Assembly (NCBI GenBank): GCA_050874685.1
Contig: JBNMLD010000003.1
Span: 1-43,981 of the forward strand
Direction of reading: 5' to 3'
Origin: Candidatus Onthoplasma sp.
GTDB lineage: Bacteria > Bacillota > Clostridia > Christensenellales > UBA1242
DNA length: 43,981 nucleotides
The translations under genes were made by a program, and so were the position numbers. This document shows positions 1-43,981 of this stretch, piece by piece. Each line of letters starts with the position of its first letter. Within the stretch, counting starts at the first letter, position 1. Below the pieces are notes generated by a model. It had not been told where the DNA came from, searched no databases, and saw only the letters and a program-made list of their open reading frames with translations.

Positions 1-15
1 AAAGTATTTAAAATT

Positions 16-270
16 TTAAAAATCTTCTTCTTGCTTTTGTTTTGGTTGTTTAGGTTTTTTATAACCAAATAATCTTAATCTGCCTTTATTGAACAATGTA
101 ACAATCAAAATATAAATGCTTGCCACACCAATGATAACATAAATAATCCTACTGAAGATATTTGCTTGTGTGCCAAATAAACCAGCAATAAAATCATATT
201 GCAAACTTCCAATCATTAACCAATTTAGACCACCAATGCATGTTAAAATAAATGCTATTAATCTCAACAT
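16..270 (-). CDS. DUF378 (YuzA-like) small membrane protein
   Basis: IGGLNWL..G..QYD.IAGLFG...SRIIY.IIG motif; start moved to ATG at 270, which has a GAGG SD. Confidence 0.85.
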   Translation of the reverse strand: MLRLIAFILTCIGGLNWLMIGSLQYDFIAGLFGTQANIFSRIIYVIIGVASIYILIVTLFNKGRLRLFGYKKPKQPKQKQEEDF

Positions 271-383
271 AATTACCTCTAATTTATTTTGAGTTTTAAA
301 TAAAAAAATATTCAAAATAATATTTTATCAAACTTAAAATTAAATGATTTATACTTTCAAAATTATAAAAAAATACAAATTAT

Positions 384-406
384 AAAAAAAGAGCAATTGC
401 TCTTTT
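384..406 (-). terminator. intrinsic terminator after the DUF362 gene
   Basis: perfect palindrome aaaagagcaattgctctttt (387-406) with adjacent A-tract, which is a U-tract on the minus strand. Confidence 0.6.
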
Positions 407-1574
407 AATTTTCTTTATTATATTTTGTAACATTATAATTTACAAGTTTATATCCTATAGGCGTTTTTAAGTCCGCAACTGAATAAGGACAAGCTGTAAA
501 ACACTTATTGCAAAAGATACATTTTGCATAATCAATTTTGGCATATAATTCGCCATTTTTGTCATACTTCATAAGTATTGCATTTGCAGGACAAATTGAC
601 GCACATCTGCCACACCCCTTGCACTTATTGGCATCTATCACAACTCTTTGTTGAGTGCGATTGAAATACCTTTTTTGACTGCATTTATTTGTATGTAAAT
701 TTGATGCGTTTGTTATTTCCCCAAAATCAAAATCATCTAGAACAAATTTTTGCAATTCGCCATCAACAATAGTGTATTGATTTTCAAAATCTATCATGCC
801 ATGTTTTGATGCTGTTTTAACGATTGTGTCTGCACTATCTCTGCCTATAATTGCGTTGATAACAGATTCAAGGCTAAACATGTTTTCTCCCATAGCAAGG
901 CAAGAAAGCATACGTTGACTTTCGTTTGATTCTAATGCAACAACACCATCAAAAACATTAAGAATGATTTTTTGTTGCAATTTGCTCACCAAATCAATGA
1001 TGTAATTATTAAAATCTTCAACTGTTGTAAGTCTATTTAAAACCAATTGCTTAATATCGCCAGGCACAAGCCCAAAAATATTATCTGCAACACCATACAT
1101 ACCCAATTGTTGGTCATAGTGCAATTTACCGATATTTACTATATAATCAACATCTTCAACAACTTCAAGCAATGTTGCCGATTTTGTCTTGATTCCATTT
1201 GGAATTTCAACTTTGCAAACCGCTAAATTGTGATTTAACTCACTTTTTGTTGAGTTTGCAACTTCAAGCATACCAGTTTCAAAATATATTTTATCCAATC
1301 CATTTAATGAATATTGTTTTGCAGGACTGTCCGCTATAATGCACTGTGCACCCAAATCTGTTAATATATTAATCATTCCTTGCACAACTGCTGGGTGGGT
1401 AGTGACAGCTTTGTCAGGATTTTCATCTATACCCGCATCAATTTTAATAAGGATTTTTGAATTTGGTTTTATCAATTTTGACGCATTTAAAGAAGAAAAA
1501 ATGTCCAACAAAGTTTTTTGAACATGCTCTGTATTATAGTTGTTTATATACTTTATTGCAACTTGGTTATTCAT
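405..1574 (-). CDS. DUF362-family protein with C-terminal 2x[4Fe-4S] ferredoxin domain
   Basis: AVTTHP, IADSP motifs; CKGCGRCASICP and CIFCNKCFTACP. Confidence 0.85.
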   Translation of the reverse strand: MNNQVAIKYINNYNTEHVQKTLLDIFSSLNASKLIKPNSKILIKIDAGIDENPDKAVTTHPAVVQGMINILTDLGAQCIIADSPAKQYSLNGLDKIYFETGMLEVANSTKSELNHNLAVCKVEIPNGIKTKSATLLEVVEDVDYIVNIGKLHYDQQLGMYGVADNIFGLVPGDIKQLVLNRLTTVEDFNNYIIDLVSKLQQKIILNVFDGVVALESNESQRMLSCLAMGENMFSLESVINAIIGRDSADTIVKTASKHGMIDFENQYTIVDGELQKFVLDDFDFGEITNASNLHTNKCSQKRYFNRTQQRVVIDANKCKGCGRCASICPANAILMKYDKNGELYAKIDYAKCIFCNKCFTACPYSVADLKTPIGYKLVNYNVTKYNKEN

Positions 1575-1695
1575 ATTTAAATACTACAACTTTTATGGCT
1601 CTTTGTCAAAGAAAAATCTTTATTTACTATATCAAAATATGCGTTAGAACAACATTTTAATTGCTTTTTTTTGCATTTTTTAATACAATATACTC

Positions 1696-1950
1696 ATGAT
1701 AAAAATTTGGGGCAAACTTACCACTCATGATAGAATTATAAAATCAACAACAATTGAAGTTGATGAAAAATCAACCAGTTTTTTTGATATGCTTAAAGAC
1801 CTTTGTGGCAAGTTGAATATCCCTACCCCTGTGTTGCTTGACAAACATGTTTATGATTTTAACATTTTCAATATGTGCGTATTTAAACCTGATGATTTTG
1901 TTGAATCTGTTATATTTGACAAGTTTATACTTCAACACATCGCAAAATAA
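1696..1950 (+). CDS. conserved hypothetical protein (Clostridia type), probably leaderless
   Basis: 84-aa ORF (IWGK...IPTPV.L.KH..DF..F...F..DDFVE); TTGCTT-17-TACAAT ends 6 nt before the ATG. Confidence 0.75.
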   Translation: MIKIWGKLTTHDRIIKSTTIEVDEKSTSFFDMLKDLCGKLNIPTPVLLDKHVYDFNIFNMCVFKPDDFVESVIFDKFILQHIAK

Positions 1951-2022
1951 AATTAATGCAATATTTGGTCTAAAATCAACATTTTTGCATATATTAAAGT
2001 TACACTAAAATATAAAAATAAC

Positions 2023-2052
2023 TTGACATTACTTTTAAATTAGTGATATAAT
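2023..2052 (+). promoter_or_regulatory. sigmaA promoter of greA
   Basis: TTGACA (2023-2028), 18-nt spacer ending TGa, TATAAT (2047-2052). Confidence 0.75.
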
Positions 2053-2178
2053 CGTGTCATTGTAATGAGAAATCATTGCAATTTGTGTTTTTATAGCACG
2101 AATTTTGCAAAAATAAGCAAAAATTTTTGTTTTATTAACACCAAATTTAATAGAATTTTTTTTTAATGGAGTGATATT

Positions 2179-2655
2179 ATGGACGAAAAAGTTTTTATGA
2201 CAGCAGAAGGTCTTAAAAAGACTCAAGAAAGATTAGAATATTTGAAAACAACAAGGCGTCAAGAAGTTGCTAAAAAACTTGCTGAAGCACGTAGTTACGG
2301 CGACTTGAGCGAAAACAGCGAATATGACATTGCCCGTGAAGAACAAATAAACGTTGAAGCAGAAATTTTTGATTTGGAAAATAAATTAAAATCAGCTGTT
2401 GTTATTGACCCTAAAAAAGTTAATACAAGCAAAGTTGGTGTTGGTTGCACTGTTACCGCAACAAATTTGAAAACAAATCAAGTTGTTGAATACAAGATTG
2501 TTGGCGACACTGACTGTGACCCATTCAAAGGGCTTATCAGCAACGTTTCCCCTATTGGAGCAGGTTTGATGAACAAAAAAGTTGGAGATATTGCTCAAAT
2601 CAAAACACCTGGCGGTTTGATGTCTTACAAAATCACAAAAATTAAGTTATCATAA
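2179..2655 (+). CDS. greA: transcription elongation factor GreA
   Basis: EARSYGDLSENSEYD and ISNVSPIG motifs. Confidence 0.97.
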   Translation: MDEKVFMTAEGLKKTQERLEYLKTTRRQEVAKKLAEARSYGDLSENSEYDIAREEQINVEAEIFDLENKLKSAVVIDPKKVNTSKVGVGCTVTATNLKTNQVVEYKIVGDTDCDPFKGLISNVSPIGAGLMNKKVGDIAQIKTPGGLMSYKITKIKLS

Positions 2656-2823
2656 GATAACTTTTTTTGTTTGCATATATAATTTACAAATTCGTAAATT
2701 TATTGTTTAAAAATAATGTTTCAGTTGTTTATTAGTGAAAACTTAATGGACATAAACAACCATGATTTAATTCATGCTGGAAATCAGTTTTATTGATACA
2801 CCTATGTGGTTGTTATTATTTGA

Positions 2824-2882
2824 AATAAATCAATTTATTTCGCATACTCATAAATTTGGTTTGTTGTATTCACAATAAAAAA
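2824..2882. repeat. dispersed ~60-bp terminator-adjacent repeat, copy A
   Basis: aligns with 6866-6929 (aatttatttcgca..tcataaatttg...tcacaataaaaaa). Confidence 0.65.
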
Positions 2883-2907
2883 TAGGGACTTATTACCCTA
2901 TTTTTTT
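2877..2907. terminator. bidirectional intrinsic terminator
   Basis: aaaaaataggg-acttatta-ccctattttttt between convergent genes. Confidence 0.8.
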
Positions 2908-2913
2908 CATTAA

Positions 2914-3426
2914 TTAAGCAACTGTTGGTTGTTCAACTTCAGGCTGTTCAACTTTTTTGTTTTTTAAGCATAATGCCACAATCATGAATGCAAATGTAAC
3001 CAAGTTTGCTGAAAACAATGCTAAAACCAATTGTGTAATAATCAAGCCTGTTTTTGCCTGCCCCTTATTTGTTGCGCAAAGAGTGCAGATTGCAATGGCT
3101 AATGTTGCTGTTTCTAAAACGATGCTAACAATACCAGCTGTTTTTAAAATAGACTTAGCCAAGGTTGTAACTTCATCAACAGCATCAGCCTGAACAATTT
3201 GGCGACTGCCATTTGCATCGTAAAATTCATACAGCCTTGTGCCATCTGTACCAGTTATTGTTCTATACTGACCATTTTCAACGCCATAAGCAACATACAT
3301 AACCATGTCAGTTGTAACAAGTGAACTGCTTTTGATGAAAATAAAACCTGTTAAAACAAGAAGTACGGACATTACGATAGCAATAATTGAACCAGCTTTT
3401 AAAAATCCTGATTTTGTCTTTGTCAT
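2914..3426 (-). CDS. hypothetical membrane protein (3-4 TM segments)
   Basis: hydrophobic segments; start moved to MTKTKS (GGAG SD) because the upstream ATG overlaps a TTGACT/TAAAAT promoter. Confidence 0.75.
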   Translation of the reverse strand: MTKTKSGFLKAGSIIAIVMSVLLVLTGFIFIKSSSLVTTDMVMYVAYGVENGQYRTITGTDGTRLYEFYDANGSRQIVQADAVDEVTTLAKSILKTAGIVSIVLETATLAIAICTLCATNKGQAKTGLIITQLVLALFSANLVTFAFMIVALCLKNKKVEQPEVEQPTVA

Positions 3427-3606
3427 AAAATCATCTCCGATTTTCATTTTATCATTTAAAATGATTAAAAGTCAATGAAATATAAATAACTTATGTGTTA
3501 TTGTAATCAAATATTAAACATTTTTGCATAAATTTGGAAGTTAATATTCAATTGTCCATATTGCAAAATATTTGTAATTTTCAGCAAATTATGATATAAT
3601 AAAATC

Positions 3607-4527
3607 GTGTTAGAAACTGTAAAATTAACTAATGTCTATAACTCGCTTGGTTTAAACAAAAAACTTAACCATGCTTATCTTTTTTATTCAAACGACCAAG
3701 CTTTTAATAATGAAATTGCTTTAACTTTCGCTCGTTCAATTTTGTGCCAAAATCACACATCATGTGGTAAATGCGATGCCTGTTTGCAATTTATAAGTAA
3801 ATCTCACCCTGACTTTTTTTTGATTAACAACAAAAGTGTTAAGGTTGAAGATATTTCCAAAATGCTGGATAAAATGTCAACATTGCCAGTCAGTGCCGAT
3901 TACAAGGTTTTTGTTGTTCTTGATGCTGAAAATATTAATGAACGTGCTCAAAATAAGATGTTAAAGTCTTTAGAAGAGCCAAATGAAAAAAATATTTTTA
4001 TCATGACAACATCAAAACTTGATAAAGTGTTGCCAACAATTTTAAGCAGATTAAATAAAGTTCGTGTACCGAATTTATCTGTAAATGATAAAAATTTGAT
4101 TATTGATGAACTGAAAAAACAAAACATTGATTTGCAACAATACAAAAATTTTGAAACATTAACAGAAATGCTGAATTTTGTTGACGGAAAAACACTTGAT
4201 ACATTACACTCAATAACAAAGATCTTTGACAATCTTAACACAACCGCAGATATCCCAGGCATTGTGAGTTCTATTAGCGATATTGATAAAGACGTTTTCT
4301 TCCCACTGATGCAAGAAATGTTTTTGAGTGCACTTCAACACACCGATAAATTTGACAAAAAGGATATCGCTTCTATTGCCCTACGTTTTAGCCCAAATGT
4401 TATTGTTAAATGTCTGCCACTGATTGATGATGCTTATAAAAAACTTAAAGCAAATGTTAATTTTACTTATATTTTGGACAATTTGCTTTTTAATATGTTA
4501 AAGGAGAAATTTTATGCAATTAACTGA
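3607..4527 (+). CDS. holB: DNA polymerase III delta' subunit
   Basis: HAYLF, zinc motif CGKCDAC, HPDF, AQNKMLKSLEEP, LPTILSR; synteny with yaaT-yabB-rsmI. Confidence 0.9.
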   Translation: MLETVKLTNVYNSLGLNKKLNHAYLFYSNDQAFNNEIALTFARSILCQNHTSCGKCDACLQFISKSHPDFFLINNKSVKVEDISKMLDKMSTLPVSADYKVFVVLDAENINERAQNKMLKSLEEPNEKNIFIMTTSKLDKVLPTILSRLNKVRVPNLSVNDKNLIIDELKKQNIDLQQYKNFETLTEMLNFVDGKTLDTLHSITKIFDNLNTTADIPGIVSSISDIDKDVFFPLMQEMFLSALQHTDKFDKKDIASIALRFSPNVIVKCLPLIDDAYKKLKANVNFTYILDNLLFNMLKEKFYAIN

Positions 4528-5314
4528 AATACAATTGCTTAACAATTCATTAAATGTTTATACAAAACCTATAAATAACGGTAATCCAAGGCAACAAGTT
4601 GTTGTTTCTGTTAATGGTGTGCTTGAATTGGGAATAATTAAACGAATGGCAGATTCAAATGAAGAAACTGCAACTTTTGTTCGTTTTGCAACGAAAGAAG
4701 ATATTAAGGCGAAATGTGAAAATTGCCAATTGGTACGCAAAACATTAACCGAAGTTAAACAAATTGCTGAAAAACTCAATTTAAACATGAAAATCAGTTT
4801 TGTAAATTACAGTTTGGACAGAGCAAAATTAACCATAAACTACACTGCTGATGAACGTGTGGATTTCAGAGAAATGCTTAAAGTTTTAACTTCAAATTAC
4901 AAAACCAAAATAGAAATGAAACAAATTGGCAATCGAGATGAATGCAAATGTGTTGGTGCTTTGGGTGTTTGCGGACGTGAAACATGTTGCAAAGCATATT
5001 TAAAGGACTTTGATAAAGTGTCTATCAAAATGGCAAAAAATCAAGGCATTGCCCTTAACCCAAACAGAATTAACGGAATGTGTGGTCGTTTGCTCTGCTG
5101 TTTGAAATATGAAGACGAATTTTACGAAGAAATGCAAAAGAAAATGCCAAAAATTGGATACAAAGTATCAACTCCTGATGGCACTGGCAACGTTGCTTCT
5201 GTTGACATGTTGAAAGAAACAGTAACCGTTACATTTAAAAAAGATGAAGAAACGTTTGAAAATAAAACCTATCCGTTAGAAGACATAAAATTTAATGCAA
5301 AAGATAAAAATTAA
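4514..5314 (+). CDS. yaaT: PSP1-domain protein YaaT/RicT
   Basis: ERVDFRE, GVCGRETCC, VSIKMAKNQ, GMCGRLLCCLKYE. Confidence 0.93.
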   Translation: MQLTEIQLLNNSLNVYTKPINNGNPRQQVVVSVNGVLELGIIKRMADSNEETATFVRFATKEDIKAKCENCQLVRKTLTEVKQIAEKLNLNMKISFVNYSLDRAKLTINYTADERVDFREMLKVLTSNYKTKIEMKQIGNRDECKCVGALGVCGRETCCKAYLKDFDKVSIKMAKNQGIALNPNRINGMCGRLLCCLKYEDEFYEEMQKKMPKIGYKVSTPDGTGNVASVDMLKETVTVTFKKDEETFENKTYPLEDIKFNAKDKN

Positions 5315-5319
5315 ACCTT

Positions 5320-6003
5320 ATGAAAATCGAAAACTTGAAACTAGAACACTTTGAAAATGGAATTTCTATCATTCAAAGTGACAATTACTATAAATTTACG
5401 CAAGATGCAATTTTGCTTGCAAATTTTTGCAATATTAAACACAGCGATGACGTACTTGAATTATGCGCTGGCAGTGGTGTTATAAGTTTTTATGCCTATT
5501 CTCTATGCCCTTATAACCACCTTTATTTTAACGAAATTCAGCCCGAAATGTGCGAAATAATTAAAGAAAATATTGCATTTAACAATTTTAAACGCAGAAG
5601 CAAGATTTTTAATTGCAATTTAAAGGATTTAAAGTTGTCAGATTTCCCTAAAAATGTTGACGTTATACTTTGCAATCCGCCATACCAAAAGGTAAATCCA
5701 AACAGCAAAATTAATGACAGACCAGAAATTGCCCTTGCTAGGCATGAAATAGCAGCAAATTTAGAAGACATTATTAAAAAATCAGGCGAATTATTGAAAG
5801 ATAAAGGCAGACTTTATATGGTTCATTTGGCTTCAAGAACAGCTGAAATTGCCTCACTTTGCGACAAATATGGAATGCAAGTTAAACAAATGAAGTTTGT
5901 GTTCACAAATGAAAAAGAAGCATATTTAGTGCTTATTGAAGCCGTAAAAGGTGCAAAACCTGGTGTTAGAATCACAAAAAAATGTATGCCAACAAATGAA
6001 TAA
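5320..6003 (+). CDS. yabB: tRNA1(Val) A37 N6-methyltransferase-like (YabB/TrmN6)
   Basis: ELCAGSG SAM motif, NPPY, ARHEI. Confidence 0.88.
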   Translation: MKIENLKLEHFENGISIIQSDNYYKFTQDAILLANFCNIKHSDDVLELCAGSGVISFYAYSLCPYNHLYFNEIQPEMCEIIKENIAFNNFKRRSKIFNCNLKDLKLSDFPKNVDVILCNPPYQKVNPNSKINDRPEIALARHEIAANLEDIIKKSGELLKDKGRLYMVHLASRTAEIASLCDKYGMQVKQMKFVFTNEKEAYLVLIEAVKGAKPGVRITKKCMPTNE

Positions 6004-6028
6004 AACGGTTTAAATTTAGGAGAATACG

Positions 6029-6829
6029 ATGTTATATTTTGTTGCCACACCTATTGGCAATTTAGAAGATATTAGTTTGCGAGCAATCAATGTTTTAAAA
6101 AATTGTGATGTTATTGCTTGCGAAGACACAAGGCATTCAAAAATCTTGCTTGATAAGTATGAAATAAAAGCAAAGACAATTGCCTATCACAAATTTAATG
6201 AACAAAACAGCGCTGATGGTATAATTGAGTTGTTAAAACAAGGTAAAGAAGTTGCCGTAATTAGTGATGCGGGCATGCCTGTAATAAGTGACCCTGGAAA
6301 TATTTTGGCACAAAAACTTGTGGAAAACAACATTAAATTTACTGTTGTGCCTGGCGCAAATGCTGGGTTATCTGCCCTTATATTGTCAGGTTTTGATGCA
6401 AGCAAATTTGCATTTTTTGGCTTTTTGAGTGAAAAGAATAAAGAACTTAAAAGTCAACTTGACCAAATCAAAGCATTTTATGGCAGTATTATAATTTACT
6501 CTTCAAAATACAACCTAAATAAAGATTTGGCAAGCCTTTATTCTGCTTTAGGCGAAGTGCGTGTTGCCATTGTAAGTGAAATAACAAAAATGCATGAAAA
6601 TGTTGCAATTGTTAATTTACCATATACTCTTGAAGAACCAAAAGGCGAATATGTTTTGATTGTGGAAAATATTGCAAAAATAATTGAACAACCGACCGAT
6701 AATCAATTGTTGTTAGAGCTTAAAAAACTGTTAAAAACTGAATCAAAGCAAGACGCATTTAAAATGCTTAAAGACAAATACAATTTAACAAAATCATACA
6801 TTTACAACTTATACGAAAAGAATAAGTAA
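6029..6829 (+). CDS. rsmI: 16S rRNA C1402 2'-O-methyltransferase
   Basis: LYFVATPIGNLEDIS, CEDTRH, SDAGMPVISDPG. Confidence 0.96.
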   Translation: MLYFVATPIGNLEDISLRAINVLKNCDVIACEDTRHSKILLDKYEIKAKTIAYHKFNEQNSADGIIELLKQGKEVAVISDAGMPVISDPGNILAQKLVENNIKFTVVPGANAGLSALILSGFDASKFAFFGFLSEKNKELKSQLDQIKAFYGSIIIYSSKYNLNKDLASLYSALGEVRVAIVSEITKMHENVAIVNLPYTLEEPKGEYVLIVENIAKIIEQPTDNQLLLELKKLLKTESKQDAFKMLKDKYNLTKSYIYNLYEKNK

Positions 6830-6865
6830 ACCAATCCGTTTATAAGGTATATTTTAATATCAAGC

Positions 6866-6929
6866 AATAAACAAATTTATTTCGCAAATGTCATAAATTT
6901 GTTTTTTTTGTTAATCACAATAAAAAAAA
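6866..6929. repeat. dispersed ~60-bp terminator-adjacent repeat, copy B
   Basis: similar to 2824-2882; 12-bp perfect inverted repeat aaacaaatttat/ataaatttgttt; 19-nt exact reverse-complement match to 39391-39409. Confidence 0.65.
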
Positions 6930-6950
6930 GTGGCTAATTGCCACTTTTTT
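6922..6950. terminator. bidirectional intrinsic terminator
   Basis: aaaaaagtggc-taatt-gccactttttt. Confidence 0.8.
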
Positions 6951-6955
6951 ATTTA

Positions 6956-9900
6956 TTATTCAACATCGCCTGATTTAGCTTCTGTTTCAGCTTCTGTTGA
7001 TTGCTCAGCGATTGCTGTTTCTTCAACTGCTTCAACTTTTTCTTCATTTGATTTTGTTGATTTATCTTGTTTGTTTGATTTTGTCTTGTTTGAGCCACCT
7101 TTGCCCTTGCCTGTTAAAGCGAAGAATAAGATAACACCAGCAAGCACAACCAAAGACAATACGATAAGAACTACACCAACAACTGTGTCATTATTCTTTT
7201 CAACTTTAGTCTCTGTTTTAACAGCAAATTTAACTTCTTTTGTTGCTGTGTTTGAATTGCTATCAGTTGCTTTGATAACTAATTTATATTCGCCAGTTGC
7301 ACTGATTGTGTAAGTTTTTGAATAGGTTTCACTTGTTGTTGCTGACATTGTTGTGTCGCCATTCATCAATTCAACAGAAAGTGTATCCCAGTTAATTTTT
7401 TTAACTTCGCCTGCTTCGTTTTTATCTGTCAAAACGAGGTTAGTGTTGTAAGTTTTCTTTGTATCGCCGTTTGTGATAACGATTTCAAGTTTACGTTCAC
7501 GAGTTGAAGTTGAAGTTTTAACAAGGTTTACAGTATATTCAATGTTTGTTTTTCCATCATAAACCAAATCTTTTGACAACTCATCAACATGGTTAATGCT
7601 GATTGTAGGTGGAACATTGTCGCCAACTTTGATTGTTAATGATTTTGTGATTGTGCTGTAAGCGGTTGTTGCTGTGTATTCAACTTTATAGTCGCCTGTA
7701 AGTGTAGCATTTGTTTTGAATTGCCATACTGTTGAACCGTTGACAATTTTCTTTGTTACATCTTGAGCATCGCCCTTGAATGTAACTTTCAATTCTACTT
7801 TAGCTTTTGTTTTACCTTGAGAAGCGCTCAAGTCTGGAAGTGTAACTATGCTATTTTTTGGAGCATAAGAATAATCACTTTCATTAAGTGTTTCGTTCCA
7901 TTTAAGTTCTGGACGAGTTACTGTAACTGTGAATGTTTGAGATTCAGCTGTATAAACCACACCACTTGCTGTATATTTAGCAGTAAATGTGATTGTATAG
8001 TCGCCTTGTTCTTCAAAGATGAAGCTTGTAGCATCATCGCCAGAGCGCCAAGCTTTGCCACCGTCTTCAATTGTGAAGTCGATTTCTGTTGTCGCTTCGT
8101 CAGTCAAGTTTTGTGACAAGTCATTTGACCACAAACTTGCATCAAAGTTCACTTGCATGCCTGTTTCGCCAGTAATAGTGCTTGCACCAGATGATTTAAT
8201 ATCGTCGCCTGCTGCAGAAACTTTTAAGATTGGGTCGCTAGCCAATGTTACATCAAATGTGAAATATACAAATGTTGTGTTGCCAGCATCGTCAGTTGCT
8301 GTATAAACAACGTGATATGTGCCAACTTGGTCAGCTTTAATTTTGCCACCATAGATATATGATTTGCCTGAAATGTTGTTTTTATAGTTCTTTGCCATTG
8401 GAGATTTGTAGTCCAAACCTGTTACATCATTAACTGGGCTGTTTACATAGTATGAAACATTCATACTTAATGTTTTGTCATCGTCAGTGAATGATACATC
8501 CGGCAATTCAACTACAGTGCCTTGTTTTACAACCAAATCTGTCATATCAGTTGTTGTAAAGCTGTGTGCATTAACAACTGCATATTCAGGAGCACCTGCA
8601 TCTGTCATATCTTTGATAACAAGTTTTTTGTTTGCCAAAGCGATGTTGCCGTCATCGTCAATAGAGATTGCAACAACGTAAGCATTTTTGCCGTAACTTG
8701 CATCATAATTTTCAAGTTTTACGTCATAGTTATTTTTGTTCTTTTGTTCAGCATAAGCAAAGCCGTTGTATTGTGCTTTCATTGCATTAACAAATGCTTC
8801 ACTATCAATCAAGTGTTCACTGCCATAGTACACATCGCCACGAGCGGTTTTTGCAGCATTGAATGCTGATTGAACATCAGCCAATAATGTTGTTGCTGAA
8901 GCGGTTGTGTTGTAGTAATAGAATACAGCAGTTTTAAGGCGTTTATCAACATTAGTTGTTGAGTCGCCACGTTTTGTTTCATTTGCATTGATGTTTACTG
9001 TGAATTTACCATCGCTTGCAACTGAATAATTATCTTTAATATTTGTGATTTCAACATTGTGTTCAACAGTTGAAGTTGTGCCTCTTGTCGGTGTTGATAA
9101 AACGTTGAATGTGTACATTGTTGTGTTTGAAACATACAAATAACCATCTTGTTTGGTGATGTCTTTTGCCAAAACATAATAGCCAAGAGTATATTCACCC
9201 GCCATGCCAGCTTGTTCGTCATCAGAAACATTAAATTTGAATTTAACACCCTTGTTTTGTTTGCCGATATTTTCATCGCCTGATACGTTGATTTGTGTTG
9301 AAAGGTCGGTGTCTGCGTTTGTGATTTCGTAACGTTCACCGTCTTTGTTCATAACGTTATCAATATAATAGATTGTGTTTGTACGTGAACTTTGAATATA
9401 ACGAACAAAGATAAAATCTTTATAAGATGTTACAGCATCTGTTGCATAGATAGCTGGGAAATAAAGTTCGTTATAGCCAAGTTGTGATTTAAATTCTGTT
9501 GCAACAGTTGTGTCAATTTTGCTTGCATCAACTGGCATACCATTTGAATCCAAATCATAGTCATAAGCCATGAATACTTCAGGTTTTGTGTTATCTTTAA
9601 CACCGTCAATTGTAACTTTGATTTGTTTTTCGTTGCCGTAAGCATCAACGATTGTGTATTCAACATACCAGTCGCCAAGCATTTCAGCTGTGTAAGAATC
9701 CAAACCAAAGAATTCTTTTGTCATGTCAAACTTGAATGTGTTGTTTGTTAAAGTTTTTGAAATGCTACCCTTGCTGAGAACGATTTTTGTAACATTGTGT
9801 TCAACGTTATCTTTATCTTTGTTGTTTACAACAACGTCAGGAAGAGTGATATCTTTTTTGCCCAATTCAACGCTTGGCATTGTTGGGATATTGATTGTTA

Positions 9901-10759
9901 AATCACTGCTCTTTGGTGCAACAAAACCGTCTTTAACTTCAACAGTAAATGACTTTTTAGGTGGGTTGTTACCGAAAGCATAAGTATATTCAACTGTGAA
10001 TTTGCCTTCAGTTGTAGGATACAAATATGCCTTGCCGTCAACAACTTTGAATACATCACTTGAAGAAGCATCAAGTTCTGTGCCATAATCGTTGAATACT
10101 TTAACTGTAACTGATGGAGTTTCAATATAAGCACCAGTTTCAGCATTTTTAACACTTGCTGTAGGCAACAAAAGTCTAGCACTTTCTTCAGTTGATTTAG
10201 CAACTGTTTCAGGCAACAAAGTCTTCAAACCTTTATCTTCGCCTTCTGTTTGAAGTGCAAAATCAAGTGTGTAACTAACATTTTCAACTGTTACTGAATA
10301 AGTGTCTGAATACAAAAGTGTTGAGCCTTCTTCCATGATGTACAAAATGTCATATTTGCCATTGTTAAGTGCACTGATTGAAAGATATTCATCACCATTA
10401 TCTGTGATTTTTGAAAAATAATTTGCGTCAGCTTCGCTTGTTTCTTGCCCTTCTTCAGCACCAACTTTATAGTCATGTGAAGTAAAGCTTGGATCAATCA
10501 CACGGATTGTATATTTTGCTGTGTCTTGCCATGAGTTGCCTGTTTTAAGGAGAGGCACACGCAAAGATTGATTGCCTTCACTATCAACATAAGTTGAACG
10601 TGGCATTTTAACTGCTTTGATGGCCATATTGTAGTTTGATTCAGCCTTTTGAAGTGCTGCATAACTACTGATTGTAGGAGCAAAAGCAAACAAGAAACTT
10701 GCAACTGCAAATGCCATAAAGCATAAGATTACTTTAAAATACTTTTTTAATGATTTCAT
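6956..10759 (-). CDS. large membrane-anchored surface protein with repeated Ig-like beta-sandwich domains
   Basis: Sec signal peptide (SYA-A), repeated G.Y.V.YTATD..GN motifs, C-terminal TM helix and charged tail; TTGACA-17-TATAAT promoter at 10790-10818. Confidence 0.8.
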   Translation of the reverse strand: MKSLKKYFKVILCFMAFAVASFLFAFAPTISSYAALQKAESNYNMAIKAVKMPRSTYVDSEGNQSLRVPLLKTGNSWQDTAKYTIRVIDPSFTSHDYKVGAEEGQETSEADANYFSKITDNGDEYLSISALNNGKYDILYIMEEGSTLLYSDTYSVTVENVSYTLDFALQTEGEDKGLKTLLPETVAKSTEESARLLLPTASVKNAETGAYIETPSVTVKVFNDYGTELDASSSDVFKVVDGKAYLYPTTEGKFTVEYTYAFGNNPPKKSFTVEVKDGFVAPKSSDLTINIPTMPSVELGKKDITLPDVVVNNKDKDNVEHNVTKIVLSKGSISKTLTNNTFKFDMTKEFFGLDSYTAEMLGDWYVEYTIVDAYGNEKQIKVTIDGVKDNTKPEVFMAYDYDLDSNGMPVDASKIDTTVATEFKSQLGYNELYFPAIYATDAVTSYKDFIFVRYIQSSRTNTIYYIDNVMNKDGERYEITNADTDLSTQINVSGDENIGKQNKGVKFKFNVSDDEQAGMAGEYTLGYYVLAKDITKQDGYLYVSNTTMYTFNVLSTPTRGTTSTVEHNVEITNIKDNYSVASDGKFTVNINANETKRGDSTTNVDKRLKTAVFYYYNTTASATTLLADVQSAFNAAKTARGDVYYGSEHLIDSEAFVNAMKAQYNGFAYAEQKNKNNYDVKLENYDASYGKNAYVVAISIDDDGNIALANKKLVIKDMTDAGAPEYAVVNAHSFTTTDMTDLVVKQGTVVELPDVSFTDDDKTLSMNVSYYVNSPVNDVTGLDYKSPMAKNYKNNISGKSYIYGGKIKADQVGTYHVVYTATDDAGNTTFVYFTFDVTLASDPILKVSAAGDDIKSSGASTITGETGMQVNFDASLWSNDLSQNLTDEATTEIDFTIEDGGKAWRSGDDATSFIFEEQGDYTITFTAKYTASGVVYTAESQTFTVTVTRPELKWNETLNESDYSYAPKNSIVTLPDLSASQGKTKAKVELKVTFKGDAQDVTKKIVNGSTVWQFKTNATLTGDYKVEYTATTAYSTITKSLTIKVGDNVPPTISINHVDELSKDLVYDGKTNIEYTVNLVKTSTSTRERKLEIVITNGDTKKTYNTNLVLTDKNEAGEVKKINWDTLSVELMNGDTTMSATTSETYSKTYTISATGEYKLVIKATDSNSNTATKEVKFAVKTETKVEKNNDTVVGVVLIVLSLVVLAGVILFFALTGKGKGGSNKTKSNKQDKSTKSNEEKVEAVEETAIAEQSTEAETEAKSGDVE

Positions 10760-11024
10760 TATGTTCTCCTATATTAGTAAATCTAAAAAATTATATAAAA
10801 TATGGATAATTTTGTCAAACGAAAATATATGTGTTTTTTAAAGTTTACTGCAAATAGTTTAAGGACAAAATCTAAAAATAAACAAAGAAAAAAAACTAGT
10901 TATGTCGAATTTTCAACATAGCCAGATTTTTTTGTTTTGTTTGGCTTATTTTTATGCCAATTTTGCATTTTTAAGATTAAAATCTGCAGTGCGGTTTTTA
11001 ACTGGCTTCTTAACAATTTTTATG

Positions 11025-11092
11025 AAAAACAGACAAAATTAAAAAAAACTGGCTAAAAACAGACAAAATTAAAAAAAATTGGCTAAAAACAG
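11025..11092. repeat. 30-bp tandem direct repeat (2.3 copies) overlapping a terminator
   Basis: aaaaacagacaaaattaaaaaaaa(c/t)tggct at 11025-11054 and 11055-11084, plus a partial copy. Confidence 0.85.
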
Positions 11093-11098
11093 CCAATT

Positions 11099-11626
11099 CT
11101 ATAATCTTGCCAATTGTTGGCCAGCATATTCTTTTGTTATAAAATTAAACTCGTCACTGCTTGCCAAAAAGTATTGTTTTTCACGATGTTTGTTCAACAT
11201 ATTCAAAAAATCGCTATCCAAACGTTTGTACCTTTCAATGAGTACATCATTTAACTTTTCAAAATCAATGGTTTTTGCATTTGCAAGTTTTTTTGCAGTT
11301 GTCACTGCCCAATCGTTTGGGTCTTCACCATTTGGATTGTCAAAATTACAAAGAATGTTCATATTCTCTGGAGACACGACAAATTTGCAAATAACTTTTA
11401 TTTTTTCAAGTGTTGTGCGTGGCAATTCCTTAACAGCATTTGCATCCATGTAATAAAACTCATATAACCTATCTGTTTCGCCCAAAATTGCTTTGGCATG
11501 CAATGGACGTTTTAATATAACCCTATCGCCATACACTCCACGACCACGTTTATACTCCACTATCTCATAAAAATTGTTTATTAAGAAGTCGAGTTGTGCC
11601 CAATTTTGTATATTAACTTTTGTCAT
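11099..11626 (-). CDS. hypothetical protein
   Basis: 175-aa ORF with AGGA SD, 15 bp downstream of the hicB-like gene; hairpin terminator at 11071-11098. Confidence 0.7.
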   Translation of the reverse strand: MTKVNIQNWAQLDFLINNFYEIVEYKRGRGVYGDRVILKRPLHAKAILGETDRLYEFYYMDANAVKELPRTTLEKIKVICKFVVSPENMNILCNFDNPNGEDPNDWAVTTAKKLANAKTIDFEKLNDVLIERYKRLDSDFLNMLNKHREKQYFLASSDEFNFITKEYAGQQLARL

Positions 11627-11641
11627 AGGCTTATCCTAACC

Positions 11642-11911
11642 TTATGTTAATGCATCTATAAGCAATACTATATTTTTTTTGTTTGCTTTGTAGATTGTTT
11701 CAAAATCTGATGGAGATTCTAACTCACAATCAAATTTAACAGCACATTCAATTGTTGCACATAAATATTCTTTTGCTTTTATAAATGCGTCAACAACATT
11801 TTCGCCTTCTGTTACAATGCCCAAATCTGGGATTGAAACAGTGAACCAACCAGTGTTGGAACCTTTTTCATCATCTTTATATAAAATTGCTGGGTAAACT
11901 AAATCTTTCAT
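11642..11911 (-). CDS. HicB-like antitoxin domain protein (no DNA-binding domain)
   Basis: YPAI...F.V.IPDL...TEG.....A...A.E.L and PS motif typical of the HicB N-terminal domain. Confidence 0.8.
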   Translation of the reverse strand: MKDLVYPAILYKDDEKGSNTGWFTVSIPDLGIVTEGENVVDAFIKAKEYLCATIECAVKFDCELESPSDFETIYKANKKNIVLLIDALT

Positions 11912-12054
11912 ACCTTCCCCTTTGTTAAAATTATATCAAGGCATAACTATCAGCAAAAATTGCCAACAAAAAAGCCCCTTAAATTGAGATTATATAACAT
12001 GATAACACAAAATTTTTTTTAAGTAAAACAATTTTGCCACCAAATCTTGCAAGT

Positions 12055-13602
12055 TTATAATTTTGCTGTGTATGAGTAGTTATCATACGAATAGCCACTA
12101 TCAATATAGTAATTTTTGGTCATTTTTTGTGACATCAAATTGTTTAATTTATCTGTATAATTGTTTTTTTTGCCACTTGGAGCATACTCCCAAAGGTCAT
12201 AGCACATGGTTGGATGAGACGATTTTGTCGCTTTTGTAATCTTAATAGAAGAATTTGAATCAATTTGAGCAACACAGCCTGATATTTCAACAGTAGAGAT
12301 ACTTTCATAATTATAAGATCCGCAACTAAATCTGCCTACAATACCAGCAATGCATACATATCTACAAAGACTCTTCTCATTGTCAACCACATTCAGTTTG
12401 GTTTTTGCAATACAGTTTTTGATTGTTACAGTTGGTATAAAGCGAGCAATTGAAATTTGATAATTTCCTGAATATGTCCATGTTTCAAGGACTTGAATCT
12501 CACCAACAATCCCACCAGCGCATGAGCTAATACCATTTGTCCCTGTCACTTGCACACTTGTGTCAGATACATCAATGTCATTAATTAGAACACCTGTTTC
12601 TTCATTTCCTTTACGGCAAACAACACCAATCAATCCACCTGCTGAACTTCCTCGGTCATGAGGTTCATAATTATTACTTTCATAAGGTTGCGTATTGGAG
12701 TTTGTTATATTGCAATTAGTTAATTTAATATTAAATATTTCTGTTTTCCCAGATATAGAGCCGGCTAAACTCCCAATTTTTTTAATACCTTCACTTTTTG
12801 GATAATGTTCTTTTGTGGTGCTTGTGATTTTAATATTGTTTAACCAAAGATTGCTTATCTTGGCATTTCCACACACATCGCCAAACAGTCCAAGTGATCT
12901 ATACACATCATGCTTTGTGTACATATTACCCAACGGCACAGTGCAAGCGACTTGCTCTGTCATTTTTAAATTTTCTATTTTATGTCCATTCCCGTTAAAT
13001 GTCCCATTGAATGTTTTACGCTCCAATCCAGAGATACTTGCTCCGCCAGATGTTGCTTTAAATTTTGGAATAATTGTTGAACCGATTGGTTCCCAGTTGT
13101 CCACAGATGATAAATCTATATCGACTGTTAAGTTGACTGTAGTTCCTGCATAACTATCTCCAGCATTCACTCTATCCCTAAACACTTCCAACGCATTTTT
13201 TGAATCAATTGTAGTAGTGCCTGATGTTGTTGTATATAAATCATTATCTGATTGCTTTAAAACTTTATTGATTGCTGAAAAATAATATGTTTTATCTTCT
13301 GCTGAAAATTCGAACATAACATTTTGTTGTGTTACTTTCACAAGCGGAGTCAAATCAATTTGCTGATTGTAAGTTGTTATTTTTACCTTATTTGATAATT
13401 TCTCTGCCGTATTATCATTTAATGTTACATTGTCAACTATTTCAACTTTTACACGTCCCAATGGTGTGTTTACAAATTGGACGTTACTCCCATTGACATA
13501 AAAGACCAAACCAAAGCCGATTAACAAAATCAAAATAGTACAAAAAAATAGTAAGAAACTACTTACCAGCCTTTTTAAATCCCCCTCTCTTAACTTTGTC
13601 AT
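12055..13602 (-). CDS. N-terminally anchored GLUG-motif/beta-solenoid surface protein
   Basis: N-terminal TM; LTVDIDL, WEPIG, FNGTFNGNGHKIENL, GLFG and GG[LI][IV]G repeats. Confidence 0.75.
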   Translation of the reverse strand: MTKLREGDLKRLVSSFLLFFCTILILLIGFGLVFYVNGSNVQFVNTPLGRVKVEIVDNVTLNDNTAEKLSNKVKITTYNQQIDLTPLVKVTQQNVMFEFSAEDKTYYFSAINKVLKQSDNDLYTTTSGTTTIDSKNALEVFRDRVNAGDSYAGTTVNLTVDIDLSSVDNWEPIGSTIIPKFKATSGGASISGLERKTFNGTFNGNGHKIENLKMTEQVACTVPLGNMYTKHDVYRSLGLFGDVCGNAKISNLWLNNIKITSTTKEHYPKSEGIKKIGSLAGSISGKTEIFNIKLTNCNITNSNTQPYESNNYEPHDRGSSAGGLIGVVCRKGNEETGVLINDIDVSDTSVQVTGTNGISSCAGGIVGEIQVLETWTYSGNYQISIARFIPTVTIKNCIAKTKLNVVDNEKSLCRYVCIAGIVGRFSCGSYNYESISTVEISGCVAQIDSNSSIKITKATKSSHPTMCYDLWEYAPSGKKNNYTDKLNNLMSQKMTKNYYIDSGYSYDNYSYTAKL

Positions 13603-13612
13603 ATTCTATATG

Positions 13613-13641
13613 ATTATAACTTTTTAATATCTTGTTGTCAA
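13613..13641 (-). promoter_or_regulatory. consensus sigmaA promoter
   Basis: TTGACA-17-TATAAT ending 10 nt before the ATG at 13602. Confidence 0.8.
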
Positions 13642-13707
13642 AGAAAAAGTTAAGTCAGCACAAATTACAAATGCTAGTTTTGATATGCAATAAAAAAACC
13701 GCTGTGG

Positions 13708-13956
13708 TTAAGCGGTTATTGTATCTTCATTCGCTTGAATGATATAATTTTTATATGACTCATCTTTAATCATTTTGTTAATAAGTGCGTTTGTTTCACC
13801 TTTGAATTGTTTTGGACCTTCAACCATTTTTTTTGGTGTAAGTGGGCGTTTTGCTGCTAAAAATTGTTTCTTATTTTTCATAACTTCCCTACGAATCAAT
13901 TTGTAACTATCTTTATACTCTTCTCTACCTGCTAGGATTGTTTCTCTGTTATTCAT
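13708..13956 (-). CDS. hypothetical basic protein
   Basis: 82-aa ORF with strong AAAGGAGG SD. Confidence 0.65.
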   Translation of the reverse strand: MNNRETILAGREEYKDSYKLIRREVMKNKKQFLAAKRPLTPKKMVEGPKQFKGETNALINKMIKDESYKNYIIQANEDTITA

Positions 13957-14213
13957 ATAACGCCTCCTTTATTTAATGACCATATAATAGCACAATTTTT
14001 TTAGTTTGTAAATAGTTTTTGTTAAAATTTTTTAATATTTTTTAACAACGTCTAGTTGCCTATATTATAGTATTTTATCGGGGTTTTGTATTGATTTTTT
14101 AGATAATTTTTTATTTGATTTTATTTTTTATAAATTGCAAACAATCATTAATATAAAATCTCATAATTGAATTAAATAAACTTATAATATTTTTACACTA
14201 ATCTCAATAATAC

Positions 14214-14372
14214 AAAAAAGGCAACCCTTTCGAGTTACCTTTTGCATGAAATTTCTATATTTTATTCTTCGTCATCAATGTCGTCAAAATTAATGAAAAA
14301 GGTAACCCATTACAAGTTACCTTTTGCGTGAAATTTTTAAGTTTTATTCTTCATCGTCAATGTCATCAAATT
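14214..14372 (-). repeat. tandem duplication (82-bp period) of the rpoC 3' end plus terminator
   Basis: both copies encode FDDIDDEE* (stops at 14344 and 14262), each followed by an aaaaggYaac..gttacctttt hairpin. Confidence 0.9.
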
Positions 14373-17300
14373 TCATATTAACATTGTCATTTGTGAAGTT
14401 AAGGCTATCTTCTTTAACTTGCTTTGGAAGAACATTGCGGTATGCTGGAGCACCAGTACCTGCTGGAATCATCTTACCGATGATAATGTTTTCTTTCAAA
14501 CCTTGCAAGTGGTCAACCTTACCTTTCAAAGCAGCTTCTGTCAACACGTTGCTTGATTCTTGGAAGGAAGCAGCAGACAAGAAACTTTCAGTTGTTAAAC
14601 TTGCTTTTGTGATACCTTGAAGTTCACGTTTAGCTGTTGCTGGAACACCACCTTCAGCCAAAGCTTTTTGGTTGGCTTGTTCATAAACACGAATATCAAC
14701 TGTATCGCCTGGCAACAAATCTGTGTCGCCTGCATTTTCAATTTTAACTTTACGAAGCATTTGACGAATGATAATTTCCAAGTGTTTTGCATTGATTGCA
14801 ACAGATTGTGATTTATACACTTCGAGAACTTCGTTAAGCAAATATTCTTGAACGGCTTTAACACCACGAGTACGAAGCACATCTTTAGGGTTCAATGGAC
14901 CTTCTGTAAGTGCTGTACCTGGAGTGATAACTTCGCCTTGTTTAACTTTGATTGTTGAGCCGAATGGAAGAATGTAACTTTCTTCTGTTTGACCTTTTAC
15001 AACAACTTCAAAACGTTTGTCTATTTGATTGATGCTAACTTTACCACCAATATCGCTGATAACAGCAGCACCTTTAGGGTTACGTGCTTCGAAAATTTCT
15101 TCAACACGAGGCAAACCGGAGGTAATATCGTTAGATGCAGTACCACCGCTGTGGAAGGTACGAAGCACCAATTGTGTACCAGGTTCACCAATTGATTGAG
15201 CAGCGATAACACCAACTGCTTCACCAATATGAACAAGGTCATTTGTTGACATGTCACGTCCGTAACATTTTGCACAAACACCTGTTTTTGCTTTACATGT
15301 AAGCAAGCTACGAATATTAACTTTTTCAACACCTGCATTGACAATAACTTTTGCAAGTTCATCGCTGATGTAGCAATCTGCACCAACAATTTCTTTCTTG
15401 GTTTTAGGGTCAATAACTGGTTGTGCTGTGTAACGACCAACGATACGTGCTTCCAATGTTTCAACAACTGTGCCGTTTTGTGTGATTTCTGTAACGTCAA
15501 TACCTTTAACTGGTTCACCAAGATTTGCAAAGCAATCTTCTTCAGTTATAGTTGTATCTTGAGCGATATCAACCAGACGACGTGTCAAGTAACCTGAATC
15601 GGCTGTTTTAAGCGCTGTATCCATCAATTGTTTACGGCTACCACGGGCTGCCATGTAATATTCAAGTGGGTTCAAACCACGGCGGAAGTTTGATTTAACT
15701 GGCACGTCACTAACTGCACCAGATGCAACCGCTGTGTTACCGATAACACCGCAAAGTTGTTTCAAACTGTCTTCGCCACCACGGGCTTTTGATGTAATGA
15801 TAACTTTGATTGAATTGAATTTATCCAAATGTCCAGATGTTACTTTAATTACATCATTAACGGCTTTATCCCAAACTGCCATGTTTCTATTGTATTTGTC
15901 AGCATAACTCATCAAACCTTGCATATACATTGCATCATTTGCATGAACAATTTTATCTGCTTCATCAATGATTTGTTGACGTTCTTCTGCTTCTTGCATA
16001 TCGAAAATTGAAAGTGAAACACTTGATAATGTGCTATATTTATAACCCATATTCTTGATATCGTCAATCATGGTTACAGTTGTGTTTGTGCCATGTTTAC
16101 GATAACATGTTTCAATCAATTTGCCATAAGTACCTTTTTTAACATCGTCTTCAATTTCAAGACGGAGTGCATTTTCTTTTGTATCTCTTGGAACAAATCC
16201 AAGGTCTTGTGGAATAATGCTATTGAAAATAACTTTACCAAGAGTTGTTTCAATACGTCCAGTTACCTTTTCGCCATTGAAATCAACAGTACGGCGCAAA
16301 TTAATTTTTGCTTGAAGGCTTAATTTGCCATTTTCATGAGCAAGTTGTGCTTCGTCTGCACTGGCAAAAGTCATACCCTCGCCCAATGCGCCATCACGCA
16401 CAACTGTAAGATAATAGTTACCCAAAATCATATCTTGGCTTGGCACCATGTTTGGGCTACCATCACTTGGTTTAAGCACGTTGTTAGAAGCCAACAACAA
16501 CATACGTGCTTCAGTCCTTGCTTCCACAGAAAGTGGAACGTGCATACTCATTTGGTCACCATCGAAGTCGGCATTAAAGCCACCGCACGCCAAAGGTGGG
16601 AGACGGATTGCTTTGCCTTCTACAAGGATAGGTTCAAATGCTTGCACTGAAAGTTTGTGAAGAGTTGGCGCACGGTTCAAAAGAACTGGGTGACCTTCAA
16701 CAACTTCTTGCAAAATATCGTAAACGATTGGACGTTCTTGTTCAATCATACGAGTTGCTTTTTTAAGGTTGTTTGTTGCGTTCATTTCCAACAAACGTTT
16801 AATAATAAATGGACGGAACAATTCAAGTGCCATCATTTTTGGCAAACCACATTGATAAATTTTAAGTTCTGGGCCGACAACAATAACTGAACGACCAGAA
16901 TAGTCAACACGTTTACCAAGCAAGTTTTGACGGAAACGACCATGTTTACCCTTCAAACTTGCTGTCAATGATTTCAAATCTCTTTGACGGCTACCTTGAA
17001 CAGCTCTACCACGTTTACCGTTATCAAACAAAGCATCAACAGCTTCTTGTAACATACGTTTTTCGTTACGAACGATGATTTCAGGCGCACCAAGTTCAAT
17101 CAACTTTTTAAGCCTGTTGTTACGGTTGATAACACGGCGATACAAATCGTTCAAGTCACTTGCAGCAAATTTGCCACCATCAATTTGAACCAAAGGACGC
17201 AAATCTGGTGGAATAACTGGAATTACATCAAGAATCATCCAACTTGGCTTGTTGCCAGATTTGATGAATGCTTCAATAACTTCCAATTTCTTTGTTGCTT

Positions 17301-17916
17301 TAAGTTTACGTTGACCTTTTGTTGTGTGCATGATTTCAGTAAGTTCATCACGTTCCTTTTCAAGGTCAATATTATTCAATAATTCTTTAATTGCTTCTGC
17401 ACCCATACCAGCACGGAAACCATTAGGACCATATTTTTCAACAGCTTCACGATATTCTTTATCACGAATAACTTGTTTGTAAGCAAACTCTGTGTTTTTA
17501 GGATCAAGCACAACATAACTTACATAATACAAAACTTCGTCCAAAAGTTTTGGGCTCATATCAAGTGTGATACCGATACGGCTTGGCACACCTTTAAAGA
17601 ACCAAATATGGCTAACTGGACAAGCAAGTTCAATGTGACCCATACGTTCACGACGAACTTTACTTCTTGTTACTTCAACACCGCATTTGTCGCATACAAC
17701 GCCTTTATAGCGCACACGTTTATATTTACCGCAATGACATTCCCAGTCCTTTTTAGGTCCAAAAATGCGTTCGCAGAAAAGACCGTCTTTTTCCGGCTTT
17801 TGTGTACGATAATTGATAGTTTCAGGCTTTGTAACTTCGCCACGAGACCAAGACCTTATCATCTCTGGTGAGGCGATTGCTACTCTGATTGAGTCGAAAT
17901 TGTTTAATTCAAACAT
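14344..17916 (-). CDS. rpoC: DNA-directed RNA polymerase beta' subunit
   Basis: [22 protein letters not shown], zinc-finger motifs, SIGEPGTQL. Confidence 0.99.
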
Positions 17917-18015
17917 TTATCTTTTCTCCTACTATAATTTAATGGTGAAGTTGTTCAGCACAAAGCCAAACAACTTTGCCATCTTCAAATCTTTTTATCT
18001 AAATTGTTTTTGCTT

Positions 18016-18133
18016 TTGACTATTCGTCAAGGTCGTCAAACAGCTCTTCGACAGTATTTTATCTTTCTATAAAATGCTGGACTCGCTTCATTTTTTGACT
18101 TCTTGACTACTCGTCAAGGTCGTCAAACAATTC
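18016..18133 (-). repeat. duplicated rpoB 3' end (87-bp offset)
   Basis: ELFDDLDE-TAG-tcaa at 18103-18133 and again at 18016-18046. Confidence 0.88.
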
Positions 18134-21100
18134 AGACTCGTCAAATGCGGTTGCATTGACATCATTTTCGTAACTCTTTTGAATATCATCAAATTCAAGA
18201 GTGATATCTTCAAGAGCTTGTTTATTAACTGGTTCAACTGCAGTAACTTCTTCGCCTTCTTCACTGACTTCGTTAATTGTAAGTTCGTGATTATCAGCTG
18301 TCAATATCTTAACGTCCAAGCACAAACCTTGCATTTCTTTAACCAAAACTTTAAATGATTCTGGCATACCAGGTTCTGGGATTGGTTCGCCTTTTACAAT
18401 TGCCTCATAGGTCTTGATACGACCTTCAACGTCATCAGATTTAATTGTAAGCATTTCTTGCAACAATCTTGATGCACCGTATGCTTCCAATGCCCAAACT
18501 TCCATTTCACCAAAACGTTGACCACCAAGTTGGCTACGTCCGCCAAGAGGTTGTTGTGTAATAAGTGCATAAGTACCAATGCCACGTGCGTGGATTTTAT
18601 CATCAACCATGTGGTCAAGTTTTAACATATACATTACACCAACTGTTGTTTTGTTTTCAAATGGCAAGCCTGTACGTCCATCGTAAAGTTGTGTTTTGCC
18701 ATCTTCAGGCAAATTATTTTCACGAAGCAAAGCTTTAATATCTTCTTCTGTTGCGCCATCAAATGCTGGTGTTGCAACTTTCCAGTCAAGATGTTTTGCA
18801 GCCCAACCCAAGTGAACTTCCAACAATTGGCTCAAATTCATACGTGATGGGATACCCAATGGGTTAAGCAAAATATCAACTGTTTCGCCATTTGGCATAT
18901 AAGGCATATCACATTCTGGAAGAACAACTGATACAACACCTTTGTTACCATAACGACCTGCAAGTTTATCACCAACTTGAAGCACACGTTTTTGTGCGAT
19001 GTAAACTTTAACACACATATTTACGCCAGCATCAAGTTCATCTTTATTTTTACGTGACAAGATTTCAACACCAACAACAACACCTTCTTCGCCATGTTTA
19101 ACTTTCAAAGATGTGTTTTTAACTTCTTTTGTCTTTTCACCAAAGATTGCTTTCAAAAGTCTTTCTTCTGGTGTTAAGTCTGTTTCGCCTTTTGGTGTTA
19201 CTTTACCAACCAAGATATCGCCTGGGCGAACTTCAGTACCGATACGAACAATACCATTTTCATCCAAATTTTTCAAAGCATCTTCGCCAACACCTGCGAT
19301 ATCACGAGTGATTTCTTCATCGCCAAGTTTTGTTGTACGAGCTTCTGTTTTAACTTGTTGAATACTGATTGATGTATAAGCATCTTCACGAACTATACGT
19401 TGGTTAATCAAAATAGCATCTTCGAAGTTGTAACCTTCCCAGTTCATGAATGCAACTGTCATGTTCTTGCCAAGTGCAACTTCGCCTTTATCTGTTGATG
19501 CACCATCTGCAAGAACATCGCCGGCTTTAACCTTTTCACCTTTCTTAACAATTGGTTTTTGGTTGAAGCATGCTTTTTCGTTTGTACGTTCGAATTTACG
19601 AAGTTTGTGGTTTACAATACTGCCGTCTGCATATTCCATTGTGATGTAGTCTGCAGATACATATTTACAAACACCGTCTTGTTCAGCAAGGATAAGTGCT
19701 CCAGAGTCAACAGCAATTTTGTGTTCAACACCTGTACCAACGATAGGACTATCACATTTGATAAGTGGAACAGCTTGACATTGCATGTTTGAACCCATCA
19801 ATGCACGGTTACCTGGGCTGTGTTCAACAAACGGAATAAGGTTTGCACCAATAGACAAACATTGTTTTGGGCTCAATTCGATTAAGTCAACCATTGAACT
19901 GTCAACACGTTCAGCTTGTCCATTGTAACGGCATTCAATAATGCCAGTTTTTAAAGTTTTATCATCATTCAAGTCAATTGTTGCTGGTGCGATATAGTGT
20001 CCACGTTCTTCATCAGCCATTAAGAATACGATATCGTCAGTAACTTTTCTTGTTTTAGGGTCAATTTTTCTAAATGGAGTTTCAATAAATCCATATTTAT
20101 TTACACGTGCGTACGCAGCGATAGATGTCATCAAACCAATAGGTTGACCTTCTGGTGTTTCAACCAAACAGATACGACCATAATGGCTTGGGTTAATATC
20201 ACGCACTTCAACTGTTGCACGTTCTTTTTTAACACCGCCTGGGCCGAATGAGCTCAAACGACGTTTATGTCTTAAACTTGCAGCTGGGTTGATTTGGTCC
20301 ATCAATGCTGAAAGTTGGCTTGTTGCCATAAATTCTTTAAACACTTTGTTGATATGACGAGCATTTACGATTTGGCTTGGTGTGATATCAGTCAAATCAC
20401 GGCTTTGCAAACTTTCACGCACTTGTGCTTGAAGTTTTGTCATACCACGACGGAATTCATCACGAAGCAATTCGCCACATGTTGCAACACGACGCATTGA
20501 CAAGTTATCAATTTCGTCAGTTTCGCCCAAACCGTCAATCAAGTTCAAATGATAACTGATTGTAGCAACCATATCGTCCAATGTTACTTGGAAATCTTCA
20601 AGTTTATGAGCATTTTCTTTGATTGCTTGTTTTAAACCTTCTTCATCGCCCTTATGTGCTTTCATGATTTCTTGAAGCAAAGGAAGATAAACAAGTTCTG
20701 TTATACCAAATTCTGCTGGGTCAAGTTTTGCATACGCTTTAAGGTCAACACGTTGGTTACCAACAACACGCACAACTTTATCTTCAAGCATAACATCAAC
20801 TGAATTGATACCTGCGTTTTGGATTGCTACTGCTGTATCATGGTCAATAAATTCGCCTTGACTTACAAACAATTTTTTGCCAAGTTTGATATCTGTTGCT
20901 GCAATTTGGTCTGTAATACGGTTTGCAAGTGACAATTTTTTGTTCACTTTGAAACGACCAACTTTTTCAAGATTGTAATGTTGTTGATTGAAGAAACGGT
21001 CGTTAATATATGACAATGTATTTTCAGGGTTTGGAATTTCGCCTGGACGAGTACGTCTGCCAAATTCAATAAGAGCATCTTCTTGTGTGATTTGAGGTTC

Positions 21101-21781
21101 TTTTTCCAAAGTGTTGACAATAAATGGGTGGTGACCATAGATTTCAAGCAATTCTTCGTTTGTGTAGCCAAAGCATTTAAGCAATACACCAGCACTCATT
21201 TTAAACTTACGTTCAACGATAACACGAAGGGTGTCGCCTGTTACTTGTTCTGTTTGAACCCACATACCATAACTTGGTTGAATTGCACCATTATAGTCCA
21301 TACGACCATATTTATTGATTTCGCCACCAAATACAACACCTGGAGATTTAATCAATTGGTTAAGAACAACCCTTTCAACACCATTACAGATAAAGCCTGC
21401 ATCTTTGCTCATGTAAGGAATATCGCCCATGAATACTTCTTGGTCCATGATTTGACCTGTTTCCTTAACAAGCAAACGAACGTTGACTTTAAGTGGAACT
21501 GTGTAGCTCATTTGTTTAACTTTGCATTCGTTCCATGAATACTTTGGTGTGCGGTCGATAGAATAGCCTAAAAAAGACAACTCGGCTTTGTTCGAGTAGT
21601 CTATGATAGGGTTGTATTCGTTCAACACCTCACCAATGCCCTCATTTAAGAATCTTTCATAACTCTCTTTTGCAATGCTTAACAAATCAGGCATAACATA
21701 AGGGACTTCTTTTTTGGCAAAACTCATACGTTCAGCTTTGCCTTGTTTTAGTTTTTTGATGTTCAGTGTGTTTGAATTCAT
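18107..21781 (-). CDS. rpoB: DNA-directed RNA polymerase beta subunit
   Basis: HKRRLS.FGPGG, ETPEG, GYNFEDA, GDKLAGRYGNKG, GGQRFGEMEVWALEAYGA. Confidence 0.99.
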   Translation of the reverse strand: MNSNTLNIKKLKQGKAERMSFAKKEVPYVMPDLLSIAKESYERFLNEGIGEVLNEYNPIIDYSNKAELSFLGYSIDRTPKYSWNECKVKQMSYTVPLKVNVRLLVKETGQIMDQEVFMGDIPYMSKDAGFICNGVERVVLNQLIKSPGVVFGGEINKYGRMDYNGAIQPSYGMWVQTEQVTGDTLRVIVERKFKMSAGVLLKCFGYTNEELLEIYGHHPFIVNTLEKEPQITQEDALIEFGRRTRPGEIPNPENTLSYINDRFFNQQHYNLEKVGRFKVNKKLSLANRITDQIAATDIKLGKKLFVSQGEFIDHDTAVAIQNAGINSVDVMLEDKVVRVVGNQRVDLKAYAKLDPAEFGITELVYLPLLQEIMKAHKGDEEGLKQAIKENAHKLEDFQVTLDDMVATISYHLNLIDGLGETDEIDNLSMRRVATCGELLRDEFRRGMTKLQAQVRESLQSRDLTDITPSQIVNARHINKVFKEFMATSQLSALMDQINPAASLRHKRRLSSFGPGGVKKERATVEVRDINPSHYGRICLVETPEGQPIGLMTSIAAYARVNKYGFIETPFRKIDPKTRKVTDDIVFLMADEERGHYIAPATIDLNDDKTLKTGIIECRYNGQAERVDSSMVDLIELSPKQCLSIGANLIPFVEHSPGNRALMGSNMQCQAVPLIKCDSPIVGTGVEHKIAVDSGALILAEQDGVCKYVSADYITMEYADGSIVNHKLRKFERTNEKACFNQKPIVKKGEKVKAGDVLADGASTDKGEVALGKNMTVAFMNWEGYNFEDAILINQRIVREDAYTSISIQQVKTEARTTKLGDEEITRDIAGVGEDALKNLDENGIVRIGTEVRPGDILVGKVTPKGETDLTPEERLLKAIFGEKTKEVKNTSLKVKHGEEGVVVGVEILSRKNKDELDAGVNMCVKVYIAQKRVLQVGDKLAGRYGNKGVVSVVLPECDMPYMPNGETVDILLNPLGIPSRMNLSQLLEVHLGWAAKHLDWKVATPAFDGATEEDIKALLRENNLPEDGKTQLYDGRTGLPFENKTTVGVMYMLKLDHMVDDKIHARGIGTYALITQQPLGGRSQLGGQRFGEMEVWALEAYGASRLLQEMLTIKSDDVEGRIKTYEAIVKGEPIPEPGMPESFKVLVKEMQGLCLDVKILTADNHELTINEVSEEGEEVTAVEPVNKQALEDITLEFDDIQKSYENDVNATAFDESELFDDLDE

Positions 21782-21875
21782 CCATTAACTCCTTATTCAG
21801 TTGTACGCTCACAAACCTTTATACATAGTATAAATGGGCATAATCCACCCTAGCGAGACTTTTTCATACTGGCTG

Positions 21876-21904
21876 ATTTTAACATAATAAACAAGTTATG
21901 TCAA
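21876..21904 (-). promoter_or_regulatory. sigmaA promoter of rpoBC
   Basis: TTGACA-17-TAAAAT with TG at -15/-14, about 90 nt upstream of the rpoB ATG. Confidence 0.75.
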
Positions 21905-22127
21905 TAGATTTTTAGCAAAATTTGCACAATTTTTAAATATAATTTTTGCCAGTTTCAAACAACTTTAAACATAAAGTTTACAATTTGATTTTGTTAAACA
22001 ATTTGAAAAGCAACAAAAAACCAGTTTGCCAAACAAAACTGAAAACAACTTTGCGTTTCAATCTTTGCCAACTGGTTAATCTGTTTATTATGAATTTTAA
22101 ACAAATCTAACATAAAAATCTTAATAG

Positions 22128-22547
22128 TTAAATTTCACTGTTGTATGAAGAAGCAATCCTTGTGTAATGATTTTCGAAATCCGCCACCATCATTGCAACT
22201 TCTTCCCTGGTTAAAACTTTATCAATTGGCCATCTTTTAGATTTAAAATAGCCAACATTTGACCCATAAGACACAATGAGCATACATTTTGAATAATTTA
22301 CTGAAGCATGTTCATGGTCAACAACCACAGAATAATCGTTATCACACAACTTCTTTGTCAAATTATAAGGAATATTGTTGAAATCATCAACCATCAAGTT
22401 GCCAACTTCATAAATTTCATCTGTTAAAATGTTTTTCACAGCATTGTATTCAGAATTTAAATATAAAGGTTCAAATTTGCCTGTAAGTTTATCAATTCTG
22501 TAATACATACGTTTTAAGCGATATTTCTTATTATTTTCTGTTTGCAC
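22128..22547 (-). CDS. hypothetical protein
   Basis: 139-aa ORF, GTG start with GGGAG SD, own TTGACA/TAATAT promoter. Confidence 0.7.
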   Translation of the reverse strand: MQTENNKKYRLKRMYYRIDKLTGKFEPLYLNSEYNAVKNILTDEIYEVGNLMVDDFNNIPYNLTKKLCDNDYSVVVDHEHASVNYSKCMLIVSYGSNVGYFKSKRWPIDKVLTREEVAMMVADFENHYTRIASSYNSEI

Positions 22548-22627
22548 AATAATCTCCCATAAATGGGCAACCCATTTCTATACCTATATTATCACATCAA
22601 CAAAATTTGTCAACAGATTTCATATTT

Positions 22628-24072
22628 TTAAATCTTTCTATTATTTGACAATGTTGCCACTTTTACATTGAATTTTGTTATATAACCACTAGCATAATAT
22701 TGATCGTTTTTCCTTTCATATTCACCATTTGTTGTGGCAACTTTATAGCTAAATCTAGATTCTTTAATGTCCGCTCTCATGCCATATTTATATGCTGGTT
22801 TAAGCCAGCCGTATGGAGCACATACCTCATTTACATATTTGTCACCCACTGAAGTAATGGAAGAAAGATAAACTCTCGTTGTTGTATGGTATCCTATTGG
22901 CAATGTGCCACTATACATAGTTATTCCACCATGATTCAAATTAGATTTGTATGCACAATTTGACACAGTTTGACCTGTCTCTTTTGCTGATCCTACAATA
23001 TTTGCCATATAGAAAGCAAACACGTTTTACCAGATGCTGTTAATTTGCCAGTAAACAAACACTTATCAATTTTTGCCTCTCCTTTCTCACCACAACAGGC
23101 ACCGACAATACCACCCATTGTTAAACTTCTGCCAGTATTGACAAAATTTGTTGGAAAGTTAAATTCCATACTAACAGCAGAACTGCAATTGTCTACTGTG
23201 TATGTGTTGGTATTTGTTACATTAAATTTACCGACAATACCACCCAACACTCCTATTTCTTGTTTAAAGACCCCATGGACTGAATCAGTTACTGTTGCTG
23301 GAGTCACATTAATAATGCTATTTTTATCAACTAGACATCCACTGATGTTTGTATTAGTTGCATTCCCAACTAGGCACCCAACACCATTGGCATAACTACC
23401 TCTAATAGTCACATTCTCTAGACATAGATTTTTTATTGTTGCGTTTTCCACAAACCCAAAAAAACCACCTGAATTTTCATTTGACATGTTAATATTCACG
23501 TTGCTAATCTTACATCCATTTCCATCAAACGTACCTCTAAAAGGGTGTCCAGCTTCACCAATTGGAGTCCACGAACCGCCTAATGAAAACGATGCTGTTA
23601 ATTTAACTATAGAGTTTTGATAATCATTAGATCCTGATTTTACATTATCTGCAACGGTGGATAAAGAAGAAACTCCACCAACAAGATATGTGCCAGATAC
23701 TGATACATACTCATTTTGATTAATTTGCGTAATCTTTTTATCTATAATTGAAAAATAAATCTTTTCTTTTCCAACAGAATAGACAAGCATTATTGATTTT
23801 GAAGTTGTTTTTATAAGATCACAAATCTTTACATTTGCTTTGGATTTGACTTTTATTTTAGTTAAAAGTTTATCCATGGTATCATCTTCTAATGTGACTT
23901 CTTGCTTAACCGTAATGAAAACATCTCCAGACGCAGTTTTTATTGAGATGGTTGATTGTAATTTAGAAGAAAATATAAGCCCAATAACAACAAAAAACAC
24001 TGCAATAATCAAACAAGAAATGACAATTGCATAAATTGGTTTAAGTTTCAAAATCTTACTGTTTATATCCAT
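22628..24072 (-). pseudogene. GLUG-motif surface protein split by a 1-nt frameshift (ORFs 22993-24072 and 22628-23023)
   Basis: paralog of 12055-13602 (TM, WTPIG, FRGTFDGNG, GGIVG); adding one A to the A4 run at 23025-23028 fuses the ORFs to ..SGKNVFAFYMANIVG.. Confidence 0.7.
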
Positions 24073-24381
24073 ATCTCACAATTATATCCAATTATAAATA
24101 TTGTTGTCAATTTTTCGCTCATACTTATTTTCAAAATTTATTTTAGCGGAAAAAAGGGAGATAAATTCTCCCCTTTTAGTTTCATTAAACCACTTAAAAT
24201 TTTGACTTTTGTAATGTTGTAATTTTAGATAACTAGCAAATTTTGCTTTTCGGTTTAAACAACATGGTGTCATACAAGAAAAGCATCAATACTATTACCT
24301 ATTCATTTTAACCAATTGAGTGTTTTAAGTTTGGGCTTGTTTGGTTTTTGCAAGTACACAAACTTAACAACACATCATCAA

Positions 24382-24588
24382 TTAGCAGCCTTGAGGGCCT
24401 TTATTGCCACAACCACAGCCACAAAGCAACAACAAAATGATTATAAGCAAGCATGGGTCAATACGGCAACCACAATTGCAGAGCAACAAAATAAGGATAA
24501 TTATCCAAGCGAAGTCGCCACATCCGCAACCGTTGTTCATGTTTTCGTTGCAACCACAATCGTTGCCACCAAAGAATTTGTTGAACAT
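24382..24588 (-). CDS. small Cys/Gly-rich hydrophobic protein (possible spore-associated protein)
   Basis: AGGAGG SD; two CGC..IIILLLLC repeats; downstream hairpin at 24325-24366. Confidence 0.75.
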   Translation of the reverse strand: MFNKFFGGNDCGCNENMNNGCGCGDFAWIIILILLLCNCGCRIDPCLLIIILLLLCGCGCGNKGPQGC

Positions 24589-24765
24589 AGTTCCTCCTAA
24601 ATGTGTTTTTATATGTATTTACAAAGAATTTCTTAAGTGCATTAAATTCCTTTGTATAGTACATAGTACGTTGCAGGCTAAAAAAAAGTTACGGAAAAAC
24701 TTAAATCTCCGTAAACTTTTATTATATTGTTGAAGTTAATCAAATATTCTTAAATTTTTGAGATA

Positions 24766-25461
24766 CTAATCTAATTGACTATCTTCTTTTAAATGTTTGG
24801 CATAATTTTGCCATGCTTTTGATTTTTGTTGCTTAACATTCACCCATTTACCGTTCACCAACTTGATAAACGGATTGACATAATTGGTATTATCATCTGG
24901 TTCCCAATAATCGTGCTTACGTTTCAAATAACCGCAAAGCATTTCTTCAGTGAAAAGCCTAAAATGATTTAAATCAGTTGAAACACAAAGTCCATAGGGA
25001 TGATACAAACCTGCACACAAATGTGTGTGTCCAAAAAAGTTGCACATGTTTTTCTTGCCATCTTTTATTTGATGTACCAAATTCACCTTTCTTCCACATG
25101 TTTCAATAATTAGTTCGCGATGCACCTCTTTTATGCCATGTTCAAAACAACAATGCTTAAATTTTTCAAAGTTGTTGTCAAAAAAGTATTTAACAATCCT
25201 ATCTTCGTTGTTACCCATTATAAGGATAATATCCGCATTGATTTTTTTAACTTGTTTTAAACCAATTTCCCATTCATGTGTATCTGGTCCATCACAATCA
25301 AGCAAATCACCCACAACATAAATTGTGTCGCCTTTCTTAGCCGTTTTATTACAGTTGTTAACAATAAATTTATCGTATTCTTTTATGTTCCTAAACGGAC
25401 GATTATCTGTTTTCATTGTAAGCGCATCAGCAAAATGAATATCCGCTGTAAAAAATTTCAT
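24766..25461 (-). CDS. calcineurin-like metallophosphoesterase
   Basis: ADIHF, VGD, GNNED, GHTH; start MKFF with AAAGGGG SD. Confidence 0.85.
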   Translation of the reverse strand: MKFFTADIHFADALTMKTDNRPFRNIKEYDKFIVNNCNKTAKKGDTIYVVGDLLDCDGPDTHEWEIGLKQVKKINADIILIMGNNEDRIVKYFFDNNFEKFKHCCFEHGIKEVHRELIIETCGRKVNLVHQIKDGKKNMCNFFGHTHLCAGLYHPYGLCVSTDLNHFRLFTEEMLCGYLKRKHDYWEPDDNTNYVNPFIKLVNGKWVNVKQQKSKAWQNYAKHLKEDSQLD

Positions 25462-25484
25462 TTGTACCCCTTTCACGCAATCTA

Positions 25485-26564
25485 CTAATAACTGAACGAT
25501 TGCAATTTCTCAACTATCATTTGCTTTAATTGCACAATATTTTTGCCAGACTTTGCCCCAATATAACATGTATCATAATGATAACGCTTTAAATTCTGCA
25601 CATCTGCATTTGTTATTTTATCTATTTTGTTGTAAACCAAAATAATGCGATTTGGGTCAATTTCAAGACGTTTAAATTCACGTTCCACAACCTCAATTTG
25701 GTCATAACAATGTGGGTCACTTGCATCAACAACCATTAAAAGGACATTCGCATCAAGTGTTTCTTCCAAGGTTGCAGAAAATGCGTACATAAGTTCATGT
25801 GGCAAATTTGAAACAAAGCCTACAGTATCAATCAAAACATATTCTGTGCCGTTATCCCAAACCTTTTTTGAAAGCACATCAAGTGTGGCAAAAAGCCTAT
25901 CATCAGCATAAGTGCCTGCCTTTGAAATAGCATTCATCAATGTCGATTTGCCTGCGTTTGTATAGCCTACCAAAGCAACACTTTTCATACGAGACAAACG
26001 TTGTTTACGTTGTGTTTGACGATTTTTTTGAATATCCTTAATTTCTTTTTCAAGCCTGATGATATCTTCTTGAATCTTGCGTTTGCTTAAATCTTTAAGT
26101 TTTTCGCCAGAGCCTTTGCCTGCTTGACGTTCTTGGTTAAGTTCAAGGCAACTCAACCTTGGCAAACTATATTTAAGTTGTGCCAGTTCAACTTGCAATT
26201 TGCCCTCGCCTGATTTTGCCCTGCCAGCAAAGATATCCAAAATCAGCATTGTGCGGTCAATGGTTTTAACATCAAAAATTTCACTTAAATTGCGCAATTG
26301 ACTGCCTGTGAGCGGGCAATCAAGGATAACAATTGTTGCACCCAAATCTTTGATTTCATCACGGATTTCTTCAGCCTTACCGATACCAAAATAAGTGCGT
26401 GCGTTTAGTTCTTTTGGTTGAAAAATATTGATTTTAACAATTTCATATAGAGCACTTTCAGTCAATTGCTCTAACTCTTTTGCCCTATGCTCCACATTTT
26501 CAACATCAACATAAGGGCACACCAAGTATGCCTTTTCTTTTATAACTTCATTATTAACAAACAT
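25485..26564 (-). CDS. hflX: ribosome-splitting GTPase HflX (possibly HflXr-like)
   Basis: DRTMLILDIFA, EGKLQVELAQLKY, GYTNAGKST, LFATLD, DTVGF, NKID; start MFVN with AAAGGAG SD. Confidence 0.92.
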   Translation of the reverse strand: MFVNNEVIKEKAYLVCPYVDVENVEHRAKELEQLTESALYEIVKINIFQPKELNARTYFGIGKAEEIRDEIKDLGATIVILDCPLTGSQLRNLSEIFDVKTIDRTMLILDIFAGRAKSGEGKLQVELAQLKYSLPRLSCLELNQERQAGKGSGEKLKDLSKRKIQEDIIRLEKEIKDIQKNRQTQRKQRLSRMKSVALVGYTNAGKSTLMNAISKAGTYADDRLFATLDVLSKKVWDNGTEYVLIDTVGFVSNLPHELMYAFSATLEETLDANVLLMVVDASDPHCYDQIEVVEREFKRLEIDPNRIILVYNKIDKITNADVQNLKRYHYDTCYIGAKSGKNIVQLKQMIVEKLQSFSY

Positions 26565-26747
26565 AAATTCTCCTTTAAACATAAAATTTAGGCACAATGC
26601 GGATAAAAAACCGCCACCGTTTATACTCCAAAAAACAATAAGTTCACAATTAAAATCTGCCTAAAATTTTAATTAGAGTTTAAAGATTTATGCTCATTTT
26701 TAACATCTCCTAAATTTTATTTTAACTTTTAAACCGCATATTGTCAA
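26562..26747 (-). promoter_or_regulatory. hflX promoter and putative translational attenuator with uORF MSINL (26680-26697)
   Basis: TTGACA-17-TAAAAT; AGGAG SD before the uORF; uORF sequence complementary to the hflX SD and AUG. Confidence 0.7.
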
Positions 26748-26892
26748 TAAATTATTATTTAGAAATGTGATTTTTGATTTTATTTATGCTGAAATTTGGC
26801 TGTTATTTCGCACATTCTCCTCGCAAAAGGCAGGCAAAAAAGCAAATACCAACAAAAAATGCACTGTTGAAAGTGCATTTTATATATAAGGT

Positions 26893-27333
26893 TTATTGTT
26901 GAACACTGTTTTCTTTGATAAATTCAACTGTTTGAATCAAAACATCTTTTGTGTCAATCATTGATTGAATCTTTGCCAAAATCATGTCTTCTTCTTCAAT
27001 TTTTCTTTTATTCAACCAGTTAAAAATCAAATGTCTCTTTTTTGTTTTTGCAACGATTGTAAGGGCATTTTTTTCAAGCAATTCATCATCTTTCAATTTT
27101 TGCATCAACTTGCCAACATGTGTAAGTTTTGCAAGCACATCGCTCCAATTTTCACTGCCCAAAGTCATATATAATTTGTAATAAATGTCGTTCATGATGC
27201 CTACACGTTGATTTTTTGATTGCATGCGTGTGATTTCATTCATTGTGTCGTAAATTTTGCCAACATATTCACAAACAACCGCTTCCCTTGTTGTCATTGC
27301 TGGTATGATTGGCATACTATAATATTTTTCCAT
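26893..27333 (-). CDS. hypothetical helical protein
   Basis: 146-aa ORF, GAGG SD, TTGACA/TGgTATAAT promoter, terminator hairpin at ~26855-26881. Confidence 0.7.
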   Translation of the reverse strand: MEKYYSMPIIPAMTTREAVVCEYVGKIYDTMNEITRMQSKNQRVGIMNDIYYKLYMTLGSENWSDVLAKLTHVGKLMQKLKDDELLEKNALTIVAKTKKRHLIFNWLNKRKIEEEDMILAKIQSMIDTKDVLIQTVEFIKENSVQQ

Positions 27334-27437
27334 TTAAAACCTCAACTTTCTTTCATTATACCATAAAGGTAAATTTTGTCAATAGTCAATTTTTTAAAAT
27401 TGTTGCAAAAAATGTAATAATTTGTTAATATGTACGC

Positions 27438-28250
27438 ATGCGTATATGTAACTTGGCTAGCGGAAGCAGTGGCAACTGCACATATATTGAAGGAGATTCT
27501 GCCAGAATACTGATAGATAACGGCAAACCTTTTTCATATATTTTTAATGCGTTGAATGAACTTAACATTGCACCAGAAACCATTGATGCCATACTCATCA
27601 CTCACGAGCATAGCGACCATATTAAAGGCGTTGAAAAATTTGCACGCACTTTTAATACAAAAATTTTCGCTCACAGCAATGTTAAAGAAGTTTTGTTAAA
27701 TCAAATTCATATAGACCCAAACAATTTTGTTTTTTTTGACACTGATTTTGAAATTGGAGATTTACACATTCAACCTTTCCCATTGCCTCATGATAGCAAA
27801 TTCTGTGTTGGATATCGTGTAAATCAGGAAGATGCTGTTGTAACAGTTTGCACCGACTTGGGAGAATTTTCGGCTGAAACATTTGAAATTGTAAAATCAA
27901 GCGCATTGGTCTATCTTGAAGCAAATTATGACCCCGAAATGCTGATGTCTTATCCAGGCTATCCCCCATTTTTGAAGCGCAGAATAAGTGGTGGACATGG
28001 GCATTTAAGCAACCTTCAATGCGCAAAAGCAATTGAAAAACTTGTAAGCACTGGCACAAGGCTGGTTGTGTTAAGTCACATCAGTGAACACAGCAACACA
28101 ACAAATCTTGCAGTGGGAACAATCGCAAACTATTTGCAAAGCAAAAACATTGTTCCAAATCGTGATGTCCGCCTAGACATTGCTCACCACGAACAACGTG
28201 GAACTATATTTAGAATCACACCTACAAGTCAAAAAAATAATATAGATTAG
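27438..28250 (+). CDS. MBL-fold metallo-hydrolase, YycJ/WalJ/VicX family
   Basis: LASGSSGN, THEHSDH, PHD, TDLG, LEANYD, GHLSN, LSHISE. Confidence 0.88.
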   Translation: MRICNLASGSSGNCTYIEGDSARILIDNGKPFSYIFNALNELNIAPETIDAILITHEHSDHIKGVEKFARTFNTKIFAHSNVKEVLLNQIHIDPNNFVFFDTDFEIGDLHIQPFPLPHDSKFCVGYRVNQEDAVVTVCTDLGEFSAETFEIVKSSALVYLEANYDPEMLMSYPGYPPFLKRRISGGHGHLSNLQCAKAIEKLVSTGTRLVVLSHISEHSNTTNLAVGTIANYLQSKNIVPNRDVRLDIAHHEQRGTIFRITPTSQKNNID

Positions 28251-28276
28251 TTTTAAACCGGTCTATATTATTTTTT
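28231..28276. terminator. bidirectional terminator
   Basis: aaaaaataatataga...tctatattatttttt between convergent genes. Confidence 0.75.
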
Positions 28277-28284
28277 GTTTGTGA

Positions 28285-29604
28285 TTATTTTAATTGTTTG
28301 ATATCCATGACAGTATCATGAGGAATTGGCTTCCATTCCACACGTTTAAATAACGCAACGTATGATGTCCATTTACCTATAATATCAAATAGTGGGAATA
28401 AAATCATGTGGAAAACTGTTTTGAAAAATGGCAACTTACCAATTCTTTTTCTATATACAATCAAAACACAGGTTTGAACAACCAAATCTGATAGTAATGT
28501 CATTCCTAGTCCTGAAAGCCAACCAGTTAAAAACCCTAACCATACATTGCCAGCACTGCCAACAATGATGCCTATTATAAACATGCAAGTACATTTGATA
28601 ATTCTTCTAATAGCACCTTCAATTGAGAATGGAAAATTCAGCCAAAAGCAATCATAAGTCGTCCAAAATGTAATTTTGGGGTCAACTAAATTTTTTAGCA
28701 GTTTGGGGCAATTTTCCACAGTTGATTGCAAATGACCTTTAGACCAACGCAATCTTTGGCGCAATGCAACTTTTAATTTGTATGGTTGCTCATCATAAAA
28801 AATTGCATCATCGCAATATGTAATCCTATAATTTTGTATAACTGCATCAGTACAAAAACTTCTGTCTTCTGTAAGTGTTGTATAATTCCAACCATTTTTA
28901 ACCAATTCGTTTGCAAATAAAAAGCCTGTGCCTTGGATTCTGCATGCCTGATTCAACAAGCCTTTAGCACGATTTTCAGTCAAACAGGTGCGCATCCAGT
29001 GCATTGCATAACTAAATGAAATCCAGTTTTGATTCATGTTTTTAGAATGTCTGAAAGACGTGATTATTTTATTTCCAGCATCAAAAGCTTCATTCATTTT
29101 AGTGATATAGTTTGGATTTAAAACGTTATCAGCATCAAAAATAAAATACCCTTCAAAGGCTTCTACCCCTTTATCTCCTGTTAGTTCTTCATCGTCTTTG
29201 ATTTGTTCAAATAAATATTTCAGTGCAAAACCTTTTGTTCGCTCATCTGGATTTTTGTGTTCATATACTTTAACACACATATCTTGATGATTTTTAGCAA
29301 ACTCTCTCACTATTTCAGCGGTTGAGTCAGTACAATTATCCGCAACAACCAAAACTGAGATTTTATCTTTAGGGTAATCTTGGTTATAAACACTATCCAA
29401 AAGGTTTTTTATAACTTTTTCTTCGTTACGTGCCGCAACACATATAGCATAATTATGATTTTCTTTAGCAGTTGGAAATTTTTTAGCAGGGAACAAACCA
29501 ATTATTTTATAAATTGTTTTATAAAAAGTTAAGTACCCTATCACTGTACCTATGACAGAGCAAATAATGATTATCACATTTAAAACGTTTTCAAAAGTAG
29601 TCAT
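28285..29604 (-). CDS. glycosyltransferase family 2, processive/membrane type
   Basis: AARNEE, ADNCTD, FDADN, TED, QRLRW motifs with flanking TMs. Confidence 0.9.
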   Translation of the reverse strand: MTTFENVLNVIIIICSVIGTVIGYLTFYKTIYKIIGLFPAKKFPTAKENHNYAICVAARNEEKVIKNLLDSVYNQDYPKDKISVLVVADNCTDSTAEIVREFAKNHQDMCVKVYEHKNPDERTKGFALKYLFEQIKDDEELTGDKGVEAFEGYFIFDADNVLNPNYITKMNEAFDAGNKIITSFRHSKNMNQNWISFSYAMHWMRTCLTENRAKGLLNQACRIQGTGFLFANELVKNGWNYTTLTEDRSFCTDAVIQNYRITYCDDAIFYDEQPYKLKVALRQRLRWSKGHLQSTVENCPKLLKNLVDPKITFWTTYDCFWLNFPFSIEGAIRRIIKCTCMFIIGIIVGSAGNVWLGFLTGWLSGLGMTLLSDLVVQTCVLIVYRKRIGKLPFFKTVFHMILFPLFDIIGKWTSYVALFKRVEWKPIPHDTVMDIKQLK

Positions 29605-29798
29605 GATAATAGAATTGCAAATTAGACAATTAAAGTCAAATAAAATGAAAAAAATTATAATTTTGATAGATTAAAAGACATTAAAAATATGCGGAGTTAT
29701 ATTCCGCATATCATTTTTGTATTGGCTATTTTTAAATCATATTATTTTACTCTTGCATCTTTACCCAAAAACAACGAAAATATCAAATGCAATTTTTG

Positions 29799-30425
29799 TT
29801 ATTGATTGGGTTTTGTTCGATTTTTGCCATTTCCAATAAGGCTGAAATCAATACGATAATATCCTTGTTCCATGTCACATAACGGACATTTTTTTGGCGC
29901 TTGTTTGCCTTCAATGATTGTTCCACACTCATCACATTTAAAGCAAGCTTCTCCACAATTGCATTTATACAAACAATTACATTTCAACCCTTCCGCAAGT
30001 TTTTCTAATGTGCGTTGATGAGTTTTTTCAACCTTGGCAACCATATCAAACAATTCTGCCACATCTTTAAAGCCTTCGTCTCTTGCAATATCTGCAAAAG
30101 TTGGATAAATTGTCTCTGCGCTCATTTCTTCGTTGTGAGATTCTAATTTTAATGTTTCACACAAATCTGCGCCTTGTTTGAACGGATACCCTGCTTTAAT
30201 TTCAATATTTTGTGTATCCTGACCACCATGCTCATTAATCTTGTTAAAAAATTGTTGTGCGTGCGCCATTTCATTATGGGCAATGGTTCGCACCAAATTG
30301 CTTAAATACTCATATCCTTGTTGTTGCGCCATTTTTGCCAAAAACTGATAACGTGCACCCTCCATACATTCACTGGCAAATGAACGTGCCAAATTTTCTT
30401 TTGTTTTGCTTTGTTGAAAATCCAT
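29799..30425 (-). CDS. rubrerythrin-family protein
   Basis: SKTKENL, NEMAHA, VEKTH, C-terminal CDECG..CPLC rubredoxin domain; start MDFQ with GGAGG SD. Confidence 0.88.
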   Translation of the reverse strand: MDFQQSKTKENLARSFASECMEGARYQFLAKMAQQQGYEYLSNLVRTIAHNEMAHAQQFFNKINEHGGQDTQNIEIKAGYPFKQGADLCETLKLESHNEEMSAETIYPTFADIARDEGFKDVAELFDMVAKVEKTHQRTLEKLAEGLKCNCLYKCNCGEACFKCDECGTIIEGKQAPKKCPLCDMEQGYYRIDFSLIGNGKNRTKPNQ

Positions 30426-30549
30426 ACAACCCTCCAATTTCTATTTTTGCCAAGTGTCGCAAGTTAAAACAAAATAACAAATTTTTAATGCTAAAATTTT
30501 TAAAAGTTGTTTTTTGCAAAATATTTTTTAAAAAATTTGTAAAAATTTA

Positions 30550-30578
30550 TTGACAAACTTTTTTTTAATTGTTAATAT
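30550..30578 (+). promoter_or_regulatory. sigmaA promoter of the tRNA operon
   Basis: TTGACA-17-TAATAT with TG at -15/-14 and an A/T-rich UP region. Confidence 0.75.
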
Positions 30579-30615
30579 AAACTTGCATTTGTTGTGAAAT
30601 GCACCTAAAAATTTT

Positions 30616-30692
30616 GGGGGATTAGCTCAGTTGGCTAGAGCACTTGCCTTGCAAGCAAGGGGTCATCGGTTCGAATCCGATATTCTCCACCA
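30616..30692 (+). tRNA. tRNA-Ala(TGC)
   Basis: cloverleaf, G3:U70 pair, anticodon TGC, GTTCGAATC T-loop, encoded CCA. Confidence 0.97.
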
Positions 30693-30783
30693 AATGTTAT
30701 AGGAAGATGGCGAACATATTATTGTTCGCCAAATTCATAGGACATTAATGGTTGAAGCCTGTTTAAGCAATTTATTGCAAACA

Positions 30784-30799
30784 GATATTCTCCACCAAA
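30784..30799 (+). repeat. 16-bp duplicate of the tRNA-Ala 3' end (att-like)
   Basis: gatattctccaccaaa identical to 30679-30694. Confidence 0.85.
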
Positions 30800-30954
30800 A
30801 ATATTTTGAGATGTGAATTTCAAAGTTTACCTCCCTTAACATAAGGGGTTTACAAAGGGGAAACAAAGTTGCCACTTTGTAGAGGAGCAAACGCCTAACA
30901 AGCGGACGTTTGCGACAACTTGAAGCAAACTCGCAAAAAGGCGAATTGCGACGA

Positions 30955-31031
30955 AGAGATGTAGCTCAGCAGGTTAGAGCACCACCCTGATAAGGTGGGG
31001 GTCGGTGGTTCGAGTCCACTCATCTCTACCA
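30955..31031 (+). tRNA. tRNA-Ile(GAT)
   Basis: AGAGATG/CATCTCT acceptor stem, CCACC-CTGATAA-GGTGG anticodon arm, CCA. Confidence 0.97.
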
Positions 31032-31034
31032 AGA

Positions 31035-31066
31035 AAAAGTGTTTGACGTCAGTCAAGCATTTTTTT
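31035..31066 (+). terminator. terminator of the tRNA operon
   Basis: gtgtttgac-gtca-gtcaagcat followed by a T-tract. Confidence 0.75.
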
Positions 31067-31251
31067 ATAAAATCAGTTTTGCAAAGTTTATTTAGGTACA
31101 CAAAATTCTGTAAAAGAAAATAATTTGCCTAAGCAAATCTAAATTGTCGTAAAACTACAAAAATATAGCCGAAAAACATTCAAATTAATAAACAACTAAT
31201 TATTTTATCTATAATTTTTGATACATATACAAAAAAGGAACACCTCATAAA

Positions 31252-31329
31252 TGAAGTGAACCCTATAAATTTTATTGTTTCTGTTTTTTGCTAATCTTAA
31301 AATGTCCAATTTTTGAGTTTTCTGGTTTA
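31252..31329. mobile_element. possible degenerate IS3-family-derived MITE relic
   Basis: TGAAGTGAACCC.. and ..TGTCCAATTTTTGAG resemble IS150-group terminal inverted repeats; no transposase. Confidence 0.3.
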
Positions 31330-32826
31330 TTGTTTATCTTGCTTTTCATTTTCAATAAATTCGTTATTTTCTTGTGCAACCTCGCTTGCAACTGCAAGTT
31401 TTTGTTTTTTGTTTTTGCCAATGTCTTTTAGTTTATAAATCAGTTGAATTGAAAGCCACAAAAGAGTGCAAACAGCCATAAACACCGCATAAATAACAAG
31501 TTGAATCACTGGATAGAATGTTCCATACCCAATTTTAAAAGATACAAACAATTTTCCAACACCATCACCCAGAAGTTTTATAGCTTTTGATGCGTCAAAC
31601 ATAAACAGGTAGTTTGCTGCCCAGAAATCATTGCCTGTTTTAAGCGCAATTGCATTAAACATCGTTCCAAGAGCCCAAACACAAACAAAGTAAATTGTAA
31701 AGCCAATCAAGCAATCTTTTAATGCAGTTTTGTCAAGTCTAGGGAAAATGCCAAAAAGCAAAGCAAGAAGAGGAATAACCATAACGTTGCCATGTTCCAG
31801 AATAAAATGCATGTTGTAAAGATAGAACAATCCTTTATTATCCAAATCTGGACTTGCCAAAGCAAACAAAACACCAATAACATTTATAATCACAGTAAAG
31901 TTAAACAAATGTTTATTTTTTGTTATAAGCGAAAATAAAATAAAGAAAGATCCAAGGTTGCATAGTTGGAAAGGTAAACGTGCAACATTGATTGAAATTG
32001 CCGAAAACATTTGCAAATATTGCATTATAAGTGACAGAGACAAAACAAGTAGCAAAACCATTTTAGTCTCTTCACTTCGTTTCCTGAATATAAAATAAAG
32101 TGCAATAATTTCACAGACAATCAAGAAAATCCATGCGAAGTGAACAATGCTATACGCTTCAAAAATGAGATTTGTATATCCAAACAAGTGTTGCAACACA
32201 TAAATTGGAAGCGCAGATAAAATCATGAAAGGAAGTGTGATAAAGAAATTGAAATATTCTTTTTTATTTTTAAACTCAAACACATGCCTCTCTTGAATTG
32301 CAAGAATAACAGGAATCACAAGTTGTAGGCACATTAGAATTCCAAACCAAATTGAGCGGAATGTCGGGTTGATTAAAAATTGTTTAAAGCCATCAGAGAT
32401 AACTGAAATTGAATTAAGCCCCCTTCCTGCAGTTGATGTAAAATCTATAAGATATTGTTTGAAGAAGCATATTTGAACAATAGTCATGATTGTGCAAAAA
32501 TAAATTGCGATATTTCTGATTGTTCGGTTCTTATAAAAAACTGCAATTGGCAAACAGATAAATGAAACCATACTGAACCATCTTACAATTGCATAACCAT
32601 ACCTTGCCGGCATTGATGCCAGGTCTTCTTTTGAATAACTAAGAGCAAAAGCATCGGGCAAAATCAAAGAAACAAGCATTAAACACGCATAAACAACAAC
32701 ACTGATTTTTAAAATTTTATTTATAACTTTTGCAAATTTTTCGTTTCCTTTAAAAACACAAAATCTTAAAATACAATAAGTGGCCATTAAAACTGCAATA
32801 ATGATTGACAAAATTAAATAAAACAT
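31327..32826 (-). CDS. YwaF/TMEM164-family integral membrane protein, extended form
   Basis: many TM segments; RLPFQLCN, HFILEH, ANYLFM motifs. Confidence 0.75.
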   Translation of the reverse strand: MFYLILSIIIAVLMATYCILRFCVFKGNEKFAKVINKILKISVVVYACLMLVSLILPDAFALSYSKEDLASMPARYGYAIVRWFSMVSFICLPIAVFYKNRTIRNIAIYFCTIMTIVQICFFKQYLIDFTSTAGRGLNSISVISDGFKQFLINPTFRSIWFGILMCLQLVIPVILAIQERHVFEFKNKKEYFNFFITLPFMILSALPIYVLQHLFGYTNLIFEAYSIVHFAWIFLIVCEIIALYFIFRKRSEETKMVLLLVLSLSLIMQYLQMFSAISINVARLPFQLCNLGSFFILFSLITKNKHLFNFTVIINVIGVLFALASPDLDNKGLFYLYNMHFILEHGNVMVIPLLALLFGIFPRLDKTALKDCLIGFTIYFVCVWALGTMFNAIALKTGNDFWAANYLFMFDASKAIKLLGDGVGKLFVSFKIGYGTFYPVIQLVIYAVFMAVCTLLWLSIQLIYKLKDIGKNKKQKLAVASEVAQENNEFIENEKQDKQ

Positions 32827-32854
32827 ATTTTTTTCTCCTTTGTTTTTTATGATA

Positions 32855-33619
32855 TTATTTCAAGCACTTTTTTGAATCAGTTTGGGCTGAAGGGGTATAA
32901 ATATCTAGTGTTTTATATTTTGTGAAGCACAATGCAACAAGATAGAACAAAATTCCGCAGACTGGTAGCATTGGAAGCAGATATATAAAAGGGATTGGTA
33001 TAAGTTTAAAAAGCGGAACAAGAACCATGATTCCGTCAGGGCTCATTGTATATGAATGATTATGTGGTCCGCTTATGCTAAAGCCATTTAATGCATAATT
33101 GGCAAAAAAGCACACACCAAAATATGCTAAAACGCAAAGGCAAACCCAAAGAACATATTTTTTCTGAGGCTTCATCCAACGCGCTGCAATCATTAAAAGA
33201 GGAACAAGCACAACAAACAAATGATCAATCCAGAAGTTAAGTGTTACCACTGAATACCACATTGAATTTTCAACATCGGATACATAAGTTACAAATGTTG
33301 AAAGTGCACAAGGCATTGAGAAATAAAATAAATATTGTCTTGCCAATTCATTTTTCTTGATTAGGCAAAGCGGAAGCAAAATAAAGTTGAAGTTGCAAAC
33401 CTGAAACATTTGAACAAAGAAATTTTTAAAGTCAAGGCTTTTGCCATAGTGTGTCAAATGCAAAAACATTATCCCTATCATGCAAACAATAACAGCAGAA
33501 TAAATCATTACACATTGCCACTTATAACTTACATGAGATATTATAAGCATCAAAACCACTACAACAACAATAGAAGCCAACACCATTAAAATATGGGCTG
33601 TGCCACCAATAGTCATCAT
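32855..33619 (-). CDS. YwaF/TMEM164-family integral membrane protein
   Basis: TMs; FQVCN, FWIDH, NHSY motifs. Confidence 0.65.
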   Translation of the reverse strand: MMTIGGTAHILMVLASIVVVVVLMLIISHVSYKWQCVMIYSAVIVCMIGIMFLHLTHYGKSLDFKNFFVQMFQVCNFNFILLPLCLIKKNELARQYLFYFSMPCALSTFVTYVSDVENSMWYSVVTLNFWIDHLFVVLVPLLMIAARWMKPQKKYVLWVCLCVLAYFGVCFFANYALNGFSISGPHNHSYTMSPDGIMVLVPLFKLIPIPFIYLLPMLPVCGILFYLVALCFTKYKTLDIYTPSAQTDSKKCLK

Positions 33620-33835
33620 AATAAATTTTTCCTTTTCTTATGTATTAATTTGATTTTAACAAAAAAATTAGGACAAGTCAAAACATTTGTCCTCTGTTCT
33701 TTTGTGGATGTGAACACCAAAAATTTTAAATATTAAATACTTCAATTAATGAAAAAAATAATAAAAAATCTCAATTTTGTGTTAAAATTCACTAAAATAA
33801 TAGATATTTTTATATATTTTTTAAATTTTTCATTT

Positions 33836-34270
33836 TTAATCTTTATCAATATCGCAGCAACATGCGCCATTTTTGCAAAATTTTGATTGATCATAAGCGA
33901 TATTATGTTTGTCATAATAATCTTTTATTGCCGCTTTTATTGCTTCTTCAGCCAAAACTGAACAATGAATCTTATGAGCAGGCAACCCGTCCAAAGCTTC
34001 AACAACTGCTTGATTGGTCAATTCCAATGCTTGGCCAATTGGTTTACCTTTAATCAATTCGGTAGCCATTGAACTTGTTGCAATAGCACTGCCACAGCCA
34101 AATGTCATAAATTTAACATCAGTGATTATACCGTCTTTAACCTTAATGTACATATGCATAATATCGCCACATTTTGCGTTGCCAACTTCACCAACACCAT
34201 CAGCATTTTCCATTTCACCAACATTACGAGGATTGCGGAAATGGTCCATAACTTTTTCACTATATAACAT
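33836..34270 (-). CDS. iscU: Fe-S cluster scaffold IscU/NifU
   Basis: YSEKVMDHF.NPRNVG, CGD, FGCGSAIA, KIHCSVLAEEA. Confidence 0.96.
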   Translation of the reverse strand: MLYSEKVMDHFRNPRNVGEMENADGVGEVGNAKCGDIMHMYIKVKDGIITDVKFMTFGCGSAIATSSMATELIKGKPIGQALELTNQAVVEALDGLPAHKIHCSVLAEEAIKAAIKDYYDKHNIAYDQSKFCKNGACCCDIDKD

Positions 34271-35462
34271 GTTTAATTTCTCCTTTCTCTAATCTATCCC
34301 ATACTGGGCTAATTTTTCTTAAATATTCAACAACTTCAGGCACAGCCTTGATTGTTTTTTCTATATCTTGTTCGGTTGTATATTTGCTTAATGTTAAACG
34401 CAAACTTCCGTGAGCAATTTCGTGTGGCAAACCTATTGCCAACAAAACATGGCTTGGGTCAAGAGAACCAGATGTACATGCTGAACCACTTGACGCACAT
34501 ATCCCCTTATCATCAAGAAGCAATAACAAACTTTCACCTTCAATACCCTCAAACGACATATTGAAATTGTTTGGCAATCTAGATTCAACATCTCCGTTTG
34601 TTTTTGAGTGTGGAATTTTTGATAATTCTACAAAAAGCTTGTTTCGCAATTTAAGTTCATGTTCAGCTGTTTGTTGCATATCTTTACAAGCCAAATCAAG
34701 GGCGACACTCATTCCAACAATGCCTGGCAAGTTCTCTGTGCCTGCACGGCGATTTTTTTCTTGTCCACCACCATGAATAAAACTGAACAATGGGCTGCCC
34801 TTTCTGCAATACAAAGCGCCAACACCTTTTGGGCCATGGAATTTATGCCCTGACATACTTAACATATCAATATTCATTTCTTTAACATCAATTGGCAAAT
34901 GCCCCACTGCTTGAACCGCATCTGTGTGGAAAATGATATGTTTGCCACGACAAATTTGTCCAATCTCTTTTATTGGTTGAATTGTACCAATCTCATTATT
35001 TGCAAACATAATTGTAACCAAGCATGTTTTGTCTGTGATAGCATTCTTTAAATCATCAATATGAATGATACCATTTTCATAAACAGGCAACATCACTATT
35101 TCAAAGCCCTGTTTTTGTTTTTCAGCCAAAGTGTGCAAAATTGCATGATGTTCAAATGCTGAAGTTATTATTTGGTTTTTGCCAGTAAGTTTGCCAAATT
35201 TACAAGCGGTTTCAATTGCCCAATTATCACTTTCACTACCACCAGATGTGAAATATATTTCGTCAGTTTGCGCATTCAAACAATTTGCAACTGTCTGTCT
35301 TGCCTTTTCAAGTTCTTCTTTTGCTTTTTGCCCAACCGAATGCAAACTACTAGGATTGCCAAATATTTCATCAAAATATGGCAGCATTGCCTGTTTAACC
35401 TCTGGGCTAACTTTTGTTGTACCAGCATTATCAAGATATATTGTATCTTTATTTATATTCAT
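34260..35462 (-). CDS. iscS: cysteine desulfurase IscS/NifS
   Basis: YLDNAGTT, HTDAVQA, SGHKFHGPKG, SSGSACTS; start MNIN with AGGAG SD. Confidence 0.96.
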   Translation of the reverse strand: MNINKDTIYLDNAGTTKVSPEVKQAMLPYFDEIFGNPSSLHSVGQKAKEELEKARQTVANCLNAQTDEIYFTSGGSESDNWAIETACKFGKLTGKNQIITSAFEHHAILHTLAEKQKQGFEIVMLPVYENGIIHIDDLKNAITDKTCLVTIMFANNEIGTIQPIKEIGQICRGKHIIFHTDAVQAVGHLPIDVKEMNIDMLSMSGHKFHGPKGVGALYCRKGSPLFSFIHGGGQEKNRRAGTENLPGIVGMSVALDLACKDMQQTAEHELKLRNKLFVELSKIPHSKTNGDVESRLPNNFNMSFEGIEGESLLLLLDDKGICASSGSACTSGSLDPSHVLLAIGLPHEIAHGSLRLTLSKYTTEQDIEKTIKAVPEVVEYLRKISPVWDRLEKGEIKHVI

Positions 35463-35475
35463 TGTTTCTCCTATT

Positions 35476-35496
35476 ATCATACTATTTTGGTATGAA
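35476..35496. promoter_or_regulatory. putative Rrf2 operator, copy 2
   Basis: ATCATAC-N7-GTATGAA, 18/21 identical to 35955-35975. Confidence 0.7.
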
Positions 35497-35533
35497 TTAA
35501 AACTTTTTAAAAATGCCAAGTTTGGCGCAAAAG

Positions 35534-35938
35534 CTAAAATGTTTTGTTCAACAAGTCGTCAAGTGTTATACCTGAAAGATAATCAACAATCATCAAATTG
35601 AGCTTTTCCCAACAACCTATGCTATCACATTTATTTTGCATTGGGCAATTTTTGCCTTTTGACAAACATGGTGCTAAGCATGGCAAATCGTTTGTCGCTT
35701 TCAAAATATCAGCAACCGTATATTGGCTTGGAAGTTTTTTCAATTTATATCCACCAGTTGAGCCACGAGCGCTTTCAATCAGTTTTGCCTTGTTCAACAT
35801 TGAAATGATTTTTTCAAGATATTTGGTTGAAATGTTTTGTTTTTCACTCAATTCCGCAACAGAAACAAATTCTCCTTGATGCTTTGCCAATTCAGCCATC
35901 ACTCTAACAGCATATCTGCCTTTTGATGATATTTTCAT
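35534..35938 (-). CDS. Rrf2-family regulator (IscR/CymR-like) with three Cys
   Basis: MKISSKGRYA, YLEKI, S.RG..GGY, C-x6-C-x5-C; heads the isc operon. Confidence 0.92.
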   Translation of the reverse strand: MKISSKGRYAVRVMAELAKHQGEFVSVAELSEKQNISTKYLEKIISMLNKAKLIESARGSTGGYKLKKLPSQYTVADILKATNDLPCLAPCLSKGKNCPMQNKCDSIGCWEKLNLMIVDYLSGITLDDLLNKTF

Positions 35939-35954
35939 AATTTCTCCGTTTTAA

Positions 35955-36007
35955 ATCATACTTATTTGGTATGATATAATTATATCAATCAATATTTATG
36001 TTGTCAA
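35955..36007 (-). promoter_or_regulatory. sigmaA promoter with a palindromic operator over the start site
   Basis: TTGACA(36002-36007)-17-TATAAT(35979-35984); ATCATAC-N7-GTATGAT at 35955-35975. Confidence 0.8.
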
Positions 36008-36164
36008 TGGTTTTTTATTATTTTTCTCATTGTTTTTTTATTCATAGAAATTAACAGGTTTTCAACGCATTCAAACTGGAAAATCAATTTTTTTCAAGAT
36101 TTTATTAAAAAAATACCGCAAAACTCGTTAATTTTGCAGTATTTTTTCACATTTGTTTGATTTT

Positions 36165-37016
36165 TTATAGATTGCTTTCAGTTTCGTATTTCAATGGAAT
36201 ACCATAAACTGATTCATAAATATTTTTCCAGATATTAAAATTTTCTTCTTTCATTCTCTCAATATTTTGTTTATCGTCAAGTTTTTCATCAGCATAAATT
36301 GGTTTTTCAATATGGACAGTGTGTATTTGAATTGGAAAACCGTCTTCACCAGTTTGATCACTATCCTGCATGGTTACAAACATAGGTATAACTGGAACAT
36401 GATTTTTTACTGCAAATCTGAAAGCCCCATTTTGCAAAGGACGTGGTTTTCTATAATTCCACCACATTGATTCTTCTGGATACACAAGCACAAAGTTACC
36501 TTTTTGCAACAGATAATTTGTTGCCTTTAAAAACTTTTTCATTGTTTGTTCATTTTGACTTAAAGGCAAGGTATCACAATAACGCATGATTGGTGCAAAA
36601 CCCGCAGGTGGGTTTGTGTAATTACCCTCACGTATAACCTTGTACATACGTTTATGTTTAAGTTTTGCAGACCTAAAAGTTTGGTCAATAATAAAACTGT
36701 CAATCACTCCAAAATGATTACAAGTTACAATAGCACCAGTTTTTACTGAACGCATATTCCCTATGCCTTCAATTTTATCAACCCTATACATACCAGCTTG
36801 TTTGAGTTGCTTCAACATTTTGCCAGCACCTTTATAGGTAAAATGACGTTTTATTTTGTCAATCAAACCATTTTTTAAATAATCAATATCATCTGGTTTA
36901 AGTTCAATTGTAGGAGGGTCATTTTCGACCTCTTGACCAAACATACCCAAACGTTCATATTCTTTTATCTTTTCTAAAACATTTAATCTATCAACCGATT
37001 TTGATATTTCTTGCAT
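36165..37016 (-). CDS. lysophospholipid (PlsC-like) acyltransferase
   Basis: NHFGVID (HxxxxD), YPEESMWWNYRKPRP, GAF. Confidence 0.88.
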   Translation of the reverse strand: MQEISKSVDRLNVLEKIKEYERLGMFGQEVENDPPTIELKPDDIDYLKNGLIDKIKRHFTYKGAGKMLKQLKQAGMYRVDKIEGIGNMRSVKTGAIVTCNHFGVIDSFIIDQTFRSAKLKHKRMYKVIREGNYTNPPAGFAPIMRYCDTLPLSQNEQTMKKFLKATNYLLQKGNFVLVYPEESMWWNYRKPRPLQNGAFRFAVKNHVPVIPMFVTMQDSDQTGEDGFPIQIHTVHIEKPIYADEKLDDKQNIERMKEENFNIWKNIYESVYGIPLKYETESNL

Positions 37017-37054
37017 ACTTACCTTTTTTATCTTTAATCTTAATTTTTGTTGCT

Positions 37055-38095
37055 CTAAACTGTAGCAGTGCTTTTTGTTTTAACTTTAAATTCATTATTT
37101 GATGTGTTTTTGATAATGTCTGACACTTTAGGTGGATTTTTTTCAATAGATTTTTTAAAGTTGTTTGAATCAGCAACAACAGTTGAGGAATAAGAAATCA
37201 TATTTGCGGCTGCCTGATAATCCTTTTGACGTTGCTCTTCTGTGTATGAATCTCTTTGTTTTAAAAGCAATGTATAAAATTCAGTTTTTCTTGCTGCTTG
37301 CCAAAAATATTTATCAAACATTACATCATAATATTTCCAAGGTTTTTTGAACATATTGTAGTGAACAAGATACAAATCTTTTTCGTCAAATTCACTGTCT
37401 TCAACCGTCATTTTATCCCAGCCCTTTTCCATATACAAAACTTTGTTTTTGCAAAGGAAATTTAAATAATCTTGGTCTGGGCACATTGAACTGAATGGGT
37501 AATTGTTAAGATAATAAATAAATTGTTCTTCTATGCTTTGTTTTCTAAATTCTTTTAAGTTCATCAACAATATGCCAGAATTAAAGTACTTATCAGCATC
37601 TATACCAACAGCTTCTTGTACATAAGTTTTAAATTGAATGTTTGAATTAGCAACTTCGTCAACCACCGCACCAACAAGATTGTCGCCCAAATCTTTGTTG
37701 TACATTTTTGCAATATTATCAACAATGGCAATATCACAATCTAAATAGATTGCTTTATCCAACTTTGGAAACAATGAAGCGATGAAAATTCTATAATAGA
37801 TTGATGGAGAATAATAGTCTCTCAATTGAGCAACCAACTTATCTCGAATAGATTTGATTTTATTGCTGACATTTACAAATTTAATTTTAATGTTTCTTGT
37901 TTCCATCTTTTTCAATGCAAACATGTTTTCAATTTTCAAATGTTCATTAAGCACATATACACACACTTTTTGTTTCAATGGTGTTGTGTCGATAAGTGAC
38001 CTAATTGAAACTGCCAAATACGGAATATAATTGTCATCTGAAGAAAAGAACACAGGTATAATTTGATTTTGTTGTTTATTGTTTAAAATACTCAT
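37055..38095 (-). CDS. glycosyltransferase family 8
   Basis: DDNY, YYRI, YLDCD, YFNSG, DQDYLN, HYN..KKPW; start MSIL with AAAGGGGA SD. Confidence 0.92.
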   Translation of the reverse strand: MSILNNKQQNQIIPVFFSSDDNYIPYLAVSIRSLIDTTPLKQKVCVYVLNEHLKIENMFALKKMETRNIKIKFVNVSNKIKSIRDKLVAQLRDYYSPSIYYRIFIASLFPKLDKAIYLDCDIAIVDNIAKMYNKDLGDNLVGAVVDEVANSNIQFKTYVQEAVGIDADKYFNSGILLMNLKEFRKQSIEEQFIYYLNNYPFSSMCPDQDYLNFLCKNKVLYMEKGWDKMTVEDSEFDEKDLYLVHYNMFKKPWKYYDVMFDKYFWQAARKTEFYTLLLKQRDSYTEEQRQKDYQAAANMISYSSTVVADSNNFKKSIEKNPPKVSDIIKNTSNNEFKVKTKSTATV

Positions 38096-38490
38096 AATAA
38101 TAATTTCCCCTTTATATTTTGTTTTGCCACAATTGATTGTATTTTGTGACACAAACCATAACATACTGATTAAATATATTTGCAATTCAATATGCTATGA
38201 ATGCCAATATCATATAATTTGTTTACGCAGATTTTCAAGAGAATTGCCAAAAATTTCTCTAAATATTAGAATTGATTAAGAGAACCAAATTTTATTATTT
38301 TGAGAGGCAAAAATCAACTCTACTAAAATTAGAATTGACTTAAATCATGCCCACAAATTGTGGAAAAACGACAATTTTGGTGTTAAAAACAGCATTTTTA
38401 AGTCGTTTTTATAATCTTTTGCCACATTTTATTGATTTTAAACATCATTTTTTGTATAATCAAATTATAATATAAATAGGAAGGTATGTT

Positions 38491-39345
38491 ATGGACAAAC
38501 AAAAATTGAGTCATGAAAAAGTGTATCGTTTGATACAAACAATTGCTGTCATTTGCATGTTTGCCTCTGTTGCACTTGCAATTATGATGGCTTTCCAAGT
38601 GATAAAATACACCCCAGCCACACTTGCAATCGTTTTGGTTATTTTGGTTGTTAGTGTTTCATGTATGATGGTTCTGCCTTGGGTTAAACAACTTTCAAAA
38701 GGTGAATTTAAAGTTCTTTGCTATGTTATGTTTGCAATTGCCGCTGTAAGTTGCATTTTGTGGACAGCCGATGTTATTGTTGGCGTTAAACTTGCAACCA
38801 TGATTGACCAAGAGGTTGCTGATGCTGTATTGATTGGACAATTGAGATTTATTAAAATTAGTTTGATTATTTCTTTCCAACTGATTGTTGCAAGCTCAAT
38901 TGCTTCATTTGTTGTTAAGTATCGCAAAACAATGATAGCTTTCCAAGTTATCACATATATCAGCAATTTATACATCGACTTTTATGGTTCTTATGCCCTT
39001 GCTTGTGTTGTGTCAACAAACGACGGTTTACAATTTGTTGGTAACGCAGGTTTTGTTACAAATAAAATTTCAATTATGTTTGCAGTTATGGCTTTGGCAT
39101 TCGTTGCAATTTCAAACGCAGTTGTTAGAAGCATGGACAGACGCAAAAGACGTGATGCCCTTGCCCCAATGTTTGAAAGCCAAGACAAACAAGTTGCTCA
39201 AGCAAGCACACAATCAACCAACGAAGTTAAAGACGGAAAATCTGTTCAACAAAAATTGAAAGAATTGAAAAACCTTCTTGACAACAATTTAATCTCTGAA
39301 GAAGAATACGCAAAGAAACGTGATGAATTGATTGACCAACTATAA
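38491..39345 (+). CDS. multi-TM membrane protein with C-terminal SHOCT domain
   Basis: 6 TMs; KLKELKNLLDNNLISEEEYAKKRDELI. Confidence 0.82.
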   Translation: MDKQKLSHEKVYRLIQTIAVICMFASVALAIMMAFQVIKYTPATLAIVLVILVVSVSCMMVLPWVKQLSKGEFKVLCYVMFAIAAVSCILWTADVIVGVKLATMIDQEVADAVLIGQLRFIKISLIISFQLIVASSIASFVVKYRKTMIAFQVITYISNLYIDFYGSYALACVVSTNDGLQFVGNAGFVTNKISIMFAVMALAFVAISNAVVRSMDRRKRRDALAPMFESQDKQVAQASTQSTNEVKDGKSVQQKLKELKNLLDNNLISEEEYAKKRDELIDQL

Positions 39346-39365
39346 AAGATATCTTTTAATAAATT

Positions 39366-39396
39366 AAGACCACAGTTGTAATATGTGGTCTTTTTT
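39366..39396 (+). terminator. intrinsic terminator
   Basis: aagaccaca..tgtggtctttttt. Confidence 0.8.
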
Positions 39397-39630
39397 ATTG
39401 TGATTAACATTCAAATTATAGTTCAGTGCTGTAAAATGGCTTAAACTATTTATTTGTAATAGTTTTAAGATATGTTAGCAAACAATTATATTGTCACAAT
39501 CCATTTATGATAAATTGACAAAATTTTACTATTTTAACATTCAACAACACACGTAAAACTATTAAATCAGTGGACAAAAAATTAAGTTTTTGATAAAATA
39601 TGGAAAGTATTTTAATTAAAGGACATTTTT

Positions 39631-42327
39631 ATGGGATTATTTTCTTACTTATTTGCTTCAGACAACACAAGAAGCCTTAAAAAAATTGAAAAGATTGTTA
39701 AACAAATTGAAGATAAAGCAGGCACTTATGCCGCAATGACAGATGAAGAGTTGCAAGCTCAGACACCTGTTTTGAAAGACAGACTCAAGGCTGGTGAAAC
39801 AACTGATGATATTTTGCCAGACGCTTTTGCTGTTGTGCGTGAAGCAGCCACTCGTGTTTTGGGCATGAGGCACTTCCATGTTCAACTTATTGGTGGTGTT
39901 GTTTTACACCAAGGCCGTATTGCCGAAATGAGAACTGGTGAAGGTAAAACTTTAACAGCAACAACTGCAGTATATTTAAACGCATTGACTGGCAAAAATG
40001 TTCACGTTATTACCGTCAATGAATATTTGGCAACAACACAAGCAGAAATGATGGGAAAACTTTATAAATTCCTTGGCTTGACAATTGGCTGCACACTTGC
40101 TGGTCAACAACCCGCTGAAAAGAAAAAGGCTTATGAATGTGACATCACTTATGGTACAAACAATGAATTTGGCTTTGACTATTTGCGTGATAATATGCAA
40201 GTGAACAAAGAATATAAAGTTCAACGTGGTCACAACTTCTGTATAGTGGACGAAGTGGACTCTATTTTGATTGATGAAGCACGTACCCCACTTATCATTT
40301 CAGGTGCAGGTGGCAAATCTACCGACCTTTACACTGTTGCAGACAACTTTGCAAAAAGATTAAAACCAGAAGATTATGATATTGATATCAAACATAAACA
40401 AATCCGTTTGACAGAAACAGGTGTTAGCAAGGCTGAAACTTTCTTTAAACTTGAAAACTTAAGTGATATTCAAAACCTTGAAATCAACCACCATATCAAT
40501 AATGCTTTGCGTGCCAACTACATCATGATAAGGGATATCAACTATATTGTTAAAAATGATGAAGTCCTTATCGTTGATGAATTTACCGGCCGTATCATGC
40601 AAGGCAGACGTTATAGTGACGGTTTGCACCAAGCCATTGAAGCAAAAGAAGGTGTTAAAGTTCAAGAAGAAAACAAAACTTTGGCAACTATCACACTTCA
40701 AAATTATTTCAAACTTTATTCAAAATTAAGCGGTATGACAGGTACTGCAAAAACTGAAGAAGGTGAATTTAACAAAATCTACAACCTTGACGTTGTTACA
40801 ATCCCAACCAACAAACCTGTGCAACGTGTTGATGAACAAGATTTGATTTTCTACACTGAAGAAGCAAAATACAAAGCCATTGTTGAAGAAATCAAAGAAA
40901 AACATGAAAAAGGTCAACCTATTTTGGTTGGTACTGCATCTGTTGATAAATCAGAACGCATAAGCAAAGAAATTAAAAAATTGGGTATCCCACACAATCT
41001 TTTGAATGCAAAAAATCATGAACTTGAAGGTCAAATCATTGCTCAATCTGGTCGTGTTGGACAAGTTACCATTGCAACAAACATGGCTGGTCGTGGTACA
41101 GATATTTTGCTTGGTGGTAACCCAGAATTTTTGGCAAAACAAAAAATGCTTAATGAAAACGTTGAACCTGCTGTTATGGAAAAAATAACTTCATACAATG
41201 CAGATTTGACAGACGAAGAACAGGCATTAAAAGAAAAATATAAGCGCTACTATGCCGACTTTAAAAAAGTTACAGACGAAGAAAAGCAAAAAGTTATTGA
41301 ACTTGGCGGTCTTCACATTTTGGGTACTGAACGTCACGAATCACGTCGTATTGACAACCAATTGCGTGGTCGTGCCGGTCGTCAAGGTGACCCAGGTTCA
41401 AGTATCTTCTTCATCTCATTGGAAGATGATTTGCCACAACGTTTTGGCGAAAACAGAATGAAAAACTGGTTCTCTATTGTCTTCCGTGGCAATGAAGACA
41501 TGCCTTTACAATCAAAAATCTTAACAAAATTCTTTGAGTCAGCACAAAAGAAAGTTGAAGCAATGAACTTTGGCGCACGTAAAAATGTGCTTGAATATGA
41601 TGATGTTTTGAACAAACAACGTCAAATTATTTATGGCGAACGTGACAAAGTGCTTGATGGTGTTGATATTCACCCACAAATCCTTGAAATGCTTAAAGAG
41701 TTCACTTTTGAAACTTGCTTAAATTATTTAGACGAAACAAAACCTTACTATGAATGGGATTTGGAACCATTAAACAAAGAACTTGAAGCAAAACTTTTAA
41801 AACCAGGCACAAACCTTGTAACAAGCGAGTTTGTTGACGGACTTGATGCAAAACAAGTTGCTCAAAACGTTTATGACAAACTTTTGGAAATCTACGAAGC
41901 AAAAATTGATGAAGTTAAAAAACTTAATATTGACTTTAGCATATTTGAACGCAATGTCTTGCTTCATGTTGTTGATAAGTTCTGGACAGACCATATTGAC
42001 GCAATGAACACACTTCGTAATGAAATTGGCATTATGGCTTATGGTCAAAAAGACCCTGTTGTTGCTTACAAAAATGAAGGCTTTGAAATGTTTGACAAGA
42101 TGATTACTGACATACGTGACTACACTGCTGAAACTTTGTTTAAATCACAACTTAAAATTGAAGTTGTTCCAAAACGTCCAGTTGGTCCAATAAATGTTGG
42201 CAACACAAATAAAGGTGAAAATGTGCAAGCACGCAACCGTGATGCACACATTGGCAGAAATGACCTTTGCCCTTGCGGTAGTGGCAAAAAGTATAAAAAC
42301 TGCTGTATGAACAAAGACCAAAAATAA
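39631..42327 (+). CDS. secA: preprotein translocase ATPase SecA
   Basis: MRTGEGKT, DEVDSILIDEARTPLIISG, ATNMAGRGTDI, GRNDLCPCGSGKKYKNCC. Confidence 0.99.
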   Translation: MGLFSYLFASDNTRSLKKIEKIVKQIEDKAGTYAAMTDEELQAQTPVLKDRLKAGETTDDILPDAFAVVREAATRVLGMRHFHVQLIGGVVLHQGRIAEMRTGEGKTLTATTAVYLNALTGKNVHVITVNEYLATTQAEMMGKLYKFLGLTIGCTLAGQQPAEKKKAYECDITYGTNNEFGFDYLRDNMQVNKEYKVQRGHNFCIVDEVDSILIDEARTPLIISGAGGKSTDLYTVADNFAKRLKPEDYDIDIKHKQIRLTETGVSKAETFFKLENLSDIQNLEINHHINNALRANYIMIRDINYIVKNDEVLIVDEFTGRIMQGRRYSDGLHQAIEAKEGVKVQEENKTLATITLQNYFKLYSKLSGMTGTAKTEEGEFNKIYNLDVVTIPTNKPVQRVDEQDLIFYTEEAKYKAIVEEIKEKHEKGQPILVGTASVDKSERISKEIKKLGIPHNLLNAKNHELEGQIIAQSGRVGQVTIATNMAGRGTDILLGGNPEFLAKQKMLNENVEPAVMEKITSYNADLTDEEQALKEKYKRYYADFKKVTDEEKQKVIELGGLHILGTERHESRRIDNQLRGRAGRQGDPGSSIFFISLEDDLPQRFGENRMKNWFSIVFRGNEDMPLQSKILTKFFESAQKKVEAMNFGARKNVLEYDDVLNKQRQIIYGERDKVLDGVDIHPQILEMLKEFTFETCLNYLDETKPYYEWDLEPLNKELEAKLLKPGTNLVTSEFVDGLDAKQVAQNVYDKLLEIYEAKIDEVKKLNIDFSIFERNVLLHVVDKFWTDHIDAMNTLRNEIGIMAYGQKDPVVAYKNEGFEMFDKMITDIRDYTAETLFKSQLKIEVVPKRPVGPINVGNTNKGENVQARNRDAHIGRNDLCPCGSGKKYKNCCMNKDQK

Positions 42328-42383
42328 AAAATGAAATAAATCTATTTTGTTGGTTCTCATAAGCTCGGTTTGTTATTAACAAC

Positions 42384-42414
42384 AAAAAACTCACTAAAAA
42401 TAGTGAGCTTTTTT
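42384..42414. terminator. bidirectional terminator between secA and recR
   Basis: aaaaaactcacta-aaaa-tagtgagctttttt. Confidence 0.75.
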
Positions 42415-42484
42415 GTGTCTATTTATCGTTTTTTTAGCAAAATACTTTTCAAATTGAGAAAAATATTAACTTTTTTTAATATTA

Positions 42485-43078
42485 TTACATTTCACGGCGA
42501 GATTGAAGTGCTTTTGAAAGTGTCATCGCATCAGTATATTCAAGTTCACTGCCCATGCTGACACCTTGAGCAATACGAGTAACTTTAACACCCAACGGCT
42601 TAAGCAAATTTGCAATATACATAGCAGTTGCTTCCCCTTCCACATCGGGGTTTGTTGCAACAATAACCTCTTGAGTATTTTCTGTTTGCACACGTGACAA
42701 AAGTGATTTAATATTTATATCATTTGGACCTTTGCCTTCAAGTGGATTTATAACACCATGCAAAACATGATATGTCCCATTAAATTCACGAACTTTTTCA
42801 AGTGCTGTTACATCTTTTGGCTCTTTTACCACGCAAATTATATTATCTTTTTTAGGTCTTGAACAAATGTCACAAATTTCCTTATCTGTAAAATTTGCAC
42901 AAACTTTGCAATAATGAATTGTCTCTTTTGCTGTAACCATAGCATCGGCAAAATCTTTCACTTCAGCATCGGTTAAAGTAAGCAGAAAATAAGCATACCT
43001 TTGGGCTGTTTTTTTGCCAACACCTGGCAAATGTGAAAATTCATTAACAAGCCTTTCCATTGAATCAATTTGGTTCAT
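42485..43078 (-). CDS. recR: recombination mediator RecR
   Basis: LPGVGKKTAQR, C4 zinc finger, YHVLHG, ATNPDVEGEATA. Confidence 0.97.
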   Translation of the reverse strand: MNQIDSMERLVNEFSHLPGVGKKTAQRYAYFLLTLTDAEVKDFADAMVTAKETIHYCKVCANFTDKEICDICSRPKKDNIICVVKEPKDVTALEKVREFNGTYHVLHGVINPLEGKGPNDINIKSLLSRVQTENTQEVIVATNPDVEGEATAMYIANLLKPLGVKVTRIAQGVSMGSELEYTDAMTLSKALQSRREM

Positions 43079-43404
43079 TACATCAACCCGCCAAGGCCAC
43101 CCATTGCGCCCATTTTATCTTTGCTTAATTCATCGGCTTTTGCAATTGCGTCATTGAATGCAACCACAAGCAAATCTTCAAGCATTTCAACATCATCTGG
43201 GTCAACAGCATTTTTATTTAATTTAACTGATTTTAATTCTTTTTTGCCTGTCATGGTTATTTGCACCATGTCGCCACCAGCCTTGCCAACAACTTCTGCA
43301 TTTTCAAGTTCTTGTTGAGCCTTTTCCATTTGTTCTTGCATTTTGCGGGCTTGTTGCATGATTGCATTCATGTTCATTCCGCCACCAAAACCACCATAAG
43401 CCAT
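43078..43404 (-). CDS. ybaB: nucleoid-associated protein YbaB/EbfC
   Basis: MQQARKMQ, AGGDMV, VDPDDVEMLEDL; synteny with recR. Confidence 0.95.
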   Translation of the reverse strand: MAYGGFGGGMNMNAIMQQARKMQEQMEKAQQELENAEVVGKAGGDMVQITMTGKKELKSVKLNKNAVDPDDVEMLEDLLVVAFNDAIAKADELSKDKMGAMGGLGGLM

Positions 43405-43432
43405 ATTAATATCTCCTTATAATTACAATTAT

Positions 43433-43981
43433 TTATTCTTTAAACTTGATTTTTGACCTAAAAGCATCTTTCAAACTATCTTTGACATCTTGTGTTGAAG
43501 CATTTGTTTTATCATATTCTATTTCAACATCTTTGATGCTGTCGTCAAACAAATTTATCAGTTCCAATATTACATTAAGACGTTCAGTATTGTCAATCAT
43601 TTGATAACACCCCAAGTCGTTTGTGTGAAGTATCATTCTATTTAATCTCTTTTCAACTTTAACCACACTTAAAAGAGCATTTGATAACGCAAACAAATTA
43701 CGTTCTTTTGCTTTAATTAACACATTGCCCCAAACCTTGTCAGTTTCATTTGAACTTGTTGCCACAGGTTCGGTTTTTACAACTGGCTGTTGAACAGGTA
43801 TTTGTGCTGAACCAACAGCTGACTGAACTTCAACCAAAGGCACTGACAACGAAACCAAGTCAAGGCAGGTTGATTCAAACAAATTTTCTGGGTTAATGCT
43901 ATATTTTAAATCCAATTCCACACTTGCAAAACGGCTGAAAGCCATTTTTAAATAAACCAAATCAAATTGTGATGCAATTTC
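43433..43981 (-). CDS. dnaX: DNA polymerase III gamma/tau, C-terminal part (5' end outside window)
   Basis: frame is open to the window edge; dnaX-ybaB-recR synteny; LKYSINP..LFE resembles the end of domain III. Confidence 0.75.
   Translation of the reverse strand, partial: EIASQFDLVYLKMAFSRFASVELDLKYSINPENLFESTCLDLVSLSVPLVEVQSAVGSAQIPVQQPVVKTEPVATSSNETDKVWGNVLIKAKERNLFALSNALLSVVKVEKRLNRMILHTNDLGCYQMIDNTERLNVILELINLFDDSIKDVEIEYDKTNASTQDVKDSLKDAFRSKIKFKE

Follow-up and report, generated by a model that had tools for sequence, protein, structure and literature searches.

The stretch of DNA analyzed here (the window: 43,981 nucleotides of Candidatus Onthoplasma sp., GCA_050874685.1 JBNMLD010000003.1:1-43981) carries on its minus strand rpoB (18107..21781), encoding the 1224-aa beta subunit of RNA polymerase, and rpoC (14344..17916), encoding the 1190-aa beta' subunit, and on its plus strand the genes for tRNA-Ala(TGC) (30616..30692) and tRNA-Ile(GAT) (30955..31031). 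The protein genes were identified with NCBIfam and the tRNAs with ARAGORN and Rfam; a scan of the window at Rfam gathering thresholds returned only the two tRNAs and no match to a tRNA-linked repeat (TLR) family. A first-pass annotation had described rpoC, rpoB and tRNA-Ala as each being followed by a short insert that ends in a copy of the gene's own 3' end. All three direct repeats were recovered with the same positions and periods, and the gene identities were confirmed. The units have a common anatomy, consisting of the gene end, a trailer, which often contains part of that end in inverted form, a hairpin and the gene end again.

At rpoC, unit 1 (14296..14376, minus strand) comprises the last codons, the stop, the trailer and a terminator-like hairpin (14297-14325), and unit 2 (14214..14294, minus strand) a spare end reading FDDIDDEE*, the trailer and a second terminator-like hairpin (14216-14243). 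The two (14296-14376 and 14214-14294) are 80% identical over 81 nt with a period of 82; the duplication takes in 81 of the period's 82 nt, the terminator with them. Because gene end, trailer and terminator were duplicated as a whole, rpoC harbors neither an insert nor foreign DNA: the layout with a second gene end stands, but what had been taken for an 82-bp insert is the duplicated unit itself. The spare end carries 3 synonymous changes relative to the working end. An 8-nt inverted copy of the junction sequence (14329..14336, minus strand) lies 2-3 nt before the hairpin, and this motif occurs in 5 of 33 rpoC trailers, all from the closest clade. Two copies are present in the draft genome that carries the window (G000) and in G059, and a decayed copy in G005. 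The other printed loci have a single end, which was also seen in G057, G058 and G060 and in the public runs X6, X8, X9, X10 and X13, where contigs join across the unit.

The working end of rpoB (18090..18129, minus strand) is followed just past the stop by an imperfect inverted copy of its last codons (about 18091-18107), a hairpin with a CAG...CTG stem (18052..18079, minus strand) that shows compensatory changes in 8 genomes, and a spare end reading LFDDLDE* (18003..18042, minus strand). The repeat (18090-18129 versus 18003-18042) spans 40 nt with 83% identity and a period of 87. Position and period were thus as annotated, but the E-L codons at the start of the copy, which had been read as synonymous, are not conserved in the sister genome G058, where stop codons stand at this place. 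Loci were fetched from the 30 best of 57 matching genomes, and 8 of these 30 carry the unit. It also forms arrays: G061 has three copies, the contig of G042 ends inside a second unit, and a contig of run X13 contains one extra 87-nt unit. The copy mostly follows the spelling of its own gene and is decayed in G005 and G058. An 8-nt inverted piece within 30 nt of the stop was found in 6 of 30 loci, all of them unit-bearing; it is decayed in G000 and G058, where its place after the stop is taken by an inverted copy of the last codons.

Downstream of tRNA-Ala, an 84-nt insert (30695..30778, plus strand) with a long hairpin (about 30693-30746) and a short one (30759-30784) precedes a spare tRNA 3' end that includes CCA (30779..30799, plus strand), into which the right arm of the short hairpin extends. 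The repeat (30674-30694 versus 30779-30799) covers 21 nt with 90% identity and a period of 105. The same insert is present in G057, G058 and G059, and G060 is an exact empty allele. A downstream copy exists in 16 of 30 loci, with several unrelated inserts, and plain forward-inverted-forward tRNA-Ala ends were found in G076, G021, G007 and G008. The hairpins annotated after rpoC and tRNA-Ala were borne out by fold stability against shuffles (z -3.5 and -5.1), and the rpoB region has one too (z -3.4). The search for filled and empty alleles proposed in the first-pass annotation returned filled, empty, arrayed and decayed states among the relatives.

To gauge how general the pattern is, we scanned G000 (924,524 bases in 81 contigs, 93.75% complete), in which a simple caller gave 834 ORFs; those with less than 100 nt downstream were skipped. 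A stop-anchored copy matching at least 21 of the last 24 nt, searched up to 400 nt downstream, was present for 8 of 834 ORFs, with no ORF scoring 19-20, while shuffled pairs of ends and downstream regions never exceeded 18/24 in five rounds. Spare ends therefore occur on about 1% of the genes, both large RNA-polymerase genes among them; the eight protein cases also include pheS, a spoVT-like gene, a CobW-type GTPase, an ABC transporter and a minD-like gene. An additional unanchored scan found a spare 3' end at clpX and mirror cases at the 5' ends of four tRNAs, dnaK and aspS. For tRNA 3' ends, a 15/16 copy was found for 3 of 34 tRNA genes. Across more than a dozen different genes, insert sizes concentrate near 80-200 bp. 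The pattern is real and general in this lineage, and its frequency lies above the random background. That assembly artefacts or chance repeats explain the copies is extremely improbable. It is true that the draft assembly is split into 81 contigs and that none of the listed read pieces bridges the two rpoC copies, but the copies are only 80-90% identical to each other, the same junctions recur in independent genomes, a contig of public run X3, which is another sample from what may be the source study, crosses both rpoB copies with 0 differences, and chance as sampled by the shuffled controls ends at 18/24.

The spare ends of the protein genes mostly keep their peptide. Of the 22 coding differences counted in the eight protein cases, 17 are synonymous and 5 are not, against an expectation for a free copy of 18% (uniform changes) or 35% (transitions) (p 5e-5; p 0.008 against 50%), in line with the synonymous bias anticipated by the first-pass annotation. 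At ppdK, 41 differences are synonymous and 20 are not over 15 copies, decayed and foreign ones counted. The even split at clpX, 6 versus 6, arises because its working and spare tails differ: the peptide tail of the spare end in G000 is that of the single working end of the sister species G058, and the working tail of G000 resembles those of G005 and G057. Since the spare copy equals the working end of a sister species, swapping does happen. Displacement of the resident end by an incoming unit is the simplest reading of clpX, although an old duplication with differential loss could also give this pattern. At rpoC, displacement is only suggested: its spare end has 1 coding difference to the working end of G060 versus 3 to its own, at few sites. 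The working clpX C-terminus appears to have been exchanged, which would be a route to new tails of essential proteins without breaking them.

The three window repeats were originally seen as having the geometry of one kind of integrated element shrunk to its attL and attR ends. The comparison gave this no support: the three share no common sequence, rpoC contains no unique DNA, and 5'-end cases exist. By blastn, none of the inserts has a second locus in G000 or in all fetched loci. The model of the rpoB insert (R2) gave 9 matches in 8 of 64 genomes, all of them training genomes, and only at rpoB ends; none of the three inserts matches the model (R1) of the dispersed repeat family E described below. 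One shared element is ruled out by these searches together with the absence of common sequence, and the rpoC, rpoB and tRNA-Ala duplications are not one element, the inserts at rpoB and tRNA-Ala being unrelated and locus-specific. Nor could an integrase, Y1 transposase or reverse transcriptase (RT) be tied to the three cases. G000, at 93.75% completeness, has no Y1 or RT match, its sole GIY-YIG match lies within a 621-aa frame, and its tyrosine-recombinase matches are one long and two short. Other candidates were dropped as well: a diversity-generating retroelement (the changes are not A-specific), ribosome bypass (the stop comes before the insert) and a self-splicing intron (the insert is too short).

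Family E has the same layout as the gene-end units. It is 104 bp long, with two hairpins and fixed ends, and its core is common to four inserts in G000 outside the window. A model built from 14 copies gave 713 matches in 62 of 64 genus genomes, 34 in 28 of 80 genome-collection loci, all titled as Clostridia, and 16 in 15 of 37 viral loci; in plasmids it was not found, and phage gave one weak match. At 18 of the 30 best loci, the DNA that follows E has a copy upstream, and on the downstream side the duplicated segment begins exactly at the end of E; the other 12 have no such duplication. An exact inverted run of at least 7 nt to the junction, within 22 nt of E, was found at 15 of the 18 duplicated loci versus 6 of 290 mismatched pairs, several loci being orthologous and thus not independent. 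At ppdK, the copies found in 12 of 30 genomes share one codon boundary as their starting point, and the inverted run measures 9-10 nt in 9 of the 12 copy-bearing genomes and tracks five synonymous spellings; without a copy, it is at most 6 nt in 16 of 18 genomes, the exceptions being G064 and G079. The orientation of E is set by the junction and not by transcription, in 5' and 3' cases. G050 carries a simple-hairpin unit and an E unit stacked, with different tails, and in G005 only the last 8-9 nt of E are left before the copy.

No transposase, HUH enzyme or RT was recognized among 88 ORFs flanking E, which contained one serine recombinase and two phage HNH proteins only. E does not lie beside Y1 genes over the family cut-off, nor beside small GIY-YIG genes. 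Y1 genes occur in 8 of 64 genomes and are IS200-like, and the only E match near a Y1 is in locus L168, where the Y1 is below the cut-off; the small GIY-YIG genes of relatives are flanked by a different repeat. A crude pattern test recognized no longer, ORF-containing form of E in 37 viral loci, one E locus gave no credible Rfam match, and terminal inverted ends are not seen by eye in the alignment. A search of mainly open-access literature returned no description of E or of the gene-end pattern at rpoB, rpoC or protein genes. Family E is a real candidate for the minimal mobilisable element envisaged in the first-pass annotation, but the three window inserts are not members of it.

For the gene-end units, we see an even chance that they were duplicated in place at hairpins and then gained, lost and swapped by ordinary recombination, without a dedicated integrase. 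A hairpin would stall or self-prime DNA synthesis, and fold-back or slippage would be followed by a restart upstream in the gene end, for which the short inverted copy of the junction sequence would provide homology. Units would then expand, collapse and decay, passing through the states found among the relatives. An incoming unit, as seen at clpX and suggested at rpoC, would bring a new working end and push the resident end to the spare position; transfer between lineages may proceed by recombination for which the gene body and the short second copy serve as anchors, and family E may rely on this geometry too, served by its own enzyme. As only events that preserve the gene survive, units would accumulate at 3' and 5' ends.

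Support for such a local origin comes from rpoC, which is a pure tandem unit, and from the inserts at rpoB and tRNA-Ala, which are without a second locus. The allele states, the synonymous bias, the clpX tails and the mirror cases at 5' ends likewise speak for duplication followed by turnover. Forward-inverted-forward copies are clear in G014, G076, G021 and G005 (at rpoC, the plain form occurs in G014), partial at rpoB and rpoC of the window and not significant at its tRNA-Ala. In G000, G059 and G005, the bases between the rpoC hairpin and the spare end show, by eye, the register predicted by fold-back copying. Compared with other genes, the duplex energy of the inverted piece is borderline (p 0.07 for rpoB, 0.05 for rpoC), and the piece at tRNA-Ala gives no signal in the window (background fraction 0.35) and values below 0.05 in 5 of 16 filled loci. 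Exact inverted runs in filled versus empty loci gave p values of 0.09 (rpoB), 0.03 (rpoC, 2 filled) and 0.54 (tRNA-Ala), which are overstated since the genomes are kin. The inverted piece is absent in 2 of the 8 protein cases of G000 (C7 and the minD-like C51). SbcCD cleaves hairpins, and its nuclease subunit SbcD scored over the cut-off in 0 of 64 genus genomes. ComEC is present, and homology-facilitated illegitimate recombination is reportedly a described route; MutS is also present and would hinder recombination between species, which counts against swapping. Hairpins and small inverted triplications have been described as products of template switching (PMC8794818, PMC13334657). The local-duplication reading does not account for where the hairpin DNA at rpoB and tRNA-Ala came from, nor does fold-back priming account for family E, in which the constant end lacks complementarity to the variable target.

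Family E suggests a different scheme, in which all cases are protein-less mini-elements with a replacement gene end and a base-pairing guide, and a single-strand, HUH-like or Xer-like enzyme acting in trans nicks the target halfway along the guide duplex, placing the element before the resident end; E would be the intact form, and the simple hairpins other or decayed cores. We consider this possible but doubtful. The fixed ends of E and its 713 matches in 62 of 64 genomes argue for it, as do the inverted runs (15/18 duplicated loci versus 6/290 controls), the ppdK guide, which follows five synonymous spellings and is mostly missing where there is no copy, the orientation fixed to the junction, and the stacked units in G050 and residual E end in G005. 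On the other hand, none of the window inserts matches E, 12 of its top 30 loci lack a duplication, no copy adjoins a small GIY-YIG gene or a Y1 gene over the cut-off, the 88 flanking ORFs hold no transposase, HUH enzyme or RT, G000 is without a Y1 or RT match, and template-switch repair could likewise keep guide and target matched. Taken to its full extent, the scheme would have protein-less elements of about 100 bp in gut Clostridia find essential-gene ends by means of a built-in base-pairing guide that can be re-written, bring a replacement end and so shuttle C-termini (clpX, ppdK, rpoC) between species, driven by a hypothetical programmable single-strand recombinase, with the window repeats as simplified or decayed members; we offer this as a tentative speculation. 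Should the guide of E indeed direct insertion, the missing enzyme would have to be a recombinase of a new, sequence-programmable type.

It is improbable that the units, like the E. coli TLRs, owe their retention mainly to a role as RNA structures in processing, stability or termination, with an incidental origin; for some of these TLRs, transcription and processing are described (PMC8144298). With 89% pairing and 7 two-sided changes, the rpoB hairpin was equalled by 0 of 500 shuffles, for a structure derived from the same sequences, and the rpoC hairpin is terminator-like, but each unit is absent from most relatives, the 5'-end cases are antisense or upstream, and RNA structure alone leaves a spare copy that keeps its peptide unexplained. 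Still harder to credit are scars of ordinary integrative elements, that is, cis-mobilisable remnants (CIMEs) deleted down to attL and attR. Integrative elements insert at 3' and, less often, at 5' gene ends, leave the gene intact and decay to CIMEs (PMC5704250), displacement of a resident end yields synonymous differences, and G000 has its one long and two short tyrosine-recombinase matches. However, there is no DNA between the rpoC repeats, and the first few hundred bases after rpoB (30 loci), rpoC (33), tRNA-Ala (30) and ppdK (30), all in draft genomes, contain no large island or integrase-sized insert. Insert sizes also cluster across more than a dozen genes, and the inverted pieces and tandem units would be unexpected for deletion scars.

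Compared with known systems, the units are closest in layout to the E. coli TLRs (rrA/B/F), described as short gene-less units whose last 18-19 bp are identical to the 3' end of the upstream RNA gene, with one to five per locus and a largely unknown function (PMC8144298). The tRNA-Ala unit likewise is gene-less and ends in a copy of the upstream gene end, identical at 16/16 and 19/21 nt. Unlike TLRs, which are described at tRNA and rRNA genes only (PMC8144298), the pattern found here extends to protein genes and 5' ends, with synonymous bias and displaced ends, and no Rfam TLR family was found in the window or in one E locus. Template-switch triplications resemble the units in the forward-inverted-forward pieces, which here are clear in some relatives and partial at rpoB and rpoC, in the replication-error hairpins and in a scale of about 150 bp; they are described in eukaryotes or RNA stems, whereas here there is an extra junction hairpin, decay has affected most middle copies and alleles pass from one lineage to another (PMC8794818, PMC13334657). 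Inserts with long, variable target duplications are also known, IS1630 targeting inverted repeats and duplicating 19-26 bp, but such inserts carry genes, and IS1630 has a transposase and terminal inverted repeats, whereas here neither ORFs nor terminal inverted repeats were seen (PMC2853133, PMC3317919). As in integrative mobilisable elements (IMEs) and CIMEs, attL/attR-like direct repeats are present, one repeat restores the gene end and units accrete in tandem at one site; in contrast to these, no integrase or larger form was found, many genes are involved and rpoC is without cargo (PMC5704250). The units lack a defining property of CIMEs, of IS1630-type elements and of REP/RAYT systems. They probably combine a TLR-like layout with a template-switch-like origin and an outcome like that of CIMEs or long target duplications.

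A duplicated tRNA or gene end alone is thus no proof of an integrated island; partial tRNA copies have been attributed to integration and CRISPR (PMC9897764). Protein genes, whose synonymous sites date the events, make the old question of TLR origin testable, and a streamlined genome carries spare ends on about 1% of its genes. Of the repeats considered here, E alone, and not the three window inserts, is a multi-copy hairpin of the kind that defines REPs. Like GTAG/CGTC REPs, E is a dispersed palindromic multi-copy repeat, with a CGTC start on one strand, but it measures 104 bp with two hairpins and has no adjoining Y1 (RAYT-like) gene (PMC3733652); the main text of that REP study contains neither 'Clostridi' nor 'Firmicutes' (PMC3733652). 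The window has its own copy of E (30854..30955, plus strand; model R1, 46.2 bits, E 3.5e-8), situated 55 nt beyond the span covered by the first-pass annotation, in front of tRNA-Ile and abutting base 1 of that gene.

The clpX gene of the draft genome analysed (G000) has two C-termini, a working one and a spare one, and the tails of the two are unlike each other (G000:C16:531-758, locus L396). The sole clpX end of the sister species, G058, matches the spare C-terminus of G000 at this locus.

In the public sequencing runs X8 and X10, joins skip 1521 nt of the window at positions 22628-24149. This stretch, which adjoins rpoB, is a variable gene block. Several relatives carry a small variable ORF of ~60-75 codons in the gap between rpoB and rpoC (L033, L035, L036, L037, L045, L052, L053 and L058), an ORF that the window does not have there. 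On the 3' side of rpoC, the related genome G002 contains three tandem terminator hairpins whose loops differ, and the final 8 nt of rpoC stand before every one of them (L005).

In several relatives, the region downstream of tRNA-Ala holds partial 5' copies of tRNA-Ile ahead of the complete gene (L105, L108, L110, L113 and L115). Family E, a 104-bp dispersed repeat with fixed ends, often abuts the ends of tRNA genes exactly (window 30854-30955; L272, L253, L265, L302 and L146), the contact point being base 1 or, on the opposite strand, the CCA end; a long duplication is absent at these junctions. In viral contigs L202, L213, L221 and L222, family E also separates a phage head-completion gene from an HK97-gp10-like gene, and its end provides the likely start codon.

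A second multi-copy intergenic repeat, of ~62 nt, occurs at window positions 2824-2882 and 6866-6929 and in ~20 more copies in G000. The end of an rplL-like gene carries a 245-nt duplication, and one copy of this repeat lies inside it. The window further contains a tandem repeat at 11025-11096 (30-nt unit, 2.4 copies, 95% identical). Finally, several genomes of the genus carry genes for ~100-aa GIY-YIG proteins between inverted hairpin repeats of their own, which are unrelated to family E (L170-L175).

Follow-up and report, generated by a model that had tools for sequence, protein, structure and literature searches.

A candidate ribosome-operated translational attenuator in the leader of the single hflX gene of Candidatus Onthoplasma sp.

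Ribosomes that are stalled or hibernating are split by HflX, a protein that also contributes to resistance against macrolides and lincosamides in Listeria and mycobacteria. We analysed the region upstream of hflX in Candidatus Onthoplasma sp.; all positions refer to the window, that is, the whole stretch of 43,981 nucleotides from contig JBNMLD010000003.1. The gene is preceded by a five-codon upstream open reading frame (uORF), which an earlier note on this DNA had proposed as the sensor of a putative antibiotic-responsive translational attenuator. The question raised by the locus is whether a ribosome on this uORF could control translation of hflX, and what would hold it there.

The hflX gene (25485..26564, minus strand) encodes a protein of 359 amino acids with the GTP-bdg_N, GTP-bdg_M and MMR_HSR1 domains and no C-terminal domain. 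The protein matches TIGR03156 along its full length with 360.2 bits (cut-off 216.75), and phmmer gives 217-222 bits against the E. coli and mycobacterial HflX and 187 bits against Listeria HflXr. Only one match above the TIGR03156 cut-off was observed in the genome (0.92 Mb, 93.75% complete, 33.5% G+C), the next best having 54 bits. Judged by these matches, the gene is the sole, housekeeping-like hflX and not an extra resistance paralogue.

The promoter, the Shine-Dalgarno (SD) boxes, the uORF and the hflX start were all found on the minus strand where the earlier note had placed them. Promoter P1 consists of a -35 box TTGACA (26747-26742), a 17-nt spacer and a -10 box TAAAAT (26724-26719), with 11 of 12 consensus positions matched. 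The transcript would begin a few bases ahead of the AGGAG box (26707..26711), which lies 9 nt 5' of the uORF ATG and is unpaired in the predicted fold; at the equivalent site the relatives have GAGGTG or GGAGGTG. The uORF, ATG AGC ATA AAT CTT TAA (26680..26697, stop included), encodes MSINL, a peptide without any recognised arrest motif such as RLR. For hflX itself, the SD box GGAG occupies 26573-26570 and the ATG 26564-26562, giving a putative leader of 150 nt.

Further upstream, a terminator-like hairpin followed by a T run (26856..26881, minus strand) is located 3' of a 146-aa ORF (26893-27333). This candidate terminator separates the hflX leader from upstream transcription. A scan of the minus strand from 26720 to 26562 found no terminator-like site within the leader. 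The control is therefore probably translational, and a translational mechanism is probably the better fit for this leader.

Promoter-like sites followed by an SD box, an ATG and a short ORF are infrequent in this genome (5 of 188). Besides hflX there are four; the two that were examined turned out to be a false call, where the real gene starts earlier, and a site before rpoB.

The minimum free energy fold of the leader (166 nt, -33.2 kcal/mol) contains a helix of 21 bp between the uORF and the hflX start region, here named helix P1, together with a nested stem and a GCGG/CCGC hairpin. The 5' arm of the helix, AAUGAGCAUAAAUCUUUAAAC (26678..26698, minus strand), covers the whole uORF. Its 3' arm (26556..26580, minus strand) is formed by GUUUAAAG (26580-26573), a GAGA bulge (26572-26569) and AUUUAUGUUUGUU (26568-26556), and includes part of the hflX SD box plus the start codon. 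The pairing of 26692-26678 with 26580-26562 proposed in the earlier note is thus present and even extended. However, the GGAG core is not buried: helix P1 covers the hflX AUG and the A-rich stretch 5' of the SD box. The predicted unpaired probability in the free leader is 0.0 for the AUG and 0.1 for G26573, and 0.5-0.9 for the other three bases of GGAG.

The duplex of the uORF with the start region, computed for a 24-mer specified beforehand, has an energy of -16.5 kcal/mol. This value is reached by 2 of 5000 GC-matched genomic 24-mers (mean -6.0 kcal/mol, sd 2.2) and by 2 of 5000 shuffles. The fold of the whole leader has a z-score of -1.99, with 6 of 200 shuffles equally stable, a modest advantage. 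When the best duplex between the start region and the 175 nt upstream was compared among SD-led genes, hflX ranked an unremarkable 72nd of 430, and hence pairing strength alone is no evidence.

Nine related leaders were aligned, from genes whose HflX proteins are 87-100% identical; the middle of these leaders contains large insertions and deletions. The block of 22 nt containing the uORF has 21 invariant positions, compared to 5 of 28 hflX third codon positions. The uORF is identical at the nucleotide level in eight of the nine leaders and encodes MSIKL in the ninth. Among 64 genomes of the genus, the block occurs in seven, once per genome and always before hflX. Both arms of helix P1 are conserved in all nine leaders despite the divergence elsewhere, and thus the uORF and its pairing, which the earlier note had expected to be kept in homologues if functional, are indeed conserved.

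At the same time, helix P1 does not covary. The RNAalifold consensus of the nine leaders contains its 21 pairs, each kept in eight or nine leaders and none covarying, and 0 of 27 pairs are changed on both sides, as neither arm ever varies. With both arms invariant, conservation by pairing and conservation by peptide coding are inseparable. Start regions are, moreover, conserved for other reasons. Covariation in homologous leaders, by which the earlier note had proposed to check the structure, is thus absent from helix P1 itself but present in the uORF pairings of sister clades described below.

Strain variants, collected from contigs of four DNA runs, avoid the regions 26562-26600 and 26657-26711, and none falls within the uORF. 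DNA runs carrying the leader sequence come from pig, sheep and bovine gut, and a metagenome scan with the HflX protein yielded two loci only.

Three further helices were considered. The nested stem pairs AAAAUUUUAGGCA (26670-26658) with UGCCUAAAUUUU (26583..26594, minus strand). It had been proposed in the earlier note and is present in the minimum free energy fold, but only its 8-bp core UUUAGGCA:UGCCUAAA is conserved; the core pairs in all nine leaders and never varies, and the outer pairs are broken in four to five of the nine. The second structure is a local hairpin just 3' of the uORF (26648..26674, minus strand), in which AAUUAAAAUUU and AGAUUUUAAUU enclose the loop UAGGC. Three of its 11 pairs are changed on both sides and retained in the nine-leader alignment, and a strain variant at 26656 leaves a G-U pair in place. 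The hairpin competes with the nested stem, and the folds predict its formation when the uORF carries a ribosome.

The third structure, the inner hairpin GCGG-N8-CCGC (26599..26614, minus strand), was likewise named in the earlier note. It is part of the minimum free energy fold, and a compensatory change from G-C to A-U (26612 with 26601) was observed in a conspecific metagenome contig and in contigs of the four DNA runs. All nine relatives have an inner stem of 3-4 bp with varied loops.

Leaders of this type are not restricted to the closest relatives. An SD-led short uORF precedes 36 of the 62 hflX genes of the genus, 14 genes are leaderless, and 12 have neither arrangement; with 14 relatives leaderless and 12 lacking a uORF, the uORF control appears to be dispensable. 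The uORFs have 5-20 codons and mostly start 7-12 nt past a TTGACA-17-TAAAAT promoter, which precedes the uORF in most relatives that have one. The peptides form related families, such as MSINL, MSNLINLTM, MSSLDNLTM, MSKVNFLTI, MSIECDFLF and MSIAR; written as patterns, the families include MSINL, MS..NLTM, MDK.CKHCSK, M.NY.FAYSI., MVKEEKILDF, MDRF.F and MIVAR/MSIAR. Outside the genus, hflX was inspected at 40 loci of other genera in the family; most are leaderless or operonic, and a promoter, an SD box and a uORF (three codons) are combined in L110 only.

The leaders with nine-codon uORFs provide the covariation that is missing in helix P1. In 12 of 13 leaders the 3' end of the uORF has a complement 48-81 nt before hflX. 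This complement changes in step with the uORF: CACAAUGUAA/UUACAUUGUG, CACAAUUUAA/UAAAUUGUG, CGCAA/UUGCG, CACAAAAUAA/UUAUUUUGUG. The sister clades also have separate anti-SD elements.

The effect of a ribosome was imitated by masking 30 nt with the P site on the uORF AUG, and a gain in unpaired probability of at least 0.15 was taken as a response. The predicted accessibility of the start site increases by at least this much in 16 of 32 leaders (the row of L019 should be disregarded, as it rests on a 24-codon frame that probably begins a small protein gene, whereas the uORF, MDRFSF, is nearer to hflX). The other 16 do not open; several of them are predicted to be open already (0.53-0.75), and in L061, with the uORF MDKCKMRLN, the value drops by 0.32. 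In the leader considered here, the unpaired probability of the start region rises from 0.24 to 0.53-0.56 when the uORF is masked, other mask positions having no effect, as would be expected if the proposal of the earlier note were correct. The A and G of the hflX AUG reach 0.8-1.0 and the U 0.4-0.5, compared to 0.0 in the free leader.

When the mask was slid along ten leaders, an effect appeared at two places alone, the uORF and the anti-SD; since these leaders were picked among the responders, this demonstrates positional specificity and not frequency. Here all mask windows starting at 0-25 nt open helix P1. In the sister clades, a ribosome in passage is not enough for the predicted opening; it has to be held at the start codon. 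The central claim, that a ribosome on the uORF frees the hflX start, is thus favoured by the comparative data and by the predicted opening, but it is weakened by the lack of covariation in helix P1 and by the opening of only 16 of the 32 leaders.

The following mechanism may be suggested. In the absence of a ribosome, the uORF region 26698-26678 would pair with the hflX start region 26580-26556, so that the AUG is buried along with the A-rich bases 5' of the SD box; the two arms would be kept together by the core UUUAGGCA:UGCCUAAA and by the short GCGG/CCGC hairpin. As the SD box of the uORF is predicted to be single-stranded, a ribosome could load there, and since the uORF has only 18 nt, one ribosome anywhere on it would cover the entire 5' arm. 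The downstream RNA would then refold into the local hairpin 26674-26648, leaving UGCCUAAAUUUUAUGUUUAAAGGAGAAUUUAUG open for initiation at hflX. Fast passage of the ribosome would open helix P1 only briefly; an arrested ribosome would keep it open, and the synthesis of HflX would go up. The natural trigger would be arrest at or just after initiation, caused by drugs acting on the peptidyl-transferase centre or the exit tunnel, with lincosamides, pleuromutilins, streptogramins A, phenicols and macrolides as candidates.

On the whole, we lean towards a ribosome-occupancy translational switch as the explanation of the hflX leader. We infer that the uORF is translated, that its occupancy controls hflX and that the trigger would be drug arrest. 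The suggestion that antibiotics are the main signal, made by analogy with known leaders, is more tentative and somewhat less likely than not.

As one alternative, the uORF would be translated without sensing anything specific and would act constitutively, either as a ribosome-binding stabiliser of the mRNA 5' end or as a coupling device by which hflX translation would be kept at a low, fixed rate or would follow the overall initiation capacity. 5'-proximal SD elements are mRNA stabilisers in Firmicutes, and here the predicted transcript has its SD box at the very 5' end. With so short a uORF, ordinary translation would open helix P1 as well, as with the mask windows starting at 0-25 nt, and hence the device could be constitutive. 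Moreover, MSINL has no recognised arrest motif, and the gene is the only hflX, not a resistance paralogue. However, a stabiliser or enhancer needs neither the complementarity of the uORF to the hflX start site nor the covarying pairings and anti-SD elements of the sister clades, in which, again, opening is predicted only for a ribosome held at the start codon. We consider this alternative unlikely, but it deserves to be taken seriously.

Another alternative involves the conserved block GAGUAUAAACGGUGGCGG (26611..26628, minus strand), which corresponds to invariant alignment columns and has no assigned role in the uORF model. It contains a -10-like hexamer TATAAA (26625-26620), which reads TATAAT in four relatives, TATAAA in four and TATAAC in one; a strain variant at 26620 also converts TATAAA to TATAAT. 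Thus the leader may contain a second promoter producing a short, freely translated transcript that lacks the uORF, with the uORF transcript as one input. In all nine relatives, hexamer and flanking bases either do not vary or stay close to consensus. On the other hand, the -35 region is not conserved (1-4 of 6 matches), and the TG is two bases, not one, ahead of the hexamer. The block can also be read as RNA: its 5' end, extended upstream by UUG, can pair with ACUCUAA just 3' of the uORF. This ACUC(U/A)AA : UU(G/U)GAGU pairing has undergone one lineage-level switch from U-G to A-U, which was read by eye, as the MAFFT columns are misaligned. An internal promoter has a rather low probability; it is compatible with the occupancy switch and does not exclude it.

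It is quite improbable that the leader is a structured RNA functioning without uORF translation, that is, an element binding a protein or a metabolite or a thermometer, with the ATG...TAA incidental to a helix arm. This would explain why the uORF is conserved at the nucleotide level, with zero synonymous changes and with one substitution that alters the amino acid (MSIKL), and it could give a role to the block 26628-26611; also, HflX of other bacteria is heat-related. However, the well-spaced SD box and start codon are kept in 36 of the 62 relatives despite the differing uORF families. No Rfam family was matched when the region 26300-27000 was scanned with E up to 10; there were only sub-threshold chance matches, the best reaching 26 bits where the gathering score is 51. 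A thermometer was rejected, as no melting of the start-site helix is predicted between 30 and 50 C, the unpaired probability of the AUG being 0.00 at 30, 37, 40, 42, 45 and 50 C.

Transcription attenuation, in which a stalled ribosome would block a leader terminator as in Listeria rli80, is very improbable here. It is the published mechanism for hflXr and the one suggested for uORFC-6-1, and in L032 and L078, two of the more distant members of the genus (uORFs MIVAR and MSIAR), hflX is preceded by a GC-rich hairpin with a T run after it. In this leader, however, the scan of the minus strand 26720-26562 revealed no terminator-like site, the sole G+C-rich hairpin (26614-26599) has four pairs and no U tract after it, and in the MSINL clade the helices extend as far as the start codon instead of stopping ahead of it. 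Finally, a chance combination of a short ORF and self-complementarity in an AT-rich intergenic region is already disfavoured and hardly credible: the genome has 33.5% G+C, and the z-score of -1.99 and the duplex rank of 72 in 430 would agree with chance, but the 21 of 22 invariant positions against 5 of 28 at neutral-like sites, the exclusive association of the block with hflX, the uORFs in 36 of 62 genes of the genus against a background of 5 in 188, and the covarying sister leaders would not.

The preferred reading, the occupancy switch, has several known counterparts. In the erm and cat/cmlA attenuators, a leader ORF precedes a gene whose ribosome-binding site is buried in a helix; a drug-arrested ribosome opens this helix, and no terminator is involved. 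The hflX leader resembles this class in having an SD-led leader ORF upstream of the regulated gene, on what should be the same transcript, and, by prediction, a start site within a helix that is freed by the ribosome through alternative pairing. Its two-segment layout, with a leader ORF arm and a ribosome-binding-site arm, is closer to the cat/cmlA type than to the four-segment ermC. It differs in its product, which is a ribosome-splitting GTPase instead of a methylase or an acetyltransferase, in the distance of about 100 nt between the arms, a space that holds nested helices, and in the leader ORF, which has five codons and no known arrest motif.

Even shorter uORFs are described by Obana et al. 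2022 (10.1101/2022.12.05.519065) for the ARE-ABCF genes: MIN for vmlR, in agreement with the earlier note, MR[I/M] for cplR, MK[L/Q] for vmlR2 and MAGN for lsaA. According to the same authors, these uORFs of 3-4 codons sense drugs of the kind considered above, and translational attenuation alone is enough to keep cplR off. The hflX leader is similar in its very short uORF right past the promoter and in the expected signal, arrest at or just after initiation; the SD box of the main gene is sequestered in the ABCF leaders. Unlike these leaders, which control ABCF target-protection genes and have an anti-SD and an intrinsic terminator, it precedes hflX and shows no terminator-like site, its uORF has five codons, and the uORF itself is the anti-start element. 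It is thus alike in its working but not a member of the group.

Two known leaders are associated with hflX homologues. The uORFC-6-1 motif has, according to Brewer et al. 2021 (PMC8632094), 51 representatives, mostly from Bacillales and mainly before hflX, and was proposed to be a sensor of stalled ribosomes. Both it and the present leader combine a conserved uORF with RNA structure before hflX. In contrast to that motif, the present leaders belong to a genus of gut Clostridia and have other peptides, and the predicted partner of the uORF is either the start site or an element close to an anti-SD.

The second is the rli80 leader of hflXr (lmo0762) in Listeria monocytogenes, which, according to Duval et al. 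2018 (PMC6310831), codes for a peptide of 14 amino acids including RLR and contains a terminator and an antiterminator; hflXr is an extra paralogue beside the housekeeping hflX. In both cases a leader with a uORF is directly upstream of an hflX homologue, a held ribosome would switch the gene on, and the logic is that of feedback between stalled ribosomes and a ribosome-splitting factor. Compared to rli80, the present leader has five codons and no RLR (MSINL contains no Arg), no terminator-like site, direct pairing of the uORF with the start site, and the only hflX of the genome as its gene. No description of translational attenuation of hflX was found in the literature searched. Thus the hflX leader would be a new translational version of a known type of drug-sensing switch.

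A bolder possibility, which we consider speculative, is that, in this genus of gut Clostridia with small genomes, the single housekeeping HflX doubles as an inducible rescue and resistance factor. The leader would then be a fast-evolving sensor of initiation arrest with diversified uORFs, in which only a ribosome held at the uORF start codon or next to it opens hflX. Its purely translational readout would be distinct from the combination of RLR-type elongation arrest and terminator control, and lineages of the genus would have gone back and forth several times between uORF control and leaderless, unregulated mRNAs.

The known uORF-based control of hflX is transcriptional, acts on a dedicated paralogue and occurs in Bacilli. 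If the proposed mechanism is correct, the sole housekeeping-type hflX of uncultured gut Clostridia would be controlled directly, in its translation, by ribosome arrest on a minimal sensor of five codons, and one gene would have a whole family of diversified sensors inside one genus. This would provide a compact natural system in which leader peptides could be matched to the translation inhibitors that they report, and would flag an inducible intrinsic-tolerance function in abundant commensals of the livestock gut.

The hflX gene of the window, the only one in the genome (0.92 Mb, 93.75% complete), lies on the minus strand, as do all leader features described here. It encodes a protein of 359 aa (26564-25485) that matches TIGR03156 with 360 bits (cut-off 216.75) and contains the Pfam domains GTP-bdg_N, GTP-bdg_M and MMR_HSR1. 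In sequence, this protein is closer to the HflX of mycobacteria (222 bits) and E. coli (217 bits), with 187 bits for Listeria HflXr. The next gene, 9 nt downstream, encodes 236 aa and has a weak phosphoesterase-like match. The upstream region contains a near-consensus candidate promoter TTGACA-17-TAAAAT (26747-26719, 11/12 match), an AGGAG Shine-Dalgarno box (26711-26707) nine bases ahead of a short upstream ORF (uORF), ATG AGC ATA AAT CTT TAA (26697-26680), reading MSINL, a further leader stretch of about 115 nt, and AAAGGAGA (26576-26569) ahead of the hflX ATG. Promoter, AGGAG and uORF all lie where an earlier note had placed them. No Rfam family matched at the hflX leader, and no terminator-like site was found within it. 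The site scan placed a terminator-like hairpin at 26881-26856, after a 146-aa ORF without Pfam or NCBIfam match (27333-26893, minus strand), which lies between the leader and the divergent gene of an MBL-fold hydrolase (27438-28250). Most relatives lack this ORF and have the hydrolase gene directly upstream. Elsewhere in the window, at 24382-24588 (minus strand), an ORF of 68 aa that overlaps other frames has many Cys-Gly repeats and a hydrophobic core (CGCN..., LLLCNCGC...).

In the whole genome, 188 promoter-like sites (at least 11/12) were counted, and five of them precede a Shine-Dalgarno box, an ATG and an ORF of at most 25 codons. These five include hflX itself and at least one false call. 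In the window, TTGACA-17-TAAAAT also stands ahead of a candidate uORF of 10 codons, MPIYTMYKGL, which lies about 50 nt upstream of a gene whose product starts like RpoB (approximately 21904-21780, minus strand); this may be due to chance.

The minimum free energy fold of the 166-nt leader (-33.2 kcal/mol) contains all three helices suggested previously: a main helix of 21 bp between the uORF and the hflX start region (26698-26678 with 26580-26573 and 26568-26556, GAGA bulged), a nested stem (26670-26658 with 26594-26583) and an inner GCGG/CCGC hairpin (26614-26599). The hflX start codon and Shine-Dalgarno box were both supposed to be buried. This is predicted for the AUG, whose unpaired probability in the free leader is 0.0, but not for the GGAG, where three of four bases are mostly open (0.5-0.9) and G26573 has 0.1. 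Three chance tests on the leader disagree. The whole-leader fold energy has z = -1.99, with 6 of 200 shuffles equally good. By the best duplex of the start region with the 175 nt upstream, hflX ranks 72nd among the 430 Shine-Dalgarno-led genes of the genome, and thus the pairing strength by itself is ordinary. When the uORF 24-mer was fixed in advance, its duplex with the start region (-16.5 kcal/mol) was equalled by 2 of 5000 GC-matched genomic 24-mers and by 2 of 5000 shuffles. Raising the temperature from 30 to 50 C in the prediction left the start-site helix closed.

Orthologues of hflX were found in 62 of 64 species genomes of the genus, and upstream DNA was read for all 62 and for two metagenome contigs. 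Nine leaders (HflX 87-100% identical) form the clade of the window: the window itself, seven with nucleotide-identical uORFs and one with MSIKL. In these, 21 of the 22 positions of the block ATGAGCATAAATCTTTAAACTC are invariant, as are the elements UUUUAGGCAG, GAGUAUAA, GGUGGC, UGCCUAAA and GUUUAAAGGAG; as a neutral yardstick, 5 of 28 third-position columns are invariant in hflX codons 5-32 of the same sequences. Variable parts are the uORF Shine-Dalgarno region, the spacing and the mid-leader; insertions reach about 80 nt. Seven of the 64 genomes have a single copy of the 22-nt block, in every case just before hflX; in an eighth species the contig ends 86 nt upstream, and a conspecific metagenome contig has the block. 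Contigs from four livestock-gut DNA runs, which probably share their population with the relatives and give no independent evidence, show 11 leader differences from the window, all within 26601-26656 or 26712-26716 and none in the uORF, its Shine-Dalgarno box, the first hairpin arm or the start region. The inner hairpin pair 26612/26601 changes jointly from G-C to A-U in these contigs, and also in the conspecific metagenome contig.

The structure proposed earlier is 94.6% paired over the nine sequences, but none of its pairs is changed on both sides. The arms of the main helix are thus conserved without covariation and, since they never vary, their conservation could reflect the pairing, the peptide or both. 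The nested stem has its outer pairs broken in four to five of the nine sequences. A local hairpin directly after the uORF (26674-26648) has three pairs changed on both sides and kept (RNAalifold), and is predicted in the fold constrained by a ribosome over the uORF. The nested stem may belong to the closed state and the local hairpin to the open one. The block GAGUAUAAACGGUGGCGG (26611-26628, minus strand), invariant or nearly so in the nine leaders, is outside what the uORF model explains; it might serve as a -10 box within the leader or, as RNA, pair with ACUCUAA just after the uORF.

We folded 32 leaders free and with 30 nt masked as a ribosome footprint, taking the mean unpaired probability from -14 to +3 of hflX as the readout (the L019 row, in a wrong frame, is to be disregarded). 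When the P site is placed at the uORF AUG, the start region is predicted to open by at least 0.15 in 16 of the 32. These include seven of the nine leaders of the window's clade, with 0.24 rising to 0.53 in the window, and 9 of the 23 others (e.g. 0.29 to 0.69, 0.17 to 0.50, 0.20 to 0.46). The remaining 16 change little or fall, one by 0.32; nine of them are already predicted to be open (0.53-0.75). When the mask was slid along ten responders, picked after this result was known, opening was predicted only for masks at the uORF or, as expected, right on top of the anti-Shine-Dalgarno. Every mask position on the uORF opens the helix in the window's clade because the uORF is so short. Outside this clade opening is confined to masks starting at 0-5 nt and is gone 10 nt further on; such masks would correspond to a ribosome held at the start codon or up to two codons beyond it.

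Several other families of uORF peptides were found in the genus, some of which are visibly related to MSINL. One comprises MSNLINLTM, MSSLDNLTM, MSNLDNLTM, MSNLKNLTM, MSKLNNLTM, MSKACFLTM, MSKVNFLTI, MSKLKFFTR, MSNVHYLAM and MDNLLNLTK. Others are MSIECDFLF; MSIAR and MIVAR; MDK(D/S)CKHCSK and MDKCKMRLN; MNNYHFAYSIDR, MSNYRFAYSIC and MVIKNISYSMCL; MVKEEKILDF; and MDRF(S/N)F, MDRLIVG, MDILRILK and MSKYTY. The 13 leaders of the nine-codon group contain three interacting elements: UGUGAG, adjoining the uORF's Shine-Dalgarno box and start codon, the uORF 3' end (AAUCUCACAAUGUAA), and an element 48-81 nt before hflX. The uORF 3' end can pair with the first element, in one leader as a compensatory UGUGAA:UUCACA. 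Alternatively, it can pair with the third in 12 of the 13 leaders, both changing in step (CACAAUGUAA with UUACAUUGUG, CACAAUUUAA with UAAAUUGUG, CGCAA with UUGCG, CACAAAAUAA with UUAUUUUGUG, CACAAGAUAA with UUAUUUGUG). In the thirteenth it is complementary to the hflX Shine-Dalgarno box itself. These leaders have a separate anti-Shine-Dalgarno at about -85 to -55; the arrangement in the window's clade is simpler, as the uORF itself partners the hflX start region. In one subclade (L013, L019, L023, L062) a conserved gene of about 55 codons, M(R/N)L.. to ..ISMFH, lies between the promoter and the hflX uORF.

Over the genus, 36 of the 62 hflX genes are Shine-Dalgarno-led with a Shine-Dalgarno-led short uORF upstream (including the species with the cut contig, via its metagenome twin), most with TTGACA-17-TAAAAT followed after 7-12 nt by GGAGGTG and the uORF. 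Twelve have a Shine-Dalgarno box and no uORF; either their leaders are short or the gene is operonic. The other 14 (L012, L014, L015, L016, L028, L029, L030, L046, L052, L054, L058, L059, L060, L068) lack a Shine-Dalgarno box and have a -10 box ending 5-8 nt before the ATG, with a promoter match of at least 10/12 in 11; because of these two features their mRNAs are probably leaderless. Along the HflX identity scale the three states are intermixed; these figures are counts without a test, as relatives are not independent. Among close relatives the leaderless form alternates with the uORF-controlled one. Two distant members (L032, 2554-2671, minus strand, and L078) have five-codon uORFs (MIVAR, MSIAR) followed, ahead of hflX, by a GC-rich hairpin with a T run, and may represent a transcription-attenuation version of the same control.

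On balance, we think it rather probable that the hflX leader is a ribosome-operated translational attenuator. The basis is its anatomy, conservation and exclusive association with hflX, the covariation in side helices and sister leaders, and the lack of a terminator-like site. Transcription would start at the TTGACA-17-TAAAAT promoter, and translation of the uORF would affect that of hflX. The closed state would combine the uORF:start-site helix, a UUUAGGCA:UGCCUAAA helix and the small hairpin. Once a ribosome occupies the uORF, the local hairpin 26674-26648 would form, and an A/U-rich single strand from UGCC to the AUG would be free for hflX initiation. The main rival, that the uORF has a constitutive coupling or stabilising role, seems unlikely.

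Control of hflX by uORFs is already in print. As outlined in the respective reports, rli80 has a 14-aa RLR peptide and a terminator/antiterminator pair before a resistance paralogue (PMC6310831), and the uORFC-6-1 motif, also with RLR, precedes hflX in Bacillales (51 representatives; PMC8632094). The window leader lacks three defining features of this family: it has neither RLR nor a terminator, and its genome has no second hflX. It would work more like the translational attenuators of cat/cmlA and erm. It also resembles the translational half of the cplR leader, as far as that is described (10.1101/2022.12.05.519065). In the literature searched on hflX leader and uORF control, no description of a translational attenuator of hflX was found.

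As the signal we favour ribosomes arrested at initiation or immediately afterwards by drugs that inhibit the peptidyl-transferase centre or the exit tunnel. By analogy, the 3-4-codon uORFs ahead of ABCF genes are described as probably stalled, with little dependence on context, by drugs acting after initiation, and cplR is described as kept off by translational attenuation alone (10.1101/2022.12.05.519065). This signal is also favoured because in the sister leaders a response is predicted solely for arrest near the uORF start, and because the window DNA is present in pig, sheep and bovine gut runs. The antibiotic-sensing translational attenuator put forward in the earlier note is partly supported: the architecture and the translational mode agree with conservation, folds and the lack of a terminator-like site, and an antibiotic is a candidate signal.

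No hflX match at E <=1e-40 was obtained with the window HflX in 35 of 121 sampled genomes of the family. Since the genomes without a match include several above 95% completeness, parts of this reduced-genome lineage may not need hflX. Many of the loci from other genera (L079-L118) have leaderless-type hflX, without a Shine-Dalgarno box and with a -10 box 5-8 nt before the ATG. L110 has, about 50 nt ahead of hflX, a uORF of three codons, MII, preceded by a promoter and a GAGGTGG Shine-Dalgarno box; this leader resembles the 3-4-codon uORFs of ABCF leaders. It is the one such locus among the 40 sampled from other genera, most of which are leaderless or close behind another gene, and thus the uORF-leader device before hflX appears to be largely a feature of the genus.
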